This document shows, one piece after another, positions 1 through 64,000 of a stretch of DNA of 64,000 nt (position 1 is its first letter; each line of letters begins with the position of its first letter). Under the pieces are notes generated by a model. It did not search any database. It saw nothing but the letters and a program-made list of their open reading frames with translations, and had not been told where the DNA came from. Position numbers and translations under genes: made by a program. This stretch comes from Planctomycetota bacterium (GTDB lineage Bacteria; Planctomycetota; JAJSAM01; JAJVHW01). The stretch is from positions 960,001 to 1,024,000 of the forward strand of contig CBDFJG010000004.1 of assembly GCA_965248445.1 (NCBI GenBank). Direction: 5' to 3'.

Positions 1-73
1 CGGCGTCCGCGGGGGAACCGATCGTGGCGACGGCCAGAACTGCGAGAGCGATGGTGTGTGGGAGCAGGCGCAT
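1..73 (-). CDS. Secreted protein, N-terminal fragment (runs off the window start)
   Basis: ATG at 73 reads MRLLPHTIALAVLAVATIGSPADA, a signal peptide ending in AxA; TAGGAT -10-like hexamer 7 nt upstream. Confidence 0.6.
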   Translation of the reverse strand, partial: MRLLPHTIALAVLAVATIGSPADA

Positions 74-126
74 TCGGCGGATCCTAGGACTCCCGCGCGG
101 TCGGACACCGGGCGAAAATGTTCACT

Positions 127-162
127 GGGCGCAGTACAGGCACGGGGCGCAGTACAGGCACG
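127..162. repeat. Perfect 18-bp tandem duplication (GGGCGCAGTACAGGCACG x2) between divergent genes
   Basis: Read directly: 127-144 equals 145-162. Confidence 0.9.
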
Positions 163-179
163 CACGGTACGGTCACGGG

Positions 180-1016
180 ATGTCACCTGCTCCCCGGCTC
201 GGTCTGGCTCTCGGCGGCGGCTCCGCGCGCGGCTTCGCGCACATCGGCGTCGTCCAGGTGCTGGTCGAGGAGCGGATCCCGATCGACTTCATTGCCGGGA
301 CCAGCATCGGCGCGATCGTGGGCGGCCTGCACGCCGCGGGCACGCTCGCCGATCACACCGACCGGCTGCTCGGCTACAAGATGGCCCAGATCTTCGCGCT
401 CTTCTCGCCGACGATCTCGCGCACGGGTCTCTTCCACGGCAAGAAGATCGTCGCCACGCTGCGCGAGATGACCGGTCGCGCGAACATCGACGATCTGGAC
501 ATCGGCTTCACAGCCGTCGCGACCGACGCCGACAGCGGCGAGGAGGTCCGTATCTCGGATGGCGACCTCGTCGATGCGATGCGCGCGAGCTTCGCGATAC
601 CCGGCGTCTTCTCACCGCAACTCCGGAACGGGCGCTGGCTGGTGGACGGTGGCGTCGTCTCGCCGGTGCCGGTGGGTGCCGCGCGCGACCTCGGCGCGGA
701 CTGCGTCGTCGCTGTCAGCCTGATCAACCGTGCCGACGAGCATGTCGTGGACACGGCGACCGATCCGGAGCACGTGGCGGGGCCCGCGCCCAAGATGGTC
801 CCCGCCGTCGTGCGCTCGTTCAACTGGATGCAGGCGAAGCTCGCGGAGTTGCAGATGACTGCGCAGCCGCCGGACGTGATCATCGAGCCGCAGCTCGGGA
901 AGTTCGGACTGTTCGACTACATGCGCGGACAGGAGCTGATCGAGATCGGGCGGCAGGCGACGACGGCGGCGCTTCCGCAAATCCGCGCTGCGCTCTCAGC
1001 GCGCGATCCGTCGTAG
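180..1016 (+). CDS. Patatin-like phospholipase (RssA/NTE family)
   Basis: GGGSARG oxyanion motif, GTSIG nucleophile elbow, DGG motif; start taken at ATG 180. Confidence 0.92.
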   Translation: MSPAPRLGLALGGGSARGFAHIGVVQVLVEERIPIDFIAGTSIGAIVGGLHAAGTLADHTDRLLGYKMAQIFALFSPTISRTGLFHGKKIVATLREMTGRANIDDLDIGFTAVATDADSGEEVRISDGDLVDAMRASFAIPGVFSPQLRNGRWLVDGGVVSPVPVGAARDLGADCVVAVSLINRADEHVVDTATDPEHVAGPAPKMVPAVVRSFNWMQAKLAELQMTAQPPDVIIEPQLGKFGLFDYMRGQELIEIGRQATTAALPQIRAALSARDPS

Positions 1017-2159
1017 CCGCCGGGCGCCCTCCTCGAGGGTCTCCATCCGCTTGCAGAACGCGAAGCGAGCGAGGAAGCGGCCGCGCTCCTTGCGCTCGTA
1101 GAACGCCGTCGGCGGGATGGCGGCGACCCCGATCTCCTCGACGAGGTGCTTGCAGAACGCGATGTCGTCGTCGAAGCCGAGTGGCCGGATGTCCACCATC
1201 ACGAAGTACGTCCCCTCGGGTGCCGTGACGCCGAAGCCGACGTCGCGCAGCACGTCCACCAGATAGTCGCGGCGACGCCGATACGCGGCGAGGAACTCGT
1301 CGAAGTACGCATCCGGCGCGCGCAGCGCCTCGCTCATGGCGTGCTGGAACGGTGTCGCCACGGCGAACGTCACGAACTGGTGCGCGGTCGCGATGGCCTT
1401 CGCGAGTTCCGCGGGTGCGGTCACGTAGCCGATCTTCCAGCCCGTCAGCGAGAACGTCTTCCCGGTCGAATTGATCGTCACCGTGCGCTCGCGCATTCCG
1501 GGCAGCGTGGCCATGGGGATGTGCTCACCCTCGAACACCAGCCGGTCGTAGACCTCGTCGGTCACGCAGATCACGTCGTGCTCGTGGCAGAGCGCGGCGA
1601 GCGTCTCCATTTCCGCGCGCGTCAGCACACGGCCGGTGGGGTTGTGGGGAGTGTTGAGCAGGAGGATGCGCGTGCGTTCGCTGAACGCTGCGCGCAACTC
1701 GTCTTCGTCCCAGCGGAACTCCGGCGCGTGCAGCGTCACGAAGCGCGGCGTAGCGCCGGCCATCGCCGTGCAAGCGCGGTACGAGTCGTAGTACGGCTCG
1801 AGCATGACGACTTCGTCGCCCGGTTCGCAGAGCGCCATCAGCGCGACGTGGATCGCCTCGGTGGCGCCGGAGGTGACGACGACCTCGGTCAGCGGTTGGT
1901 AGGAGAGGCCGTGGCGCGACTCGATGGTCTCCGAGACGGCTTGCACGAGCGTCGGAGCGCCGGCCATGCGCGCGTACTGGTTGTGCCCGTCCGCGATGGC
2001 GCGCTGCGCGGCGGTGAGGGCGAACTCCGGTCCCCCGAAGTCTGGGAACCCCTGCGAGAGGTTCACGGCCTGGTGCTCGTTCGCGAGCCGCGTCATCTCC
2101 GTGAAGATGGTCGTCCCGAACTCACGCAGCCGCGATGTCAGAGCCGGTCTCTCGCCCAT
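996..2159 (-). CDS. PLP-dependent aminotransferase class I/II (YbdL/DapC-like)
   Basis: NLSQGFPDF, NTPHNPTG, DEVY and STGKTFSLTGWKIG motifs. Confidence 0.92.
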   Translation of the reverse strand: MGERPALTSRLREFGTTIFTEMTRLANEHQAVNLSQGFPDFGGPEFALTAAQRAIADGHNQYARMAGAPTLVQAVSETIESRHGLSYQPLTEVVVTSGATEAIHVALMALCEPGDEVVMLEPYYDSYRACTAMAGATPRFVTLHAPEFRWDEDELRAAFSERTRILLLNTPHNPTGRVLTRAEMETLAALCHEHDVICVTDEVYDRLVFEGEHIPMATLPGMRERTVTINSTGKTFSLTGWKIGYVTAPAELAKAIATAHQFVTFAVATPFQHAMSEALRAPDAYFDEFLAAYRRRRDYLVDVLRDVGFGVTAPEGTYFVMVDIRPLGFDDDIAFCKHLVEEIGVAAIPPTAFYERKERGRFLARFAFCKRMETLEEGARRLRRIAR

Positions 2160-2195
2160 GGATACCTCTCGATAGCGTTAGCGTATCCTCTGCGC

Positions 2196-2519
2196 ATGCG
2201 TGCCGTTGCTTCGGGTCTGATCTGTTCCGCCCTGCTCGTCACTCTCGCGTGCGGGGATGCGCCGGATCCGGTGCCGGCACCGGCAGCCGAGCGCGCAGTG
2301 GCACCCGCTCTCTCACCCGTGGCTGTCACGCGCGCGCCGGTGCCGACGCCGCTGCGGGTGTTCGTCCGGCAGGACTTCCGCCGCGGAGCGCAGCAACTCC
2401 AGGAGCAGCAGCCGTCCCATCGCCGCTTCACGCGAGACGTGTTCGGGTACCCGGACGCGTGGTTGGCCCCGTCCGAGCGCCCGCCTGAGTACGAGGGCGG
2501 TCCGCCGGAGTCGCGGTGA
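2196..2519 (+). CDS. Small hypothetical lipoprotein
   Basis: Hydrophobic N-terminus with TLAC lipobox-like site; stop overlaps the next GTG start. Confidence 0.55.
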   Translation: MRAVASGLICSALLVTLACGDAPDPVPAPAAERAVAPALSPVAVTRAPVPTPLRVFVRQDFRRGAQQLQEQQPSHRRFTRDVFGYPDAWLAPSERPPEYEGGPPESR

Positions 2520-3109
2520 ACCGTCGGACGAACGACGCAGTGTTCGTCGTGTCCGCAGCGCTGATGCTGGCGCTCGGACTCGCCTGCGGTGGAATCGGTG
2601 TGGCGGTGGAGGTGCCGCTCGAGGGCAGCTTCTCCGTCTCGGCGACCGACGCCGACGAGGATGCGGCGGTCGGCGCGGTGCCACCGACCGTGTACGCGTG
2701 GGGCGATGACGAGCACCACGTGATCGTGAAGCGCCGGCCGCGCAAGCAGCCCGACGCGCCTCTCGAGTGGTGGATCCTCACGGTCGAGGGGAGAGTGACG
2801 GACGGCCCGTTCAGCGATGACGAGATCGCCGCCGCGCGCGAGCGGTTGGGCGTCTCCCCGGACCTGGCGCTCGAGGACTGTCTCGACAGCCAGGCGCCGG
2901 CCGACGACGAGGACGTGCATCGGGTTCTGCGTGCGCGCCTGGAGCGATTCGCCGCGAAGGAGCCGTGGCTCCGCGATCGCTCGACGGATCCGGCGCGGAC
3001 GGAGGCCGAGCGCCAACGCTGGCGCAGCGACCTCGAGAGTCTCGAGAATCGCGCAATCAGCACCGAGGAGTTGCTGCGTCGGCTCGGAGGGACGCGGGAC
3101 GACGACTGA
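2516..3109 (+). CDS. Hypothetical membrane-anchored protein
   Basis: N-terminal hydrophobic helix; coupled to the upstream ORF; plausible composition. Confidence 0.6.
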   Translation: MNRRTNDAVFVVSAALMLALGLACGGIGVAVEVPLEGSFSVSATDADEDAAVGAVPPTVYAWGDDEHHVIVKRRPRKQPDAPLEWWILTVEGRVTDGPFSDDEIAAARERLGVSPDLALEDCLDSQAPADDEDVHRVLRARLERFAAKEPWLRDRSTDPARTEAERQRWRSDLESLENRAISTEELLRRLGGTRDDD

Positions 3110-4900
3110 ACCGCGAGTGAGAACGCGGGATCACGCCCATGGTTACGATGGCCGGCCCCATGTCCTCGTTCCGATCGGGTCTCGGCGGTGCTCTGACGCT
3201 TCTGCTCGTGTGCGGCGTTCTGCCGGTTCACGCGCAGGAGGTGAATCGCGATTCGTTCGCGCAGGTGAGGAGCGAGACCGACGTCGACGACCGGGCGGCG
3301 GTGCGCGCGGCACGGCTGCGGCTCGAGCGCAGCGACCCGCTCTTCTGGAAGCAGCCCTGGCCCGCCGGTCGGTTCCGAGCGGCATTGGCCCGCTCGCTCA
3401 CTCCGGTGGAAGCAGGGGCGCAACTGGATCAGGCGTCCGGGGATCCGGACATGATCAAGGACTGCGCGGCCAACCTCGCCGGGCGTGACGACATCGGTGC
3501 GCTGCTCCTCGAGAAAGACCGCGTCGCCGCGCTCATCGCCGCACACATCAGCTCCGCGGTCCGGATTGCAGAGGACGATCTCTACGACGGTCGCCGCGGC
3601 CTCGCGACTCGCCTTCTCTCGGATCCCTCCAGCGCCGAGCGCGCCGTCGAGTCGTTCGTCGTGGGCACGACGCCCGACGGCATTCGTCTTGTCGCGGACG
3701 TGCTCGCCGGAACCGTCGAACTGCCCGCGCCGGCACTCGCCGCGCTCGCCCGGGCGCGACCCATCAACTTCAACCCGCGGCGGCCGAAGCCGCTCGGTGC
3801 GGAGAGGCTCGCGGCTCTACTGGCGGCGCAACCCAATCTGGAAGACCATCTGCTGCGCGTGCTGGCGGCGCAGATCGTGGAGCTGTCGTCGGACGCCGAC
3901 GCCGACACGATCGCGAGCGCGTGGCAGGGCGCACGCTCGGTTGACGCGGACATCGACGACTGGGGTCGCATCGGACGCGACCATGGCGCCGCCGTCACGA
4001 TCGCGAAACTACCGAGTGCCGCTGTCTTGCCGGTCGTGCAGGGGGCGTACTGGGCCGGGCTCATCTCGGCGGAGCGGTCATTCGCGGATGCCGATGAGTC
4101 CGCCGCCTGGGTGGCAGGCGGCTACACGAGCACACCGGACGCACGTGTGCGGGGCGCGCTTCTCCTGAGGCTGCCGGATCTGCACGGCTACCTCGTCGCC
4201 GACGAGCGCCGTAAGCACGCAGTGCCGGCCTGGCGCGAGTTCCTCGAGATGCTTGCAGCCGGCCGCGAAGCCGACCCGCCGGTGCTGCGTCTTCTCGGTC
4301 AACGCACGGGGCGTGCTCTGCTCAACGATCTGTCAGACGACCCGAGCCGCCGCTGGCGGATGCGCGGGCCCGCACTGCCAGTGGCAAAGAAGGACGAACT
4401 CGGCACGTCCGCGATCGGCCGCGCACGTGCGCTGGTCGCGGCCGCAGACGATCCTGCGAAGCTGCTCGAGCAGATCGAGACCGCGCAGCTCGAATCGCAC
4501 GAACCGGACCTTCACTCGATGATCCGTGCGGAGCCCGCTCTCGACGCAGACACGTGCGTCGCTCTGCGCAAGCTCGTCGAGCAGTGTCAAGATCCGCGCG
4601 GCGTGCGGCTCGCGGCGTCCCTGCTCGGTGTCGGCGGCGATCTCGACGACATGGCTTTCGTCATCCGGCGCGCAGATGGACTGGACCTCGACGGTGACTA
4701 CGACGGCTATTGGCTGCCACCCGGCGGACGGCTCGTGATCACGACCGAGGCCCTGCGCCGCACGCTGGAACTCGTTGAGGAGAAGACGATCTCGCCTCTG
4801 GCGCGCTTCGATCTGATGGAGCGTGTCGTCCTCGCTCTCGACTTCGCGCTCGACGATGGTCCACCGCCGGAAACGCTCGCCGTGCTGGGCACGTGGCTAG

Positions 4901-6596
4901 CCTGCATAATTCATCACGCCACGCCCGGAACGTAGATTCGGGCGCACCGCGCATTGCATAAACTGTTGTTAGAGCAATAGTTACACAGATGCGAGAGGTA
5001 CGCCCGAGTGACGAATTCTACCCCACACACTGTCCGGTTTCCCGATCTCTTCGGGAAGGTCACCACGGCCGTGTTCGACGGCGAAGCGCACACGTCCGAG
5101 GGAGGCGCGGGACTGCTGCGCGCGGTGGACCGTCGAATGGGAGTGACCGCAGGTCTGGCTGCGCTGTTGGTGGATCGTCGTGACCCGACGCGGGTGCAGC
5201 ACTCGTTGGAGGAGCTCTTTCGGCAGCGCGTCTTCTCGATCGGCCTGGGCTACAGCGACCAGAACGACGCGGCTCGCGTGGGCACCGACCCGATGCTCAA
5301 GGGGGTCACGGGCCGCGCGCCGATCAAGGGCGCCGACCTGGCGTCTCAGGCGACGCTGTCGCGCTTCGAGAACGCGGTCACGGCGCACGAGCTCGTGGCC
5401 TTGTCGCGCAAGCTCGAGGAGGACGTGATCGAGCGTCTTTGCGCTCGCCACCGGGGGGCCCGGCGCATCACGATCGACATGGACCCGAGCTGTGACCCGA
5501 CCCACGGTGCACAGCAGGGAGCGCTCTTCAACGGCTTCTACGACACGTGGTGCTACCTGCCGGTTTTCGGCTTCCTCACGGTCGACGGCGATCCGGAGCA
5601 GTACCTTTTCTGTGCGCGGCTGCGGCCGGGCAACGCGAAGGAGGGCCGCACGTCGCTGCGGACGATCCGCCGGATGGTGAAGCGACTTCGGCGTGCGTTT
5701 CCGCGCACGCAGATCCTCGTGCGCCTGGACAGCGGCTTCGCCGGCTCGCGGCTCTTCGACGCGCTGGACGAACTCGGCGTGAAGTACGTGGTCGGGATGC
5801 CCAAGAACAAGCGGCTCCTGGATCTGTGCGACGCCGAGATGACAGCGGCTGCGGTGCTGGCGGCGATGGAAGACAAGACGGCGCAGATCTACGGCGACTG
5901 CGAGTACCGGGCGAAGAGCTGGAGCAGGTCCCGCCGCGTGGTCTTCAAGGCGCAAGTGCTGGTCGCCACCGGGAAGGTGAACAAGGACAACGCGCGCTTC
6001 GTGGTCACCAACGTCTCGCGCAGCTACAAGCCCGAGACGACCTACTGCAAGACCTACTGCGGTCGCGGCGACGCCGAGAACCGCATCAAGGAACTCAAGG
6101 GTGGCCTGGCGGTGGATCGCACGAGCAACTCGAGCTTCCTGGCGAACCAGTTCCGCGTGCTGATGACCGCGGCGGCCTACGTACTCTTCCAGGAGTTACG
6201 CTACCAGTTGCGCGGCACCACGGCCGCAGTCTGGCAGGTGCACACGATCCGCGAACGGCTGCTCAAGATCGGCGCCCGCGTCGTGGAATCGGTGCGCCGC
6301 GTCGTCGTGCATCTCGCGGCGGCCTGCCCATGGCGCGAGCTGTGGTGCCGCGTCGCGCGAAGGCTCGGCGCTGCGCCGGTCTGAGCGCAGCCGATGGCCA
6401 GAAGAACGACACGCTTCCGGCTACCGGTCCGTCCAGACCTCGTCCGCGCGGCGGCAAATGGACTTGAACGCCCCCTCGGAACGAAGATCCCGCCGTCCGA
6501 GACCCCGCCGACCTCGGTGAACGCCGCAAGTCGAGCGCCCGGGCGCTCGGACCGGCCGAGGGACGCCATCGCGAGCGTCGTCATGAATAGTGCGGG
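4901..6596 (+). mobile_element. IS1380-family insertion sequence (element 1)
   Basis: Terminal IRs CCTGCATAATTCATCACG / CCCGCACTATTCATGACG (14/18); CTAG direct repeats at 4897-4900 and 6597-6600. Confidence 0.9.
5008..6384 (+). CDS. IS1380-family DDE transposase
   Basis: TSEGG, ASQATLSRFEN, IDMD, HGAQQG..FNGFY, RLDSGF and Y..RG.AEN.IKE motifs. Confidence 0.95.
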   Translation: MTNSTPHTVRFPDLFGKVTTAVFDGEAHTSEGGAGLLRAVDRRMGVTAGLAALLVDRRDPTRVQHSLEELFRQRVFSIGLGYSDQNDAARVGTDPMLKGVTGRAPIKGADLASQATLSRFENAVTAHELVALSRKLEEDVIERLCARHRGARRITIDMDPSCDPTHGAQQGALFNGFYDTWCYLPVFGFLTVDGDPEQYLFCARLRPGNAKEGRTSLRTIRRMVKRLRRAFPRTQILVRLDSGFAGSRLFDALDELGVKYVVGMPKNKRLLDLCDAEMTAAAVLAAMEDKTAQIYGDCEYRAKSWSRSRRVVFKAQVLVATGKVNKDNARFVVTNVSRSYKPETTYCKTYCGRGDAENRIKELKGGLAVDRTSNSSFLANQFRVLMTAAAYVLFQELRYQLRGTTAAVWQVHTIRERLLKIGARVVESVRRVVVHLAAACPWRELWCRVARRLGAAPV

Positions 6597-6773
6597 CTAG
6601 AGACCGTCGCGCCGACGCTCGACGGGGGACTGGCCGAGTACGTGCTCGAAGCGTTCCGCGACTTCGCGTTCGAGAACGAGGAGTGGGCGGAACTCGATGT
6701 GCCGGTCCGCCTCGGGATCGAGGCCATGCCCGGCGGCGGGCCGCAGCTGCGGCTGCTGTCCGGCGACTGAGTC

Positions 6774-7703
6774 TCAGCTCGCGCGGCGCACCGCGGCGCG
6801 CGCAACAACGCTGATCAGGTCGCCTACGACGACGAGCGCTGCGCCGAGCAGGACGAAGAAGAACATCTCGTCCTGCCGCTGGCCCGCTCGCGCCTCGTTG
6901 ATGACGGCGCCGAGCGAGATCATGCCGAGCAGCCCGAGCACGGTGGCCTCCCGGACGCACGTCTCCCAGCGGTAGAAGAAGAAGAGCAGGAAGCGGTTGA
7001 GCGTCTCGGGGATCAGCGCGAAGAGCGCGATCTGCCTGCGCGACGCGCCGAGTCCGCGCAGCGCGGCGGGGCGGGCCGGCGGGACGTTCTCGATCACCTC
7101 GGCTTGCAGGCGGCCGACGATGCCGGCGTTGTGCAGTGCGAGCGCGATGACCGCGGGCCACGCAGTCACACCCAGCATGCGCACCAGCAGGAACGCCCAC
7201 ACGTACTCTGGAACGGCGCGCAGGAACACGAATAGCCCGCGCGTCACGAACACGACCGCGCCCCACGCCAGGCGGGCCGGGCGCGTCGCCCGTCGCGGAT
7301 CGCGCAGGTACGGGTCGGGACGGGCCACGGTGCGCGCAGCCGGGAGCGCGAGCACAGCGCCGACGATCCCCGCGAGACAGATTGCCACGACGGAGATGTG
7401 GAACGTGCGTGTCAGCGCCTCCCACCCGGGTTCGCGCGTCAGCCGTGCGGCCCAGTCGAATGCGACGCCCCAGTCCCAGTCCTTGCCCTGCAGCGGATAG
7501 GGAACGAGTTCGCCGAGGAAGCGGTCGATATTCGTCAGGTTCCTGTCCGAGAACGCGCTGAGCAGGTCCAGTTCGCCCGAGAGGAAACTCCAGCTCCACG
7601 CGTACGCGGTGAGCGCGGCCAGCGCAATCAGGCTGCGCCGCAAGAACGTGTCCCTAATGCGCCCGCGGTGCAGGTCGGTGATCCGCGCGGTTCGGTCGGT
7701 CAT
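6774..7703 (-). CDS. phnE: PhnE/PtxC-family ABC transporter permease
   Basis: Multiple TM helices, LRAVPE, EAA-like loop, YRWETCVREATVLG; ATG 7703 overlaps the upstream stop. Confidence 0.88.
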   Translation of the reverse strand: MTDRTARITDLHRGRIRDTFLRRSLIALAALTAYAWSWSFLSGELDLLSAFSDRNLTNIDRFLGELVPYPLQGKDWDWGVAFDWAARLTREPGWEALTRTFHISVVAICLAGIVGAVLALPAARTVARPDPYLRDPRRATRPARLAWGAVVFVTRGLFVFLRAVPEYVWAFLLVRMLGVTAWPAVIALALHNAGIVGRLQAEVIENVPPARPAALRGLGASRRQIALFALIPETLNRFLLFFFYRWETCVREATVLGLLGMISLGAVINEARAGQRQDEMFFFVLLGAALVVVGDLISVVARAAVRRAS

Positions 7704-8599
7704 GCGACGAACCTCCGCCGCAGCCGTCCGCTCCACCACTCGAGTAGCAACACGATGGCGCAGAGCGTGTAGAGGTAGGTCCACACCTCGCCGTAGTGGT
7801 TCTCGGACCACGACGCGGAGATGAACTTGCCGAGTGTCTCCGGACCGAAGAACCCGAGCACCGCCGCGGAACGCACGGCGCACTCGAGGCGGTAGAAGGC
7901 GTACGACGCGAGATCGGGCGCGGCGCGGGGGAGCAGTCCGAACACGAAAGCCTGCGAACGCGTCGCGCCGGTCCCCTGGAGCGCGAGCGCCGCGGCGGGA
8001 TCTGCCTCGTCGAGCATTTCGGAGAAGACCTTCGCCAGCGTTCCCGCGTAGGGGATCGCGATCGCGATCACCGCCGCGAGGTTCGTCGTGCCCATCGCGG
8101 CGAGCAGCAGGATCGCCCAGAGGAGCTCGTGGACGGACCGCAGCACCGCGATCAGTCCGCGCGTGCCGATGAACAGCGTCGTGACGATCACCCGCACCAG
8201 CGGCGAACGGATACGCGCCGGATCTCCCCGCCACAGCGATCTCGACGCAAGGAACCCGAGCGGCACGGCGCCGATCACCGCGAGGGACATCGCCATCACC
8301 GCGAGCATCACGGTCCGGTGCGCTCCTTCGAGCGCCTTCCAGATGAGCGGCGGCGCGTTCTCGCGTCCGTAGACCGACTCGTAGTCGAGAGCCGGGGTGA
8401 TCGCACGGCTCACGAACTCGCCGAGGGTGCGGAGATCGCGCGCCCGCGGCAGAAGTCCGTCACCAGGCAGCAGATCCGTCGCCGCCAGCCCCAGGTGAGT
8501 GAACGAGTAGACGCCGACCGCGGCGACCGCGAGAAGGACTCCGCTGCGCGCGGTCAGGAACCGGCCGGCCGCCTCACGCGCCATCGGCGAGGAGCTCAC
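7700..8599 (-). CDS. phnE: PhnE/PtxC-family ABC transporter permease
   Basis: LRSVHELLWA and YRLECAVRSAAVLG motifs; alternative start ATG 8584. Confidence 0.88.
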   Translation of the reverse strand: MSSSPMAREAAGRFLTARSGVLLAVAAVGVYSFTHLGLAATDLLPGDGLLPRARDLRTLGEFVSRAITPALDYESVYGRENAPPLIWKALEGAHRTVMLAVMAMSLAVIGAVPLGFLASRSLWRGDPARIRSPLVRVIVTTLFIGTRGLIAVLRSVHELLWAILLLAAMGTTNLAAVIAIAIPYAGTLAKVFSEMLDEADPAAALALQGTGATRSQAFVFGLLPRAAPDLASYAFYRLECAVRSAAVLGFFGPETLGKFISASWSENHYGEVWTYLYTLCAIVLLLEWWSGRLRRRFVA

Positions 8600-9332
8600 C
8601 GCGGTCGAGCTCGTACAACTCGTGGAACGTTGCGTCGGGGATGTCGCCGGTCGGTGCGTCGAACACCACGCGCCCCGCGCGTAGCCCGACCAGGCGGGGG
8701 AAGAAGGCGCGGGCGAGATTGAGATCGTGCAGCGACACGACGAGCGTCAGTCCGTCCTCCCGCGACAGCTCGGTCAGCAAGCGGACCGTGTCCTTTGCGC
8801 GCGCGGGGTCGACGCTCGAGACCGGCTCGTCGGCGAGCAGCACGGACGGCGACTGGAACAGTGCTCGCGCGATCGCGACGCGCTGCTGCTGGCCGCCGGA
8901 CAAGCGGTCCGTTCGCTCGTAGAGCTTCTCGGGGATTCCGACGCGTTCGAGCAGTGCGTGCGCACGGTCGACGTCCTCGTGCTTCGGCTTGAGCAGCGCG
9001 CGGAGTGTGCCGCCGAACGAGAGCGAACCCAGTCGCCCGGCGAGGACGTTCTGGAGCACCCGCAGGTTGGGCACGAGGCCGAGGTCCTGCGGCACGAAGC
9101 CGATCGTCGACCGCGTGCGGCGCAGCTCCTCCCGTGACAGCCGGCCGAGGTGCTTGCCGTGGGCCACGATGCAACCCTCGGTCGGGCGGATCGTCCCGTT
9201 CAGGACGCGCAGGAGCGTCGTCTTGCCCGAGCCGCTCGGGCCGACGAGGGCAAGAGCCTCGCCGGCCGCGACGTGCAGCGACACGTCATCGACCGCAATC
9301 GTGGAAGGATGGACGACGGATACGTCGTCCAC
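8574..9332 (-). CDS. phnC: PhnC-family ABC transporter ATP-binding protein
   Basis: GPSGSGKT, LSGGQQQRVAIARAL, LADEPVSSVDP, NVLAGRLG. Confidence 0.92.
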   Translation of the reverse strand: MDDVSVVHPSTIAVDDVSLHVAAGEALALVGPSGSGKTTLLRVLNGTIRPTEGCIVAHGKHLGRLSREELRRTRSTIGFVPQDLGLVPNLRVLQNVLAGRLGSLSFGGTLRALLKPKHEDVDRAHALLERVGIPEKLYERTDRLSGGQQQRVAIARALFQSPSVLLADEPVSSVDPARAKDTVRLLTELSREDGLTLVVSLHDLNLARAFFPRLVGLRAGRVVFDAPTGDIPDATFHELYELDRGELLADGA

Positions 9333-9361
9333 CTCCAGCGAGCCGACGACGCCGCCGTTGC

Positions 9362-10252
9362 TCAGCGCTTCATCTCCGGGCGCATCATCCCGAGCTCGAC
9401 TGCCGTGTCCTTGATCTTGTCGAAGTCTGCGTTCTTCGCCTCGATCAGGGACGTGCGCGCGAACGCGGAGAGGAGCTTCTCGTCGGTGATCCCGATCAGC
9501 GCCTTCTGCAGCCGGTCGGTGAATCCGGCACCGAACATCTCGTCGACGTCCGGACGCACGGTCATGTTGTAGTCCGCGTAATCCGGCGTCTTCCAGATGA
9601 CGACGCAGTTGTCCGCCTTGCCCTCCTTCTTCAGCTTGTCGAACGTCTTGTAGGAGAGCGCGCCGACCTTGATGGCGGTGCCGTCATTGACGGCGGCGAC
9701 GGTCTGCGGGTGCGAACCCGAGAACGCCGGCGGCGCGGCGAAGAAGTCCTTCGGTGCTTTCCCAGTCGCCTGGCGAATGAAGTACTCGGGCATCAGGCGG
9801 CCGGACGTCGAACTCTCCGAGCCGAACGTGAACGCGAACACTTGCATCCCGGCCGGGAAGGACTCGCTTGCCGTGAGGCCCGTGTCCTTGTGCGCGATGA
9901 AGTACGAGTAGTAGTTCGGGTCCTCTTTGCCCTGCACGGCCGCGCGGGCACCCGGCACGGCCGCGCGCGCCTGAGCGCCGGTCAGTCCACCGAACCACGC
10001 GAGCTGGATCTGGCCGTTCTTGAACATGTCGACGGACGCCTGGTACTTCTGCGCCGCGACGTACTCGCAGGGCACACCGAGCTGCTCGCTCAGGTACGCG
10101 GCGACCGGGTCGAACTTCGCTTTCAGCTCCGTCTTGTCCTCGCCCGGAATGGCGGAGAACTTCAGAACCGGCTGCTCACTCCCGTCGCCCCCGCATGCCG
10201 CGGTGAACGCCGCGCACGCGGCTACGAGAGTGAGGGTCCTCGCACTTCGCAT
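9362..10252 (-). CDS. phnD: PhnD-family substrate-binding lipoprotein, resembling the putative selenate ABC transporter clade
   Basis: Lipobox TAAC; FSAIP, LAWFGGLTGAQAR, FTFGSESSTSGRLMP, FSGSH; SD GAGGAG at 10266-10261. Confidence 0.85.
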   Translation of the reverse strand: MRSARTLTLVAACAAFTAACGGDGSEQPVLKFSAIPGEDKTELKAKFDPVAAYLSEQLGVPCEYVAAQKYQASVDMFKNGQIQLAWFGGLTGAQARAAVPGARAAVQGKEDPNYYSYFIAHKDTGLTASESFPAGMQVFAFTFGSESSTSGRLMPEYFIRQATGKAPKDFFAAPPAFSGSHPQTVAAVNDGTAIKVGALSYKTFDKLKKEGKADNCVVIWKTPDYADYNMTVRPDVDEMFGAGFTDRLQKALIGITDEKLLSAFARTSLIEAKNADFDKIKDTAVELGMMRPEMKR

Positions 10253-10333
10253 CGAGTCGTCTCCTCAAGATCGTGGACAAGGATCGGGCCGGTGGCTGAA
10301 TCGGCACGGCGCGTCACGGCTCGCGCGGCAGGA

Positions 10334-10363
10334 GGGACGGGAGGAGTGCCTCAGCGACGTCCC
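10334..10363 (-). promoter_or_regulatory. Hairpin sequestering an anti-Shine-Dalgarno sequence (putative attenuator switch)
   Basis: GGGACG (10363-10358) pairs with CGUCCC (10339-10334) and GAGG with CCUC; the 3' side is complementary to the phnD SD region GAGGAGACG. Confidence 0.5.
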
Positions 10364-10449
10364 GGTCGGCCGGCGGGCTGCACCGCCGCGCAGAACCTGC
10401 GCAGCAGCTCGCCGTGGCCTCAGCCGAATCCGGAGCGGGGCATCCTCAT
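10351..10449 (-). CDS. Putative selenocysteine-containing leader peptide MRMPRSGFG-U-GHGELLRRFCAAVQPAGRPGRR
   Basis: ATG just downstream of a promoter-like element; in-frame UGA at 10422-10420 followed by a SECIS-like hairpin; second UGA at 10353-10351. Confidence 0.55.
10383..10407 (-). promoter_or_regulatory. Bacterial SECIS-like stem-loop
   Basis: CUGCUGCGCAG-GUU-CUGCGCGGCGG: 11-bp stem starting at the 13th nt after UGA; apical GCAGGUUCUGC resembles E. coli fdhF GCAGGUCUGC. Confidence 0.6.
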
Positions 10450-10458
10450 GGGGTAGAG

Positions 10459-10488
10459 ACCCTAATCCCGTGGTCGTTGTTCCGTCAA
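10459..10488 (-). promoter_or_regulatory. Sigma70-like promoter for the leader and ABC operon
   Basis: TTGACG (10488-10483), 18 nt spacer, TAGGGT (10464-10459). Confidence 0.55.
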
Positions 10489-10835
10489 CGTCCGGCCTCG
10501 ACGTGCGCGACGACCTCGTCCCCCGGCGCCAGGAGGCACTCGAACAGGTCTTCGACCAGATCCGCGACGTCCTCGACGTCGAGGTCACCGGCGGCGATCT
10601 GCAGGCTGTGGCCGGGATCGCAGCGCAGCACGAACGAGGACTCGGGGAGACTGAAGTCGGCCTCGTCCAAGACGTCGTCGGGATCGCCGATGTGCGGCCA
10701 ATCGACGTGCAGGACTCCGTCCATGTACTGGATGAAGACGTCCTCGTCCTCCGCCGACTCGAACGTGGCAAACTGGGCGCCCTGCGTGCGCCAGACCGTG
10801 TCGAGCGCCTCGAGGATCTGCTCCCGCTGGTCCAT
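10485..10835 (-). CDS. Acidic hypothetical protein (116 aa)
   Basis: ATG 10835 with purine-rich SD; very D/E-rich, globular-looking sequence. Confidence 0.7.
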   Translation of the reverse strand: MDQREQILEALDTVWRTQGAQFATFESAEDEDVFIQYMDGVLHVDWPHIGDPDDVLDEADFSLPESSFVLRCDPGHSLQIAAGDLDVEDVADLVEDLFECLLAPGDEVVAHVEAGR

Positions 10836-10953
10836 CGTCTCTCCCGCTCCCAGCATCGCCGGGCGCGGGGGGCCGCTACAATCCCGCTTCGCCCGGAATC
10901 CTCCTGCCGAACGACCGGTGCCGAACGACGAATCGAACGAGGAGCCTGATCTG

Positions 10954-11379
10954 ATGCCCACGACCCGGATTGCTCTCGCCCTGCTGGGCAGCCTCGCCAT
11001 CTGCCTCGCCTCCTGCTCGAAAGAGACGAAGGAGGTCGACGTCGCCGACCAGCCGGCCGACACGAGCCTGACGCCGGACGCGTCCGGCAAGACAGACGGC
11101 GACCCCAAGGCGTCGTCCTCGCCTGCCGCTCGCGCTCCCGCCCGCGCGCAGTCAGGGGCACAGTCACGGGCAGGCAGCGTCACGCTGACGGTTCGCGGTC
11201 TGCACTGCGAGGACGACTGCGTGCCGCGGCTGACGGAGATGCTGGCGGCAGCGCCTGGAGTGACCTCAGTCGCGGTCGACTACGCCGCGAAGACCGCGAC
11301 GGTGGCGATCTCGGGAGACGTGGCGCCCGAGCGCGTGGCAGCCGCGGTGGGCGGCGGTTTCGTGGCGGCGGTCAAGTAG
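10954..11379 (+). CDS. Heavy-metal-associated (HMA) domain lipoprotein
   Basis: SD GAGGAG, lipobox LASC, linker, then VTLTVRGLHCEDDC...PGV..V.VDY.AKTATV HMA pattern. Confidence 0.85.
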   Translation: MPTTRIALALLGSLAICLASCSKETKEVDVADQPADTSLTPDASGKTDGDPKASSSPAARAPARAQSGAQSRAGSVTLTVRGLHCEDDCVPRLTEMLAAAPGVTSVAVDYAAKTATVAISGDVAPERVAAAVGGGFVAAVK

Positions 11380-11488
11380 ACGGGAGTCGAGTAGTAGGGG
11401 GTCTGGGCCATACGGCATGGCCGGCCGGTTTCTCGCGGCCCGCCAGGGTCGGGGCGGCAACCTCGGCGGCCCTACACGGAGTGACACG

Positions 11489-11935
11489 ATGAACTTGCGC
11501 ACGATCGCCCTGACCGTTCTCGCCCTCGGGGCCACCGCCTGCGGCTCGACCACGTCGAACCCGCAGCCCTACAGGCCGCCCGCGCCGGTGCAACAGCCGC
11601 AGCGGCCGCAGCAGCCCGTGCGCCAGCAGCAGCCGGTCTCCCAGGTACCCAACTACCAGCCGCAGCCGCCCGTCTACCACGAGCACGCACCGGTCCGCGG
11701 TGGCGACGCGGGCCGCTCGCATGTGTCCCTCCGTGAGGAGGCGCTCCGCCGAGGAGTGCCGACGAACGCCTGCGGCGCAAGTCCGCGTGTCAGCGGACGA
11801 GCGAGCTGGAGCAATGGACAATTGCTCCAGCAGCAGGAGCGCGTCCTCCGGACGCTACGGACGGTTTCGGTCACGACGCTTGCTCCGCAATCATCGCGCC
11901 CTCGCGATCCTGCCTCGGTAGACAGCCTGCTGTAG
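11489..11935 (+). CDS. Pro/Gln-rich hypothetical lipoprotein
   Basis: Signal peptide with ATAC lipobox; P/Q low complexity; C-terminal half less convincing. Confidence 0.55.
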   Translation: MNLRTIALTVLALGATACGSTTSNPQPYRPPAPVQQPQRPQQPVRQQQPVSQVPNYQPQPPVYHEHAPVRGGDAGRSHVSLREEALRRGVPTNACGASPRVSGRASWSNGQLLQQQERVLRTLRTVSVTTLAPQSSRPRDPASVDSLL

Positions 11936-11956
11936 GGGCGGGGCGCTGCCCCGCCC
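11932..11956 (+). repeat. GTAG-type REP-like palindrome
   Basis: GTAG followed by the perfect 9-bp stem GGGCGGGGC-GCT-GCCCCGCCC. Confidence 0.55.
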
Positions 11957-12133
11957 GCGCTCTTGTCAGGGCCGTCGCGCTGCTCGGTCGCCTGCCTGCT
12001 CCCGTTGGCGCGGCCTCCGCTCGCGCTTGCTCGGCAGCGTCGAACTCCCACCCTTGCGGAATCCCCGCTTTCCCTTCCAATGGGGGATGCGAGTCCTTTG
12101 GTCGGGATTGCCACCAGAAGTAGGGAGGTGGCC

Positions 12134-14161
12134 GTGGGACGCACAGACGGAAGAGCCGCGACGACAGCATTGCTCGTGATGGCGGGCGTGTTCGGTCTCG
12201 CACCGGCGGCACAGACATCGGGCCCCGAGCCGGATCCGCGATACGACGCGAAGGTCGAACTCGGTCGGCGTCTCTTCATGGACCCCGCCGCCAGCAAGTT
12301 CGGCGCGACGTCCTGCGTGTCCTGCCACGACCCCGAGAACGGGTTCTCCGACTCGGCGATCAAGTCGCAGGACGAACAGCAACTGACCGTGCGCCACTCG
12401 CAGGGCCTGCTCGACATCGCCGACGCACCGGACGCCGGGTTCCACTGGGACGCCGAGTTCGCGCGGGTCAGTGATCTCGTTCGTGCGCGCCTCGGTACGC
12501 CCGCGGACTCGCAAGGCCCCGCGGTCGCGCGCTTCGCGTCGTTCGTGAACTCTGCGATCGAAGGGGAACACGCCATCGATGCCACCGCGGCGCGCTCGGC
12601 GCTGCCCGGACTCGCGTCGGGCGGCGGATACGGTCCGGCCACGACGGGCCCGATCACACCCGGCATCGCCGGCACGAAGAGGGGCACGCGTGGCATGCGA
12701 TTCGGCGCGCCCGGGGGCCGCGGATTCCGGGCGACCCCGGCGCCGGACCGGACGTCCGTCCGACGGCTCGCCGCGCACGACCTCTACGACGGCGCCTTCA
12801 AGAGGGCGTTCGGCAGCGCGGAACCGACCATGGACCGCGTCGCCGAGGCGATCGAGGAGTACGTCCTGTCGCTGCGCTCGACGGAGGCCCCGTTCGACCG
12901 CTACATGGACGGTGATGACGACGCGATCTCGGAATCCGCCGAGCGCGGCTTCCACGTCTTCGCCGGCAAGGCGAACTGCGCTTCGTGCCACACGGTGCCG
13001 CTGCCCGGCGGGGCGCGCGCGTTCAGCGACGCCCAGTTCCACAACACAGGGGTAGCGTTCGCGGACGCCCAGCGGCAGCTCGAAGAACTGCGCGGCGGCG
13101 CGAAGAGCAAGGCGGCGAAGCGCCTGCTGGCGCTGCCGAACGTCGACAAGGGCCTCAGCCGGATCGATCTTCGGAAGTCGTCGAACGGGTCGTTCAAGAC
13201 CCCCAACCTGCGCGACGTCGACAAGCGTGCGCGCTACATGCACGACGGCTCGCTCACGACGCTCGAAGAGGTCATCGACTACTACGCGGGCGGCGGCACG
13301 GCGAACAAGCACCTCGACCCGAAGATCGAGAAGCTCGACCTCACCGCACAGGACAAGCAGGACCTGGTGGCGTTCCTGAAGACGCTGTCCGGTGATGCGC
13401 GTCCGGGACTCGGCCGGCTGCCCGAACACCGTCCGTCGGAAACGCACGTGACACTGCGGGATGTCGAGGGTGAGCGTCTCGGGGGAGTCAAGGTGACGAT
13501 CCGCCCGACCGGCGATCGTCTGGCGGGCGCCGACAAGATGCCCGACCCGTTCACGGTGACGACGTTCAAGTCCGGAAAGTTCAGGTTCCCGTTCCCCGCG
13601 TCGACGCACGTAGCTCTCGAGGTCGAGGGCTACGAGATCGCGGGCGGCCGCCTCATCCCGGACTGCGCGCGTGACGTGCAGTTCCTGGCAGTGCCCGACG
13701 ATCTGGTGGCGATCGAGATGTTCGACGAGAGCGGCCAGAACAAGCGGCTGCCCGGAACCCTGGACGTCAATGGCGTCTTCGGCAACGAGAGCAACGAGCC
13801 CGTGACGTTCCGTCGCGTACGCAAGCTCGGAGACCATCACGGCATCTACGCTGCGCACGCATCCGAGGTTGCGGACGACGCCTTCCGGGTCGGAGCACGC
13901 ATCAACATCCGCAACCGCGACTCGGTGCTGATCCAGTTGCACCGCGGCAGGCGGCTGCTCGGGAGCGTCGACCTGCGCGACACCGCGTTGTTCGGCGCCC
14001 CGCAGCGGGGCCGCGGGATCGGCAGTGACGTCGCGCAAGAGCTCCGGAAGGCCATCGAGGTGTTGATGCCGGTCCTGGCGCAGCCTGGGGGTGTCCGCGT
14101 GCCACCGGATCGGCCGGATCGTGTTGACGACGCACCGCCGCCGCCCGAAGATCAGGGCTGA
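12134..14161 (+). CDS. Di-haem cytochrome c peroxidase/MauG-family protein with C-terminal extension (paralogue 1)
   Basis: Signal peptide, LGRRLFMD, CVSCH, FHWD, CASCH, FHNTG, FKTPNLRDV, YMHDGS. Confidence 0.9.
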   Translation: MGRTDGRAATTALLVMAGVFGLAPAAQTSGPEPDPRYDAKVELGRRLFMDPAASKFGATSCVSCHDPENGFSDSAIKSQDEQQLTVRHSQGLLDIADAPDAGFHWDAEFARVSDLVRARLGTPADSQGPAVARFASFVNSAIEGEHAIDATAARSALPGLASGGGYGPATTGPITPGIAGTKRGTRGMRFGAPGGRGFRATPAPDRTSVRRLAAHDLYDGAFKRAFGSAEPTMDRVAEAIEEYVLSLRSTEAPFDRYMDGDDDAISESAERGFHVFAGKANCASCHTVPLPGGARAFSDAQFHNTGVAFADAQRQLEELRGGAKSKAAKRLLALPNVDKGLSRIDLRKSSNGSFKTPNLRDVDKRARYMHDGSLTTLEEVIDYYAGGGTANKHLDPKIEKLDLTAQDKQDLVAFLKTLSGDARPGLGRLPEHRPSETHVTLRDVEGERLGGVKVTIRPTGDRLAGADKMPDPFTVTTFKSGKFRFPFPASTHVALEVEGYEIAGGRLIPDCARDVQFLAVPDDLVAIEMFDESGQNKRLPGTLDVNGVFGNESNEPVTFRRVRKLGDHHGIYAAHASEVADDAFRVGARINIRNRDSVLIQLHRGRRLLGSVDLRDTALFGAPQRGRGIGSDVAQELRKAIEVLMPVLAQPGGVRVPPDRPDRVDDAPPPPEDQG

Positions 14162-14216
14162 CACCGACTGCTGACTGAGACCGACTGGGGAATCGCAGAA
14201 CCACGGAGGATTGGAT

Positions 14217-16223
14217 ATGAGGACGAAGAGCATCCTCGCGTTGGGCGCGCTGTGCGCCACGACCGCGCTGGTGGCCGCCCCGCTCCAGTCCACTCCGGCC
14301 GACGCCGGGGTCAACCACCAGAAGAGCGCACAGGTCGAACTCGGTCGGCGCCTCTTCCTGGACGAGACGGCGAGCAACGGGAACCAGTTCTCGTGCGCGT
14401 CGTGTCATGACCCCGAGTACTCGTTCACGGATCGTCGCGTCCACTCGATCGACGAGAACGGGCCCTCCCGACGCCACAGCCAGACGCTGCTCGAACTGCG
14501 CGGCGAGGGCTTCCACTGGGACGGTGAGTTCCCGAAGCTCGAGAACCTGCTGCGCGCGCGCCTTGGCTCGCCGGGAGAAGTGCTCGACAACGCGCGCTTC
14601 TCGATCATGGCGCAGTGGAACGCATCCGTTGACGCGCGCCTGACTCTCGACCAGAACGACTTCAACCGCCGCATCCAGTCACTCGCGCCGCGGTACTACG
14701 GCGTCGATCGCCCGCCTCCGACACGCGGGCCGATCACGCCGGTCGCCATTGCGAACCGCATCGATGACGACGGCCGCTACGGCGTGCTGTTCGTGAAGGC
14801 ATACGGCACCGGCAAGGTCACGACCGACCGTATGGTGGATGCGATGGGCGCGTACATGGCGTCGCTCACGGCCACCAAGAGCCCGTACGACTCGTTCCGC
14901 GCCGGCCACACGGCGGCGCTGACGCCGCAGCAGCGCCGCGGATTCAAGCTCTTCAAGGGCAAGGCCAACTGCTCGTCCTGCCACACGACCACCGGGCCGG
15001 GCGCGCGCGCCCTCTCCGACGGCAAGTTCCACAACACCGGCATCGCGTACCGTCAGCCCGCGTCCCAGTGGAGCCCGGACCCGATGGCGCTGCGCCGTCC
15101 GTCCGAGACGGGCCGCACCAGTCAGACGTTCGCCAAGGAGCACACAGCGCGCTTCAAGACGCCGACACTCCGCGACGTCGCTCTGCACCCGCCGTACATG
15201 CACGACGGCTCCATCGATTCGCTGCGCGAAGTCGTGGACTACTACGCCGGCGGCGGCACCACGAACTCGCACCTCGACTCGGAGATCAAGGACGTCGATC
15301 TCGACGAACAGGAGCGCGAGGACATCGTGGCGTTCCTCCACTCGCTGACCGGCGAGGAGCGCCCGGGACTCGGAGATCTTCCGGTGTATCGGCCGGACGT
15401 CACCAAGATCACTCTGAAGGACGTCGAGAACCAGTTGGTACCCGAGCTGCTCGTCACGGTCGTTCCGACTGGTGATCGTCTGCGCGGCACCGACGAGATG
15501 CCGGAGCCCTTCGTGGTCTCGACGACCAAGCGGGGCGTCCTGGCGTTCCCGTTCCCCGCTTCGACCCACGTACGGCTCGAGGCAGACGGTGTCGAGATCG
15601 GCCTCTCACGCATGTTGCCGGACTCGATTCGCAAGAAGGCGCTCATCACGACTCCGCGCGACAAGCTCTCCGTGCGCATCCGGTTCGCGAAGACCAGTCA
15701 TCGCACCAAGGTGGACGAACTCCACGTGATGCCGCTGACGGCCAGCCGGACAAGCGACGCGCGCGTCATCTTCAAGCGCGTGCGCAACATCGGATACACC
15801 GAGGCGCTCTACGTCGCCGACCGCGAAGAGGCGCTCACCGAGCTCTCTGGCCTGCTCCTCGACCCGGACGGCGTGGTCACGATGTCGGTCAACGCGGGCG
15901 AGAGGGGCGAACGGGTCACGTTCGGTCGCCGACTGTTCGACTTGTCGGGCGGCCAGTGCGAGCCCATCGACTTGCGCCCTGATCCGCCGTTCGACCGGCG
16001 GTTCAAGGGACCCCTGGGACCCGGCCGACGCCCACCCCCTCCCGGCGGCGAACCGGTGGGTGAAACCGACGACGACGACGATCCGACCGGCGGCGGTGGC
16101 GGCGGTCCACTGGGTGGCGGCGGAACACCGACTCCGCCGGATCTCAAGGGCGGCGGCGGCGGACTGCCGAACGGCGGCGGTGGCGGCCTGCCGAAGGGCC
16201 CCAAGGATCCGCTCGGCAGATAG
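14217..16223 (+). CDS. Di-haem cytochrome c peroxidase/MauG-family protein with C-terminal extension (paralogue 2)
   Basis: SD GGAGGA, signal peptide, CASCH, CSSCH, FKTPTLRDV, PYMHDGS; Gly/Pro-rich tail. Confidence 0.9.
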   Translation: MRTKSILALGALCATTALVAAPLQSTPADAGVNHQKSAQVELGRRLFLDETASNGNQFSCASCHDPEYSFTDRRVHSIDENGPSRRHSQTLLELRGEGFHWDGEFPKLENLLRARLGSPGEVLDNARFSIMAQWNASVDARLTLDQNDFNRRIQSLAPRYYGVDRPPPTRGPITPVAIANRIDDDGRYGVLFVKAYGTGKVTTDRMVDAMGAYMASLTATKSPYDSFRAGHTAALTPQQRRGFKLFKGKANCSSCHTTTGPGARALSDGKFHNTGIAYRQPASQWSPDPMALRRPSETGRTSQTFAKEHTARFKTPTLRDVALHPPYMHDGSIDSLREVVDYYAGGGTTNSHLDSEIKDVDLDEQEREDIVAFLHSLTGEERPGLGDLPVYRPDVTKITLKDVENQLVPELLVTVVPTGDRLRGTDEMPEPFVVSTTKRGVLAFPFPASTHVRLEADGVEIGLSRMLPDSIRKKALITTPRDKLSVRIRFAKTSHRTKVDELHVMPLTASRTSDARVIFKRVRNIGYTEALYVADREEALTELSGLLLDPDGVVTMSVNAGERGERVTFGRRLFDLSGGQCEPIDLRPDPPFDRRFKGPLGPGRRPPPPGGEPVGETDDDDDPTGGGGGGPLGGGGTPTPPDLKGGGGGLPNGGGGGLPKGPKDPLGR

Positions 16224-16235
16224 CGCGACGCGCTG

Positions 16236-17450
16236 CTAGCAGAACGTGCGCGATGCGTCGGAGAGGCTCGGCGCCTGCTCCGACCGGAGTTTTATCGCGC
16301 GGCGGCTGTTCTCGATCTCGTCCTGTGGGACGTCGATGAGCGTTCCGAGCTTCAGGATGGTCGTGTGCACGCGGAAGCACGCGTCCCAGCCCGCCGCGCT
16401 GTCTCGGGCGTGCTTCAGAGAGAGAACAAACGACTCCACCGCAGCATCCTCGTCGCCCGCTGCTTGCAGTTCGAGACCGTAGTCGAGGTGGTAGCGCGCC
16501 AATCCGCCCAGATACTCGGCGTTCCAAGTCTTCACGATGTGACGCGGCCTGGACGGCGCGAGCCGGTCGATCAGGGCGCGGACTTTGGACAGGTTCAGGT
16601 GCATCTGTGGGAGCCGGCCGTCCTTGCGAGCGAGCTCCGCGAGCTTCAACACGATCGCCGGATTGTCCGGATCCGCGACCGCAGCCTGTCGGAGTGCATC
16701 CCCGGCGCCGTCTGCACCCTCGTCCGCGAGGATGAGCGCGCGGGACAGCAGAAGATGCGGATGTCCGGGCCACAGCGGATCTCCGTTTGCGTCTTTCGCC
16801 GCCAAGGCGCGGTCGAGTAGCGCGATGGCTGCCGGGTTCTCATTCAACCGGAACCTCGCGTTGGCCAGCCCCATGTAGTCGTCGAGCGTCGGCTGACCAC
16901 CGTGACGCTCGAGGGCGGCGAAGATCTGGGCGTAGTCGTTCGAGGCGCGGCTGAACGTCCCGAGATGCGTGTCGCTCGCCGACCGGCCGCGCCGCGCAAG
17001 GAACTCGATCTCCTCGCGGAGCGGAGCGTCCTGCGCCCACGCCTCCACGAGTTGAACGCTCGAGTGGAACGCCGATCGCGCGGTTCTCGGTTGCATCTTC
17101 TGCTGCTCCCAGAGGCCGTACGCGAGGGGCAGCCCGGCGTGCTTTGGCTCCAGGGACTCGAGTTTCTTGAGCAGCGGGAACGCGGACTCGCCGCCACCCT
17201 CGAGCAGGACCGCCGTCCCGAGCATGAAGAAGAGGTTCGGGTCCTCTCTGCCCAGTTTCCCCGCGAGATCGAGGGGCGCGATCGCGTCGCCGAAGCGCGT
17301 CCGTTCCGGATGCCACACGGCGTCCTGCCAGATGCGCGTCCCCTCGGCGAGGTGCTCGGCGGCGGGGTCCTTCTTCTCCGGGAAGAAGAGAACCCCGGCG
17401 ACCCCGGCGGCCACCACGATGGCGAGGGTGATCAGCGTCTTGCGGCGCAT
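16236..17450 (-). CDS. Membrane-anchored TPR-like protein
   Basis: N-terminal TM helix and repeated helical A..L..A...DP.N patterns. Confidence 0.7.
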   Translation of the reverse strand: MRRKTLITLAIVVAAGVAGVLFFPEKKDPAAEHLAEGTRIWQDAVWHPERTRFGDAIAPLDLAGKLGREDPNLFFMLGTAVLLEGGGESAFPLLKKLESLEPKHAGLPLAYGLWEQQKMQPRTARSAFHSSVQLVEAWAQDAPLREEIEFLARRGRSASDTHLGTFSRASNDYAQIFAALERHGGQPTLDDYMGLANARFRLNENPAAIALLDRALAAKDANGDPLWPGHPHLLLSRALILADEGADGAGDALRQAAVADPDNPAIVLKLAELARKDGRLPQMHLNLSKVRALIDRLAPSRPRHIVKTWNAEYLGGLARYHLDYGLELQAAGDEDAAVESFVLSLKHARDSAAGWDACFRVHTTILKLGTLIDVPQDEIENSRRAIKLRSEQAPSLSDASRTFC

Positions 17451-17579
17451 GCCGCCACGATACGCGGAGGCTGCTCATCTGCCAGCGAGGCGTCGGGGTA
17501 GGCTGTGCGGCGCCGCCATGACGTACTTCGCCGCGCTGCGTGCTGAGTGGGCGCGGCCGATAGCCGTGGAGGGCTGACG

Positions 17580-17927
17580 ATGAAGATCGAACAGGTGAAG
17601 TTCATCCTGATGGTGCAGGACATGGACCGCGCGGTCGCGTTCTGGCGCGACACCGTCGGATTGACGCAGGGGATGGTCTCCCCGTACTGGTCGGAGCTCC
17701 GGCACGGCGACACGATGGTGGCGTTGCACGGCGGCGGCGACGGGTCGTTCCGCCCGACGGGACTCGGACTTCAGGTCGACGACATCGAGGAGGCCACGGG
17801 GCTCTTCGCTGCCGGTGGCGCCGCGGTGCGTATGCCGCCGACCGAGCGCCCGCGCGAAGGCATCAAGATCGCGGACCTGACCGACCCCGAGGGGAACGGC
17901 TTCGGGGTCTCGCAGCTCATCAAGTGA
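17580..17927 (+). CDS. VOC/glyoxalase family protein
   Basis: V.DMDRAVAFW, VDDI and DPEGN motifs. Confidence 0.9.
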   Translation: MKIEQVKFILMVQDMDRAVAFWRDTVGLTQGMVSPYWSELRHGDTMVALHGGGDGSFRPTGLGLQVDDIEEATGLFAAGGAAVRMPPTERPREGIKIADLTDPEGNGFGVSQLIK

Positions 17928-18372
17928 TGAGCCGGATGTTGACCGGGTAGCGGTACCACTTGCCCTCGTTCGCCGCGATGGCAGCGAGGATGTGCAGCAC
18001 CAGCGTGACCACTCCGAGAACCGGCGCGAGCAAGAACCCGAACCCACCTGAGCAGAATCCCGCGATCACGATCGCGACGTACAGGATGAACGTGGTGATC
18101 GAGAAGTTCAGCGCTTCCTTCCCCTGATCGGCAGCGAACGGCATCTCGTCCTTCTTGATCAGATAGACGACCAGCGGACCGATCCACGAGACGACGAGCG
18201 GCGAGATGTGCGCGATCATCCCCCACGTGCGCGCCTCCTTGTCCTCTTCCGGCGGGCGGTCGAGAACGCTCGTCTGCGCGATCTCCCAGGCCTTGTCCGC
18301 GGCGCTCTCGAGCGACTCGGCGGCGCCCTCGAGTTCCTCTTTCAGGCCCCTCTTCTCGTTGTCGTCGGACAT
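17920..18372 (-). CDS. DUF4870-like membrane protein
   Basis: WGMIAH, GPLVVYL, GKEALNF and YRYP motifs. Confidence 0.85.
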   Translation of the reverse strand: MSDDNEKRGLKEELEGAAESLESAADKAWEIAQTSVLDRPPEEDKEARTWGMIAHISPLVVSWIGPLVVYLIKKDEMPFAADQGKEALNFSITTFILYVAIVIAGFCSGGFGFLLAPVLGVVTLVLHILAAIAANEGKWYRYPVNIRLIT

Positions 18373-18396
18373 CCCATCCCCCCTCGCCTTCTCTGC

Positions 18397-19566
18397 CTAC
18401 GACGGCCGGTTGCGCCCCAGCTTCTCGTGCGCGGACACAAACTCGTGCGTGCAGAACGCCGCCATCAGCGACAGATCCCCCGCGAGTACGGTCGCCGCGA
18501 TGATCTCGGCGAAGACGTTCGCGCCGCCTTCTCCCCGGCAGCCGAGGATATCGAGACACTCGGCCGCCGTCCCCTGCGCCGTCCCGCCGCCCACGGTGCC
18601 GACGAGCAGCGACGGCAGAGTGACCGCCGCGTGCAGGTCGCCGTCCATGACCTCGAGATCGAGGAACCCCGTCGCGCTCTCCGTCACGTAGGCGACGTCC
18701 TGACCGCAGGCGAGCATCACCGCGGCGATGCCGTTCGCGGACTGCACCGTCCAGTTCTGCGTCCCGAGGTGTGCGTACCCCGTCGCGTAGCTGCGCTCGA
18801 TCGCCGCCAACTGCTCGGGAGTGACGCGCAACTTGTGTTCGAGCACGTCGCGCGGCACGCGCACCTCGGCGATCACGCTGCGTCCGCGGCCTTCGACGTG
18901 CGCTCGCGCGTTCGCACGCTTCTCGACGTCCTGTCCGTGGACGTACCGTTCGAGAGCGCTCGTGCGACGCGCGACCTCCGCCGAGCAGAGATCCGCGGCG
19001 TGGGCGGCCATGTTGATCCCGATCGCATCCGCCGTCGTGAACACGAGACGGAGGATCATCCGCCGCCCGATCACCTGCGGCTCCACACGCACCAGGCGGC
19101 CGTGGGAGGTGATGCCGCCGGTGATCTCTACGAGGTCCGGTTCAGCGGCGCGGGCCGCATCGGCCGCTGCGATCGCGTCCTTTGCGCTCCCGTACACGAG
19201 GATCGGGTGCTGGGAGAGTCCCTCCGCGACAACCCGTGCGCGCGCCCCGCCCGCGGCGCGGAGAACCGACATGCCACGCGAGTACGAGGCGACCATCGCA
19301 CCCTCGGTGGTGGCCATCGGCACGTAGACCTCGCGCACGCCCCCCGACGTGTCCGCCAGCAGCGGACCGGCGATGCCCACGGGCACCTGGGCGAACCCGA
19401 TCAGGTTCTCGATCTTGCCCTCGGCCTCCTCGGTCGGCACCGGCCGTCCCGCGAGGTGCCCGAGCTCCCGTCCCGCGACGTCCTCGCAGAGAGCCCGGCG
19501 CGCGGACGCCGCTGCGGGACTGTGGTCGTCGTGCGGATCTCTCGGGATGCGCTGCAATCCGCTCAT
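18397..19566 (-). CDS. hmgA: HMG-CoA reductase, class I-like (divergent)
   Basis: ENLIG, PMATTEG, DAIGINM, GQDVA, GTVGGGT and a C-terminal catalytic His. Confidence 0.85.
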   Translation of the reverse strand: MSGLQRIPRDPHDDHSPAAASARRALCEDVAGRELGHLAGRPVPTEEAEGKIENLIGFAQVPVGIAGPLLADTSGGVREVYVPMATTEGAMVASYSRGMSVLRAAGGARARVVAEGLSQHPILVYGSAKDAIAAADAARAAEPDLVEITGGITSHGRLVRVEPQVIGRRMILRLVFTTADAIGINMAAHAADLCSAEVARRTSALERYVHGQDVEKRANARAHVEGRGRSVIAEVRVPRDVLEHKLRVTPEQLAAIERSYATGYAHLGTQNWTVQSANGIAAVMLACGQDVAYVTESATGFLDLEVMDGDLHAAVTLPSLLVGTVGGGTAQGTAAECLDILGCRGEGGANVFAEIIAATVLAGDLSLMAAFCTHEFVSAHEKLGRNRPS

Positions 19567-19897
19567 GCCGCCAGGCTACCTGCGGGGCCTCCGCTGTCCT
19601 CGCACGGCAGCAGTGGGTCGACGAACACGGCGTGAGCCACGATTGCGTCCGGTGGTGCCGGACGCAAGGCGCAAGGGGCGAACGCGACGCCGCAGCGTCG
19701 CTGAGTCTCGGCGACGCAGCAGATGGTGTTACCGGGCGCAACCGCTTGCGGTTGAGCGACTTGCGGCTGCCCGGCGGCGAGACGAGCGCCGCGCGACAGC
19801 GCAGAGCTCGGCTCGCCGACGCGGGCGCAGCCAGAAGCCGCACGTTGCGAGATCGTGGCCCGCGGCGTTCCGCGACACACTGCTATGCTCGTGTGCC

Positions 19898-21403
19898 GTG
19901 CGACTCCTCACCACGGCCGTGCTCCTGCTCGCAACGGTCGTCGTCGCGTCGCCGGCTGCGGCTGCGGACGACGTCGTCAGCGACGACTGGTACGCGATCT
20001 ACGTCAACGACACGAAGGCGGGTCACGCGCGCACGCAGATCGCACGGCGGAACGACGCCTCTCCTGGCGGCGTCGTCTGGATCACGGAGACGTCGTCGCG
20101 CTTCCGGCTCTCGCGCCTCGGTCAGGAAGTGCAGCTCTTCATCCGTACATCGATCGAGGAGGACGCCCGCGGTCGCGTGCGGCGCTTCTACTCCGCGCAG
20201 GTGATGAGCGAGACGGAGGTCGTCACCGAGGGTCTGGTCTCGGGCAAACGCATCCACCTGTCGTCCGGCGACGTCAAGACCACCGTCGACTACCCGGCCG
20301 GCGCGCTCGGCCCGCACGCCGTGGACGCGAAGGTCCGTCTCGCCGGGTACGAGAAAGGCGTGCGCACCGCGGCGCCCGCGTTCTCGACGGACTCGCCTTC
20401 CCGCGCGGCGCAGATGACGTTCAGCATGGGCGGCCGCGAGCCGCGTTCGATTCTGGGTCGCCGGATCGTGCTCGTCCGCTGCGACGTCAGCAACAGCAGG
20501 TCCGCGGCGCGGACCTCGGCGATGTGGCTCGATCGTCACGGCACCATGCTCGAGAGCATCGCGGAGGTTCCGGGCATCGGGCGCCTGCGCATGGTGAAGG
20601 CCGAGCGGGCGATCGCCACGACCCTGTCGTCGCCTGCGGAGATCTTCGCGAACGCGCTCGTGGCGCCCGACCGCGGCATCCCGTCGCCGCGGCGGAGCAC
20701 GCGGCTCGTGCTTCGACTGGCCCGCAAGAGCGGAGCGGCATTCGGGACGACCATCCCGGCCGAGGGAGCCCAGCGCGTTCGACCCGACGGCGACCGGGCC
20801 GTCCTGGTCACCGTCCAGGTGCGTAACAAGCGTCCGGAGAGCGTCTTCCCGCGGCCGGTCCCTGCCACCGGCCGGTCCCGCTGGCTGTCCGCGACTCCGT
20901 ACCTCGAGATCGCCGACGAGGAGGTCCGGCGCCACGCCGCCGCGGCGGTGGGGGACTCGCGGGACGCCTTCGCGGCCGCCGCGAGGATCGAGCGCTACGT
21001 CCGCGCGCACGTCGACGACAAGGGGTATGACGTCGGATTCGCCACCGCCGCCGAGGTCGCGCGCCGCAAGGAAGGCGACTGCACGGAGCACGCCGTGCTC
21101 TCCGCGGCGCTCGCCCGGGCCTCCGGACTGCCGTCTCGAGTGGTCGCCGGACTGGTCTATCTGCCCGGAATGTCCACGGAGGGTGTGGGCCCGCGCGGCG
21201 CGTTCGGTTATCACATGTGGGCGGAGGTCCTCGTCGCCGAGGGCGTCTGGCGTCCCGTCGACGCCGCCTTGGGCGGTTTCGATGCGACCCACATCGCACT
21301 CGGACGGAGTGACCTCGCGCTCGAAAGCCCCCTAGGCGACCTCGTGCTCCCACTCCTGGAAACGATCCGAGATCTGACGATCGAGGTGGTGGAGGTCCGC
21401 TGA
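19898..21403 (+). CDS. Secreted transglutaminase-like domain protein
   Basis: Signal peptide; Cys-His-Asp triad in GDCTEHA, YHMWAEV, WRPVDA. Confidence 0.88.
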   Translation: MRLLTTAVLLLATVVVASPAAAADDVVSDDWYAIYVNDTKAGHARTQIARRNDASPGGVVWITETSSRFRLSRLGQEVQLFIRTSIEEDARGRVRRFYSAQVMSETEVVTEGLVSGKRIHLSSGDVKTTVDYPAGALGPHAVDAKVRLAGYEKGVRTAAPAFSTDSPSRAAQMTFSMGGREPRSILGRRIVLVRCDVSNSRSAARTSAMWLDRHGTMLESIAEVPGIGRLRMVKAERAIATTLSSPAEIFANALVAPDRGIPSPRRSTRLVLRLARKSGAAFGTTIPAEGAQRVRPDGDRAVLVTVQVRNKRPESVFPRPVPATGRSRWLSATPYLEIADEEVRRHAAAAVGDSRDAFAAAARIERYVRAHVDDKGYDVGFATAAEVARRKEGDCTEHAVLSAALARASGLPSRVVAGLVYLPGMSTEGVGPRGAFGYHMWAEVLVAEGVWRPVDAALGGFDATHIALGRSDLALESPLGDLVLPLLETIRDLTIEVVEVR

Positions 21404-22833
21404 TGCACGGCGACCGTGAGAGCAAGCACCGTGAGAGCAAGGGACGAGGAACGGTGGGACAGGACGCGCGCAACGGGCAGAGCGCGACGGACGACACGCC
21501 GGACATCACGAGCCAGGGCTGGCTCTTCGACCGTCCTCCCTCTGTGGAAAAATGTGCGCAAATGACGATGCACCAGCGCGACGGCGGCGATTCCACGTCA
21601 AGCGAGCAGTCCGATGCTTCGGGCGATGCTCCCGACGCTGTCTCGGACGCTGTCTCGGACGCTGCGCCTGCGCCGGAGCCCGCGCGGGCGCGCAAGTCCG
21701 GCAAGCCGCGACTCGGTCGCGGACTCGCCGCTCTCGTCACCATGCACCACGACTCGGTCGAGGTTGCGGGCGAGGGGCACGTCCTCCACCTGCTGTCCGA
21801 CATCGAACCGCTGGCCGTGGAGGCGCGGTCTACGTTCACTCCGGACACGCCGGCTCCGCCGCCACTGCTGATCGGCATCCGTGCACGACGTGGTGCACCG
21901 CCGCGCGTGAAGCGACCGGCAGCGTCGCCGGACATTGGGCCGGAACGCGGCACACCCGTCGAACCGGAGCGCGCACCTGAACCGGTGCGCGCTCCTGAAC
22001 CGGTGTCGCGTCTGCCGGCGGCGGATCCGATTCCCGTTCCGGTCGAGCAGCCCGTGGAAGCCGTTGCCGAAACGGTCGCGGAGTTGGCGTCACCGCACGT
22101 AGTCGCCGAGTGGGCCCGTCGCCCGCCGGCCGACATCGTGACCGCCGGCGGAGGCACTGCCGTCATGAGCGAACGCGTTGCGTACGTCGAACCGATCGCC
22201 GCTGCCGCGCCGGCCGACCTCGTGCGTTTGGCGCCGGTGTTGTCTTCTGGCGGGTTGTCTACTGGCTCATCCGCGGACGCGGATGACGCGGTTGGTGCGA
22301 CGTTGGCCGCACCGGTTGAAACGCCACCGGTCGTCGACACCGTCGCGCCCGTGCCGCCGGTCTATGCGGAACCGGACTCCTTTGCGGACGAGTTCTTCGA
22401 TCCACCACTCGCCGCTTACGCAGCGAGTGGTGGATTGTATTCTGGCCCATCCGCTGACGCGGATGGCGCGGTTGGAGCGTCGTCGTCGGTGGCGCAGCAG
22501 CCGGAACCGGCGGCTGTTGTTCCGGTGCCTGCGCCTGCGCCGGAGGCGGTGGTTCCGGAACCGGAGCCGGAAGTTGTGCCGGAGCCGGAGATCGTTGCGC
22601 TGTCGGCGGCGCCCGCGCCGCGGACGGCGGTGGTTGATCCGTTCGGAGGCACCACGGTGTTCTCTCGCGGACCGGTCAATCTCGACACGAGCGTCCCGGA
22701 GCAGGAGCAGACCGCGCCGCCGTTCGAGGAGTACCTCGCGCCGGCGCCTCGCCCAGCCGTGATGCTGGACGACGAAGTCTTCTTCGACGACCAGATCGTC
22801 GGGTCCTACCTCCCCGAAGTAGAGCTCGAATAG
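21403..22833 (+). CDS. Pro/Ala/Glu-rich disordered protein with a ParB-like LGRGL motif (true start may be ATG 21562 or 21568)
   Basis: Long ORF, low complexity, KPRLGRGLAAL motif, acidic/aromatic C-terminal motif. Confidence 0.65.
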   Translation: MHGDRESKHRESKGRGTVGQDARNGQSATDDTPDITSQGWLFDRPPSVEKCAQMTMHQRDGGDSTSSEQSDASGDAPDAVSDAVSDAAPAPEPARARKSGKPRLGRGLAALVTMHHDSVEVAGEGHVLHLLSDIEPLAVEARSTFTPDTPAPPPLLIGIRARRGAPPRVKRPAASPDIGPERGTPVEPERAPEPVRAPEPVSRLPAADPIPVPVEQPVEAVAETVAELASPHVVAEWARRPPADIVTAGGGTAVMSERVAYVEPIAAAAPADLVRLAPVLSSGGLSTGSSADADDAVGATLAAPVETPPVVDTVAPVPPVYAEPDSFADEFFDPPLAAYAASGGLYSGPSADADGAVGASSSVAQQPEPAAVVPVPAPAPEAVVPEPEPEVVPEPEIVALSAAPAPRTAVVDPFGGTTVFSRGPVNLDTSVPEQEQTAPPFEEYLAPAPRPAVMLDDEVFFDDQIVGSYLPEVELE

Positions 22834-23044
22834 GACGCAAGCCGAGCACGCGGCGGGGCGTCTAAACTCGGGGCGTGCCGAGACCTTTCCGGGAGCTCGA
22901 GTGTCCTGACCGGTGTCCCAGACTGGGTTCCCCATGGCTGGATTCGAGCCTGGGCGGGCCTCATCCGTTCCGGCACGGTCGTTGCGTCCCTCTGCCGGTC
23001 CCCCGAAGGGACGCGGTTCTGCTCGGGGGGAAAGGAGCCGGATC

Positions 23045-24682
23045 ATGAGCCACGACACGACGATCGAGACACGCCAGGGCATCGAAACACGCACGGGCAT
23101 CGAGACACGCAAGAGGCGCAGCCTCCGCGTCCCGGTGACATTTGCACTGGTGACCCTGCTGGGGCTCGCCTTCGGGACAGCCGACACGTCGGCTGCGCCG
23201 AACGACCCCCGCCTGGAGACCGTCGCTCACGCGCCCGGTTCCGGAGTGACCCGGCGCCCCGCGCTGCGCGAACGCGCCGCGGGCGCACAGGGACTCTCAC
23301 GCCGGATCGGGCGGCGCCCCCAGCGCGCCGACGGCCAGCGCGAGATCCCCGAGCACTTCCTCGAACTGGGCAAGATCTTCGGCGACGACGACCGCGAGCC
23401 GGTCGACGACACCGAGGCCTACCCCTGGGCCGCGGTTGCGAAGACGTTCAGCCACTTCCCGAACGGTGAGTGGATCGAAGGTTCCGCGGCGATGGTCGGC
23501 CCTGATCAGGCGCTGACCGCCGGGCACATCGTGTACGACCACGACCGCGGCGGGTGGGCGGACGAAGTTCAGGTCGTCCCGGGCTTCGACCTCGGGTTCG
23601 AGCCGTTCGGGACGTTCTTCGCGGACGATCTGCGAAGCCTGGCCGGCTGGACCGAGCAGGCGGACTTCGACTTCGATATCGCACTCATCGAACTGGATGA
23701 CGACGCCGGTGATCTCACGGGCTGGTTCGGCATCGCGTCGCGTTCGCGGCAGGAGTTGCTCGACGGCCTCCTGAACACGGCCGGCTACCCCGCCGACCTC
23801 GACGACGGTGAAGGCATGTGGTTCGCCTCGGACTTCGCACTCGACGTGGACGATCGGACGATCTCCATGGACCGGTTCCTGGACGCCGCCGGCGGACAGT
23901 CCGGCAGCGGTGTGTGGCTGAAGGAAGGCGACGATCGCGTCATCGTCGGTGTGCTCTCGAGCGAGACCAACACGGCGAACGTCGCCGTTCGCATCGCCGA
24001 CGACGTCTTTGACGTCCTCGACGCATGGCTTGCCGGTCCGGCGGTGCTCTCCGTGAACGATGTCTCGACCGACCTCCCCGTGGAGGTCACGGGCGGAGCG
24101 TCGGGCACCGTGTTCGTGGAGGTCACGAACTCGGGCAGCGGCGATGTCGTCACGACCGTGCGCGTCTACGCCGAGCCCGTGGTCGGATCCACGCTTCTCA
24201 TCGGTGAAGCCGCCGTGGACCTGCTCTCCGCCGAGACGCGGGAGATCGGTGTCGCGGTCACGATCCCGGACTCCGCCGAAGGTACCTACGACATCTTCGC
24301 GACGATCAACGACGACGGTGCGTTGGATGAAGCGGACGAGTCGGACAACGAACTTCTCGGTCCCGAGTTGATCGTCACCGAGCCCTGGGCCGACGCGGTC
24401 TCCGGGGAGAGTATTCGCGGTCGCCTCGTGCCGGGCGAGGTTGCGTTCGTGCGCGTGACGGTTCCGGCCGGGGCCCGCAAGCTGAAGCTCCGGCTGCGCG
24501 GCCTGTTCGGCGGCTTCGCCTCCGTGCAGAAGCCGAACGGCTCGGTGTCGAGCCTGTTCCCGGGCAGCCGCAAGAAGCGCAAGATAAAGTTCCCTCAGGA
24601 GGGCGTGTGGCTCATCCGCATCGTCAACTCCCCGAACTCCCGTCGCGACCGCACCTATCGCTTCAAGGCCGTGATCAAGTGA
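23045..24682 (+). CDS. Secreted trypsin-like serine protease (glutamyl endopeptidase type) with CARDB-like and C-terminal beta domains
   Basis: TAGH, DIALI, GYPAD and GGQSGS motifs; V.N.G...E.DE.DN CARDB pattern. Confidence 0.88.
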   Translation: MSHDTTIETRQGIETRTGIETRKRRSLRVPVTFALVTLLGLAFGTADTSAAPNDPRLETVAHAPGSGVTRRPALRERAAGAQGLSRRIGRRPQRADGQREIPEHFLELGKIFGDDDREPVDDTEAYPWAAVAKTFSHFPNGEWIEGSAAMVGPDQALTAGHIVYDHDRGGWADEVQVVPGFDLGFEPFGTFFADDLRSLAGWTEQADFDFDIALIELDDDAGDLTGWFGIASRSRQELLDGLLNTAGYPADLDDGEGMWFASDFALDVDDRTISMDRFLDAAGGQSGSGVWLKEGDDRVIVGVLSSETNTANVAVRIADDVFDVLDAWLAGPAVLSVNDVSTDLPVEVTGGASGTVFVEVTNSGSGDVVTTVRVYAEPVVGSTLLIGEAAVDLLSAETREIGVAVTIPDSAEGTYDIFATINDDGALDEADESDNELLGPELIVTEPWADAVSGESIRGRLVPGEVAFVRVTVPAGARKLKLRLRGLFGGFASVQKPNGSVSSLFPGSRKKRKIKFPQEGVWLIRIVNSPNSRRDRTYRFKAVIK

Positions 24683-24702
24683 TCGCGCGGTAGTCTGACC
24701 GG

Positions 24703-25161
24703 GTGGACGCACCTCTTCGCCCGCCGCTGCGCACGGTTTTATTCCGTGCGCTCGGCGGGCGTTGTCCGTCCTGCGGCGACGGGCGCATCTTCCGGCGCGG
24801 TTTCCGCCGGGAAGATCGCTGCACCACATGCGACTGGCCGCTCGAACGCGGCGAGGGTCACTGGCTGGGCGGCTCGGAACTCTGCATGATCGCGACGTTC
24901 TGGATCGCCTGCATCGCCTTCATCGTGCTGCACCGCTTCGTCGCGCTGTCGGTCGTGACGATGGTGTTCGCGGGGGCGACGACGGTCGCCCTCTCGCTTC
25001 TCATGTACCGCCGCAGCCGCTCGATCTTCGTCGCGCTCGACTTCCTCGCGGACCCTGTGCTCGACGCGGGCCAGGGACCCGACGATCGCGAGCTGGGCGG
25101 TGTCCGCCCCCTGCGCCCCGGTCCCACGCCGGCGCGTCTCGCGCCTCGCTCGCCGAGATGA
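24703..25161 (+). CDS. DUF983-like protein
   Basis: RCPSCGDG.IF, CxxC, two TM helices. Confidence 0.8.
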   Translation: MDAPLRPPLRTVLFRALGGRCPSCGDGRIFRRGFRREDRCTTCDWPLERGEGHWLGGSELCMIATFWIACIAFIVLHRFVALSVVTMVFAGATTVALSLLMYRRSRSIFVALDFLADPVLDAGQGPDDRELGGVRPLRPGPTPARLAPRSPR

Positions 25162-25191
25162 GCCGGCACCAGCGAAAGTAGCGGCGGGGAT

Positions 25192-28100
25192 TCACTTGAT
25201 CTCGTCGTGCGCGCGGCAGACGGCCGCATGCACGGGATTGCCGCGGAGCAGCGAGTCGCGGTACTCGGTCGGCGTCACGCCGGCCAGCTGCGTGAGCAGT
25301 GCGTGCGCAGCGTGAAGGTGAGTCGCGTCCCTGCACGCCTTGTACATCACGTAGTGCGCCTCGATGCGGGACGGGATGCCGAGACGCTCGGTGTACTCGC
25401 GGAAACGCGCCTCGGCCTCATCCGTCGTGCGGTCTCCCGCGGCGACGAGCAGCGCCGTGGCGAGGATCACGCTGTCCGCGCGCTCGGCCGTCGCGCCGAG
25501 CTCGAGCGCCGCGCGCAACTCCTTGACGGCCGACTCGCGGTCACCCGACTCGAGGGCGATGCGGCCGAGCAGCACGCGCGCCTGACACTCGAACGCCGCG
25601 TTGTTGGACTTGTGGAACATCTCGACAGCGCGCGCGAGGAGCGCATGCGCCGCGTCACGCTCGCCGAGGTCGAGCCGGACGCGAGCGATCTCGATGATGC
25701 TCATCCCCGTGATCCATGCGTCCCCGATCTTGGCACCGAGGTTCTGCGCCGCCTCGGCCTCGACGGCCGCGAGGTCCGCCCGGCCGAGCAGGCGGAACAG
25801 CGATGAGTGCGTCGTGTGCGCGATCGCGGAGCGCGGCGGAAGATCGACCTCCACGGCCAGAGCGGTTGCCGAGTCCGCAAACTCGATCGCCTCGGGGATG
25901 TGGCCGAGCGACGCGTGCACCATGGACAGGTTCACCCGGCCGGTCAGTTCGCGCGCGCGGTCGCCCAGCTCGCGCGCGAGTTGGAGCTGGCGCGCGAAGT
26001 ACGGGAGCGACCGGGCGCACTGTCCGGACTCGAACAGCGCCGCGGCGACGTTGCTCGTGGCGATACACAGTCGATCCCGGGCGCCGACGCGCTGCAGGAC
26101 CTCCATTTGCTTGCGCAGGTGAGGGAGCGCCTCGAGCGGCCGGCCCAACTCGAGAATGCCGACCGCGATCAGTCCGAGGCAGTCCGCAACCTTGACCGGC
26201 CGCTCGACCTCGCGGGCGATCTGCATGGCCTGCCGCGAGAACTCGATGCACTTCTGTGGGTCCCCCAGCCGCAGGCGTGCGCGACCGAGCGCCAACAGCG
26301 AGTCCGGAATGGCCGGGCGCTCGTCCGCATCGATGCAGATCGTTGATCCGGTCTTGAAGTGGCCGAGAGCCTCCGCGGACTGGCCGCGATACATGCACGC
26401 ATCGCCGAGCAGCTGGTGCGCGAACGCCTTGATCCCGGCGCGCGTGTCGTCGTCGTAGCTCTCGATCGCGAACTCGGCCGCGGCGACGGCATCGTCAACC
26501 GCGCCGATCGTGAGGGAGAGCGACGCGAGCTCGCAGTAGCACTGCGACAGCAGTTGCGCTGACTCGCAGCTTCCCGCCAAGTCGATCGCCTGCTTCACCG
26601 AGCTGATCGCCTCGTCCAGGCGCCCGAGACTGCGCAGCAGCACGCCGGACTGGCGCAGGGCGTTCGCGTGGGCATACCCCTCCCGGACGGCCTCGCGGTC
26701 GAGCATGAGTGTCGAGAGTTCGTGCGCATCGGCGTACCGGTGGGCTTTCTCGAGACGGTCGCACACCATCGGCGCGAGGTCCGCGACGGTCGCCGGGTCC
26801 GGTCCTCGCAGCGCGTGACGGACCAGCATGACGGCGACGTCGGGCGCGATGTCGTCCGGAGCATCCAGTGAGGCGCCGTGCGCGGCGCAGACGTACTGTG
26901 CAGCCAGGGCGTGGTACTCCTCGAGCAGCGCCTCGTGCAGATCCGCGTAGACGACTTCGTGGATCTGGTGGTGATCGAAGCGAAACAGCCGCCCGCTCGG
27001 TCGGACGACCTGCGTCTGCCGGGCGATGCCCGCCAGCCGCTGCAGCACGTGGATGCGCGGCACACCGAACGACTGCGCGAGAGCGTCGGCGTCGAACTCG
27101 AAGCCCAGCACCGCCGCCAGGTCCAGGAGGTTGCGGTCTTCCGGCTCGAGATCGGTGAGCCGCGTCTCGATGAGCGCACGGACCGCGGTCGGCACGCCAA
27201 TCTTGTCGACCCGGGTCGTCTCCTCGAGTGAACCGTCCGGCAGGCGCTCGACGTTGTCGTTCTCTTCGAGCGCGCGGATCATCTCGACGGCGAAGAACGG
27301 GACGCCGTCGGACTTGAACGCGATCTCCGCACCGATGCGGTCGGCCATCACGTGGTTGCCGAGCGCGTCGCGCACGAGTTCGATGATCGCGCGAGGCGAG
27401 AGTCGCGAGAGGTTCACGCGCTCGAGGTGGTCGAGCAACTGGAGCTTCCCGCTGAACATCTCCGTCGTGCTCGTGCGGGCGGTGGTCACGAGCAGGATGG
27501 GGGAGTCGGCCACGGCGCGCGCCAGCGCGAGAATCTGGCGGTGCGCGTCCGCGTTCGCGAAGTGCAGATCGTCGATGATCCAGAGCAGCGGCGCCTCGTT
27601 CGCAAGTCCGCGCATCAGTTCGACGAGCAGTCCTTCGAGCACGGTGCCGGCGTCCGATGTCGCTCCGGAGTTGCGGTGACTCTGCTTCAGGTGCTCGACC
27701 AGCATCGGAGCGAGGTCGTCTGACGCGATCAGAGTGGACAGTCGCTGTTCGAGGTCCGCCGTGCCGAGGTGTGCGACGAGAGAGTCCACGATCGCGTCCC
27801 GCGGGCTGCCGGGTGGGAACGACCCGTAGAGCACCTGTGCATCCGGCTCCTCGATCGAGAGTGCGAGGGAGTCCACGAGGCGCGTCTTGCCCACTCCCGG
27901 CTCGCCGGTCAGCTCGACGACCGCGCCGCGACCCTTGACGGCCCGGGACCAGAGCTTCTTGAGGCCGCCGAACTCCTCTTCGCGGCCACAGAGCTCGGCG
28001 TCGCGGCGGATCGGGATGCGCTGCGCGAACCGCCCGGCGCTCCGCACGATGCTCTCGCGGGCGGCCCACCAGTCCGAGTCCTCGCCCTCGCGGAGCACTC

Positions 28101-29058
28101 CGAGAAGCACGTCTGCAGAAACGAACCGGTCCTCCGGCTCCTTCTGCATGAGGGTGTCGATGACCTCTGCCAGGAACGGCGAGACGTCTTCGCATACGCT
28201 GTCGGCCCGGCGCGGCCGCTCGGCCATGTGCGCGCGGACGACGGACGCGAGATCGCTGCTCCGGAACGGAAGCCGTCCAGTCACGAGCTGGTAGAGCGAG
28301 ACGCCCAACGAGTAGAGGTCCGACGAGTAGTCCGTCGTGCCGCCGCCGAAACGCTCGGGCGCGGCGTACGCGACCGACCCTGTGAACTGGCCGATGCGCG
28401 TGATCTCCTCGTCGTCGCCGGAGAGCCGCGCGATGCCGAGGTCCATGATCCGGACGCGCTGTCCGTGGGTGACGAGGATGTTCGACGGCTTGATGTCGCG
28501 GTGCACCACGTTCGCGGTGTGGATCGCGGAGAGTCCTTCGGCGACCTGGATCGCGATCTCGTGCACCAGCGCCTCGGGGAGGCGGGTGAGCCGGACGAGC
28601 ATCTCCTTGAGCGTCGTCCCCTCGACGAGCTCCATGACCAGGTACGTCACCTGCCGGTCGTTCAGCTTGAGTGTGCCGAGGTCGAGAGCGCGCACCACGG
28701 CCTCGTGCATGATCTCGCCGCCGAGGACCGCCTCGCGCAGGAACCGCTCGCGGTACTCGGCGCTGCCGTGCAGTTCGTGGTGCAGCACCTTGATCGCGAC
28801 ACGCGTGCCGACCGGCACGTTCGCCGACTCGTCCACCGCGCGTCCGACGTAGACCGATCCCATGCCGCCGGACCCCAGGTGGCTGAGCACGGAGTACGCA
28901 CCGAAGCGTGCGCCCGCGAGGTCGAGTTCTTCGCCCGTCCGCTCCGGCCGCGCGGACCGGGCGCCCCGCGGTCCGTCGCCCTTGCGGCGACCGCGGGGCG
29001 GTGAATCGGCGGCTGCCGCTTCGTCGTGCTCGGTCGTGGGATCGGTGGGTTCGGTCAT
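25192..29058 (-). CDS. Ser/Thr kinase - AAA/STAND ATPase - TPR protein
   Basis: GSGGMG, VAIK, HRDIKPSN, DLG; Walker A GEPGVGKT, Walker B IIDDLH; TPR-like C-terminus; alternative GTG 29070. Confidence 0.92.
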   Translation of the reverse strand: MTEPTDPTTEHDEAAAADSPPRGRRKGDGPRGARSARPERTGEELDLAGARFGAYSVLSHLGSGGMGSVYVGRAVDESANVPVGTRVAIKVLHHELHGSAEYRERFLREAVLGGEIMHEAVVRALDLGTLKLNDRQVTYLVMELVEGTTLKEMLVRLTRLPEALVHEIAIQVAEGLSAIHTANVVHRDIKPSNILVTHGQRVRIMDLGIARLSGDDEEITRIGQFTGSVAYAAPERFGGGTTDYSSDLYSLGVSLYQLVTGRLPFRSSDLASVVRAHMAERPRRADSVCEDVSPFLAEVIDTLMQKEPEDRFVSADVLLGVLREGEDSDWWAARESIVRSAGRFAQRIPIRRDAELCGREEEFGGLKKLWSRAVKGRGAVVELTGEPGVGKTRLVDSLALSIEEPDAQVLYGSFPPGSPRDAIVDSLVAHLGTADLEQRLSTLIASDDLAPMLVEHLKQSHRNSGATSDAGTVLEGLLVELMRGLANEAPLLWIIDDLHFANADAHRQILALARAVADSPILLVTTARTSTTEMFSGKLQLLDHLERVNLSRLSPRAIIELVRDALGNHVMADRIGAEIAFKSDGVPFFAVEMIRALEENDNVERLPDGSLEETTRVDKIGVPTAVRALIETRLTDLEPEDRNLLDLAAVLGFEFDADALAQSFGVPRIHVLQRLAGIARQTQVVRPSGRLFRFDHHQIHEVVYADLHEALLEEYHALAAQYVCAAHGASLDAPDDIAPDVAVMLVRHALRGPDPATVADLAPMVCDRLEKAHRYADAHELSTLMLDREAVREGYAHANALRQSGVLLRSLGRLDEAISSVKQAIDLAGSCESAQLLSQCYCELASLSLTIGAVDDAVAAAEFAIESYDDDTRAGIKAFAHQLLGDACMYRGQSAEALGHFKTGSTICIDADERPAIPDSLLALGRARLRLGDPQKCIEFSRQAMQIAREVERPVKVADCLGLIAVGILELGRPLEALPHLRKQMEVLQRVGARDRLCIATSNVAAALFESGQCARSLPYFARQLQLARELGDRARELTGRVNLSMVHASLGHIPEAIEFADSATALAVEVDLPPRSAIAHTTHSSLFRLLGRADLAAVEAEAAQNLGAKIGDAWITGMSIIEIARVRLDLGERDAAHALLARAVEMFHKSNNAAFECQARVLLGRIALESGDRESAVKELRAALELGATAERADSVILATALLVAAGDRTTDEAEARFREYTERLGIPSRIEAHYVMYKACRDATHLHAAHALLTQLAGVTPTEYRDSLLRGNPVHAAVCRAHDEIK

Positions 29059-29233
29059 GGCACGCGGCACCGCGCCCGCACGCGGGGCGCGCGCGGACTG
29101 CCATGGGAACCATCGGGAACTGGGCCGTTCGGACGTGAGTTCAGGCTCCGGTCAGGCTCATCTGATTGCCCTGCGAGAGAGCCTGGTCGCAACGCGAGAG
29201 ATTCGTCCGTGAACCGTCGATCGGTGCGCCCCC

Positions 29234-29263
29234 TTGACCGGCTCGCATCGGGGAACCTATCGT
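29234..29263 (+). promoter_or_regulatory. Sigma70-like promoter for the small Thr-rich gene
   Basis: TTGACC, 18 nt spacer, TATCGT. Confidence 0.5.
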
Positions 29264-29354
29264 CTGTAGTTGGCGGTGGATCCAGCCCCCGAGGCTCGTC
29301 GCGCAGGGCGGCGCGACCCGGGCAGCGGAGTCCGCAAGATGGAGGGTGGTAGAT

Positions 29355-29666
29355 ATGAGTTGGAAGACAACGACCGTTCCGGGTCTCTGGACGGACCCGC
29401 AGCACCAGCACCCGATGACGGTGGAGCAGGCGCTCACACACGTGAAAACGCAGTGCGAGCAGGTTCAGCCGTCGAGCACTCAGCTCGTGCCGAACCCGGC
29501 AACCACGGCGGCTCAGCTCTCGGGTAATGCGTTCACCGCGGAGAACCACACGCTGGCGCCGGCGCACACAACGACCGCGCTCACCAACGTCAAGAAGGCG
29601 TACGACAACACCGGCAGCGACTGGGGCAAGGTCAAAGCGGGTCTCGACTCGATCATCGGCAGCTAG
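29355..29666 (+). CDS. Small Thr/Gln-rich hypothetical protein (103 aa, no Arg)
   Basis: SD GGAGGG, strong GC3 codon bias, upstream promoter-like element. Confidence 0.8.
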   Translation: MSWKTTTVPGLWTDPQHQHPMTVEQALTHVKTQCEQVQPSSTQLVPNPATTAAQLSGNAFTAENHTLAPAHTTTALTNVKKAYDNTGSDWGKVKAGLDSIIGS

Positions 29667-31335
29667 CCCGAATCGTTCACCAGCCGGGAATCTGAGCGGG
29701 CCGTCGTCTGTCTAAGTGCTCGTACTCGCTAGTACTTGCACCGACAGGAGCGCCGGCCCGATGACGACAGACTGTAGCCCGCAGGGGACCCTCTTCGCGG
29801 GCATCTGTGGACGCACCGCGGTGACGCGCTTCGACGCCGGTACCGTGACGAGCGACGGGGGCGTGCTGCTGCTCGAGCGGGTCGATCGTCGCATCGATCT
29901 GCTCTCGCGGTTTGCGCGCTGCTTCGGGGACCACCGGGACCCGCGTCGGGTCGAGCACACGGTCGGCCAGATGCTGCGTCAGCGGGTCTTCGGGCTGTGC
30001 GCGGGCTACGAGGATCTGGTGGACCACGACCATGTCGGCAAGGACCCGCTGTTTGCCGCGGCGTGCGGCAAGCGCGAGGGTGCTCTGGCCACGCACCCGA
30101 CGCTCTCGCGGCTCGAGACCACGCAGCTCGGCGCCACGGCACAGACGCGCTACGCCAAGATCGAGATGGACCAGGAGCGCGTGGACAGCGTGCTCAGCGA
30201 CGTCTTCTGCGAGGCCATGGGGCCGGAGGATCCGGGCCTGCTCGTGCTGGACCTGGACCACTCCGACGTGCGGCTGCACGGCCGGCAGGAGGGCCGCTTC
30301 TTCCACGGCTACTACGGGCACTACTGCTACCTGCCGCTGTACGTCTTCTGCGGCGAGCACCTCTTGCTCGCTCGGCTCCAGACCGCTGACAGAGATCCCG
30401 CGCGCGGAGTCGTGGACGAGCTCCGTGCGCTGGTCTTACGTCTGCGGCGCCGCTGGCCCCGGGCCAAGGTGCTCGTGCGCGCAGACTCGGGCTTTTGCCG
30501 CGAGGAGCTGATGGCCTGGTGCGAGGCCGCCGGCCACTTCTACCTGCTGGGCATGGCGCGCAATGAGCGCCTTGAGCGACACGTCGAAGACGCGCTCGAT
30601 GAGGCCGCAGCCCGTGCCGTGCAGACCGGCCGAGCAGCCCGGGTCTTTCGCGACTTTGCCTGGACCACGCTGGGGAGCTGGAGCCAGAGGCGTCGCGTGG
30701 TCGCCAAGGCCGAGCACCTGCCGGGCGGCAAGCGCAATCCCCGCTTCGTGGTGACCAATCTGCCGCCTCGTAGCTGGAGCAGCAAGCGTCTCTACGAGCA
30801 GCTCTACTGCGCCCGGGGCGAGGCGGAGAATCGCATCAAGGAGCAGCAGCTCGAGCTCTTCGGCACCCGTCTGTCGGTGCACACGATGCAGGGCAACGCC
30901 GTGCGGATGGCCATGTCGGCCATGGCCTACGTCCTGACCTGTGCGCTGCGACGCATCGGTCTCGCCGGCACCGAGATGGCGCGTGCGCAAGCCGGCACGA
31001 TCCGCCTGCGGCTGCTCAAGATCGGCGCGCTCGTGCGGATCACGACGCGCCGGATCTGGGTCTCGATGTCCTCGTCGTGGCCCTGGCAGCACGTCTTCGA
31101 GCGCTGCGCGCAACGACTGCTGGCATCCCCGAAGCCGACCTGACGTCCCGCCGCGCCGTCCGCCACACCACCGCCCGGCCTACGGTCTGCCCACACCGCA
31201 GAATCCGCGCCGTTTCGGCCGCTCACTCGCGTTGCCCTTGTGGCAACGACGACAGCATCCGCCCTCGCCTGGCCAAGATCTGACCCTGTGGACTCCGAAA
31301 GCACCGTCATCGCGACGTCTCGTGAACAGATGCGG
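29667..31335 (+). mobile_element. IS1380-family insertion sequence (element 2, distinct from element 1)
   Basis: Imperfect IRs CCCGAATCGTTCACCAG / CCGCATCTGTTCACGAG; CTAG direct repeats at 29663-29666 and 31336-31339. Confidence 0.88.
29761..31143 (+). CDS. IS1380-family DDE transposase
   Basis: TSDGG, TLSRLE, LDLD, HGRQEGRFFHGYY, RADSGF, YCARGEAENRIKE. Confidence 0.95.
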   Translation: MTTDCSPQGTLFAGICGRTAVTRFDAGTVTSDGGVLLLERVDRRIDLLSRFARCFGDHRDPRRVEHTVGQMLRQRVFGLCAGYEDLVDHDHVGKDPLFAAACGKREGALATHPTLSRLETTQLGATAQTRYAKIEMDQERVDSVLSDVFCEAMGPEDPGLLVLDLDHSDVRLHGRQEGRFFHGYYGHYCYLPLYVFCGEHLLLARLQTADRDPARGVVDELRALVLRLRRRWPRAKVLVRADSGFCREELMAWCEAAGHFYLLGMARNERLERHVEDALDEAAARAVQTGRAARVFRDFAWTTLGSWSQRRRVVAKAEHLPGGKRNPRFVVTNLPPRSWSSKRLYEQLYCARGEAENRIKEQQLELFGTRLSVHTMQGNAVRMAMSAMAYVLTCALRRIGLAGTEMARAQAGTIRLRLLKIGALVRITTRRIWVSMSSSWPWQHVFERCAQRLLASPKPT

Positions 31336-31369
31336 CTAGCTGCACACACGCGGCTTCGGCGAGTCCACC

Positions 31370-31402
31370 AAGCGGCCCGCGCGCACATGGCGCGGGCCGC
31401 TT
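31370..31402. terminator. Probable terminator hairpin between convergent genes
   Basis: Perfect 13-bp stem AAGCGGCCCGCGC / GCGCGGGCCGCTT with a 7-nt loop. Confidence 0.7.
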
Positions 31403-31413
31403 CTCGTTGGCGT

Positions 31414-34400
31414 CTACGGAGACCAGGCCTGCTGGAGCGTCTCCCGCAGTCGTGCGTCGTCGATCTCTGCAGCCAGCCGTCGCAGTAGCGTGGCCCTGCG
31501 ATCTCGGCGTACGGACGACGGATCGATCGAATCCAGATAGCGCAGCACGCCCAACTCAAGCCACACATGGCCCAAGAGCGCCGCCGCGGATCTGGCTGCA
31601 TTCGACGCGCGACCGGCATCCTCGAGGTCATCGTCGCGGCGATGAGCCTCCGCCCGCATCCAGTGCGCGACGATTCGGAGTTCCGCGCGAAGATCGCCGA
31701 CACTGTCGGCCGAGAGCGTGTCCGCAGCCGCGTGCAGATCGGCTGACGGACCCTTCGGATCGACGAAGGCCAGAGCGCCCGCCAGAGCTCGACTTAGAAG
31801 CACACGGACGCCCTCGTCGAGATCCGTTGCCGCCTCGAGAAGTGCCCGCATCCGCGCCCAAGCCGCGACACCCACGCCCAGTGGCGCGAGCAGAAGCAAC
31901 TCGAGCGCGAGCGCCTCCGGACTGTCACCCATGGCCGCGTTGGTCTCGAGTGCCCGCAGTATCTCGTGCTCCGCACCGGCCAGATCACCGGTGTAGGCAT
32001 GCAGTCGCGCGCGGGCCGCTGCGGCGTGCGCGATGCCGGTCTCGAATCCGACGCGCTCGGAGATGACGCCTGCCTCATCGACGTAGGCGCGGGACATCTC
32101 GATGCGTCCGACGGCGGAGAGCAAAGTGCCAGCGGTCAAGAGGCAGACCGCGAGTTGTTCCGGGGCATCCAGCGGGCGAGCGGCGGCGACGGCACCCTCC
32201 GCGACGTCGAGCGCCTCATCGACGTTGCCCAGCGCGTACTCGAGGTTGGCCAGGTACGTAGCGGCCATGGCTGCCCTGGCGCGCGCTCCCTCCAGTTCGA
32301 TGGTCCCGATCGCTTCTCTCAGGATCTGCCGTCTGCCGTCCAATCGGCCGATCGTCATCGCCGCATTCACGCTGTTGATCGTCGCGATCGCCGCGTTGAC
32401 GTTCTCGCCGAGCCGAGCGTAGGACTGAGCTGCCTCAGCGTAGTACTCCTCGGCGCGCGCGAAGTCTCCGCGGTGCTCTGCGAGCAATCCGAGTGTGTTT
32501 GCTTGCGCCGCGTGCTGGCTCTCCATCCCGAGTTCGAGAAACAGCTCGTCAGCGAGGAGCGCATGGCGCTCTGCGCTCTCCAGGTCGCCACGCCGCCTCG
32601 CGAGGAGACCGAGACAATGGTGCGTGACGCCCAACTCGCGTCCGCGTGGCAGCCTCTCCACGGCGACCTCGAGCGAGCTCTTGTCGTTTTCGTCCAACGC
32701 CCCCGTCTCGTGGCGTCGCAGAATGCGCTGCACACTCACGCGAGCGGCCAGGGTCGCGTCCTCCGCGCGCTCCGCCGCTGCGTTGAGAATCGTCAGCACC
32801 TGCTCGGAGTCCACCTCGCGGCCGACGGACGCCAATGTTCCGGAGATTGCCGCGAAGTCGGAACCATGGCGCGCGATCAGCTCCAAGTCGGGCGTGTCAT
32901 CGAGGATGTGACTCCGGTCGAAGAGCTCGATCGCCCGCCGCTGCTCGTTGCGCTGTGCGGCATGGCAGGCTGCCTGGATCAAGTGCGGCTGCGCCCGCGT
33001 CAGGTCTCCCGCCTGCTCCCAGTGCGTACCGAGTCGCTCGGATTCGACGCCCTCCTCGCCCTCAAGGTGCTCCGCGAGCGTCGCGTGCAGCAGTTGCCGC
33101 AACTCCGGCGCCGTCTGCTGATAGAGCAGGTCCCGCAGCATGGGATGGTCGAAGTGGTAGCCCTGCTCCGTCGACGTGACGAGCCCGCCCTGACGGCAGA
33201 GCTTCTGCAGGCGGCGCAGCACCTTCATCCGCGAGATCTCGAGGACCGCCGCGAGCGTCCCGCCGTCGAAGCTGACGCCGTCCACCGCGGCGGCTTCCAG
33301 GAGTTCGCGGTCGTCGTCGTCGAGTGAGTCGAGACGCCGCGCGAACAGCTCGTTCAGTCCCGCCGGCAGCGAGCGCTCGTCCCACGCGGCCGTCGCATGC
33401 CACACCTCGCCGTCCGAGACGATCGCTTTCGTCATCTGCAGGTGCCGAAACAACTCCAGCGCGAGCAGCGGGTTGCCACCGGATCGCCGCGCGATCCGCT
33501 CGGCGATCCGAGGCTGCACCTTCGCGCCCTCGGCGCGGTCCTCGAGCAGGCGGAAGATGTCCTCGCGGGACATCGCGCTGAGTTCGATCGCCTCGACGGC
33601 CTGCACACCCTCCGGCCGGCCCACCGATGCGGAGCCGTCGGGCAGCGGGCGACGCGCCACGAGCAGCAGGAACCGGTCGCTGGCGAGGCGCTGCGTCAGG
33701 TCACGCAGCAACGTGACGTCGTCCTCGTTGAGCAGGTGCGCGTCGTCCACGGCGAGACACAGCGGGAACTCTCCCGCGATCCCGCGCAGCAATTGCTCAA
33801 TGGCCGCCAGCGTCTGCTCACGGCCCTGCACGTCGAGATCGGCGCCCGGTTGCAACATCAGCCGCAGCACAGGCAGCGCCTGGCCGAATGAACCGCCGGT
33901 CAGACCGTCTTCGAGCGCCTCGTCGGTTCCGCCGGGACCGACGCGCTCGCGGGCGGCTGCCAGGAGCGGTCGGAGCAGTCCGCTCGTCGGCGTGATCGCG
34001 AGGGGCAGCCATCCGACGCCGAACGGCTTCGCGACGACCGAGGCCTCCTCAAGGAGCGCCGACTTGCCCGCGCCGGCATCTGCGACGAGCGAGATCAGCG
34101 CAGCGCGTTCGGTCGCCACAACACTCTGGAACGTGGCGACGATCTTCCCGATCTCCGCCGTCCGCCCGAATAGCCGGCCTGAGCCAAGCGCGCCGGCCGG
34201 CTGAAGCGTCACGACGGTGCTGCGCCGCGCAATGCGATCGAGGTTGGCCAGGAGCTGCGCCGCTGACCGCGCGCGGTCCTCCGGCTGCTTGGCGAGGCAC
34301 TTGGCCAGGATCCCCCCGAAACGCGCCTGCAGGTCGGGACGCAGAGGCGGCGGGGGATTGTGGAGCACGGCGCGGATCAGCGCGGGCAGCTTCTCGTGCG

Positions 34401-35070
34401 CGTACGGCAGCTCGCCCATCAGCATCTCGTGGATCAGGATGCCGGTCGCCCACAGATCCGTCTGCACGCTGGCTTCCTTGCCGATGAACAGATCCGGCGC
34501 CATGTACCAGGGCGTCCCCACAAGACTGCCCTTCACCTCGCCCGCGAGAATCGACACGCCGGCGACGAGCGCGAGACCGAAGTCCGCGAGTTTCACCAGG
34601 TTGTCGGACCCGAGTAGCACGTTGCCTGGCTTGATGTCGCGGTGCAGCACGCCGCGCTCGTGCGCGTCGCGCAGTCCCGTCAGGATGCCGCGGATGATCG
34701 GAACCGCCTGATCTGCGGAGACGCAGTCCCCTTGCGTAACGAGGTCGAACAGGGAACCGGAGTCCACGAACTCCATCTCGATCAGCCACTCACCGCCCGC
34801 ACCCTCGTGCACCGAGTAGAGCGTCACGATGTGGGTGCTCGGCAGCGACGCGATCACGCGCGCCTCGGACAGGAACGCCTCGCGCTCCGCTTCGCTGATG
34901 CCCTGCTCGCGCGGGAGCAGCACCTTGAGCGCCACCGGCCGGCCGATCAGCGTGTCCCGCGCCAGGAACACCGCGCCGAACGCCCCGCGCCCGAGTTCGG
35001 ACTCGAGGTAGAGGTTGCCCACGGTGTCCCCGACGACGAGGTCAACGCGCGGCGCAGCCGGATCGGTCAA
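31414..35070 (-). CDS. Ser/Thr kinase - AAA/STAND ATPase - TPR protein
   Basis: GRGAFG, VALK, HRDIKPGN, DFG, GTPWYMAP; Walker A DAGAGKS, Walker B AVDDAH; GGNPL; TPR-like C-terminus. Confidence 0.92.
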   Translation of the reverse strand: MTDPAAPRVDLVVGDTVGNLYLESELGRGAFGAVFLARDTLIGRPVALKVLLPREQGISEAEREAFLSEARVIASLPSTHIVTLYSVHEGAGGEWLIEMEFVDSGSLFDLVTQGDCVSADQAVPIIRGILTGLRDAHERGVLHRDIKPGNVLLGSDNLVKLADFGLALVAGVSILAGEVKGSLVGTPWYMAPDLFIGKEASVQTDLWATGILIHEMLMGELPYAHEKLPALIRAVLHNPPPPLRPDLQARFGGILAKCLAKQPEDRARSAAQLLANLDRIARRSTVVTLQPAGALGSGRLFGRTAEIGKIVATFQSVVATERAALISLVADAGAGKSALLEEASVVAKPFGVGWLPLAITPTSGLLRPLLAAARERVGPGGTDEALEDGLTGGSFGQALPVLRLMLQPGADLDVQGREQTLAAIEQLLRGIAGEFPLCLAVDDAHLLNEDDVTLLRDLTQRLASDRFLLLVARRPLPDGSASVGRPEGVQAVEAIELSAMSREDIFRLLEDRAEGAKVQPRIAERIARRSGGNPLLALELFRHLQMTKAIVSDGEVWHATAAWDERSLPAGLNELFARRLDSLDDDDRELLEAAAVDGVSFDGGTLAAVLEISRMKVLRRLQKLCRQGGLVTSTEQGYHFDHPMLRDLLYQQTAPELRQLLHATLAEHLEGEEGVESERLGTHWEQAGDLTRAQPHLIQAACHAAQRNEQRRAIELFDRSHILDDTPDLELIARHGSDFAAISGTLASVGREVDSEQVLTILNAAAERAEDATLAARVSVQRILRRHETGALDENDKSSLEVAVERLPRGRELGVTHHCLGLLARRRGDLESAERHALLADELFLELGMESQHAAQANTLGLLAEHRGDFARAEEYYAEAAQSYARLGENVNAAIATINSVNAAMTIGRLDGRRQILREAIGTIELEGARARAAMAATYLANLEYALGNVDEALDVAEGAVAAARPLDAPEQLAVCLLTAGTLLSAVGRIEMSRAYVDEAGVISERVGFETGIAHAAAARARLHAYTGDLAGAEHEILRALETNAAMGDSPEALALELLLLAPLGVGVAAWARMRALLEAATDLDEGVRVLLSRALAGALAFVDPKGPSADLHAAADTLSADSVGDLRAELRIVAHWMRAEAHRRDDDLEDAGRASNAARSAAALLGHVWLELGVLRYLDSIDPSSVRRDRRATLLRRLAAEIDDARLRETLQQAWSP

Positions 35071-35295
35071 TCAGTTCCCTCCGAGCCTGAAGGGACCGTC
35101 TCTCGCGGTCGGCGGCATTGTATTTGAGTCACTCGTGAGCCTCGCCGCCCAAACGCGCAGGCTCGACGCCGGGCTGTCTTCGGCCGCCGTCGGGCGTGTA
35201 TGCTCCCGCGCGATGGAATCCCGTCGGCGCACCGTTCCTGCGCGCACCGGTCGGTAGCGGCGAGCCGAGCAGCTCGCAGAGTGGAGGGCTCACCC

Positions 35296-38082
35296 GTGAA
35301 GCAGGAACCGAAGTCGCACATTTGGCACGCTCGTGCCGCGGCCGTCGCTGCGCTCCTTTGCGCCAGCATCTTCGCATCCGCGACGCCCTCGCACGACGAG
35401 GTCCCCGTCGTCACGCCGCTCGCGACGCTCACCGGGGCCGGCACCGACGCGGGTGACGAGTTCGGCGTCGCCGTCGGCATCGACAGCGACACGGTCGTCG
35501 TGGGCGCGCATCTGCAGGACGCCGCCGAGGGCGCCGCGCATGTGTTCACGGGCGCGAGAGTGCGGTGGGCGCAACAAGGAGCAGCTCTCAAGGCCTCGGA
35601 CGCTGCCGCGGACGACGAGTTCGGCATCTCAGCGGCGGTCGACGGCAACACCCTGATCGTGGGCGCGGTCGGAGACGAGTCGCGCCGCGGAGCGGCCTAC
35701 GTGTTCACTCGAAGCGGCACGACATGGACCCAGCAGGCGAAGCTCACGGCATCGGATGGTGCGAGCGGCGATGAGTTCGGCGCCTCCGTTGCGATCTTCC
35801 GCGACGCGGTCGCCGTCGGGTCGCCCCTGCGCGACAGCGGCAGGGGTTCCGTCTACGTGTTCACACGCAGCGGCACCGTGTGGACGCAGCAGCCGCGTCT
35901 CGACGCCGGCGACATGGCCATCGACGACCTGCTCGGAGCGTCGGTCACACTCGACGACGACACGATCGTGGCGGGTGCGCCCGGCGAGACCGCCGGACAG
36001 GGAGCGGCATACGTCTTCACGCTGAGCGGGGGCGTATGGTCCCAGCAGAAGAAGCTCGTCGCGGCGGACGGCGCGGCGATCGACGGATTCGGCGTCTCGG
36101 TGGCTGTCGACGGCGAGACCGCCGCCGTCGGCGCCTCCCACGATGACGACGACGGAAGCGACTCGGGCGCGGCCTACGTCTTCACGCGGTCGGGCACGAC
36201 GTGGACGCAAGAGGCGAAGCAGACCGCATCCGATGCCGTGGCCGGCGACGACTTCGGCACGTCGGTCTCCCTGGAAGGCGATCGACTGGTGGTCGGAGCG
36301 CCCGGCGACGACTCGGCTCAGGGTGCGGCGTACCTCTTCGTGCGCAGCGGATCCACGTGGACAGAGCGCGTCCGGTACCAAGCCGTGCGCGGACGGGCCA
36401 ACAGCGCTCTCGTGGGGCACTCCGTCGCGCTCTCGGGTGAGACGGTCGTCGCCGGTGCGCTGGGCAGCTCTCTCCAGCCGGGCGCCGCATACGTGTTCGC
36501 GACGAACGCGCCCCCGACGTCCCACGCAGGAGACGACGCGGTCATCCTGTCCGCGAGTCAGTTGACGACCATGCTCACGGGCACCGGAGCCGACCCCGAC
36601 GGCGACCAACTGACCTGCCAGTGGCTCGACGAGTCGTTCCGTGAGATCGCGCGATCCGCCGCTCCTTCGACCGGCACGTGCACGCTCACGCTCGACCTGG
36701 CGACGCGGCCGACGCTCGACCCGGGGCCGCACACGTTCCGCTTCGCGGTCACCGACGTCAGCGCCACGATCCCGACGACCACGTACGACGAGGTCGTGGT
36801 GCGCATCGACGTACCTGCCGTCGTGAGCGCAGGCCCGGACATCGAGATACTCCGACGTGACGAAGACGCGACCACGTTGAACGGCACGGCGACCGATGCG
36901 GACGGGGACGGCTTGATCTGCCAGTGGGTCCTCGGCACCACGGTCGTCGCGGGGCCCAAGATCTCACTCGACGGAACCTGCAATCTCGCGCTCCCGCTCG
37001 CCACCCTGCCCGAGTCGATCACGCTCGGCGACGGCGACACCGAATTCACGTTCGAGGTAGAGGACCGGACCGCAACCATGAAGGACACGGTCAAGGTCAC
37101 GATTAGCGATCCGCCGCGCGCGGTGAACGGCTTCCTGCGCCTGCGCATGGTGAGAGTGGTGCAGCCGCGCCGCAAGCCGACGCAGACCAAGATCCGTGGC
37201 ACCCGCGTGCGCCTGGTGGTGCGCGGCGACCTCGACTTCGGCGCCGACCCCGCCTCCGTGGACCTCACGAAACGCAGCGCCCTCGAGTTCGGCAGCCGAC
37301 GGATCGAGCTTCCGCGCGGGCTCACGCGCAAGGGCCGCCGCTTCTGGCGCTTCGAAGGAGGCAGCTTTGAGAACGGCGAGATTGACCTGCGCATCTTCAC
37401 GCCGCGCCGGGGCGGGTCGAAGGGCCACATCATGCTGATCGTCGAGAACTGGCGCGACGCCTCGTTCTCCGCCGGTACCAACACGAGCGACTTCAAGCTC
37501 GCGTTCGAGCGGGGCACGTTCGTCGGTGCCGCATCGGCGAAGTTGCACGTCGTCAAGACGATCGGCCGCAGCGGCCTCACAGAGACTGCGACGTTCGAGG
37601 AGAAGTCGGATCTCGAGTACCGCGATGAACTGCACCCGACGTCGACGCCGCTGCTGGCGCTCCGTCGCTTTGTGGGGAGCTCCGACAGCGGCAGAACGGT
37701 GAGCGACTTCCGCCTGACTGCGGAGTTCGCGCCCGGCTCCAAGCCGGGAACTCCACCGGACGTGACGCTCCGCGCCGGCGTTGCGGGCAGTCCGGTGAAG
37801 TTCAAGATCGACGTCTCGAAGAACGCGTACGAGATCTCCACGACGGATCGCGGTTACCGCTACACGTTGATCGACTCGGCCGCGAGCGGCCTGCACGACC
37901 TCGACGTCGACTACACGACCGGCACCGTGCGCGCCCGCGTGCGCGATACCAGCATCGGCGACCCTGGCACGAGCCGGTGGGCGACGCTCTACGTCAGCGT
38001 CGGGATCGGAACCGTCGAGGACGGGGTCCAGGTTCGCGCTCGCGTGAAGAACGATTCCGGGAAGCGGCTGCTCTACAAGTAG
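35296..38082 (+). CDS. Secreted FG-GAP repeat beta-propeller protein with PKD/Ig-like domains and a basic C-terminal domain
   Basis: About six to seven D.FG.SVA..GD..VVGA...GAAYVF repeats; two AG.D...D.DGD.L.CQW units. Confidence 0.9.
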   Translation: MKQEPKSHIWHARAAAVAALLCASIFASATPSHDEVPVVTPLATLTGAGTDAGDEFGVAVGIDSDTVVVGAHLQDAAEGAAHVFTGARVRWAQQGAALKASDAAADDEFGISAAVDGNTLIVGAVGDESRRGAAYVFTRSGTTWTQQAKLTASDGASGDEFGASVAIFRDAVAVGSPLRDSGRGSVYVFTRSGTVWTQQPRLDAGDMAIDDLLGASVTLDDDTIVAGAPGETAGQGAAYVFTLSGGVWSQQKKLVAADGAAIDGFGVSVAVDGETAAVGASHDDDDGSDSGAAYVFTRSGTTWTQEAKQTASDAVAGDDFGTSVSLEGDRLVVGAPGDDSAQGAAYLFVRSGSTWTERVRYQAVRGRANSALVGHSVALSGETVVAGALGSSLQPGAAYVFATNAPPTSHAGDDAVILSASQLTTMLTGTGADPDGDQLTCQWLDESFREIARSAAPSTGTCTLTLDLATRPTLDPGPHTFRFAVTDVSATIPTTTYDEVVVRIDVPAVVSAGPDIEILRRDEDATTLNGTATDADGDGLICQWVLGTTVVAGPKISLDGTCNLALPLATLPESITLGDGDTEFTFEVEDRTATMKDTVKVTISDPPRAVNGFLRLRMVRVVQPRRKPTQTKIRGTRVRLVVRGDLDFGADPASVDLTKRSALEFGSRRIELPRGLTRKGRRFWRFEGGSFENGEIDLRIFTPRRGGSKGHIMLIVENWRDASFSAGTNTSDFKLAFERGTFVGAASAKLHVVKTIGRSGLTETATFEEKSDLEYRDELHPTSTPLLALRRFVGSSDSGRTVSDFRLTAEFAPGSKPGTPPDVTLRAGVAGSPVKFKIDVSKNAYEISTTDRGYRYTLIDSAASGLHDLDVDYTTGTVRARVRDTSIGDPGTSRWATLYVSVGIGTVEDGVQVRARVKNDSGKRLLYK

Positions 38083-38227
38083 ACAGAAGCAGTCTTCATA
38101 CGCGATGCGGAGCCACTCCGCTTGACACCCGTGCGTTGGGCACGGGACAGGCACGAGATCGAGCTTCGCGATCGCTTCGCGTTCTCAAGTTGAGAGAGAC
38201 GCGGAGCACACGGATGGGGGCTCGCTC

Positions 38228-41224
38228 ATGTCCACTGCTCACGAGAATTCGGTCACACGTCGCGCGGGCTGGCGCAGCCGGCACATCGCGCTGCTGCTGC
38301 TTGCCGGGTCGCTCTTCCCGGGCTGTCGGCAGGTCGAGCCGCCGCGCGTGATGACGCACGAGGACGTGGACGTCGCGATGCTCGCCGACCAGAGCGCGAA
38401 GGCAAGAGCCGCAGCGCAGCGCGCGGTAGAACAGCACGCAGCCGAAGAACGCGCTGCCACGCAGAAGAGGTCCGCTGACCTGTTCTTCGACAAGGACAGC
38501 TTGCGTGGCGGCGCCGCGAACCCAGAGGGGATCCGTCCCGAGGAGTCGGAGGCTACGGACGTGGCTGCGGACCGTGTGACTCAGTTGACGCGGGTCGAAC
38601 TGTCGTCGATCGACTACATCGCTCTCGACGGCGTCCTCACCGGCGAGCGTCCGGTGGCGTCGCCGGCCAAGGTCTCGCAGCCGCTGGCGAACCTCGATGG
38701 GGTGGACGCTGCGGAGTTCCTGTCCATTCTCGGCAAGCGACTCGGTGCGAAGGGATATCGCGCGGTGGAGCTGATCTCACCGGACGACGATGCCATCAGG
38801 TGGCGCTCGAGTGACAACAAGCTTCCGGTAGCCGTGTTCTGGCGCAGGACGCTCGGCCAGTCGCCGGCGACGTGGCTGCTCCGCGTGGGGATGACGGAGT
38901 ACGCCCGGCAGGGCAGGTACCTCGAGATCGACGGCGTGGTCCTGAACGCCGGCGCCGCCGGACCGAACACCGACATCGAGTTCGACGAGGCGGGGAAGCC
39001 CAAGCCCGGCTCGGTCGGCGAGATCGTGGCCGCGCTCGCGACTCAGTTCGACACGTACAAGTCGTCGCGAGGCTTCGTGCACCTGGCGCGGAAGACCATT
39101 CAGCTCAGCAACGCCGATGCGGAGCGTGCGATGCACCGGCTGGCCACGCTGGGGGTGACGACGGTCCAGGCAACCGCGCGCATCGTCACACCGCCGGCGG
39201 CCGGGCAAGCGCTCCCGTCCGAGATCATCACCTCACTGGGACCGACGGGGTTCGACGCGCGGAAGGTCCCCTACGTCGTGTGGCTGGCGGACCCGGGGAA
39301 GGCCGACACCGGCATCGTGGGAGGCGGCGCCGCAGGGGTCGCGACGCAGGGCGGTGACGCCGTCCCCACCACGGCCACACAGCTCTCGGAACGGTCCGGT
39401 TTCGCACGGATGACCGAACTCGTCGTGTTGTATGACAAGGACCAGCCGGAGCAGTTCAACGAGATCCGCAGGCTCGTGGACGAGTTCGTGGACAAGCCGG
39501 CTCGCCAAGCCCTGATCGAAGCGCTCGTGATCGAGATCAACGAGAACGGCCTCGAGGAACTCGGTGTCCAGTGGTCGGTGCGCAAGCGCCGCTCGGCTCT
39601 GGCCGAGCTCACGGCCGGGACGCTCGACGCCGAGGGCAGCGCCGACACCCTGACGATCGAGGGTACGGATGACGCCATCCAGGATCTGCTCACCGGCACC
39701 GTCGATTTGGACTGGAGGGTGAAGCTCCGGGCGCTCGTCGAGAACGGACACGCAGAGGTCCTGTCCCGCCCCAGCGTGCTCACGGTGAGCAACCGTCAGT
39801 CCACGATTCGCGTCGGAGAGAACATCCCCATCGCCACGTCGACGACGAATCCGGGCAGCGACGGAATCTCGGTCACGTTCACCTACCAGCCGGTCGGCAT
39901 CCTGCTGAACATCCGTCCCCGCATCACCGAGAAGGGCAATCATGTCAACATGATGGTCGATGCCGTCGTGTCGTCGGTGGTCGAGGGCGGGGACGTCGTG
40001 GTGCTCCAGTCCAACAGCATGGGCGAGGTGGCACGCGCGCCGCGGCTGGCTACCCGCCGGGTGCAGACGTACGCGCGGATCCCGAACAACACGCCGCTGA
40101 TCATCGGCGGCCTCGTGCAGAAGAAGGAGTCGACGGTTCGGGACAAGATCCCGATTCTCGGCGACATCCCGTTGATCGGTGCCGCGTTCCGTTCGGAACG
40201 CGTCTCGCAGGAGCGGAGCGAGGTCATCATCGTCCTCACGCCGTACGTCCTCCCCGAGGGGAACGTCGAACGCATGCTGCCCCGCGATCACGAGCGCATC
40301 GACACGGACAAAGCGAAGCTCTTCCGCTCTTCGTATCGCCTGCAGCACCAGGACGTCTACGACCTGGACTTCCTCTACGAGAACCCACGTCTCCAGGAAT
40401 ACAACACGCTCGCACAGGAGGCGATCGCCAAGAACTTCAAGCTCGCGACGCAGTACCCGTTCAGCGAGTTCGCGGGCGAGGTCCTGCCCGGCCAGGAGAT
40501 GCTCGCGACGCGGATGCTCTCCGGACTGCTCAAGCGGCGCGACGTCGTCGAGAAGCTGAACCCCGAGAACATCATCGTGGTCGACAACCCGTTGGAGGAG
40601 GAGGGGGGCTTCGGTACCAACTTCCTCGAGCGCCCCGGCGGACTCACACACGAGCTCTCCGAGTGGACGGTCGAGCGGCTCACGGACTTCTTCGAGCAGT
40701 ACCCCGAGAAGGCGATCCGCATCACGTTCACCGAGAATCCCGGCAAGGACGCCGGCGGCTGGAACAACCCCGCGAACTGGCTGCCGGACTTCGACGTCGA
40801 GACCGCCCCCGAGGAGATCGCTGGCGACCTTCGCAAACTCAAGCGTTACTGGCGAGAGCAACTGTGGGACCTGAACCAGACAGACGACGACGGTTGTCAG
40901 ATCTGGACGATCCTGCTCCGCAGCGAGGACGACGTCGAGGATTTGCACCTCGCACTCGCGCTCAAGCAACTCGTCAAGCTGAACGGTGGGCGGCGCCTCT
41001 TGCAAGAGCAGAGCTTCCAGGTCGGTTCAGCGCTCCTGATCCCCGACATCCGCGAGAACCACTACCACGTCATCGACGAGGAAGTGGCCCGCTACTTCTT
41101 CCACCGCACGCACTACTATTCCGCCGCGTTCCAGGAGATCGAGCTCAAGCTCATGGACCTGGACAAGGCCCTGCGCCAGCCCGAGGTCAAGGACACGCTC
41201 ACCCCTGCGCGCCGGTTGAAGTAG
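38228..41224 (+). CDS. Type II/III secretion secretin-domain protein with a long C-terminal extension
   Basis: QALIEALVIE, VLSRPSVLT, VGENIP, VGILLNIRPRI, IIGGLV, KIPILGDIPLIGAAF, IVLTP. Confidence 0.88.
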   Translation: MSTAHENSVTRRAGWRSRHIALLLLAGSLFPGCRQVEPPRVMTHEDVDVAMLADQSAKARAAAQRAVEQHAAEERAATQKRSADLFFDKDSLRGGAANPEGIRPEESEATDVAADRVTQLTRVELSSIDYIALDGVLTGERPVASPAKVSQPLANLDGVDAAEFLSILGKRLGAKGYRAVELISPDDDAIRWRSSDNKLPVAVFWRRTLGQSPATWLLRVGMTEYARQGRYLEIDGVVLNAGAAGPNTDIEFDEAGKPKPGSVGEIVAALATQFDTYKSSRGFVHLARKTIQLSNADAERAMHRLATLGVTTVQATARIVTPPAAGQALPSEIITSLGPTGFDARKVPYVVWLADPGKADTGIVGGGAAGVATQGGDAVPTTATQLSERSGFARMTELVVLYDKDQPEQFNEIRRLVDEFVDKPARQALIEALVIEINENGLEELGVQWSVRKRRSALAELTAGTLDAEGSADTLTIEGTDDAIQDLLTGTVDLDWRVKLRALVENGHAEVLSRPSVLTVSNRQSTIRVGENIPIATSTTNPGSDGISVTFTYQPVGILLNIRPRITEKGNHVNMMVDAVVSSVVEGGDVVVLQSNSMGEVARAPRLATRRVQTYARIPNNTPLIIGGLVQKKESTVRDKIPILGDIPLIGAAFRSERVSQERSEVIIVLTPYVLPEGNVERMLPRDHERIDTDKAKLFRSSYRLQHQDVYDLDFLYENPRLQEYNTLAQEAIAKNFKLATQYPFSEFAGEVLPGQEMLATRMLSGLLKRRDVVEKLNPENIIVVDNPLEEEGGFGTNFLERPGGLTHELSEWTVERLTDFFEQYPEKAIRITFTENPGKDAGGWNNPANWLPDFDVETAPEEIAGDLRKLKRYWREQLWDLNQTDDDGCQIWTILLRSEDDVEDLHLALALKQLVKLNGGRRLLQEQSFQVGSALLIPDIRENHYHVIDEEVARYFFHRTHYYSAAFQEIELKLMDLDKALRQPEVKDTLTPARRLK

Positions 41225-41384
41225 GCCACTCACCCTGCACCTGCAACCGCGACCGCACGCAGTTGGAGCGGAGCCCCGCTCCGCTCCAACTGCCGTACCC
41301 CGGCCACCCTGCCGATCCCCGCGAAGTGGCACCCCCGCCCCCCCCGGCCTACGCTGCGCCGATCGCCTCACCAGGCGACACGGC

Positions 41385-41461
41385 GTCCCCGTAGCTCAGC
41401 CGGATAGAGCGACGGTTTCCTAAACCGTAGGTCGCAGGTTCGAGTCCTGCCGGGGATGCCA
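41385..41461 (+). tRNA. tRNA-Arg (anticodon CCT)
   Basis: Cloverleaf with acceptor GTCCCCG/CGGGGAT, anticodon arm ACGGT-TTCCTAA-ACCGT, T-loop TTCGAGT, encoded CCA. Confidence 0.97.
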
Positions 41462-41546
41462 GACTCCGTCTGACCAGCCGGCCGGCCTCTCACCTGGCGG
41501 GTTGCCTTCGGCGCTACGCGCCTCGGCTGTCTCGCTGCGCTCGAGG

Positions 41547-41567
41547 CGAGTCCTGCCCGGGATGCCA
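41547..41567 (+). repeat. Duplicate of the tRNA-Arg 3' end (att-like)
   Basis: CGAGTCCTGCCCGGGATGCCA matches 41441-41461 at 20/21. Confidence 0.85.
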
Positions 41568-41645
41568 GCGCTGCGGGCGTCCCGATGCGATTGCGGGAAC
41601 TGCTTGCCGCCCCTGCCGTCCATGAGTGGAGGAGGTTGCTCGCTC

Positions 41646-42287
41646 ATGCGCCGTTCGAGACTCGCCAGACTGCTTCCGGTGTTACTCGCGCCCTGCATGT
41701 TGGTCGCGGCTGGTTGCGCGACGTCATCCTCCCGTGCGCCGCGGCTCGAGGAACGGGTCATCCGCTTCGACTCGCACGCTGATCTCGACGACTGGCACGT
41801 CACGGCGGGTGAGTGGACGGTCGATGGCGGGCGTCTGGTGGGGCGCAGCCTCGATCCCTCCGGAGGGGTGACGGACGAGTACGCGACGCATCGGACGTAC
41901 TGGGGCGAGATCGAGCGCGTGATCGTGCGAGGTGGTCTGGACGCCGGGTCACCAAACAACTTCCGGATGGCGGTGGGTGCCGCGGCCCAGCTCTTCAACT
42001 GGGAGCGAACCCCGGCGAGCTGGTTCGAGCTCGGGCACCACGACCAGCAAGTCAGCGGCGCCCTGATGACCCCCGGACAGGAGCACGAGATCGTGCTGGA
42101 GCAGATCGACGACCGCATCCGCATCGTCGTGGACGACCGCACGATCTGGGAGCACCGCGGCCGGATGCGAGGACCGCTGACGCTGCACCCGAGTTTCGGT
42201 AGCACTCTATGGGTGCGCGAGATCGTGATCCGTGGCCGGCCCGTGCCCTGGATCCAGGTCGACGGTCCCGACGTCCCGATCATGTGA
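41646..42287 (+). CDS. Lipoprotein with a ConA-like beta-sandwich (DUF1080-like)
   Basis: SD GGAGGAGG, lipobox AAGC, W....G.W.V.GG.L.G pattern. Confidence 0.65.
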   Translation: MRRSRLARLLPVLLAPCMLVAAGCATSSSRAPRLEERVIRFDSHADLDDWHVTAGEWTVDGGRLVGRSLDPSGGVTDEYATHRTYWGEIERVIVRGGLDAGSPNNFRMAVGAAAQLFNWERTPASWFELGHHDQQVSGALMTPGQEHEIVLEQIDDRIRIVVDDRTIWEHRGRMRGPLTLHPSFGSTLWVREIVIRGRPVPWIQVDGPDVPIM

Positions 42288-42463
42288 GCCCAGGCTGCGT
42301 TGCCGGGGTTGCCAGGCTTGCGGGGAGGCGCCTAGGGGCGGGCCGCTCTGAGATTGTGCGCTCCGCAGCGCGTCTTCCGCGTTCACTAGGACTCGGGATC
42401 GCACGTCTCGACGGTGTGGCCGATCCGAATCGCGTTCGTGGTCTGTCGCCGAGGGAGGCGCCG

Positions 42464-42685
42464 TTGGCAAAAAGAGGCGGAAAATTCAACTTCGCGAAGC
42501 GAGCGAAGGAACTGAAGAAGCAGAAGAAGCGGCAGGAGAAGCTCGAGCGCAAGCGCGCCGCGGCGGAGTCCGGCGTACCGGTCGAGGCCGAAATCGTCTC
42601 GCTCGACGATCTGCTCAATCCCCCGCCTCCGTCCGACGAGAAGACCACGACTCCCGACGACGCCGAGGACTCGAAACCGTCATAG
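42464..42685 (+). CDS. Small basic/acidic hypothetical protein
   Basis: SD GGGAGG plus TTG; F.KR.KE.K...KR.EK..R coiled-coil pattern. Confidence 0.75.
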   Translation: MAKRGGKFNFAKRAKELKKQKKRQEKLERKRAAAESGVPVEAEIVSLDDLLNPPPPSDEKTTTPDDAEDSKPS

Positions 42686-42711
42686 GCTGACAGGCGTCCC
42701 GTGGCCGATGG

Positions 42712-43299
42712 TCAAGACTGGTTCGCGTACCGCTTCGACCACGCGGTGCGCAGACGGCGGAGCACGGACGGGTAGACGAACCAGCGGCGGAACGGGTCGA
42801 TGACGCGCATGTACCACTTCGTCAATCGGCCTACCGGGCGGACGTAGATCGCCCAGTAGAGGTCGTAACCCGTTGCGCGTTCGTCGAGGGCGAAGACCGA
42901 GAACGCGTGCACGGTGGCGTTCTGGACCTCGGAGATCGCTTCGCGCGGCGTTGCGTGGAGCAAGAAGAACGGGCCGTCGCGTGTGCCGGGCGGGATCAGC
43001 GAGGCCGCCTGCTCCTGCAGCGTCAGTCGGTGCAGGTAGCTGTCGCGTTCCCCGTTGGGCGGCTCACGGTCCCAGCCGAACACTCGGCCGAGTGCACCGC
43101 GGATCGCGAAGAGCGCGCGCACGAACACGCTTGCGGTTGCGGTGGAATCCGACAGGACCAGCGCGCGCACGTCGGCGACGGTGCGGCCCGGCCCGCCACC
43201 GTCGAGAGCGACACGCCAGACGTCGTGCAGCGGTACATCCGCCAGCAGCGAGTGTGCGCGCAGCGGGAGTCGTGACAGATCGCTCGGTGAGGTGCGCAT
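42712..43299 (-). CDS. DUF2867-like protein
   Basis: LHDVW, LFAIR..LGRVFGWD, YM..I.PFR...VYP. Confidence 0.75.
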   Translation of the reverse strand: MRTSPSDLSRLPLRAHSLLADVPLHDVWRVALDGGGPGRTVADVRALVLSDSTATASVFVRALFAIRGALGRVFGWDREPPNGERDSYLHRLTLQEQAASLIPPGTRDGPFFLLHATPREAISEVQNATVHAFSVFALDERATGYDLYWAIYVRPVGRLTKWYMRVIDPFRRWFVYPSVLRRLRTAWSKRYANQS

Positions 43300-43371
43300 G
43301 GCCCCGGGTCCAGGAGTCGTTCCTCCATTGTAATGCGGAGGCGACCTGCTCTCTTCCCAGCGGGTGCCCGG

Positions 43372-44142
43372 TCAGTCCTTCGCAGTTGCCTGCGGCTTCT
43401 TCTTCTTGCCGAACATCTTGCGCGCGATCCACATCACCGGGTCGTAGTACCGGTCGACGACGCGCTCCTTGAGCGGGATGATCGCGTTGTCGGTGATGTT
43501 GATGTTCTCGGGGCACACCTCGGTGCAGCAGCGGGTGATGTTGCACATGCCGGAACCCATCTCGTCGCGGATGACGGGAATGCGGTCCGCGGTGTCGAGC
43601 GGGTTCATCTCGAGGCTTGCCAGGCGGACCATGAAGCGCGGTCCGATGAACTTGCTCTGTCCCTCGCGGTCGCGCAGCACGTGGCACACGTTCTGGCACA
43701 GGAAGCACTCGATGCACTTCCTGAACTCCTGCACCCGGTCCACGTCCTGTTGGTACATGCGGTGCTCGCCGTCCGCGTCGCGCGGCTTCGGCTGCAGCGC
43801 GGGGATGCGCTTGTTCTGCTCGTAGTTCCACGAGACGTCGCTGACCAGGTCCTTGACGACCGGGAACGTCTTCATCGGCTGGACCGTGATGGTCTCTTCC
43901 GGTCCGTAGATGTTCATGCGCGTCATGCACGCGAGCCGCGGACGTCCGTTGATCTCCATGCTGCAAGAGCCGCAGCGGCCGGCCTTGCAGTTCCAGCGGA
44001 CAGCCAGGTCACCGGCCGCCTGCGCCTGGATCTGCAGGACGGCGTCGAGCACGACCATGCCCTCCTCCACGTCGGTCGTGTGGGTGACGAAGTCGCCGCC
44101 GCTCGCGTCGCCGCGCCAGATCCGGAATGTGCGGTCAGCCAC
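43372..44142 (-). CDS. sdhB: Succinate dehydrogenase/fumarate reductase Fe-S subunit
   Basis: WNCKAGRCGSC, CIECFLCQNVC, CNITRCCTEVCP. Confidence 0.95.
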   Translation of the reverse strand: MADRTFRIWRGDASGGDFVTHTTDVEEGMVVLDAVLQIQAQAAGDLAVRWNCKAGRCGSCSMEINGRPRLACMTRMNIYGPEETITVQPMKTFPVVKDLVSDVSWNYEQNKRIPALQPKPRDADGEHRMYQQDVDRVQEFRKCIECFLCQNVCHVLRDREGQSKFIGPRFMVRLASLEMNPLDTADRIPVIRDEMGSGMCNITRCCTEVCPENINITDNAIIPLKERVVDRYYDPVMWIARKMFGKKKKPQATAKD

Positions 44143-46012
44143 TGGGGGGCACCTCCCCCTCGGATGGGATGTGATAGTCGGCGCCGACGCGGCCGGCTTC
44201 CAGATCGTCGATCTCGGCGCGGGCGATCTCCGCCAGCGCCGCGGGCGGCTGCGGTCGTTCCACCTTGCGCACCTCCATGCGACCGTCGGGACCCTTGCGG
44301 ATCACGATGTTGCACTTGCCCCACTCTTCGCGCTCGCCCTCGAAGTCGACGCGGGTGTGGGCGCCGCGGCTCTCCTCGCGCAAGAGCGCCGCGCGTGCGA
44401 CGGACTCCGCGGTGCGGCGTAGCGACTGCAGGGCGATGGCCTCGTGCCAGCCAGGGTTGTACTGGCTCGCGCCGTGCGCCTTGACGGAGTCGATCTCGGG
44501 GCCGAGCGCCTCGAGACCGTCGAGGCCCCTCTGGAGTCCCTCGCCCGTTCGGACGATGCCGACGCACTCGCCCATCAGGTCCTGCAGCTTGTCGTGGACG
44601 GCATAGGGGTTCGGGCCGGACTCGCGGTGCAGCGGTGCCGTGGCGCGCCGGAACGCGGCGAGGATCTGGTCGTCGTCCGCCGCCGTGCTCTTGTCGAGCC
44701 CCTTGATGTAGGCGTTGGCGCCCACTCCGGCGAGCCGGCCGAACACGATCAGGTCCGAGAGCGAGTTGCCGCCCAGGCGGTTCGCGCCGTGGAGTCCTGC
44801 AGCGCACTCGCCGCACGCGAACAACCCGGGCACGCGGGTCTCCTGCGTTTCGGCATCGACGCGCACGCCACCCATGAAGTAGTGGAGCGTCGGACCGACC
44901 TCCATGGGCTGCTTGGTGATGTCCACTTCGGCCAGTTCCTTGAACTGGTGGTACATGCCGGGGAGCTTGCGCTTGATGAACTCCGGCGGTCGGCGGGACG
45001 CGATGTCGAGGAACGCGCCGCCGTGCGGCGAGCCGCGCCCGGCCTTGACCTCGGCCGTGATTGCGCGGGCCACCACGTCGCGGGTGAGCAGTTCGGGCGG
45101 GCGGCGGGCGCCCTCGACGCCGTCGAGCCAGCGCTGCGCTTCCTCGATTGAATCCGCGGTCTCGGGTGCGAACCGCTCGGGGATGTAGCGGAACATGAAC
45201 CGCTCGCCCTCGCTGTTCAGCAGGATGCCGCCGTCGCCGCGGACGCCCTCGGTGACGAGTGTCCCGCGCACCGACGGCGGCCAGACCATGCCGGTCGGGT
45301 GGAACTGCGTGAACTCCATGTCCATCAGTTCCGCGCCGGCGTCGTAGGCGAGCGCCAGGCCGTCACCCGTGTACTCCCAGGAGTTGCTGGTGACGCGCCA
45401 CGCCTTGCCGCCGCCGCCGGTGGCGAGGATCACGGCCTTGCAGCGGAAGATCACGAAGCGCCCGGTCTCCCGCCAGTAGGCGGTGACGCCGGCGATGCGG
45501 TCGCCATCCTTCAGCAGTTCGAGCGCGGTGCACTCCATGTGTGCGGTGATGCCCTGGTGCACGCCGCGGTCCTGCAGCGTGCGGATCAGCTCGAGCCCCG
45601 TGCGGTCGCCGACGTGCGCGAGGCGCGGGTAACGGTGTCCGCCGAAGTTGCGCTGGCTGATCAACCCGTCCTTCGTGCGATCGAAGACGGCGCCCCAGTC
45701 CTCGAGCTCACGGACACGAGCGGGCGCCTGCTGCGCGTGCAGCTCGGCCATGCGCCACGTGTTGAGGAACTTGCCACCGCGCATGGTGTCGCGGAAGTGG
45801 ATCTTCCAGTTGTCCCGGCGGTCCACGTTGGCGAGCGCGGCGGCCATGCCACCCTCGGCCATGACCGTGTGGGCCTTGCCGAGCAGGCTCTTGGAGAGGA
45901 GCCCGGTACTGAGACCGAGCGCGCTGCACTCGATCGCGGCACGCAGCCCGGCACCGCCGGCGCCGATGACGACGACGTCGTGCTCGATTGTCTGGATCTC
46001 TTTGACGTCCAT
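44135..46012 (-). CDS. sdhA: Succinate dehydrogenase/fumarate reductase flavoprotein subunit
   Basis: GAGGAG, AHTVMAEGG (FAD His), QFHPTG, HYFMGG, HGANRLGGNSL, ESRGAH. Confidence 0.96.
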   Translation of the reverse strand: MDVKEIQTIEHDVVVIGAGGAGLRAAIECSALGLSTGLLSKSLLGKAHTVMAEGGMAAALANVDRRDNWKIHFRDTMRGGKFLNTWRMAELHAQQAPARVRELEDWGAVFDRTKDGLISQRNFGGHRYPRLAHVGDRTGLELIRTLQDRGVHQGITAHMECTALELLKDGDRIAGVTAYWRETGRFVIFRCKAVILATGGGGKAWRVTSNSWEYTGDGLALAYDAGAELMDMEFTQFHPTGMVWPPSVRGTLVTEGVRGDGGILLNSEGERFMFRYIPERFAPETADSIEEAQRWLDGVEGARRPPELLTRDVVARAITAEVKAGRGSPHGGAFLDIASRRPPEFIKRKLPGMYHQFKELAEVDITKQPMEVGPTLHYFMGGVRVDAETQETRVPGLFACGECAAGLHGANRLGGNSLSDLIVFGRLAGVGANAYIKGLDKSTAADDDQILAAFRRATAPLHRESGPNPYAVHDKLQDLMGECVGIVRTGEGLQRGLDGLEALGPEIDSVKAHGASQYNPGWHEAIALQSLRRTAESVARAALLREESRGAHTRVDFEGEREEWGKCNIVIRKGPDGRMEVRKVERPQPPAALAEIARAEIDDLEAGRVGADYHIPSEGEVPPSG

Positions 46013-46846
46013 TCAGTTCCAGGTGTTGAGGTCGGTGATGACGCCCATGGAGACGAGCCGGACGTAGACGTCGGTCAGTCCCACGCCGAACAGACTGACC
46101 CAGGCAAAGTTCATGTGCCGCATGTTCAGCCACGATGCGCCACGCCACGACCGGTAGCGAGCGGTGTTGACACCGCACGACATGCAGTCGTCGTGTCCGC
46201 CGATCAGGTGCCGGAAGGAGTGGCACCCGAGTGTGTACCCACCGAGCAGCGTGGCGTTGGTGAACAGCACCAGCGTGCCGACGCCGATGCCCCACTCACC
46301 GTCCTTGCGTAGCGCGACGAACGCGTCGTAGTAGAGGATCACCACGAAGATCAGTGCGAAGTAGAGCGCGTACCGGTGCAGGTTCTGGAAGACCAGCAGA
46401 CCTGTCTCGCCCTTGTACGGCTTCTTGCCCTTGGCGATCGGCGTCACGGCGCAGCCCGGCGGGGAACCGACGAACGCGCGGTAGTACGCCTTGCGGTAGT
46501 AGTAGCAGGTGAAGCGGAAGGCGCCCGGGAAGGCGAGGATGAAGAACGCCGGGGACGCCGGCAGGAACGATGGCCACCACGACGGCCACGCCCCGAACCA
46601 CGAATGCTCGAGCGGCGCTCCGCCCGCTGCCTCGGGGACGGTGGCGATCACCGGCGAGTAGAACGGGCTGAGGTACGGGCTCGCGTAGTAGTGCTCGCCC
46701 TGGAACGCGGCCCACGTGGCGTAGATGGCGAAGGCACCGAGCACCGCGACGGTGAGACCCGGGCCGACCCACCACCGGTCGGGCCTGACCGTGGCGGCCA
46801 GGCCTTCGGGGTGTCCTCCGATCGAGAGACCTCGAGTGCCCGCCAC
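46013..46846 (-). CDS. Sdh1-type membrane anchor (Rv0249c-like)
   Basis: TM helices with YLSPFYSP, FRFTCYYYRKAYYR, FQNLHRY, GCHSFRH; first gene of the sdh operon. Confidence 0.88.
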   Translation of the reverse strand: MAGTRGLSIGGHPEGLAATVRPDRWWVGPGLTVAVLGAFAIYATWAAFQGEHYYASPYLSPFYSPVIATVPEAAGGAPLEHSWFGAWPSWWPSFLPASPAFFILAFPGAFRFTCYYYRKAYYRAFVGSPPGCAVTPIAKGKKPYKGETGLLVFQNLHRYALYFALIFVVILYYDAFVALRKDGEWGIGVGTLVLFTNATLLGGYTLGCHSFRHLIGGHDDCMSCGVNTARYRSWRGASWLNMRHMNFAWVSLFGVGLTDVYVRLVSMGVITDLNTWN

Positions 46847-46983
46847 GTAAGCTCCTCTGCCCGCCTTGAGCCGCCCATGACCCAGGTCGCGGCGAGGCTA
46901 CGACGCGGCCGCGAAGATCCACAAGTTCATGCGACGTTCCGCCGCGCATTGGCGAAGCGGCGTGACCTACGAGCCGGGGTGAC

Positions 46984-48018
46984 CTAGAAGATCCGCTCGA
47001 GCAGCAGGTTCGCGACGAGTTCGTGAGCGTGCTCGTTCGGGTGGTCGTCCAGCGAGTTCACCCGCAGCTGTTCGCGAGTCTGTCCCGCCCACGCCTCGCG
47101 CAGATCGACCACCGGCACGCCCAGGCTGCTCCAACTCTCCTCGATGCGGTCGTGCCATGCCGCGAACGGATAGTCCGGCCCCCAGTGGGAGATCAGGGGG
47201 AACACGACCACGTCCAGGCCGACGTTCGCGTCGCGGCAGATCCGCTGAAGCGCCCGCATCCGCTCGACCTGCGCGGCGAACCGTGCGGGATCGCGGTGGA
47301 ACAGGTCGAGTTCCGCGAAGTACTGCTCTGCCAGCGTCGTGTCCGTGATCGATGTGCGAATGACCAGGTGGTCGAGCAAGAACGAGTGCGCGCGCAGCGA
47401 GCCCGGCCGCGCGTCCGACCACGGCGCCAGATCGCCGATGCCGCGCGGGAGCAAGTCCTGCACGTCGTTCGGTGCGTACGCGAGGACGACACGGTCCACC
47501 GGGCAGCGCCGCAGCATTTGGGTGAGGATCAGCGTCTCGTCTGCTGTGTGCGCGCCGATCTTCCCGATGTTCCAGACCTCGTACCGGCCGGGTGCCCGGC
47601 GTTCGAGTTCCGCGCGCACGCGATCCGGGAAGCGGTCGTCCAGATTCGGTACGCCGTAGCCCCACGTGAACGAGTCGCCGATGAAGACGATCCGCTCGAC
47701 GCCCGGTGCCTTCTCGATCCGGAACTCGCGGTCGCGCCAGTCGAACGAGTTGAGTTGCTCGTGCTGCGCGAACCACTTGCGCGATGTGAGCGCACCTCCG
47801 TGCCACATCGTCGTGTCGTAGAAGAAGCGGAGATACGTCTCGCCGATGACGATCACCGCTCCGAGCAGCGCGATGACCACGAGCCCGTTCCCGACGATGA
47901 GTTGCAGGCGCGACGGCGACTTGCGGTGCCGCCGGAAGTACATCACCGATGCGAGGAGCGGGACGAACAGAACCAGCCAGTGCAGAAGGTAGTCCACGAT
48001 CGATCCTTCGCCTGGCAC
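46984..48018 (-). CDS. Membrane-anchored SGNH/GDSL hydrolase
   Basis: Two TM helices, GDSFTWG, ND block, DDHPN. Confidence 0.88.
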   Translation of the reverse strand: MPGEGSIVDYLLHWLVLFVPLLASVMYFRRHRKSPSRLQLIVGNGLVVIALLGAVIVIGETYLRFFYDTTMWHGGALTSRKWFAQHEQLNSFDWRDREFRIEKAPGVERIVFIGDSFTWGYGVPNLDDRFPDRVRAELERRAPGRYEVWNIGKIGAHTADETLILTQMLRRCPVDRVVLAYAPNDVQDLLPRGIGDLAPWSDARPGSLRAHSFLLDHLVIRTSITDTTLAEQYFAELDLFHRDPARFAAQVERMRALQRICRDANVGLDVVVFPLISHWGPDYPFAAWHDRIEESWSSLGVPVVDLREAWAGQTREQLRVNSLDDHPNEHAHELVANLLLERIF

Positions 48019-48209
48019 GAGCCGATCTTCGGGCCCGTTGCGACGCTCGTCGATCCATTTCGCCGCTGCGCTGCTCAGGTTCGGAGCGCGGAGTGCGGCG
48101 CCGGTACCGCGCTACGGGTTGCTACCGATCGTTGACTTGGCCTGAGAACCCGCACTAGCGTCTCCCGGGCGCCGGCGTCCGCTTTGGTGCTGAGGGGGGA
48201 GCTGATCCG

Positions 48210-48878
48210 ATGCAGGCGGCCCGCGAGATCGACCGGACGACGACGCCCGACGGCGAGACGTTGACGCTGCTCGAACATGCCGGCGACCACATCGTTCGGG
48301 TGGGCGGGCTCACTCTCATGTCGAGCGCGGAGCATCACTCCGAGGAGCAGATGGCGGAGGTCGCGTGCGCGCGACTCGCAGACCGGGCCACAGCGTGCGT
48401 GCTGGTGGGCGGGCTCGGAATGGGCTACACGCTACGGGCGGTGCTCGATCGTGTGCGCGCGGACGCGACGGTCGTCGTCGCGGAACTTCTGCCGGCCGTC
48501 GTCGAGTGGAACCGCGGCCCGTTGGCGCCCCTGGCCGGCCACCCGCTCGCCGACCCGCGCGTGCAGGTCGAGATCTGCGACGTGGTCGATCATCTTGCCG
48601 CGCGTCCGGTGCCCTACGACGCCATCCTCCTCGACGTGGACAACGGCCCCGAGCCGCTCACCACAGACAGCAACGAGCGGCTCTACGGCGGCCCCGGCCT
48701 CGAACGAGTCCGCGCCGCGCTGTCCCCCGGCGGCGTGGTCGTGGTGTGGTCGGCATTCGCGTGTCCGCCCTTCGTGGAGTCGCTGAAGCGCGCGCGACTC
48801 GCGCCCGACGTCGTGCGGGCCCGCGCACGGCGCGGGAAGGGCCCGATGCACACTCTGTATGTCGGCCGCCGTCGGTGA
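48210..48878 (+). CDS. Spermidine synthase-like SAM-dependent methyltransferase
   Basis: LMSS..H.SE, VLVGGLGMGYTL, DAILLDVDNGP. Confidence 0.88.
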   Translation: MQAAREIDRTTTPDGETLTLLEHAGDHIVRVGGLTLMSSAEHHSEEQMAEVACARLADRATACVLVGGLGMGYTLRAVLDRVRADATVVVAELLPAVVEWNRGPLAPLAGHPLADPRVQVEICDVVDHLAARPVPYDAILLDVDNGPEPLTTDSNERLYGGPGLERVRAALSPGGVVVVWSAFACPPFVESLKRARLAPDVVRARARRGKGPMHTLYVGRRR

Positions 48879-48908
48879 GATTGCGCCGGGTCGGCTAGAG
48901 TCGCCGGC

Positions 48909-49181
48909 ATGTGCCTGGCGGTTCTTCTCGGCCTGATCGTCCCACGTGTGACGCTGGTCCTGCTCTGGCTCCTCACGAACTGGACGGAGGCGCTCCGCCC
49001 CTGGTGGCTCGGACTGCTTGGCTTCTTCATCGTCCCGTTCACGACGCTCGCCTACGTGCTCATTCACCACTGGAGCGGCAGCGTCGAGATGAAGGTGGGC
49101 CATCTGTTGATCCTGGCGGTCGCGTTCGCGATGGACGCCGGCTCGTGGGGCGGCACGCGCGGGGGCAAGGGCAAGTCGTAG
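48909..49181 (+). CDS. Small integral membrane protein
   Basis: Hydrophobic, with PR and LGF...P.TTLAY patterns. Confidence 0.8.
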   Translation: MCLAVLLGLIVPRVTLVLLWLLTNWTEALRPWWLGLLGFFIVPFTTLAYVLIHHWSGSVEMKVGHLLILAVAFAMDAGSWGGTRGGKGKS

Positions 49182-49199
49182 CCGCCGGCTGAGCCCTCG

Positions 49200-49862
49200 C
49201 TATGCGTTCGGTTCGGCGTCGTCCTCGCCGGTGAACTCGCCTACCGCCGCGCGTACGTCGTCCGTGACCATCCAGATGACCGCCTTCCAGCGCAGAGAGC
49301 GGCGGCGCTTGTACAGGCAGCAGACGTGTCCGTGACTCCAGACCTCGCGGAGTTCGCCGCGCCGGAACGCCACCTCGATCGCGGGCTCGCGGACGACCGT
49401 GTGCCAGGAGTCGGGGCCGACGGTGTACGTCACGTGGAACGGCGCGACCTCGAGCGTCTTCCGCACGATCTTGCGCGCCGTCCGATCGGAGATGCGGACG
49501 AGCCAGTCATCCCGCATGCGTTCGCGGCCCTTCCAGCCGACGATCAGCGCGAAGTACGACAGCATCCCGAACGCGACGGCGGTGCCACCCCAGCCCAGCA
49601 CGTGTCGGGGCGGGTCATCGCCCGCGAGGATCGTCAAGGTCAGGGCGAGGCTCCCGAGGCAGCCGATGGGCGCAAGCACCTGAATGACGCGGAATGCGAC
49701 GCGGCGGTTCACGAAGCGGATGGTGTTCATGCGGGTCGCGGCCGCCCTGGCGCGTTCCAGCAGGACATGACGGAAGCTCGCCTCGGCTGCGATCACGTGC
49801 TCGCGCGTGACCTCGACCTCGAGCACCACCGGTTCGCCCGAGTTGCTCGAGGAGATGTTCAA
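49200..49862 (-). CDS. Hypothetical two-TM membrane protein (YcxB-like architecture)
   Basis: Two TM helices followed by a beta-rich C-terminus; start uncertain. Confidence 0.6.
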   Translation of the reverse strand: MNISSSNSGEPVVLEVEVTREHVIAAEASFRHVLLERARAAATRMNTIRFVNRRVAFRVIQVLAPIGCLGSLALTLTILAGDDPPRHVLGWGGTAVAFGMLSYFALIVGWKGRERMRDDWLVRISDRTARKIVRKTLEVAPFHVTYTVGPDSWHTVVREPAIEVAFRRGELREVWSHGHVCCLYKRRRSLRWKAVIWMVTDDVRAAVGEFTGEDDAEPNA

Positions 49863-49869
49863 GGCGCCG

Positions 49870-51129
49870 CTAGAGCCCCTGCACCCACTCGACCAGGTCT
49901 TTCACCATCGCGTTGAAGTCGGTCCCGTCCCAGGCGCCGGCTGCGGCGCCGGGGTCACCGGTCTCACGCACCGCGTCGAGCGATGCGCGGTACAGCTTGC
50001 GCCACTTCTTCGGGCACTCCTTCGAGCGGAGGAACGCTTGGTGCACGATCAGCATGCCCAGGTCCCCCGGGCCCATCACCTGCGAGATGTTGCGGCGCAA
50101 CTGGGCGTCGAGGCGCGTCGAGCGCGTCGCGACCGAGGTCTTGCGGCGTCTGATCGTCTTCGAGTCCATCTCGTGCGGGTCGTATGCGGGGCGGGGCGCA
50201 AAGGCGAACCACTTCGTCAGTCCGTGTTGCAGCCACGTCGGCGCACTGCCCCCGAACCAGTCGGACAGCGCCTGGGCGACGCCGCAGTACGCGAGCGAAA
50301 GGCCCTCCCGGTCTCCGAGGTCCATTCCCGCCAGAATTGCGACGGCGTCGGCGTGGGGCAGGTAGATCGCCCGGTCGGGGTGTGCCGTGTTCCAGTCGCC
50401 TGCGCGCGCCTGCGCCGCGAATTCGTCTGCGTCGTCGAAGATCCAGAGCACCGGCACGCCCGTGTCGACCGGCTTCCCCTTCATCTCCTTCAGAACCATG
50501 CGCCGCGCAGCCGCGAGGGGTGCCACGACGGCCTTGATCTCCTTGGTCGTCGCGTCGCCGGCCCACACCTCGAACCCGCCGACCTTGCGGGACTTGCTGC
50601 CCGACGGTGGGGCTGCCGGCCCGGGGTCCCGTAGCACTTGCACCGACTCGAAGATCGCGCCGAGTTGCTTCTCGGCGTCGTGATCGCCCTCCGGAGTCCA
50701 GAACTGGGCACGCAACACGATCACAGCGCCCGCCCGTTCGATGCACCGGAACCAGAACGTGTACCGCGGCTCGTGTACGTACGCGCGCTGGATCCAGCCC
50801 TCGCCCGTCTTCGTGGTAGCTCCGAGCGGCCTGGAGTCATCGCCCAGCCGCGCGAGGACCTGGATGCCGCGCCTGCTCTCGCGTGAGACGGAGACGTCGA
50901 TCGTGCACGTGAGCAGGTCGTCGCTCTTGCCCAGACGGCCGGTCCACGCACCGAGTGAGCCTCGCGCCGCCGCGCTCTTGGGCCCCTCCGCCGGTGCGGC
51001 AGCCCAGCCGCTCGGCAACCGAAGCGAGATCAGACCCGTCGGGTCCTGCGCGAGGTCCTGCGCCGCCGCCGGAGTCGGTGCCACGGCCACGGCGAACAGG
51101 AAGACGACGACTCGAGCGGCGCAGGTCAC
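49870..51129 (-). CDS. Secreted hypothetical protein with a degenerate peptidase MA-like region
   Basis: Signal peptide; P.WL..GL motif without HExxH. Confidence 0.65.
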   Translation of the reverse strand: MTCAARVVVFLFAVAVAPTPAAAQDLAQDPTGLISLRLPSGWAAAPAEGPKSAAARGSLGAWTGRLGKSDDLLTCTIDVSVSRESRRGIQVLARLGDDSRPLGATTKTGEGWIQRAYVHEPRYTFWFRCIERAGAVIVLRAQFWTPEGDHDAEKQLGAIFESVQVLRDPGPAAPPSGSKSRKVGGFEVWAGDATTKEIKAVVAPLAAARRMVLKEMKGKPVDTGVPVLWIFDDADEFAAQARAGDWNTAHPDRAIYLPHADAVAILAGMDLGDREGLSLAYCGVAQALSDWFGGSAPTWLQHGLTKWFAFAPRPAYDPHEMDSKTIRRRKTSVATRSTRLDAQLRRNISQVMGPGDLGMLIVHQAFLRSKECPKKWRKLYRASLDAVRETGDPGAAAGAWDGTDFNAMVKDLVEWVQGL

Positions 51130-51231
51130 GCCCCATGCTCACGTACCGCTGCGCCTCCGTCCAGACCGGCCGGGGACGATCTCGCCGCCCGTGATGCTGG
51201 TCGCTGCCGACGGGTCTACTACGCTGGGTGC

Positions 51232-54200
51232 GTGCAGGGCGGACCCGTGCGACGGATTGCGGCAGGGATGGTGGCACTCGTTCTGCTCTCCGCACCGCTG
51301 ACGTCGCATGCGCAGGACGCCGTGAGCGAAGCGAAACGCCGCCGTGGACAGGGCGTCGCCGCCGCGAAGGCGGGGGATCTGGGCGCCGCGAGACACCATC
51401 TCCTCGCCGCCGTGGCACTCGATCCGTCGTCCGTCGACTTGTACGGCGACCTGGCAGCGCTCGACCGGGCCGATCCCGAGCTGCGCGCGCTCTGGGCGCA
51501 CGCGGCTGCACTGGCAGGATGCGACGCGAGCGGGAGGGTGGCCAAAGCCCAGGTGGATCTCGCGGACGCCAGCCGGGTCGTGGTGAAGCGTGCCCGTGCA
51601 GCCAAAGCCGCCGCCGCCGCTGCGGGACGGCTCAAGAACGCCGTGCACGAGCCGACGCGGCAGTGGCTCCTCGGACTCTCGAGGACGCTGACGGACGGAT
51701 CGAGTGTGCTCTCCACCGCGCACGTGGGCGCATTCGAGAAGGCCGCGGGGAACACGGCTCCCGACGTCGACAAGCTCACGAGCGCTCTGGCGGAACTCAT
51801 GCAGTCCGCGTACGCGGCGGGAGATCTCGAAACGGCTCTCGAAGCAGCGCGGACGATGCGCGGACTGGCCATGCAGGCGGGCCAGGCAAAGAACGCGCCG
51901 GCGCTTCCGACGGCCGCGCTGACGGCGGCGCTCGCGATGATCCGCAAGGTGCGCGCGGACCTGCGCCGTGCTGAGGAGCAGCGCGCGAAAGACGCGGTGG
52001 CGGGCGCCGAGCCGGTCGTCTGGACCGTCGAGTCACTCGAGTCGGTGCCGGAGGACGACGTCGATGCGTGGAGCGCCAAGCGGACGAAGTGGACCGCGCC
52101 GGGCGTTGCCCTGTCGCCGACGGAGCTCTACCGCGTCGAGACGATCTGTGGTCACGCCACGCTGCTGCACATCACGCGCGACGTCGAGTACCACCATGCG
52201 CGCCTGATCAAGTGGTACGGCCGCGACCCGTTCGACGGGCGGCGGGGACTCGTGCGCCTCTCCCCGGACTATCGCGACTTCGAGGGCGAGGGAGCTCCGT
52301 TCTGGTGGGCCGGCGGCTTCCAGGCTGGCGATGTCACGACCATGATCGTGCGCTTCGCGAGCCGCGATCCGCTGAATGGCACGCTCTGTCACGAACTGAC
52401 GCACCGGTTCGACGGAGCGATCTTCCCGGGGATGCCGTCGTGGCTGAGCGAGGGGCACGCCGTCTACACCGCGAGGGGAAGCCTGTACCCCGAAGCCGAG
52501 GAGGTGGACGAGGACATCATCCGCTGGAACGACCTCGGGACGACGCATCAGAACGGCTACGCGACACCGAAGGGCCTCCGCGACTTCATCACCGGACGTG
52601 TCGACGACTACCGGCACAACTATCCCGGCGGGTACTCGCTCTACACGTTCCTGCGCCGCTTCCGCGGGTTCGACGGGAAGCAGAAGGACAAGCCGTTGTT
52701 CGCATCGCGTCTCCCCGCGTACATGGCGAGCTTCCGCGCACGATCGATGGTCCCGCCGGAGAAACGGCTCGTGGGGCACTTCGCGGACGGCAAGGACGGA
52801 CGGCCCGACGGATTCAGTGCATTCGCGGACATGTGGGCGCGCTTCCTCAGGGAGGGCGGGCTCGTCGGCCGCGACAAGGGCACGTGGGTCGAGGCGTGGG
52901 ACGATGCCGACACGGAGGCACGCGAGAAGGCGCAGCGCCATCGCAGCCGGTCCGCCGATGTGTTCGACCGCAAGACGTTCCAGCCCGGCCGAACGCGGCA
53001 CGATCCGCCAGATCATGGGCAGGAGCACGCCCGCGTCGCGGCGCGGCTGCTGACCGCCGGAGGGAAGACGGCGGCGGCGCTCGAGGCGTACCACTGGGCG
53101 CTGCGCGCTGACGAAGCGACCGCGGAGGACTTCGTGGCGGCGGCGGCGCTCGCGGAGTCCGCGGGGCGCGAAGACGTGGCGTGGGTGTCCCGTCTGCTCG
53201 CGCATCGCATCGACCCTCCCGCGCACGCCGTGCCGGAAGGCGAGTTGAGTGGGGCGGCTTCGCCGGCCTGGCGCGCTGCACGAGCGGCGGCCGACGCGTA
53301 CGGTGTGCGGGCCGCGGCCGCACACGAGGCCGGACACCTGCGGCTGGCGCGCGCGCTCCGCGCAGAACAGGACGCCATCGTCGCGTGGCTCGGGCAGGCC
53401 CGCATCGCGGATCTCACGCCGGAGGAAGCAACGCTCGTCGGCGGAGTCTCGCCGCGCGTTCCGGAGCTCCGCCCGGAGAGGAACCTGGTGATCGGCGGGC
53501 TGGTCGAGGAGCGCTGGGCGCCTCTCGACTCCGAACCGGGCGAGCCGTGGTACGCGCCGGATGGACACTCGGTCGAACTTGGGCGCCGCGAGCCGGGGAA
53601 GTCACAGACGGGACAGGTGCGCGACGGCCGCGAGCGGCGGATCTTCGTCCGCACGAAGGACTGGCTCTCCGGCACGTACTCGGTGCGCGTGCGCGTGCGG
53701 TTCCTGTCGCTCCTGACGATGTCGCGGATCGTGATCGGGCAGACACATCGCGACCGCGGCGTCGAGATCCACGTGAACAGCGGAGAGTGGCGGCGTGACG
53801 ACGACGCGAAGAAGCGCGGCTTGCGGTCTATTCAGCTGAACGTCACCGATCTCCGCCCGTACAGCGGAAAGACCAGCCCACTGTCCGAACGCGTGGGGTT
53901 CTCGTCGCCCCGGGAGGTGTTCGAGGTCGTCGCCCACGTGACGGGACCGTACGTGCGGGTGCTGATCAACGGCAAGGAGCGCGTCTCGTTCCGCCGCGAG
54001 ACAGGACAGCCGATCGAGGGTCACGTCGGCTTCGGCCTGCAGCGCGGCATCGTGCGGTTCGAGGAACCCGTGACGCGTCGGCACCGTGTGCTCGGACCCG
54101 ACCGGGTGTCGCCCGCAGAGCGCTTCGACGCACCACTCGATCTGTCCCGGGAGAGCGACTTCCCGTGGGACACGATCGTCGGCCGCCGGGTCGTCGGGTT

Positions 54201-54603
54201 GCCGCGTCATGCTCGCGGGACGCTGCTCCTTTGGTGGCCGGAGGACACGCCCGATGAGCTGTGGGAACTGTCCGAGATGAACCAGAAGCACGTCAAGTGC
54301 ACGGCCTGGGTCGAGCGTGGTGGCTTCCCAGTGTCCGTGCGCGTCGCGGTGCCGCAGGATGCGCCGGAGGACATCCCTGTGTGGGCGGAGCAGCCGTTCC
54401 TGCGTCATCACGGTCACGCCGACGTATCGGACTCCGTCAAACGCGCGGGCGAGGAGGAGGACGGAGGCGGCTACCTCTGGCGCGGCTACCCGCCCATCCC
54501 CGTCTGGCTCATGCTCGACGAGAGGAACGTCGTGCGCTCGGCCGGCCCGCGCGCCCCGACGACGCGCGCCGTCGCGCTGGCGCACGCCCTCGCCGGGCGA
54601 TGA
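51232..54603 (+). CDS. Large secreted protein with a gluzincin (peptidase MA-like) domain
   Basis: Signal peptide; HELTH followed by PSWLSEGHA; helical repeats and a beta-sandwich region. Confidence 0.75.
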   Translation: MQGGPVRRIAAGMVALVLLSAPLTSHAQDAVSEAKRRRGQGVAAAKAGDLGAARHHLLAAVALDPSSVDLYGDLAALDRADPELRALWAHAAALAGCDASGRVAKAQVDLADASRVVVKRARAAKAAAAAAGRLKNAVHEPTRQWLLGLSRTLTDGSSVLSTAHVGAFEKAAGNTAPDVDKLTSALAELMQSAYAAGDLETALEAARTMRGLAMQAGQAKNAPALPTAALTAALAMIRKVRADLRRAEEQRAKDAVAGAEPVVWTVESLESVPEDDVDAWSAKRTKWTAPGVALSPTELYRVETICGHATLLHITRDVEYHHARLIKWYGRDPFDGRRGLVRLSPDYRDFEGEGAPFWWAGGFQAGDVTTMIVRFASRDPLNGTLCHELTHRFDGAIFPGMPSWLSEGHAVYTARGSLYPEAEEVDEDIIRWNDLGTTHQNGYATPKGLRDFITGRVDDYRHNYPGGYSLYTFLRRFRGFDGKQKDKPLFASRLPAYMASFRARSMVPPEKRLVGHFADGKDGRPDGFSAFADMWARFLREGGLVGRDKGTWVEAWDDADTEAREKAQRHRSRSADVFDRKTFQPGRTRHDPPDHGQEHARVAARLLTAGGKTAAALEAYHWALRADEATAEDFVAAAALAESAGREDVAWVSRLLAHRIDPPAHAVPEGELSGAASPAWRAARAAADAYGVRAAAAHEAGHLRLARALRAEQDAIVAWLGQARIADLTPEEATLVGGVSPRVPELRPERNLVIGGLVEERWAPLDSEPGEPWYAPDGHSVELGRREPGKSQTGQVRDGRERRIFVRTKDWLSGTYSVRVRVRFLSLLTMSRIVIGQTHRDRGVEIHVNSGEWRRDDDAKKRGLRSIQLNVTDLRPYSGKTSPLSERVGFSSPREVFEVVAHVTGPYVRVLINGKERVSFRRETGQPIEGHVGFGLQRGIVRFEEPVTRRHRVLGPDRVSPAERFDAPLDLSRESDFPWDTIVGRRVVGLPRHARGTLLLWWPEDTPDELWELSEMNQKHVKCTAWVERGGFPVSVRVAVPQDAPEDIPVWAEQPFLRHHGHADVSDSVKRAGEEEDGGGYLWRGYPPIPVWLMLDERNVVRSAGPRAPTTRAVALAHALAGR

Positions 54604-54646
54604 CCGGCCGGTATTCGTCGAGGCCGGTCGCTACTCCTCGAGGCCG

Positions 54647-55291
54647 CTACTCCTCGAGGATGGGCGGATACGACAGCGCGATGTCGGTCGCACCGAATCG
54701 TTGCGCCTTCTTGACCGCGCGCTCGAGTCGTTTCATCGCCTTCGTGAACTCGGCGAGCACGCGGACGATCTCGTCGAACTTCGGGTTGATGAATCTGTCG
54801 TGGAGCCGCGCCCCCTCGTCGAACGCAGCCCGTGACCGGTCGATGCCCGACTGGACCTTCGCCCGCCGGCGTGGCGAGAGGGTCTCGTTCGCCCCGAGTT
54901 GCTGCACGACGCTCGCGCGCAGGTCACCGGCGTCGCGTCTGATCTGGTCCGCGAGTCCGTTTCGCGAGTCGGGGAACGTCACGCTGTCGTCCGGCGGGGG
55001 GAGCCTCTCGTTGTCGAACGCGACGCCGGCCTTCTTGATGACCTTCCGGATGTCGCCGACGCACTGACTCGCCTTCCGGTCCCCGCTCATGAGTTTCGGC
55101 AGCTTGCGCTCCAGCAGAGCCTGCAGCTTCCCCTGCTTGGTCGTCGGAGCGGCGACGTCTTCGATCATCGAGACGATGTCGTCGAACGTGTTTGCGGTGT
55201 CCCGCCGCAGGCCTGCTGCACCGAACACGTGCGCCGCCAGCGCTATGACCGACATCGCAGCGATCAGTTTGACTGTCCGTGATCTGCTCAC
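54647..55291 (-). CDS. Secreted/anchored helical hypothetical protein
   Basis: SD GGGGAGG plus GTG, N-terminal hydrophobic segment. Confidence 0.65.
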   Translation of the reverse strand: MSRSRTVKLIAAMSVIALAAHVFGAAGLRRDTANTFDDIVSMIEDVAAPTTKQGKLQALLERKLPKLMSGDRKASQCVGDIRKVIKKAGVAFDNERLPPPDDSVTFPDSRNGLADQIRRDAGDLRASVVQQLGANETLSPRRRAKVQSGIDRSRAAFDEGARLHDRFINPKFDEIVRVLAEFTKAMKRLERAVKKAQRFGATDIALSYPPILEE

Positions 55292-55388
55292 GGGCACCTC
55301 CCCTGCGTCTCCGTTGAGCTGATCCGACAGCATAGCGCGCAGGGCGGGGCTCCGCCCGACCCCGACCGCTGCTAGCCTCGCGGGCTTC

Positions 55389-57185
55389 ATGTGGTGGCGG
55401 GACGAGGAACTCCCCGAGGACGACAAGCACGTTCGCCATCTTCCTGCCGGGGAGATGTTGCGGCGTGTCCTCCCCATGTTCCGCCCGCATGCGGGCGCGC
55501 TGGCGGCCGGCGTTGGACTGCTCCTTGTGTCGGTGACTGCCGAGCTGGCGGGCCCCCTGGTCCTGCGCCACCTGATCGACGTCGACATCGGCGCCGGTTC
55601 GCGCGACGGGATCGTGCGGAGCGCGCTGATCTACGCGGGGCTGTTCGCGATCGGCACGGTCGCGAACTACATGCAGGTCGTCGTGCTCACTCGCATGGGG
55701 CTGTCGATCGTCACGAAGCTGAAGGAGCGGCTGTTCCATCACCTCATGGGTCTGTCGATGGCGTACTTCGACCAGAACCCGCCGGGCAAGCTCATGGCGC
55801 GCGTGGAGTCGGACGCAGAGCGGTTGCAGGCGCTCTTCTCCGAGGTCGCGATCGCGGTGCTTCGCACGGCCGTTCTCCTGATCGGTGCGCTGGCGGTGAT
55901 GTTCGCCACGAGCTGGCGGGTGACGATCGGCGTGCTGCTGTTCGCGATCCCGCTCGCGGTCGGGACGATCTACTACTTCCGCTGGATGCGCGGGCTCTAC
56001 CGCCGTGTGCGCGCGATGGTGGCGCGCATCTCCGGGTTCGTGTCCGAGTACGTGCCCGCCGTCCCGATCGTGCAGGTGTTCGGGTTCGAGGAGGAGGCGG
56101 AGAAGCGGCTGGAGAAGCTGAACCAGGAGAAGCTCGTTACCGAGCGTTGGTCGTCGTTGTTCGAGTACGGTTTCTGGGGGTTCCTCACGGCCGTCGAGGT
56201 CGTGGCGGTGATCCTGCTGCTCTACATGGGCTCAGGCCGGCTCCTTGGCGACGCGATGACCGTCGGCACGCTCATCCTCTTCGTCGAATACACACGCCGC
56301 ATCTTCTGGCCGCTCGCGATGTTCTCGGAGCAGATCGGGTTCATCCAACGCGCGTTCGCATCGGCGGACCGCGTGTTCGGCGTGCTCGACACGGAGTCGC
56401 GCACTCCCGACCGCGCAGGCGCGTCGGCCGTCGTCCCGGCGGACTGGGGTGAGATCGCGTTCGAGGGCGTCTCGTTCGTGTACGACGGTGGCACGCGCGC
56501 GCTCGACAACGTGTCGTTCCGTATCCGGCGTGGCGAGACGGTCGCGCTCGTGGGCATGTCGGGTGGTGGCAAGACCACGATCACGAGTCTGCTCCTCCGC
56601 TTCTACCAGCCCACCGAAGGGCGCGTGACACTCGATGGCACGGACATCCGCGACTTCGAGCAGAAGGCGTGGCGTGCACGCATCGGTCTCGTGCAGCAGG
56701 ACATCCACCTGTTCCCGGGGAACGTGCGCGACAACCTGCGCGCGCTCGTCGGAGAGGTCGAACAGCCCCGACTCGAACGAGCGGCCGCGATCGTTGGCGC
56801 CGACGAGGTGGTGGCGCGGCTGCCGGGCGGCTACGACGCAACGCTCGCCGAGGGCGGCTCGAACCTCTCGATGGGAGAGCGTCAGTTGCTCAGCTTCACG
56901 CGGGCGCTGGTGCACGATCCCGATCTGCTCGTGCTCGACGAGGCGACATCCTCGGTGGACCCGGGCACAGAGCGACGTCTACAGGCCTCCATGGAGCGCA
57001 TGCTCGCGGGCCGCACGGCTCTCGTCATCGCGCACCGGCGATCGACCGTCGTCACGGCCGATCGCATTCTGGTGGTCCACGGCGGGCAGCTCGTCGAGGA
57101 GGGCACGCACGCGGAGCTGCACGCGCGCGGCGGTGTCTATCGCGACCTCTTCGACCTTCAGTTCCAGAGGGGGAAGACGGCATGA
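55389..57185 (+). CDS. ABC exporter, fused permease/ATPase (heterodimer subunit 1)
   Basis: TM domain, GMSGGGKT, LSMGERQ, LDEATSSVD. Confidence 0.93.
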   Translation: MWWRDEELPEDDKHVRHLPAGEMLRRVLPMFRPHAGALAAGVGLLLVSVTAELAGPLVLRHLIDVDIGAGSRDGIVRSALIYAGLFAIGTVANYMQVVVLTRMGLSIVTKLKERLFHHLMGLSMAYFDQNPPGKLMARVESDAERLQALFSEVAIAVLRTAVLLIGALAVMFATSWRVTIGVLLFAIPLAVGTIYYFRWMRGLYRRVRAMVARISGFVSEYVPAVPIVQVFGFEEEAEKRLEKLNQEKLVTERWSSLFEYGFWGFLTAVEVVAVILLLYMGSGRLLGDAMTVGTLILFVEYTRRIFWPLAMFSEQIGFIQRAFASADRVFGVLDTESRTPDRAGASAVVPADWGEIAFEGVSFVYDGGTRALDNVSFRIRRGETVALVGMSGGGKTTITSLLLRFYQPTEGRVTLDGTDIRDFEQKAWRARIGLVQQDIHLFPGNVRDNLRALVGEVEQPRLERAAAIVGADEVVARLPGGYDATLAEGGSNLSMGERQLLSFTRALVHDPDLLVLDEATSSVDPGTERRLQASMERMLAGRTALVIAHRRSTVVTADRILVVHGGQLVEEGTHAELHARGGVYRDLFDLQFQRGKTA

Positions 57186-58966
57186 AGACCGCCGTCACGC
57201 TGACGACCCGCGAACACCTGCGCTGGCTCGGAGAGTACTGGCGTCCGCACCGCGTGTTCGCGGCGGTGTTGGTGTTCTGGACCCTGATGTCGAGCGCGGT
57301 TGCGGTCGCGTTTCCCCTGGTGTGGATGCTCGTCATCGATGGCCTGCGTGAACTGCCGGAAGGACAGACGCTCGCCGACGGTGACCTCAGCCGGTTCGCG
57401 GCGATCCTCGGAGTCATCGCACTCGGACGCGTGATCGTCGGGCTCTATCCGGCGTTCCGCGCGTGGATGAACCTGAACATCGAGAAAGCGGTGCGCGGCC
57501 GCGTGTTCGCGTCCATTCTGCGCAAGGACCACACGTTCCAGGGGCGCTTCCGCACGGGCGACATGGTCACGCGGCTGACCGACGACATCACCGAGTACCC
57601 GCGCATCGCGTGGTTTGGTTGCTCCGGGATCTTCCGGTTCATCGACTCTTCGTCGCGCGTGTTCTTCTGCGTCGGCGCGATGCTCCTCTACTGCGACGTG
57701 CGCCTCGCCCTGCTCTCGATGATCCCGGTACCGATCATGCTCTGGGTGTTCTACATGGCGCGCAACGCGTTGCGCACGACGTACAACGAGCAGCAGGTCG
57801 CGGTCTCGGAGACCAACGACACCTTGGAGTCCGCTTTCTCGGGCATACGGATCGTGAAGGCGTTCAATGCCGACGCCGGGCAGGAGCTGCGCCTCGGCAA
57901 GACACTGCATCGCCGCATCGGGATCCAGCTGAAGCTCGCGAAGCTCGTCGCGCTCGTGCATGGCAGCGACAACATCGCCGGCCGCTTGGGCCAGGTGATC
58001 GTGCTGTCGGTGGGCGGGTTGATGGTGCTCGACGGCGAGCTGTCGCTCGGGACGCTGTTCGCGCTGCACCTCTACCTCGACATGCTGATCCACCCGATGA
58101 TGGACCTGCCGAACCTCCTCGTGTCCGCACGTCAGGCGTTCGTCTCGATCGACCGCGAGGAGGAGGTGCTGCGGGCGCCCGCGGTCGCGCGTACGACCGC
58201 GCCGGAGCAGGCCGCGCCGAGGATCGACCGCGTTTCGGTCAGAGATGCGGCGTTCCGGTATCGCGTCGATCTGCCGCCGGCGCTCGACGGTGTGACGTTC
58301 GACGTCGCGCGGGGCAGCCGTGTCGCTCTGGTCGGCCCGGTCGCGAGCGGCAAGTCCACGCTGTTGCGCGTGATGGCGGGGTTGCTCCCGCTCGACCAGG
58401 GCGTCTGCGAGTACGCCGGGCTGCCGCTCGCGGACTGGGACTGGGCCACGCTGCGCGGTCGCATCGGGTACGTGCCGCAGGAGTCGCTGCTCGTGTCGGA
58501 CACGATCGAGTCGAACGTCGCGTTCGGCCGCGACGCCGATGAAGCGTGGATCCGGCAGTGCCTCGACGCAGCACAGATGTCGGCCGACCTCGAGCAGGTC
58601 GCAGGCGGCACGCAGGCGTTGCTCGGGCGCGGCGGCACGCTGGTCTCGGGCGGCCAGAAGCAGCGCATCGCCATCGCGCGGGCGCTCGCCGGCCGTCCGG
58701 AGGTCCTGCTGCTGGACGACTGCACGTCGTCTCTCGACGCGCACAACGAGGACCGACTGTGGGACGGCATCCGGCGAGTCAGTCCCGGCGCGACGGTGTT
58801 CGTCGTTTCCCATCGGCCGACGTCGATCCGCCGCGCCGACACGATCCTCGTCATGGACCGGGGCCGGCTCGTCGACAGCGGGGCGCACGATGAACTGAGC
58901 GGCAGGTGCCGCGAGTACGGTGAATTCCTGCTCGCGGAGGAGCGCCGGGCGCACCTCGCGGGCTGA
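57182..58966 (+). CDS. ABC exporter, fused permease/ATPase (heterodimer subunit 2, degenerate Walker B)
   Basis: ATGA overlap; GPVASGKS, VSGGQKQR, LLDDCTSSLD. Confidence 0.93.
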   Translation: MKTAVTLTTREHLRWLGEYWRPHRVFAAVLVFWTLMSSAVAVAFPLVWMLVIDGLRELPEGQTLADGDLSRFAAILGVIALGRVIVGLYPAFRAWMNLNIEKAVRGRVFASILRKDHTFQGRFRTGDMVTRLTDDITEYPRIAWFGCSGIFRFIDSSSRVFFCVGAMLLYCDVRLALLSMIPVPIMLWVFYMARNALRTTYNEQQVAVSETNDTLESAFSGIRIVKAFNADAGQELRLGKTLHRRIGIQLKLAKLVALVHGSDNIAGRLGQVIVLSVGGLMVLDGELSLGTLFALHLYLDMLIHPMMDLPNLLVSARQAFVSIDREEEVLRAPAVARTTAPEQAAPRIDRVSVRDAAFRYRVDLPPALDGVTFDVARGSRVALVGPVASGKSTLLRVMAGLLPLDQGVCEYAGLPLADWDWATLRGRIGYVPQESLLVSDTIESNVAFGRDADEAWIRQCLDAAQMSADLEQVAGGTQALLGRGGTLVSGGQKQRIAIARALAGRPEVLLLDDCTSSLDAHNEDRLWDGIRRVSPGATVFVVSHRPTSIRRADTILVMDRGRLVDSGAHDELSGRCREYGEFLLAEERRAHLAG

Positions 58967-58976
58967 CCGCCGCCGC

Positions 58977-59465
58977 TCAGACGTAGACGGAGTGCACCAC
59001 CAGCAGAGCGGCGAGCAGCGCAGCCAGCGAGAGGAGGAGCACGAGCGCGAGGCGTGTCTTGCGCAACGCGTCGTCTGCCTCCCACCAGGTGCGCGGGCCG
59101 ACGCCTTGTGCCCAGAACGTCGCCATCGCCGACAGGATGACGCAGGTCAGGTTGATCGCGAGTAGCAACAGAGCCCCCGAGGATGCCGTCCAGTCCCCCG
59201 CTCCGGCAGACACGCCGGCGACGACTGCCGGCGGAAGCAGCGCGACGGCGACCATCACTCCGACGAGCGCCGCCGGCAGTCCCGTCGTGAACGCGAGCGC
59301 CCCGGCCGTACCCGACGCCAGCGCGACCGCGAACGCCCAGGGCGTGGGATCTGTGCGCGCCGCGAACTCGGCGTTCTGCGGGATCTCCCCGAGTGCGAGA
59401 CCGATCACGACGGAGAGGGCGAGCGCCATGTCGGGCACGACGATCTCGATGAGGCGGAGTGGCAC
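58977..59465 (-). CDS. DUF389/TIGR00341-family membrane protein, apparently internally deleted
   Basis: MPLRLIEIVVP start joined directly to the ART.P, ALASG.AGA, LVGVMVAVALLPP C-terminal half; only 162 aa. Confidence 0.7.
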   Translation of the reverse strand: MPLRLIEIVVPDMALALSVVIGLALGEIPQNAEFAARTDPTPWAFAVALASGTAGALAFTTGLPAALVGVMVAVALLPPAVVAGVSAGAGDWTASSGALLLLAINLTCVILSAMATFWAQGVGPRTWWEADDALRKTRLALVLLLSLAALLAALLVVHSVYV

Positions 59466-59722
59466 CGGCGGATGCTACACGCCGGGCAGCCTGCTTCAGA
59501 TCCCCGCAACAACGCAGCCATACGCTGAGGTTCCTGTCGCGGCCGGGTGTTCCAGTCGGGCAGGCGACTGCAGCCAGGGCCCCCTCGCCCCGGCAACACG
59601 CCCGGCGGAGCTTGCTCCGCCGGGCGCTGTCGATTCAGCGTCGCGCTGCGGCGTGCTAGCGCTCTTGCGGGTCTGTGCGAGCATTCGTGTTCAGAGGGCA
59701 GGAGCTCGCAGGAGGAGTGGCG

Positions 59723-60982
59723 ATGTCGACATCGAGAGTGTGGTTCGTCGCGTTGACCGCCGCCGCGGCGCTCGCCGGGGTCGCGACAGCGAAGCTGCCC
59801 GGCAAGGGCGAAGTGATCACCGTGAGCCTCGGGCCGACGGAGGCGCTCGTGACGCGCGACAGCGGGTCCAGTGCCTCCGGCTTCAGGGCATCCGAGAACG
59901 CGCGGCTGGTCGTGCTCGGGACCTCGGACGACCTCGTCCTCCAGGACACCAACCTGACGGGCGACATCTACCTGCGGGATGTCAAGAACGACACCACCTT
60001 TCTCGGCTCCGCAGGTTCCGACGGACTGGCGGGGGACGGCGGCTCCTTCAACGCCGACGTGTCAGGGAACTCGAAGATCCTCGCGTTCCGCAGCCGCGCC
60101 GAGAACCTGGATCCGGCGGACGACAACGAAGCCGAGGACATCTTCGTGCGCGACCTTGTCAGGGGCACCACGGAGCGTGTCTCGATCGGACCGGCCGGCG
60201 AGCAAGGCGACGGCGACTCGTTCTCCCCGTCGATCTCGAAGAACGGCCGGATGGTGGCGTTCATGAGCCTCTCGCAGAACTTCCACGCCCCCGAGGGCAA
60301 CAGCTCCTGGGACGTGTTCGTGCGTGACCGCAAGAAGGGGAAGACGACGCTGGTCTCCATCGCCACCGGTGGCTCCACCGGCAACAACAACTCCGAGGAC
60401 CCGGCGATCTCGGGGAACGGGAAGTTCGTGCTGTTCTGGTCCCGCGCCACGGACCTGGTGGAGGGCGGAGTCACCGGGACTCAGCTGTACGTGCGGGATC
60501 TCAAGAAGAGGACGACAACGCTCTTGACAGTCGCTGCCGCCGGTGGAGCGTCCACCGGATCTGCCGAGCGCGGGAGCCTGTCGAAGAACGGCCGCTGGGC
60601 CGTCTTCACTTCCGACGGGGATGATCTGGTCGGCAATGACACGAACGGGCGTCGGGACGTGTTCGTGCGGGACCTCAAGAAGCGCATCACGACGCGCGTG
60701 TCGGTTGGATTCGACGGGCGCGAGGTGGTGGACGGCGCGTCCGGTGGCCTCATCTCGTCCAACGGCCGCCACGTCGCGTTCGGATCGGAGGGAACGGAGT
60801 TCGATGCCGGGGCGGCGTTCCTCGAGGGGATCTTCGTGCGGGACCTCAAGAAGGCCACGACCACCTCCGCCGCCCTCGGCGAGAGCCTGGAGGTCGTTGC
60901 GCTCGTGAAGAAGGGGAAGATCCTCGTCTGGAACGACGAGACGGAGGATCAGGTCCCCACGACGTTCATGACCAGGCGGTGA
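59723..60982 (+). CDS. Secreted TolB-like (PD40) beta-propeller protein
   Basis: Repeated S.NG..V.F.S...DL...DTN...DVFVRD units; signal peptide. Confidence 0.88.
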   Translation: MSTSRVWFVALTAAAALAGVATAKLPGKGEVITVSLGPTEALVTRDSGSSASGFRASENARLVVLGTSDDLVLQDTNLTGDIYLRDVKNDTTFLGSAGSDGLAGDGGSFNADVSGNSKILAFRSRAENLDPADDNEAEDIFVRDLVRGTTERVSIGPAGEQGDGDSFSPSISKNGRMVAFMSLSQNFHAPEGNSSWDVFVRDRKKGKTTLVSIATGGSTGNNNSEDPAISGNGKFVLFWSRATDLVEGGVTGTQLYVRDLKKRTTTLLTVAAAGGASTGSAERGSLSKNGRWAVFTSDGDDLVGNDTNGRRDVFVRDLKKRITTRVSVGFDGREVVDGASGGLISSNGRHVAFGSEGTEFDAGAAFLEGIFVRDLKKATTTSAALGESLEVVALVKKGKILVWNDETEDQVPTTFMTRR

Positions 60983-61023
60983 GACCGTTGACCGCCGCGT
61001 CCCTTGCGCGGCATCGTGTTGCC

Positions 61024-61290
61024 ATGTGCCGCAACATCAAGACGCTCCACAACTTCGAACCGCCGGCGACGGACGACGAGGTGCGCGCTTCCGCGCTGCA
61101 GTTCGTGCGGAAGTTGAGCGGCTCCACCAAACCGTCCCGCGCGAACGAGGCGACGTTCGATCTCGCGGTCGACGAGGTGACGGCAGCAGCGCACAAGCTC
61201 CTCTCCTCGCTCGTCACGTCGGCTCCCCCGCGGGACCGCGAGGTCGAGGCTGCGAAGGCTCGCGCGCGCGCCGCGAAGCGCTTCGGCTAG
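61024..61290 (+). CDS. DUF2277 family protein
   Basis: MCRNIKTL.NFEPPAT..EV.A.ALQFVRKLSG signature. Confidence 0.92.
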   Translation: MCRNIKTLHNFEPPATDDEVRASALQFVRKLSGSTKPSRANEATFDLAVDEVTAAAHKLLSSLVTSAPPRDREVEAAKARARAAKRFG

Positions 61291-61338
61291 GCGACTCCCG
61301 CGCGTGTGGGTGCCCGGCTCGATAATCGAGCGCACGGG

Positions 61339-63081
61339 ATGGCACGCACTGAAACTGTAGACCCGGGCTCAGGACGCTCTGGGGGTTCGTCCGGCTCGCG
61401 ATCGATGCAGCGCCGCGCCGGGTGGATCGGCCCGGTGGCCGCCGCGGTCGTCGTCGCCGCCCTCGGCTGGTGGGCGTACACCGCCGTGCGCGCCGAGTTG
61501 CGGCGTCGTACGGCAGTCGGCTTGCAGGCTCTCGTCGACACCGAGGCCTCGCTGCTCCGCTCATGGTGTGCTGACCGCCAGGCACTCGGCGGGTCCGGCG
61601 ACATCTCCGACATCGCCGAGGCCGTGCCCGCCATGCACCCGGGCGAGGGCGGTGAGTTGCTCGTGTTCGACAAGCGCGGGACACTCATCGTCCCGGGACG
61701 CTTCGACGGCGAGGCGCGTCACCTCGGGCTACCCACCCCCGTCGACTTGCGCGATCCCGGGGGTGATCTGCGCGCCGGATTCCAGCCTTCCGTCGCACGG
61801 ACATCCCTGCCGTTGACGAAGATGGCCGGCCACGCGACCTCGGGCGAGGACGGAGCGGACCTGCTCGGCTACCGCAACTACCTCGGTGCCGAGGTCGTCG
61901 GCGCGTGGCGGTGGGTTCCGGAACTCGACATCGGCATCGGCGCCGAGCTCCCGCTCCGCGAGGCGTTTGCGCCTGCCAACGTGCTGCTGCGCGTGTTCTG
62001 GAGCTTCGTGATCCTGTGCGCCGCCGCGGGCGGCATCGGTGCGCTGGTGGCGCGACGGAACGCGAAGCTGCTGCGGGATGTGCGCGAGGCCGAGAAGAAG
62101 GCGCGCAAGCTCGGTCAGTACACGCTCGCGCAGAAGATCGGCGAGGGCGGCATGGGCGAGGTGTACCTCGCGCGCCACGCCATGCTGAGGCGGCCGACTT
62201 CGATCAAGCTCCTGAGAGCAGACCGGACGAACCCACAGACCATCGCGCGTTTCGAGCGAGAAGTGCAGCAGACGACGCGGTTGACGCACCCGAACACCGT
62301 CCAGATCTACGACTTCGGGCGCACGCCGGGAGGCACGTTCTACTACGCGATGGAGTTCCTCGTTGGCGTGGGACTGGACACGTTCGTCGCCGACATGGGA
62401 CCGCTCGAAGAGGGGCGCGTCATCTACATCCTGCAGCAGGTCTGCGGGTCGCTGAACGAAGCCCATGGACTCGGTCTCGTGCACCGGGACATCAAGCCCG
62501 AGAACATCATCCTCTGCAGTTCGGGCGGCGCGTACGACGTCGTCAAGGTGCTCGACTTCGGGCTGGTGATGGACCGCGGCTCCGAGGAATCGCTGAAGCT
62601 GTCGGCGGCCGGAGCCATCCTCGGCACGCCGGGATACATGTCACCGGAGGCGTTCACGGATCCCGAGAAGGTGGACGCCCGGAGCGACATCTACTCGCTC
62701 GGGTGCGTGGGGTACTTCCTGCTGACCGGGCGCCCGCCGTTCGAGGGCAAGACGATCGTCGAACTGTTCTCGCAGCACACGAAGGTGAAGCCGGTTCCAC
62801 CCTCCGAGCGCACCGACCTGCCGATCGCTCCGGACATCGAGCAGGCCATCATGGCGTGCCTCGCGAAGAGCCCCGCGGCGAGACCGAAAGACGCGAACGC
62901 GCTCTCCCGCGAGCTCGAGTGGTGCCGCGCGCTCGGCGAGTGGAACCGCGACCAGGCGCGCTACTGGTGGAACGAGAACGAAGCGCGGCTGGAAGAACAG
63001 TACGGCCTGTCCTCGATGGCGCGCATGTCCCCCTCTGCGTCGGGCAGCGCCACGATCGAGATCAAGCTCGACGATCGCTGA
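61339..63081 (+). CDS. Membrane Ser/Thr protein kinase with a short Cache-like sensor region
   Basis: Two TM helices around GYRNYLG.EVVGAW; GEGGMG, HRDIKPEN, DFG, GTPGYMSPE. Confidence 0.93.
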   Translation: MARTETVDPGSGRSGGSSGSRSMQRRAGWIGPVAAAVVVAALGWWAYTAVRAELRRRTAVGLQALVDTEASLLRSWCADRQALGGSGDISDIAEAVPAMHPGEGGELLVFDKRGTLIVPGRFDGEARHLGLPTPVDLRDPGGDLRAGFQPSVARTSLPLTKMAGHATSGEDGADLLGYRNYLGAEVVGAWRWVPELDIGIGAELPLREAFAPANVLLRVFWSFVILCAAAGGIGALVARRNAKLLRDVREAEKKARKLGQYTLAQKIGEGGMGEVYLARHAMLRRPTSIKLLRADRTNPQTIARFEREVQQTTRLTHPNTVQIYDFGRTPGGTFYYAMEFLVGVGLDTFVADMGPLEEGRVIYILQQVCGSLNEAHGLGLVHRDIKPENIILCSSGGAYDVVKVLDFGLVMDRGSEESLKLSAAGAILGTPGYMSPEAFTDPEKVDARSDIYSLGCVGYFLLTGRPPFEGKTIVELFSQHTKVKPVPPSERTDLPIAPDIEQAIMACLAKSPAARPKDANALSRELEWCRALGEWNRDQARYWWNENEARLEEQYGLSSMARMSPSASGSATIEIKLDDR

Positions 63082-63178
63082 GCCGCTGCTCGCCGCCACA
63101 CGCGCGAAATCACCGCGTGAAACGGTTACAGTCTCGCTCGGCGGGTGGTCCGAGAGGACCGGGAGGGACACGCTCGAG

Positions 63179-64000
63179 ATGACGCACGAGGGAGCCGGTG
63201 TGGACACGCCCGGCGCGGCCGACGCCGGCGCGGCGCCCCGGCGGTCCATCGTGACGAAGATCGCGGTCCTCGTCGCGCTCCTGCTCATCGGAAGCGGCGT
63301 CGTCCTCCACTCCATCGGGTACGGCTACGGGCGCCGCTTGGTGCGGGATCAGATCCACATGCGGCTCGAGGCGGCCGCCACGGATCGCGTGCACCTGATC
63401 GAGGCGTACGTGGGGTGTCAGCACGAGCGCGTGTCGCTGATCGCCAACCGTACGCGCCTCCGCGTGCTGCTCGAGCAGCACGCGAACGGCGAGATGGCCG
63501 CAGACAAGATGCGGCTCGAAACGTCGCGCATCCTGAGTGACGCGCTGCGCGGAGCGCCGGACTTCGAGGCGATCTGCATCGCCGGAGAGGATGGCGTGGT
63601 GCTGACCGCGACGGACGACCAACTCCTCGGCAGGGACTGCACCGGTCAGGAGGCGTTCCGCGTCGGACTCACACGGCCGCACTTCGGCGAGCCCGAGTCG
63701 CTCGGAGGGAGTTTCCGCTCGTCGGTGACGGCACCGGTGCGCACGAACCAAGGCGAACTCCTGGGCGTTGCACTCGTGCTTCTGAGCACCGGCTCGTTCG
63801 AGGAGATCCTCGCGGACACGCACGGACTCGGCGACACGGGCGAGATCCTCGTAGCACGGCGGGACGGAGAGAACGTGCGGTACTTGCTCGGCGGCAGCCG
63901 GGCTTCGGGTCCGCAGATCGCGTCCTCCCAGGTGCCCGCCATGAACGCGGCGATCGCGGGAGAGCGCGGATTCGTGGTCACGGAGTACGAGCGCCACGAC
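63179..64000 (+). CDS. Membrane sensor protein with a Cache-like domain (partial, runs off the window end)
   Basis: Open frame from ATG 63179 to the end; TM helix, APV.....LLGV and GLGDTGE.LV patterns. Confidence 0.8.
   Translation, partial: MTHEGAGVDTPGAADAGAAPRRSIVTKIAVLVALLLIGSGVVLHSIGYGYGRRLVRDQIHMRLEAAATDRVHLIEAYVGCQHERVSLIANRTRLRVLLEQHANGEMAADKMRLETSRILSDALRGAPDFEAICIAGEDGVVLTATDDQLLGRDCTGQEAFRVGLTRPHFGEPESLGGSFRSSVTAPVRTNQGELLGVALVLLSTGSFEEILADTHGLGDTGEILVARRDGENVRYLLGGSRASGPQIASSQVPAMNAAIAGERGFVVTEYERHD

Follow-up and report, generated by a model that had tools for sequence, protein, structure and literature searches.

A leader with an in-frame UGA and a SECIS-like hairpin, candidate sensor of selenocysteine decoding upstream of a putative selenium-uptake operon in Planctomycetota

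A conserved leader stands before an ABC transporter operon in the genome of a planctomycete, and our preferred reading, held at slightly better than even confidence, is that it encodes a leader peptide that senses selenocysteine (Sec) decoding and sets the expression of a putative selenium-uptake operon. The ribosome would thereby probably report the selenium status of the cell. The leader combines a mini-ORF that runs into UGA, a hairpin resembling the genome's own SECIS elements, and a second in-frame UGA within another hairpin (Table 1). Positions refer to the window, the whole 64,000-nt stretch of contig that was analysed. A preliminary description, made from the letters, had proposed such a leader together with a particular output, masking of the Shine-Dalgarno sequence (SD) of the first transporter gene. 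All of its quoted letters and minus-strand coordinates were found in place, and the leader proved to be conserved. Its interpretation is supported in part: three of the four refuting conditions that it set could be checked and none of them applied, but the specific output step found no support.

Anatomy of the leader and of the operon it precedes

Table 1. Features of the leader and of the transporter operon, in window coordinates
Feature	Position	Strand	Remarks
-35-like hexamer TTGACG	10483..10488	-	letters confirmed at these positions
-10-like hexamer TAGGGT	10459..10464	-	9 nt 5' of uORF ATG
uORF part 1, 9 sense codons M-R-M-P-R-S-G-F-G	10423..10449	-	ATG 10449-10447
UGA1, candidate selenocysteine/termination decision codon	10420..10422	-
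P1, SECIS-like hairpin, 12-bp stem, GUU loop	10382..10408	-	loop starts 24 nt past UGA1
Read-through segment, 22 codons from UGA1 to UGA2	10354..10419	-	frame conserved, peptide not
UGA2, in-frame second stop	10351..10353	-
P2, hairpin around UGA2, GGGACG:CGUCCC plus GAGG:CCUC	10334..10363	-	3' strand is the CUCCUC tract
C-rich, G-poor tract, candidate anti-SD or Rho-loading site	10318..10347	-	C-G skew 0.37
Extent of covariance-model R1 match	10326..10454	-	95.1 bits, E 7e-19
SD GAGGAGA of binding-protein gene	10260..10266	-	ATG of the gene at 10252
Substrate-binding lipoprotein, TIGR04553 'putative selenate ABC transporter SBP', PhnD-like fold family	9362..10252	-	TIGR04553, PF12974
ABC ATPase, PhnC-like	8574..9332	-	TIGR02315 245 bits (under cut-off 266); PF00005
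ABC permease, PhnE-like, first	7700..8599	-	profile matches
ABC permease, PhnE-like, second	6774..7700	-	profile matches; start codon not fixed

The two hexamers at the 5' end, separated by an 18-nt spacer, had been read as promoter-like; the letters stand, and a consensus promoter scan of 10150-10650 called 0 promoters, the hexamers falling under its threshold. The same region yielded 0 intrinsic terminators in the promoter/terminator scan. TTGACG overlaps the TGA stop (10487-10485) of an upstream small acidic ORF, an identical TTGACGGAAC is present in G005, and TAnnnT, read by eye, lies 6-10 nt 5' of the uORF ATG in all five close family leaders. Since no SD precedes that ATG, the uORF is likely to be leaderless or near-leaderless.

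In P1 the strands CUGCUGCGCAG and CUGCGCGGCGG enclose the loop at 10396-10394; the placement of this G-first loop agrees with the preliminary description, and the stem, counted there as 11 bp, extends by one pair. The second UGA does lie inside the hairpin proposed for it, whose sequence was confirmed. P2 has a minimum free energy of -13.3 kcal/mol (z -1.3), and its helices are 68-80% paired over the family alignment. About 115 nt separate the end of P1 from the SD.

The putative role of the operon as a selenium-type importer draws on its binding protein, which scores 277.7 bits against TIGR04553 (whole-protein score; curated cut-off 250), 'selenate transporter' being a hypothetical-equivalog name and the substrate of the family a hypothesis of its curators. 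An order-wide search placed TIGR04553 above cut-off in 10 of 17 genomes.

Conservation among orthologous leaders

Every one of the seven family genomes that have the transporter also has the uORF-UGA-hairpin leader, and analogues with differing hairpin sequences occur in three unrelated lineages (G015, G162 and G163); different hairpin sequences occupy the same position in these three and in G002 and G003. Across the ten loci of this kind examined, UGA1 is always UGA and so is the second stop. The distance between them is 17-22 codons in nine loci, a spacing with a background chance of 5-12% per site, and 29 codons in G002. Among the five close family leaders, ATG and UGA1 are invariably exactly 27 nt apart and the UGA1-UGA2 spacings are 22, 21, 20, 21 and 20 codons; the frame of UGA2 survives indels of +3 and -3 as well as a compensating -1/+1 pair in G005. 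Beyond UGA1 the peptide shows no conservation, and in G005 the hairpin falls in another frame, so this peptide is best regarded as a by-product and not as a functional protein. What does recur in other lineages is the aromatic-x-UGA ending of the first part: 9 of 86 leaders have P-[FYW]-x-TGA, and the reverse complement gives 2, TAG in place of TGA 0 and TAA 1.

Nucleotide identity across five genera is 0.60 in the leader core and 0.65 in the adjacent coding sequence, against 0.27-0.34 in flanking non-coding DNA. An alignment of orthologous leaders bore out the predicted conservation of the UGA and hairpin, with eight core pairs of P1 kept in 5/5 family leaders and one compensatory C-G to U-A change; the covariation that had been hoped for was not significant within the family, as 222 of 500 shuffles reach the score of that 1 compensatory pair. 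Covariance model R1 has a single match in the whole 5.4-Mb genome, and the element is thus single-copy. Fold stability is unexceptional (z-scores -1.0 to -2.1); what places the leader beyond chance is conservation and position, not stability.

A first, loose detector flagged 25 of 74 leaders, most of them noise, and a strict detector (uORF, TGA and G-first-loop hairpin) was therefore used instead. It was positive in 10 of 87 orthologous leaders, with controls of 1 (TAG), 0 (TAA), 1 (reverse complement) and a mean of 0.9 (shuffles); by this strict detector the leader is absent or unrecognised in roughly 77 of the 87 TIGR04553 leaders sampled. The counts exclude 6 of 80 genome-contig loci with <250 nt upstream, and L063, a duplicate of G006; L034-L036 lay outside the first leader set and were later covered by the covariance model, and the leader of L158 is partly N-masked. 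In this genome, 10.8 Mb of strand contain 24 TGAs followed by a G-first-loop hairpin with a stem of at least 12, and such a hairpin follows 0.03% of random TGAs.

Several loci show other arrangements. G003 has no in-frame ATG, its only start being a GTG 15 codons upstream, and G020 has EFD-TGA without an in-frame start. In G162 there is a hairpin followed by a U6 run. Among its relatives the transporter is present in 5 of 61; in G172, G175 and G215 the upstream regions inspected contain no aromatic-x-TGA uORF and, judged by eye, may be coding. In the Verrucomicrobia loci L080 and L085 a conserved GGUC-loop hairpin follows a TGA, yet a second conserved frame crosses that TGA, and they were left uncounted. 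Covariance-model matches of about 26 bits in G020, G021, G057, G120 and at a second G005 site were taken as noise. A pattern scan of metagenomes gave 18 chance matches out of 19, mostly within long open frames in which the hairpin letters encode A-Q-V-L-R-G-G; the sole true relative, L143, is truncated by the contig end.

Selenocysteine machinery and alternative readings

The search for Sec machinery urged by the preliminary description found selA (502 bits), selB (336 bits), selD (386 bits) and tRNA-Sec (68 bits) in the genome, all above curated cut-offs. selD itself has an in-frame TGA, and at least 13 selenoprotein genes have a Pfam domain above curated cut-off that spans the TGA; any domain match is found for 14 of 17 selenoprotein candidates. 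Of the other leader-bearing genomes tested, 6/6 have selA, as does G162; relatives in which no leader was recognised have the gene too, and its presence is therefore non-discriminating.

In SECIS elements of the E. coli fdhF type a hairpin closely follows an in-frame UGA, and its apical loop, which bears G/U, lies some 20-25 nt downstream. The leader hairpin has the same layout, directly 3' of an in-frame UGA inside a start-led ORF, in a selABCD genome; it differs in belonging to a non-conserved leader mini-ORF and not to an enzyme gene, and in its longer stem (12 bp). The bSECISearch description reportedly requires G (GU) in an apical loop some 16-37 nt past the UGA, a range into which the GUU loop at +24 falls, and the loops of other lineages (GUG, GUC, CGUGC, CGGGU and CGUGA) start 19-24 nt past the UGA. 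Comparison with the genome's own selenoprotein genes, likewise proposed beforehand, came out in favour of the leader: a G-first GU loop 15-32 nt past the UGA is found at 8 of 15 validated Sec-UGAs versus 4.9% of random TGAs, and P1 has such a loop, with a 12-bp stem compared with 5-8 bp in those eight. The remaining seven validated elements, selD included, fail this simple loop criterion.

These comparisons bear on whether the leader has anything to do with selenium. It could be a regulatory uORF or structured leader of an ordinary kind, with a plain stop and a generic hairpin, responding to another signal such as a metabolite bound by RNA or translation status; we consider this unlikely, if the best placed of the alternatives. 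In its favour, fold energies and covariation within the family are unexceptional, hairpins come cheaply in GC-rich DNA (848 TGA-plus-hairpin sites genome-wide), and the transporter substrate is putative. It would nevertheless have to accommodate two stops that are UGA in 10/10 loci, a frame held to UGA2, a loop type and distance that match those of genuine SECIS elements in this genome, and the recurrence of the arrangement with other sequences before the same transporter family in Sec-using genomes. Nor does a known RNA family claim it: Rfam, searched over 9800-11000 at E up to 10, returned no family, its sole match being a chance sRNA at 14.6 bits.

A little less probable again is a SelB operator that works without translation, in which a SECIS mimic binds SelB-GTP-Sec-tRNA and regulates the mRNA directly while the uORF and its UGAs are incidental. 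The likeness of the hairpin to the genome's SECIS elements suits this idea, and there is a precedent in the E. coli selAB 5' UTR, where, according to the part of a preprint that treats it (bioRxiv 10.64898/2026.03.03.709296, restating Thanbichler and Bock 2002), 3 nt separate a SECIS-like element from the SD and SelB binding alone acts. The two systems would share a SECIS-type leader hairpin through which the amount of SelB-GTP-Sec-tRNA is linked to how far genes of selenium metabolism are expressed. As far as that account describes the E. coli element, however, the leader departs from it in having a start-led ORF and in-frame UGA before the hairpin and a conserved in-frame second UGA after it, and the SD-adjacent placement (3 nt) is absent, P1 lying about 115 nt upstream. 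An operator of this sort leaves unexplained the constant 27 nt from the start codon to UGA1, the SECIS-like spacing of UGA1 in 10/10 loci, the in-frame UGA2 kept via compensating indels, and the conserved aromatic-x ending.

The ORF might instead encode a true selenoprotein, small (about 31 residues) and transcribed together with the transporter, that perhaps handles selenium without sensing it. Start, UGA, SECIS-like hairpin and in-frame stop do make up a complete gene layout of a kind that gene callers miss, but we think this improbable: the residues past U are not conserved and stand in a different frame in G005, a pattern is seen only in the 8 residues ahead of U, neither a signal peptide nor a known domain is present, and G015, G162 and G163 have peptides of unrelated length and sequence. 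A chance arrangement of GC-rich intergenic DNA, for which one could cite dinucleotide shuffles that fold nearly as well and the same 20 nt encoding A-Q-V-L-R-G-G in ordinary genes, is very improbable, being already contradicted by the core-to-flank identity contrast, the single covariance-model match in the genome, and 10/87 strict-detector leaders against about 1 in controls.

Proposed mechanism, its output and known relatives

Under the preferred reading, a leader peptide sensing Sec decoding, the mRNA would probably start at or just 5' of the uORF AUG. The ribosome would translate 8 further codons ending aromatic-x and reach UGA1, where the hairpin 12-16 nt beyond, like host SECIS elements, would recruit SelB-GTP-Sec-tRNA(Sec). 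With this complex available, Sec would be inserted, P1 melted and some 20 more codons translated before a stop at UGA2 within P2, which would free the C/U-rich 3' strand of P2. With the complex scarce, termination by release factor 2 or a ribosome stall at UGA1 would leave P2 folded. The freed tract could then reduce operon expression, through SD pairing or Rho loading, so that the operon would be repressed under ample selenium and expressed under selenium shortage. We infer Sec insertion at UGA1, an effect on the operon, the choice of output mechanism and the direction of regulation; for the last of these we lean modestly towards repression by selenium, purely on physiological logic.

The output that had been proposed, SD masking, is not clearly supported. 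CUCCUC is indeed complementary to GAGGAG, as had been pointed out, and this pairing does not exceed chance: shuffles of the post-UGA2 tract pair with the SD as well (p 0.08-0.36), and the tract is the best SD-pairing window in only one of six leaders. Folding constrained by ribosome footprints gave no clear support to the expected switch, shifts in SD accessibility being small and inconsistent, with the opposite direction in G005. As to Rho, C-G skew in 30-nt windows across the whole leader peaks at the same place in 6/6 leaders, the peak window beginning 6-10 nt past the first base of UGA2 and ranking in the top 0.1-4% locus-wide; Rho is encoded in the genome (658 bits). The elements of uORF-gated Rho attenuation of the tnaC / mgtL type, a C-rich, G-poor tract by the uORF stop and a Rho gene, are thus present, and as far as the letters can tell, candidate Rho loading at this tract fits as well as SD masking does. 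Mutually exclusive structures ending in an intrinsic terminator were not found in the leader, where P2 and alternative pairings are weakly supported.

On this reading the leader would be ribosome-mediated attenuation in a new form. In attenuators of amino-acid operons (the trpL, hisL and pheL type), the position of the ribosome, set by the cognate charged tRNA, decides which downstream RNA structures form. The likeness lies in a very short ORF before an operon that supplies one amino acid, a supply role that is putative here. The leader would differ in having a single UGA as sensing codon, dependent on SelB and a SECIS-like hairpin, in opposing termination to read-through to a second stop where those stall at tandem sense codons, in lacking an intrinsic terminator in the scanned region 10150-10650, and in regulating genes of a transporter. 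In the tna operon (tnaC) and in prfB autoregulation, too, the fate of a ribosome at the UGA stop of a short ORF controls downstream expression, and in tna a Rho-loading site adjoins the leader stop codon. What they sense is tryptophan or RF2 and not Sec-tRNA, and a SECIS-like hairpin is absent from both.

Selenium-dependent, translation-coupled transcription is described for Treponema primitia fdhF-Sec, where, in the portion of the article that bears on it (Matson et al. 2013, PMC3892789), failure to decode a Sec UGA breaks the coupling of translation to transcription, and the SECIS hairpin then affects completion of the transcript. As proposed for the leader, UGA decoding there serves to read selenium status. 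The effect reported in that portion (PMC3892789) falls within a selenoprotein gene, whereas here a dedicated leader peptide, whose product is not conserved, would act on a separate transporter operon. A literature search found no published description of such a leader, and no dedicated bacterial selenium-status sensor with the Sec-decoding machinery as its detector.

More tentatively, and at somewhat less than even confidence, the leader may represent a widespread, undescribed class of 'recoding attenuators' in Planctomycetota and several other phyla: leaderless mini-ORFs that end aromatic-x-UGA ahead of a SECIS. In these the nascent peptide would bias the competition of release factor 2 with SelB, and the ribosome would directly measure the supply of Sec-tRNA(Sec) and so switch selenium-uptake operons, with an output that differs between lineages, be it masking of the SD, loading of Rho or an intrinsic terminator. 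If the sensing of Sec decoding is confirmed, the list of amino acids that leader peptides sense would grow by selenocysteine, with a new logic that sets recoding against termination, and the transporters of TIGR04553 would gain their first regulatory evidence for serving selenium metabolism. Selenopeptide ORFs overlooked by gene callers and by selenoprotein finders would come to light, and the aromatic-x-UGA ending would make a nascent-peptide bias of termination versus Sec insertion testable. The leader would also offer a compact selenium-responsive switch for engineering.

The leader and its operon

The minus-strand leader precedes an ABC operon of four proteins: a binding protein, a PhnC-like ATPase and two PhnE-like permeases. 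When the strand was re-read, each element quoted in a preliminary description of the region was found in place (see the table), with a pyrimidine-rich tract after UGA2, which lies in the second hairpin (P2), and ahead of the Shine-Dalgarno sequence (SD). That description had the leader sensing selenocysteine (Sec) to control a selenium-type importer. The importer has a real basis, because the binding protein passes the curated TIGR04553 cut-off ("putative selenate ABC transporter substrate-binding protein"; 277.7 versus 250 bits), although the selenate name is itself the curators' hypothesis and the function putative. The promoter-like hexamers are present, but the scan tool called neither promoter nor terminator in the leader region. 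In all five close family leaders, as read by eye, TAnnnT lies 6-10 nt ahead of the uORF ATG without an SD, which suggests that the uORF may be translated leaderless. No Rfam family matched the leader. The long ORF at 10265-11167, which overlaps it in another frame and is Arg/Ser/Pro-rich, looks like off-frame noise.

Leader features on the minus strand of the window
Feature	Position	Strand	Remark
-35-like TTGACG	10488-10483	-	sequence reading; 18 nt to next hexamer
-10-like TAGGGT	10464-10459	-	sequence reading
uORF start ATG, peptide M-R-M-P-R-S-G-F-G	from 10449	-	sequence reading
UGA1	10422-10420	-	sequence reading
P1 hairpin	10408-10382	-	12-pair stem; GUU loop starting 24 nt past UGA1
P2 hairpin	10363-10334	-	UGA2 inside
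UGA2	10353-10351	-	after 22 further codons; within second hairpin
SD GAGGAGA	10266-10260	-	precedes lipoprotein gene
Lipoprotein gene ATG	10252	-

Several neighbours may be mentioned. A small acidic ORF (10485-10835, minus strand), without a match in Pfam or NCBIfam, ends 35 nt ahead of the uORF ATG, its stop overlapping the -35-like hexamer; the corresponding upstream region in four relatives (G005, G006, G001, G007) shows ...CGCTGA, read as a gene end. Two genes are placed divergently to the leader. One (10960-11379, plus strand) encodes an HMA-domain lipoprotein that has a CxxC motif and weak similarity to selenoprotein families that bind metals; the other (11963-14161, plus strand) encodes a di-haem protein of MauG/cytochrome-c-peroxidase-like type.

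Selenocysteine decoding in the genome

Sec machinery, on which the preliminary description depends, is present: selA, selB, selD and tRNA-Sec were all found above cut-offs in the genome (5.4 Mb, 4 contigs, ~92% complete), and selD carries an in-frame TGA in the context GGG-U-ACK. Genome-wide, 278 candidate in-frame TGAs are flanked by high-GC3 frames, 28 of them in a U-x-x-C or C-x-x-U context; among 17 of these picked for a Pfam domain check, the TGA is spanned by a thioredoxin-like, AhpC/TSA, redoxin, AhpD-type or DUF3179 domain in 14 (13 of these genes above the Pfam cut-off). The genome is selenoprotein-rich (loci L160-L176 and L010), with DUF3179 (W-U-P-L-C) and AhpD-type C-x-x-U proteins as examples.

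These 14 sites and selD make up 15 validated Sec-UGAs. A simple SECIS criterion (a hairpin with 5 bp or more whose G-first, GU-containing loop starts 15-32 nt downstream of the UGA) describes 8 of the 15, versus 4.9% of 20,000 random TGAs; it also describes the leader, whose 12-bp stem is matched at 0.03% of random TGAs. The validated sites represent the genome's own SECIS elements; the other seven, selD included, fall outside this criterion. That the leader is unrelated to selenium we consider unlikely.

Elsewhere in the window, a TGA at 19633 (plus strand) closes a 527-codon open frame and is followed 7 nt on by an 11-bp hairpin, TTGCGTCCGGT-GGT-GCCGGACGCAA, without a U-run; a second TGA on the same contig (G000 C4:1461235, minus strand) has a near-identical hairpin after it. 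Possible readings are a terminator, a repeat and a C-terminal Sec site.

Conservation, analogues and reading frame

Binding-protein orthologues occur in 16 of 61 related genomes. The window's genome shares one leader layout with G001, G005, G006 and G007: UGA1 lies exactly 27 nt from the ATG in all five, in the context TTCNNCTGAG, followed by the core hairpin GCAGGTNCTGC, an in-frame UGA2 20-22 codons after UGA1 within GCTGA, and a CTCCTC tract. Diverged leaders are found in G003 (...R-G-Y-G-UGA-GGCC, hairpin CCGCACG-CGUGC-CGUGCGG, UGA2 20 codons on, then CUCCUCCCGCC; the frame lacks an ATG and has just a GTG, 15 codons upstream) and G002 (M-T-L-V-R-P-H-T-UGA, a 10-bp hairpin, UGA2 29 codons on). 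A uORF-UGA-hairpin leader is thus carried, as the preliminary description requires, by all seven family genomes where the transporter was found, and an identical leader at locus L063 shows the family to belong to Planctomycetota. Searched with a covariance model of the core, the window's genome gives a single match, the leader (95 bits); in a 151-genome phylum sample the model's strong matches are confined to the family (3/3 sampled plus the window's genome), with five more at ~26 bits, and on 96 loci it placed weak matches correctly in G002 and G003. Identity is 0.60 in the core and 0.65 in the neighbouring CDS; it is 0.27 across the remaining leader and 0.34 over the 100 nt upstream. Covariation is not significant within the family (one compensatory pair; score reached by 222/500 shuffles). 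Paired cells make up 85.9% in the family alignment versus 31-56% when slid; folding of the 200-nt leader gives a z-score of -1.0, and the hairpins score between -1.2 and -2.1.

Analogues of unrelated sequence occur in G015, from another family of the same order (M-F-V-R-P-Y-G-UGA; hairpin GGAAUGGG-GUG-CCCAUUCC, loop at +25; 20 codons to UGA2), in the unclassified bacterium G162 (locus L060; M-M-K-R-P-F-R-UGA; GGU-containing loop; 17 codons) and in its relative G163 (locus L158; M-S-S-P-F-L-UGA; GGCCUGG-CGUGA-CCAGGCC; 19 codons). The SECIS-like G162 hairpin (L060 ~1369-1470) is intrinsic-terminator-like, with UUUUUU directly after it; TTGACA-N18-TGGTCT stands 9 nt ahead of the uORF ATG, and selA is present. 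In L158, an N run ~110 nt past the uORF masks the remaining leader, output region included, together with the beginning of the binding-protein gene. Across 87 orthologous leaders a strict detector returned 10 positives with TGA (8 convincing or plausible, 1 duplicate, 1 probably chance), against control counts of 1 (TAG), 0 (TAA) and 1 (reverse complement), and shuffles averaged 0.9. The motif P-[F/Y/W]-x-TGA was seen in 9/86 leaders, against 2 (reverse complement), 0 (TAG) and 1 (TAA). With counts above controls, and most sampled TIGR04553 leaders lacking a recognisable version, the arrangement is enriched yet lineage-restricted.

Two Verrucomicrobia loci (L080 ~1210-1260, L085 ~1170-1220) have in common a conserved leader segment with a GGUC-loop hairpin 20 nt past a TGA; two conserved reading frames cross it, so that the TGA may or may not be in frame. 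In GC-rich organisms the 20-nt hairpin core also occurs within ordinary protein genes, as codons for A-Q-V-L-R-G-G (L127-L145, metagenome contigs); of 19 metagenome DNA-pattern matches to it, 18 are unrelated sequence, largely long open frames.

Spacing between UGA1 and UGA2 in the five close leaders is 66, 63, 60, 63 and 60 nt, the window's leader having gained 3 nt and those of G006 and G007 having lost 3 nt; in G005, a -1/+1 pair shifts the frame across the hairpin only. Through such indels the peptide past UGA1 is not conserved, though the second stop keeps its frame. At 10/10 loci the first in-frame stop after UGA1 is again UGA, 17-22 codons on at nine; the background rate for such spacing is 5-12% per TGA, or ~4e-5 multiplied over four sequence-unrelated lineages, an optimistic figure since the range was picked with the data in view. 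All this favours ribosomes that read on from UGA1 to UGA2. It counts against both a non-translated SelB operator, which we think rather improbable, and a functional small selenoprotein, a still less probable reading. A chance arrangement is very improbable.

Possible output and proposed regulation

Blocking of the SD by an anti-SD, the output first proposed, was not upheld: the 30 nt past UGA2 pair with the SD no more strongly than shuffled sequence does (p 0.08-0.36), and this stretch is the best SD-pairing window in just 1/6 leaders. In folding with ribosome footprints the SD is more open with the footprint at UGA1 than at UGA2 in 5/6 leaders, but the difference in P(SD unpaired) is only 0.06-0.32 and G005 shows the opposite. 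In 6/6 leaders, G015 included, the most C-rich, G-poor 30-nt window starts 6-10 nt past the first base of UGA2 and is within the top 0.1-4% of windows locus-wide. The family leaders have this tract as the 3' strand of P2, whose 5' strand carries UGA2. Rho is encoded in the window's genome, and the tract could mask the SD or load Rho; G162 has its terminator-like U-run instead. The sensing module looks common to lineages, with lineage-specific outputs; of the original interpretation, sensing is supported and the anti-SD output is not.

The best explanation, and one we hold with moderate confidence, is a Sec-decoding leader peptide. With the help of SelB the ribosome would read through UGA1, reach UGA2 and open P2, and termination at UGA1 would keep P2 closed; the exposed tract would reduce operon expression. 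Inferred here are that Sec is inserted, that the operon responds and that the response runs in this direction.

Leader-peptide attenuators, tnaC and prfB are among the closest known systems. Others are the E. coli selAB SECIS-like operator (as restated in bioRxiv 10.64898/2026.03.03.709296) and selenium-dependent translational coupling within fdhF-Sec of Treponema primitia (PMC3892789). The literature searched (subscription journals and supplements outside its scope) yielded neither a description of a Sec-codon leader peptide nor a paper mentioning TIGR04553. The leader would be a form of ribosome-mediated attenuation with new features, and in the window it represents a Planctomycetota lineage whose two-UGA, P2/C-tract architecture is distinct.
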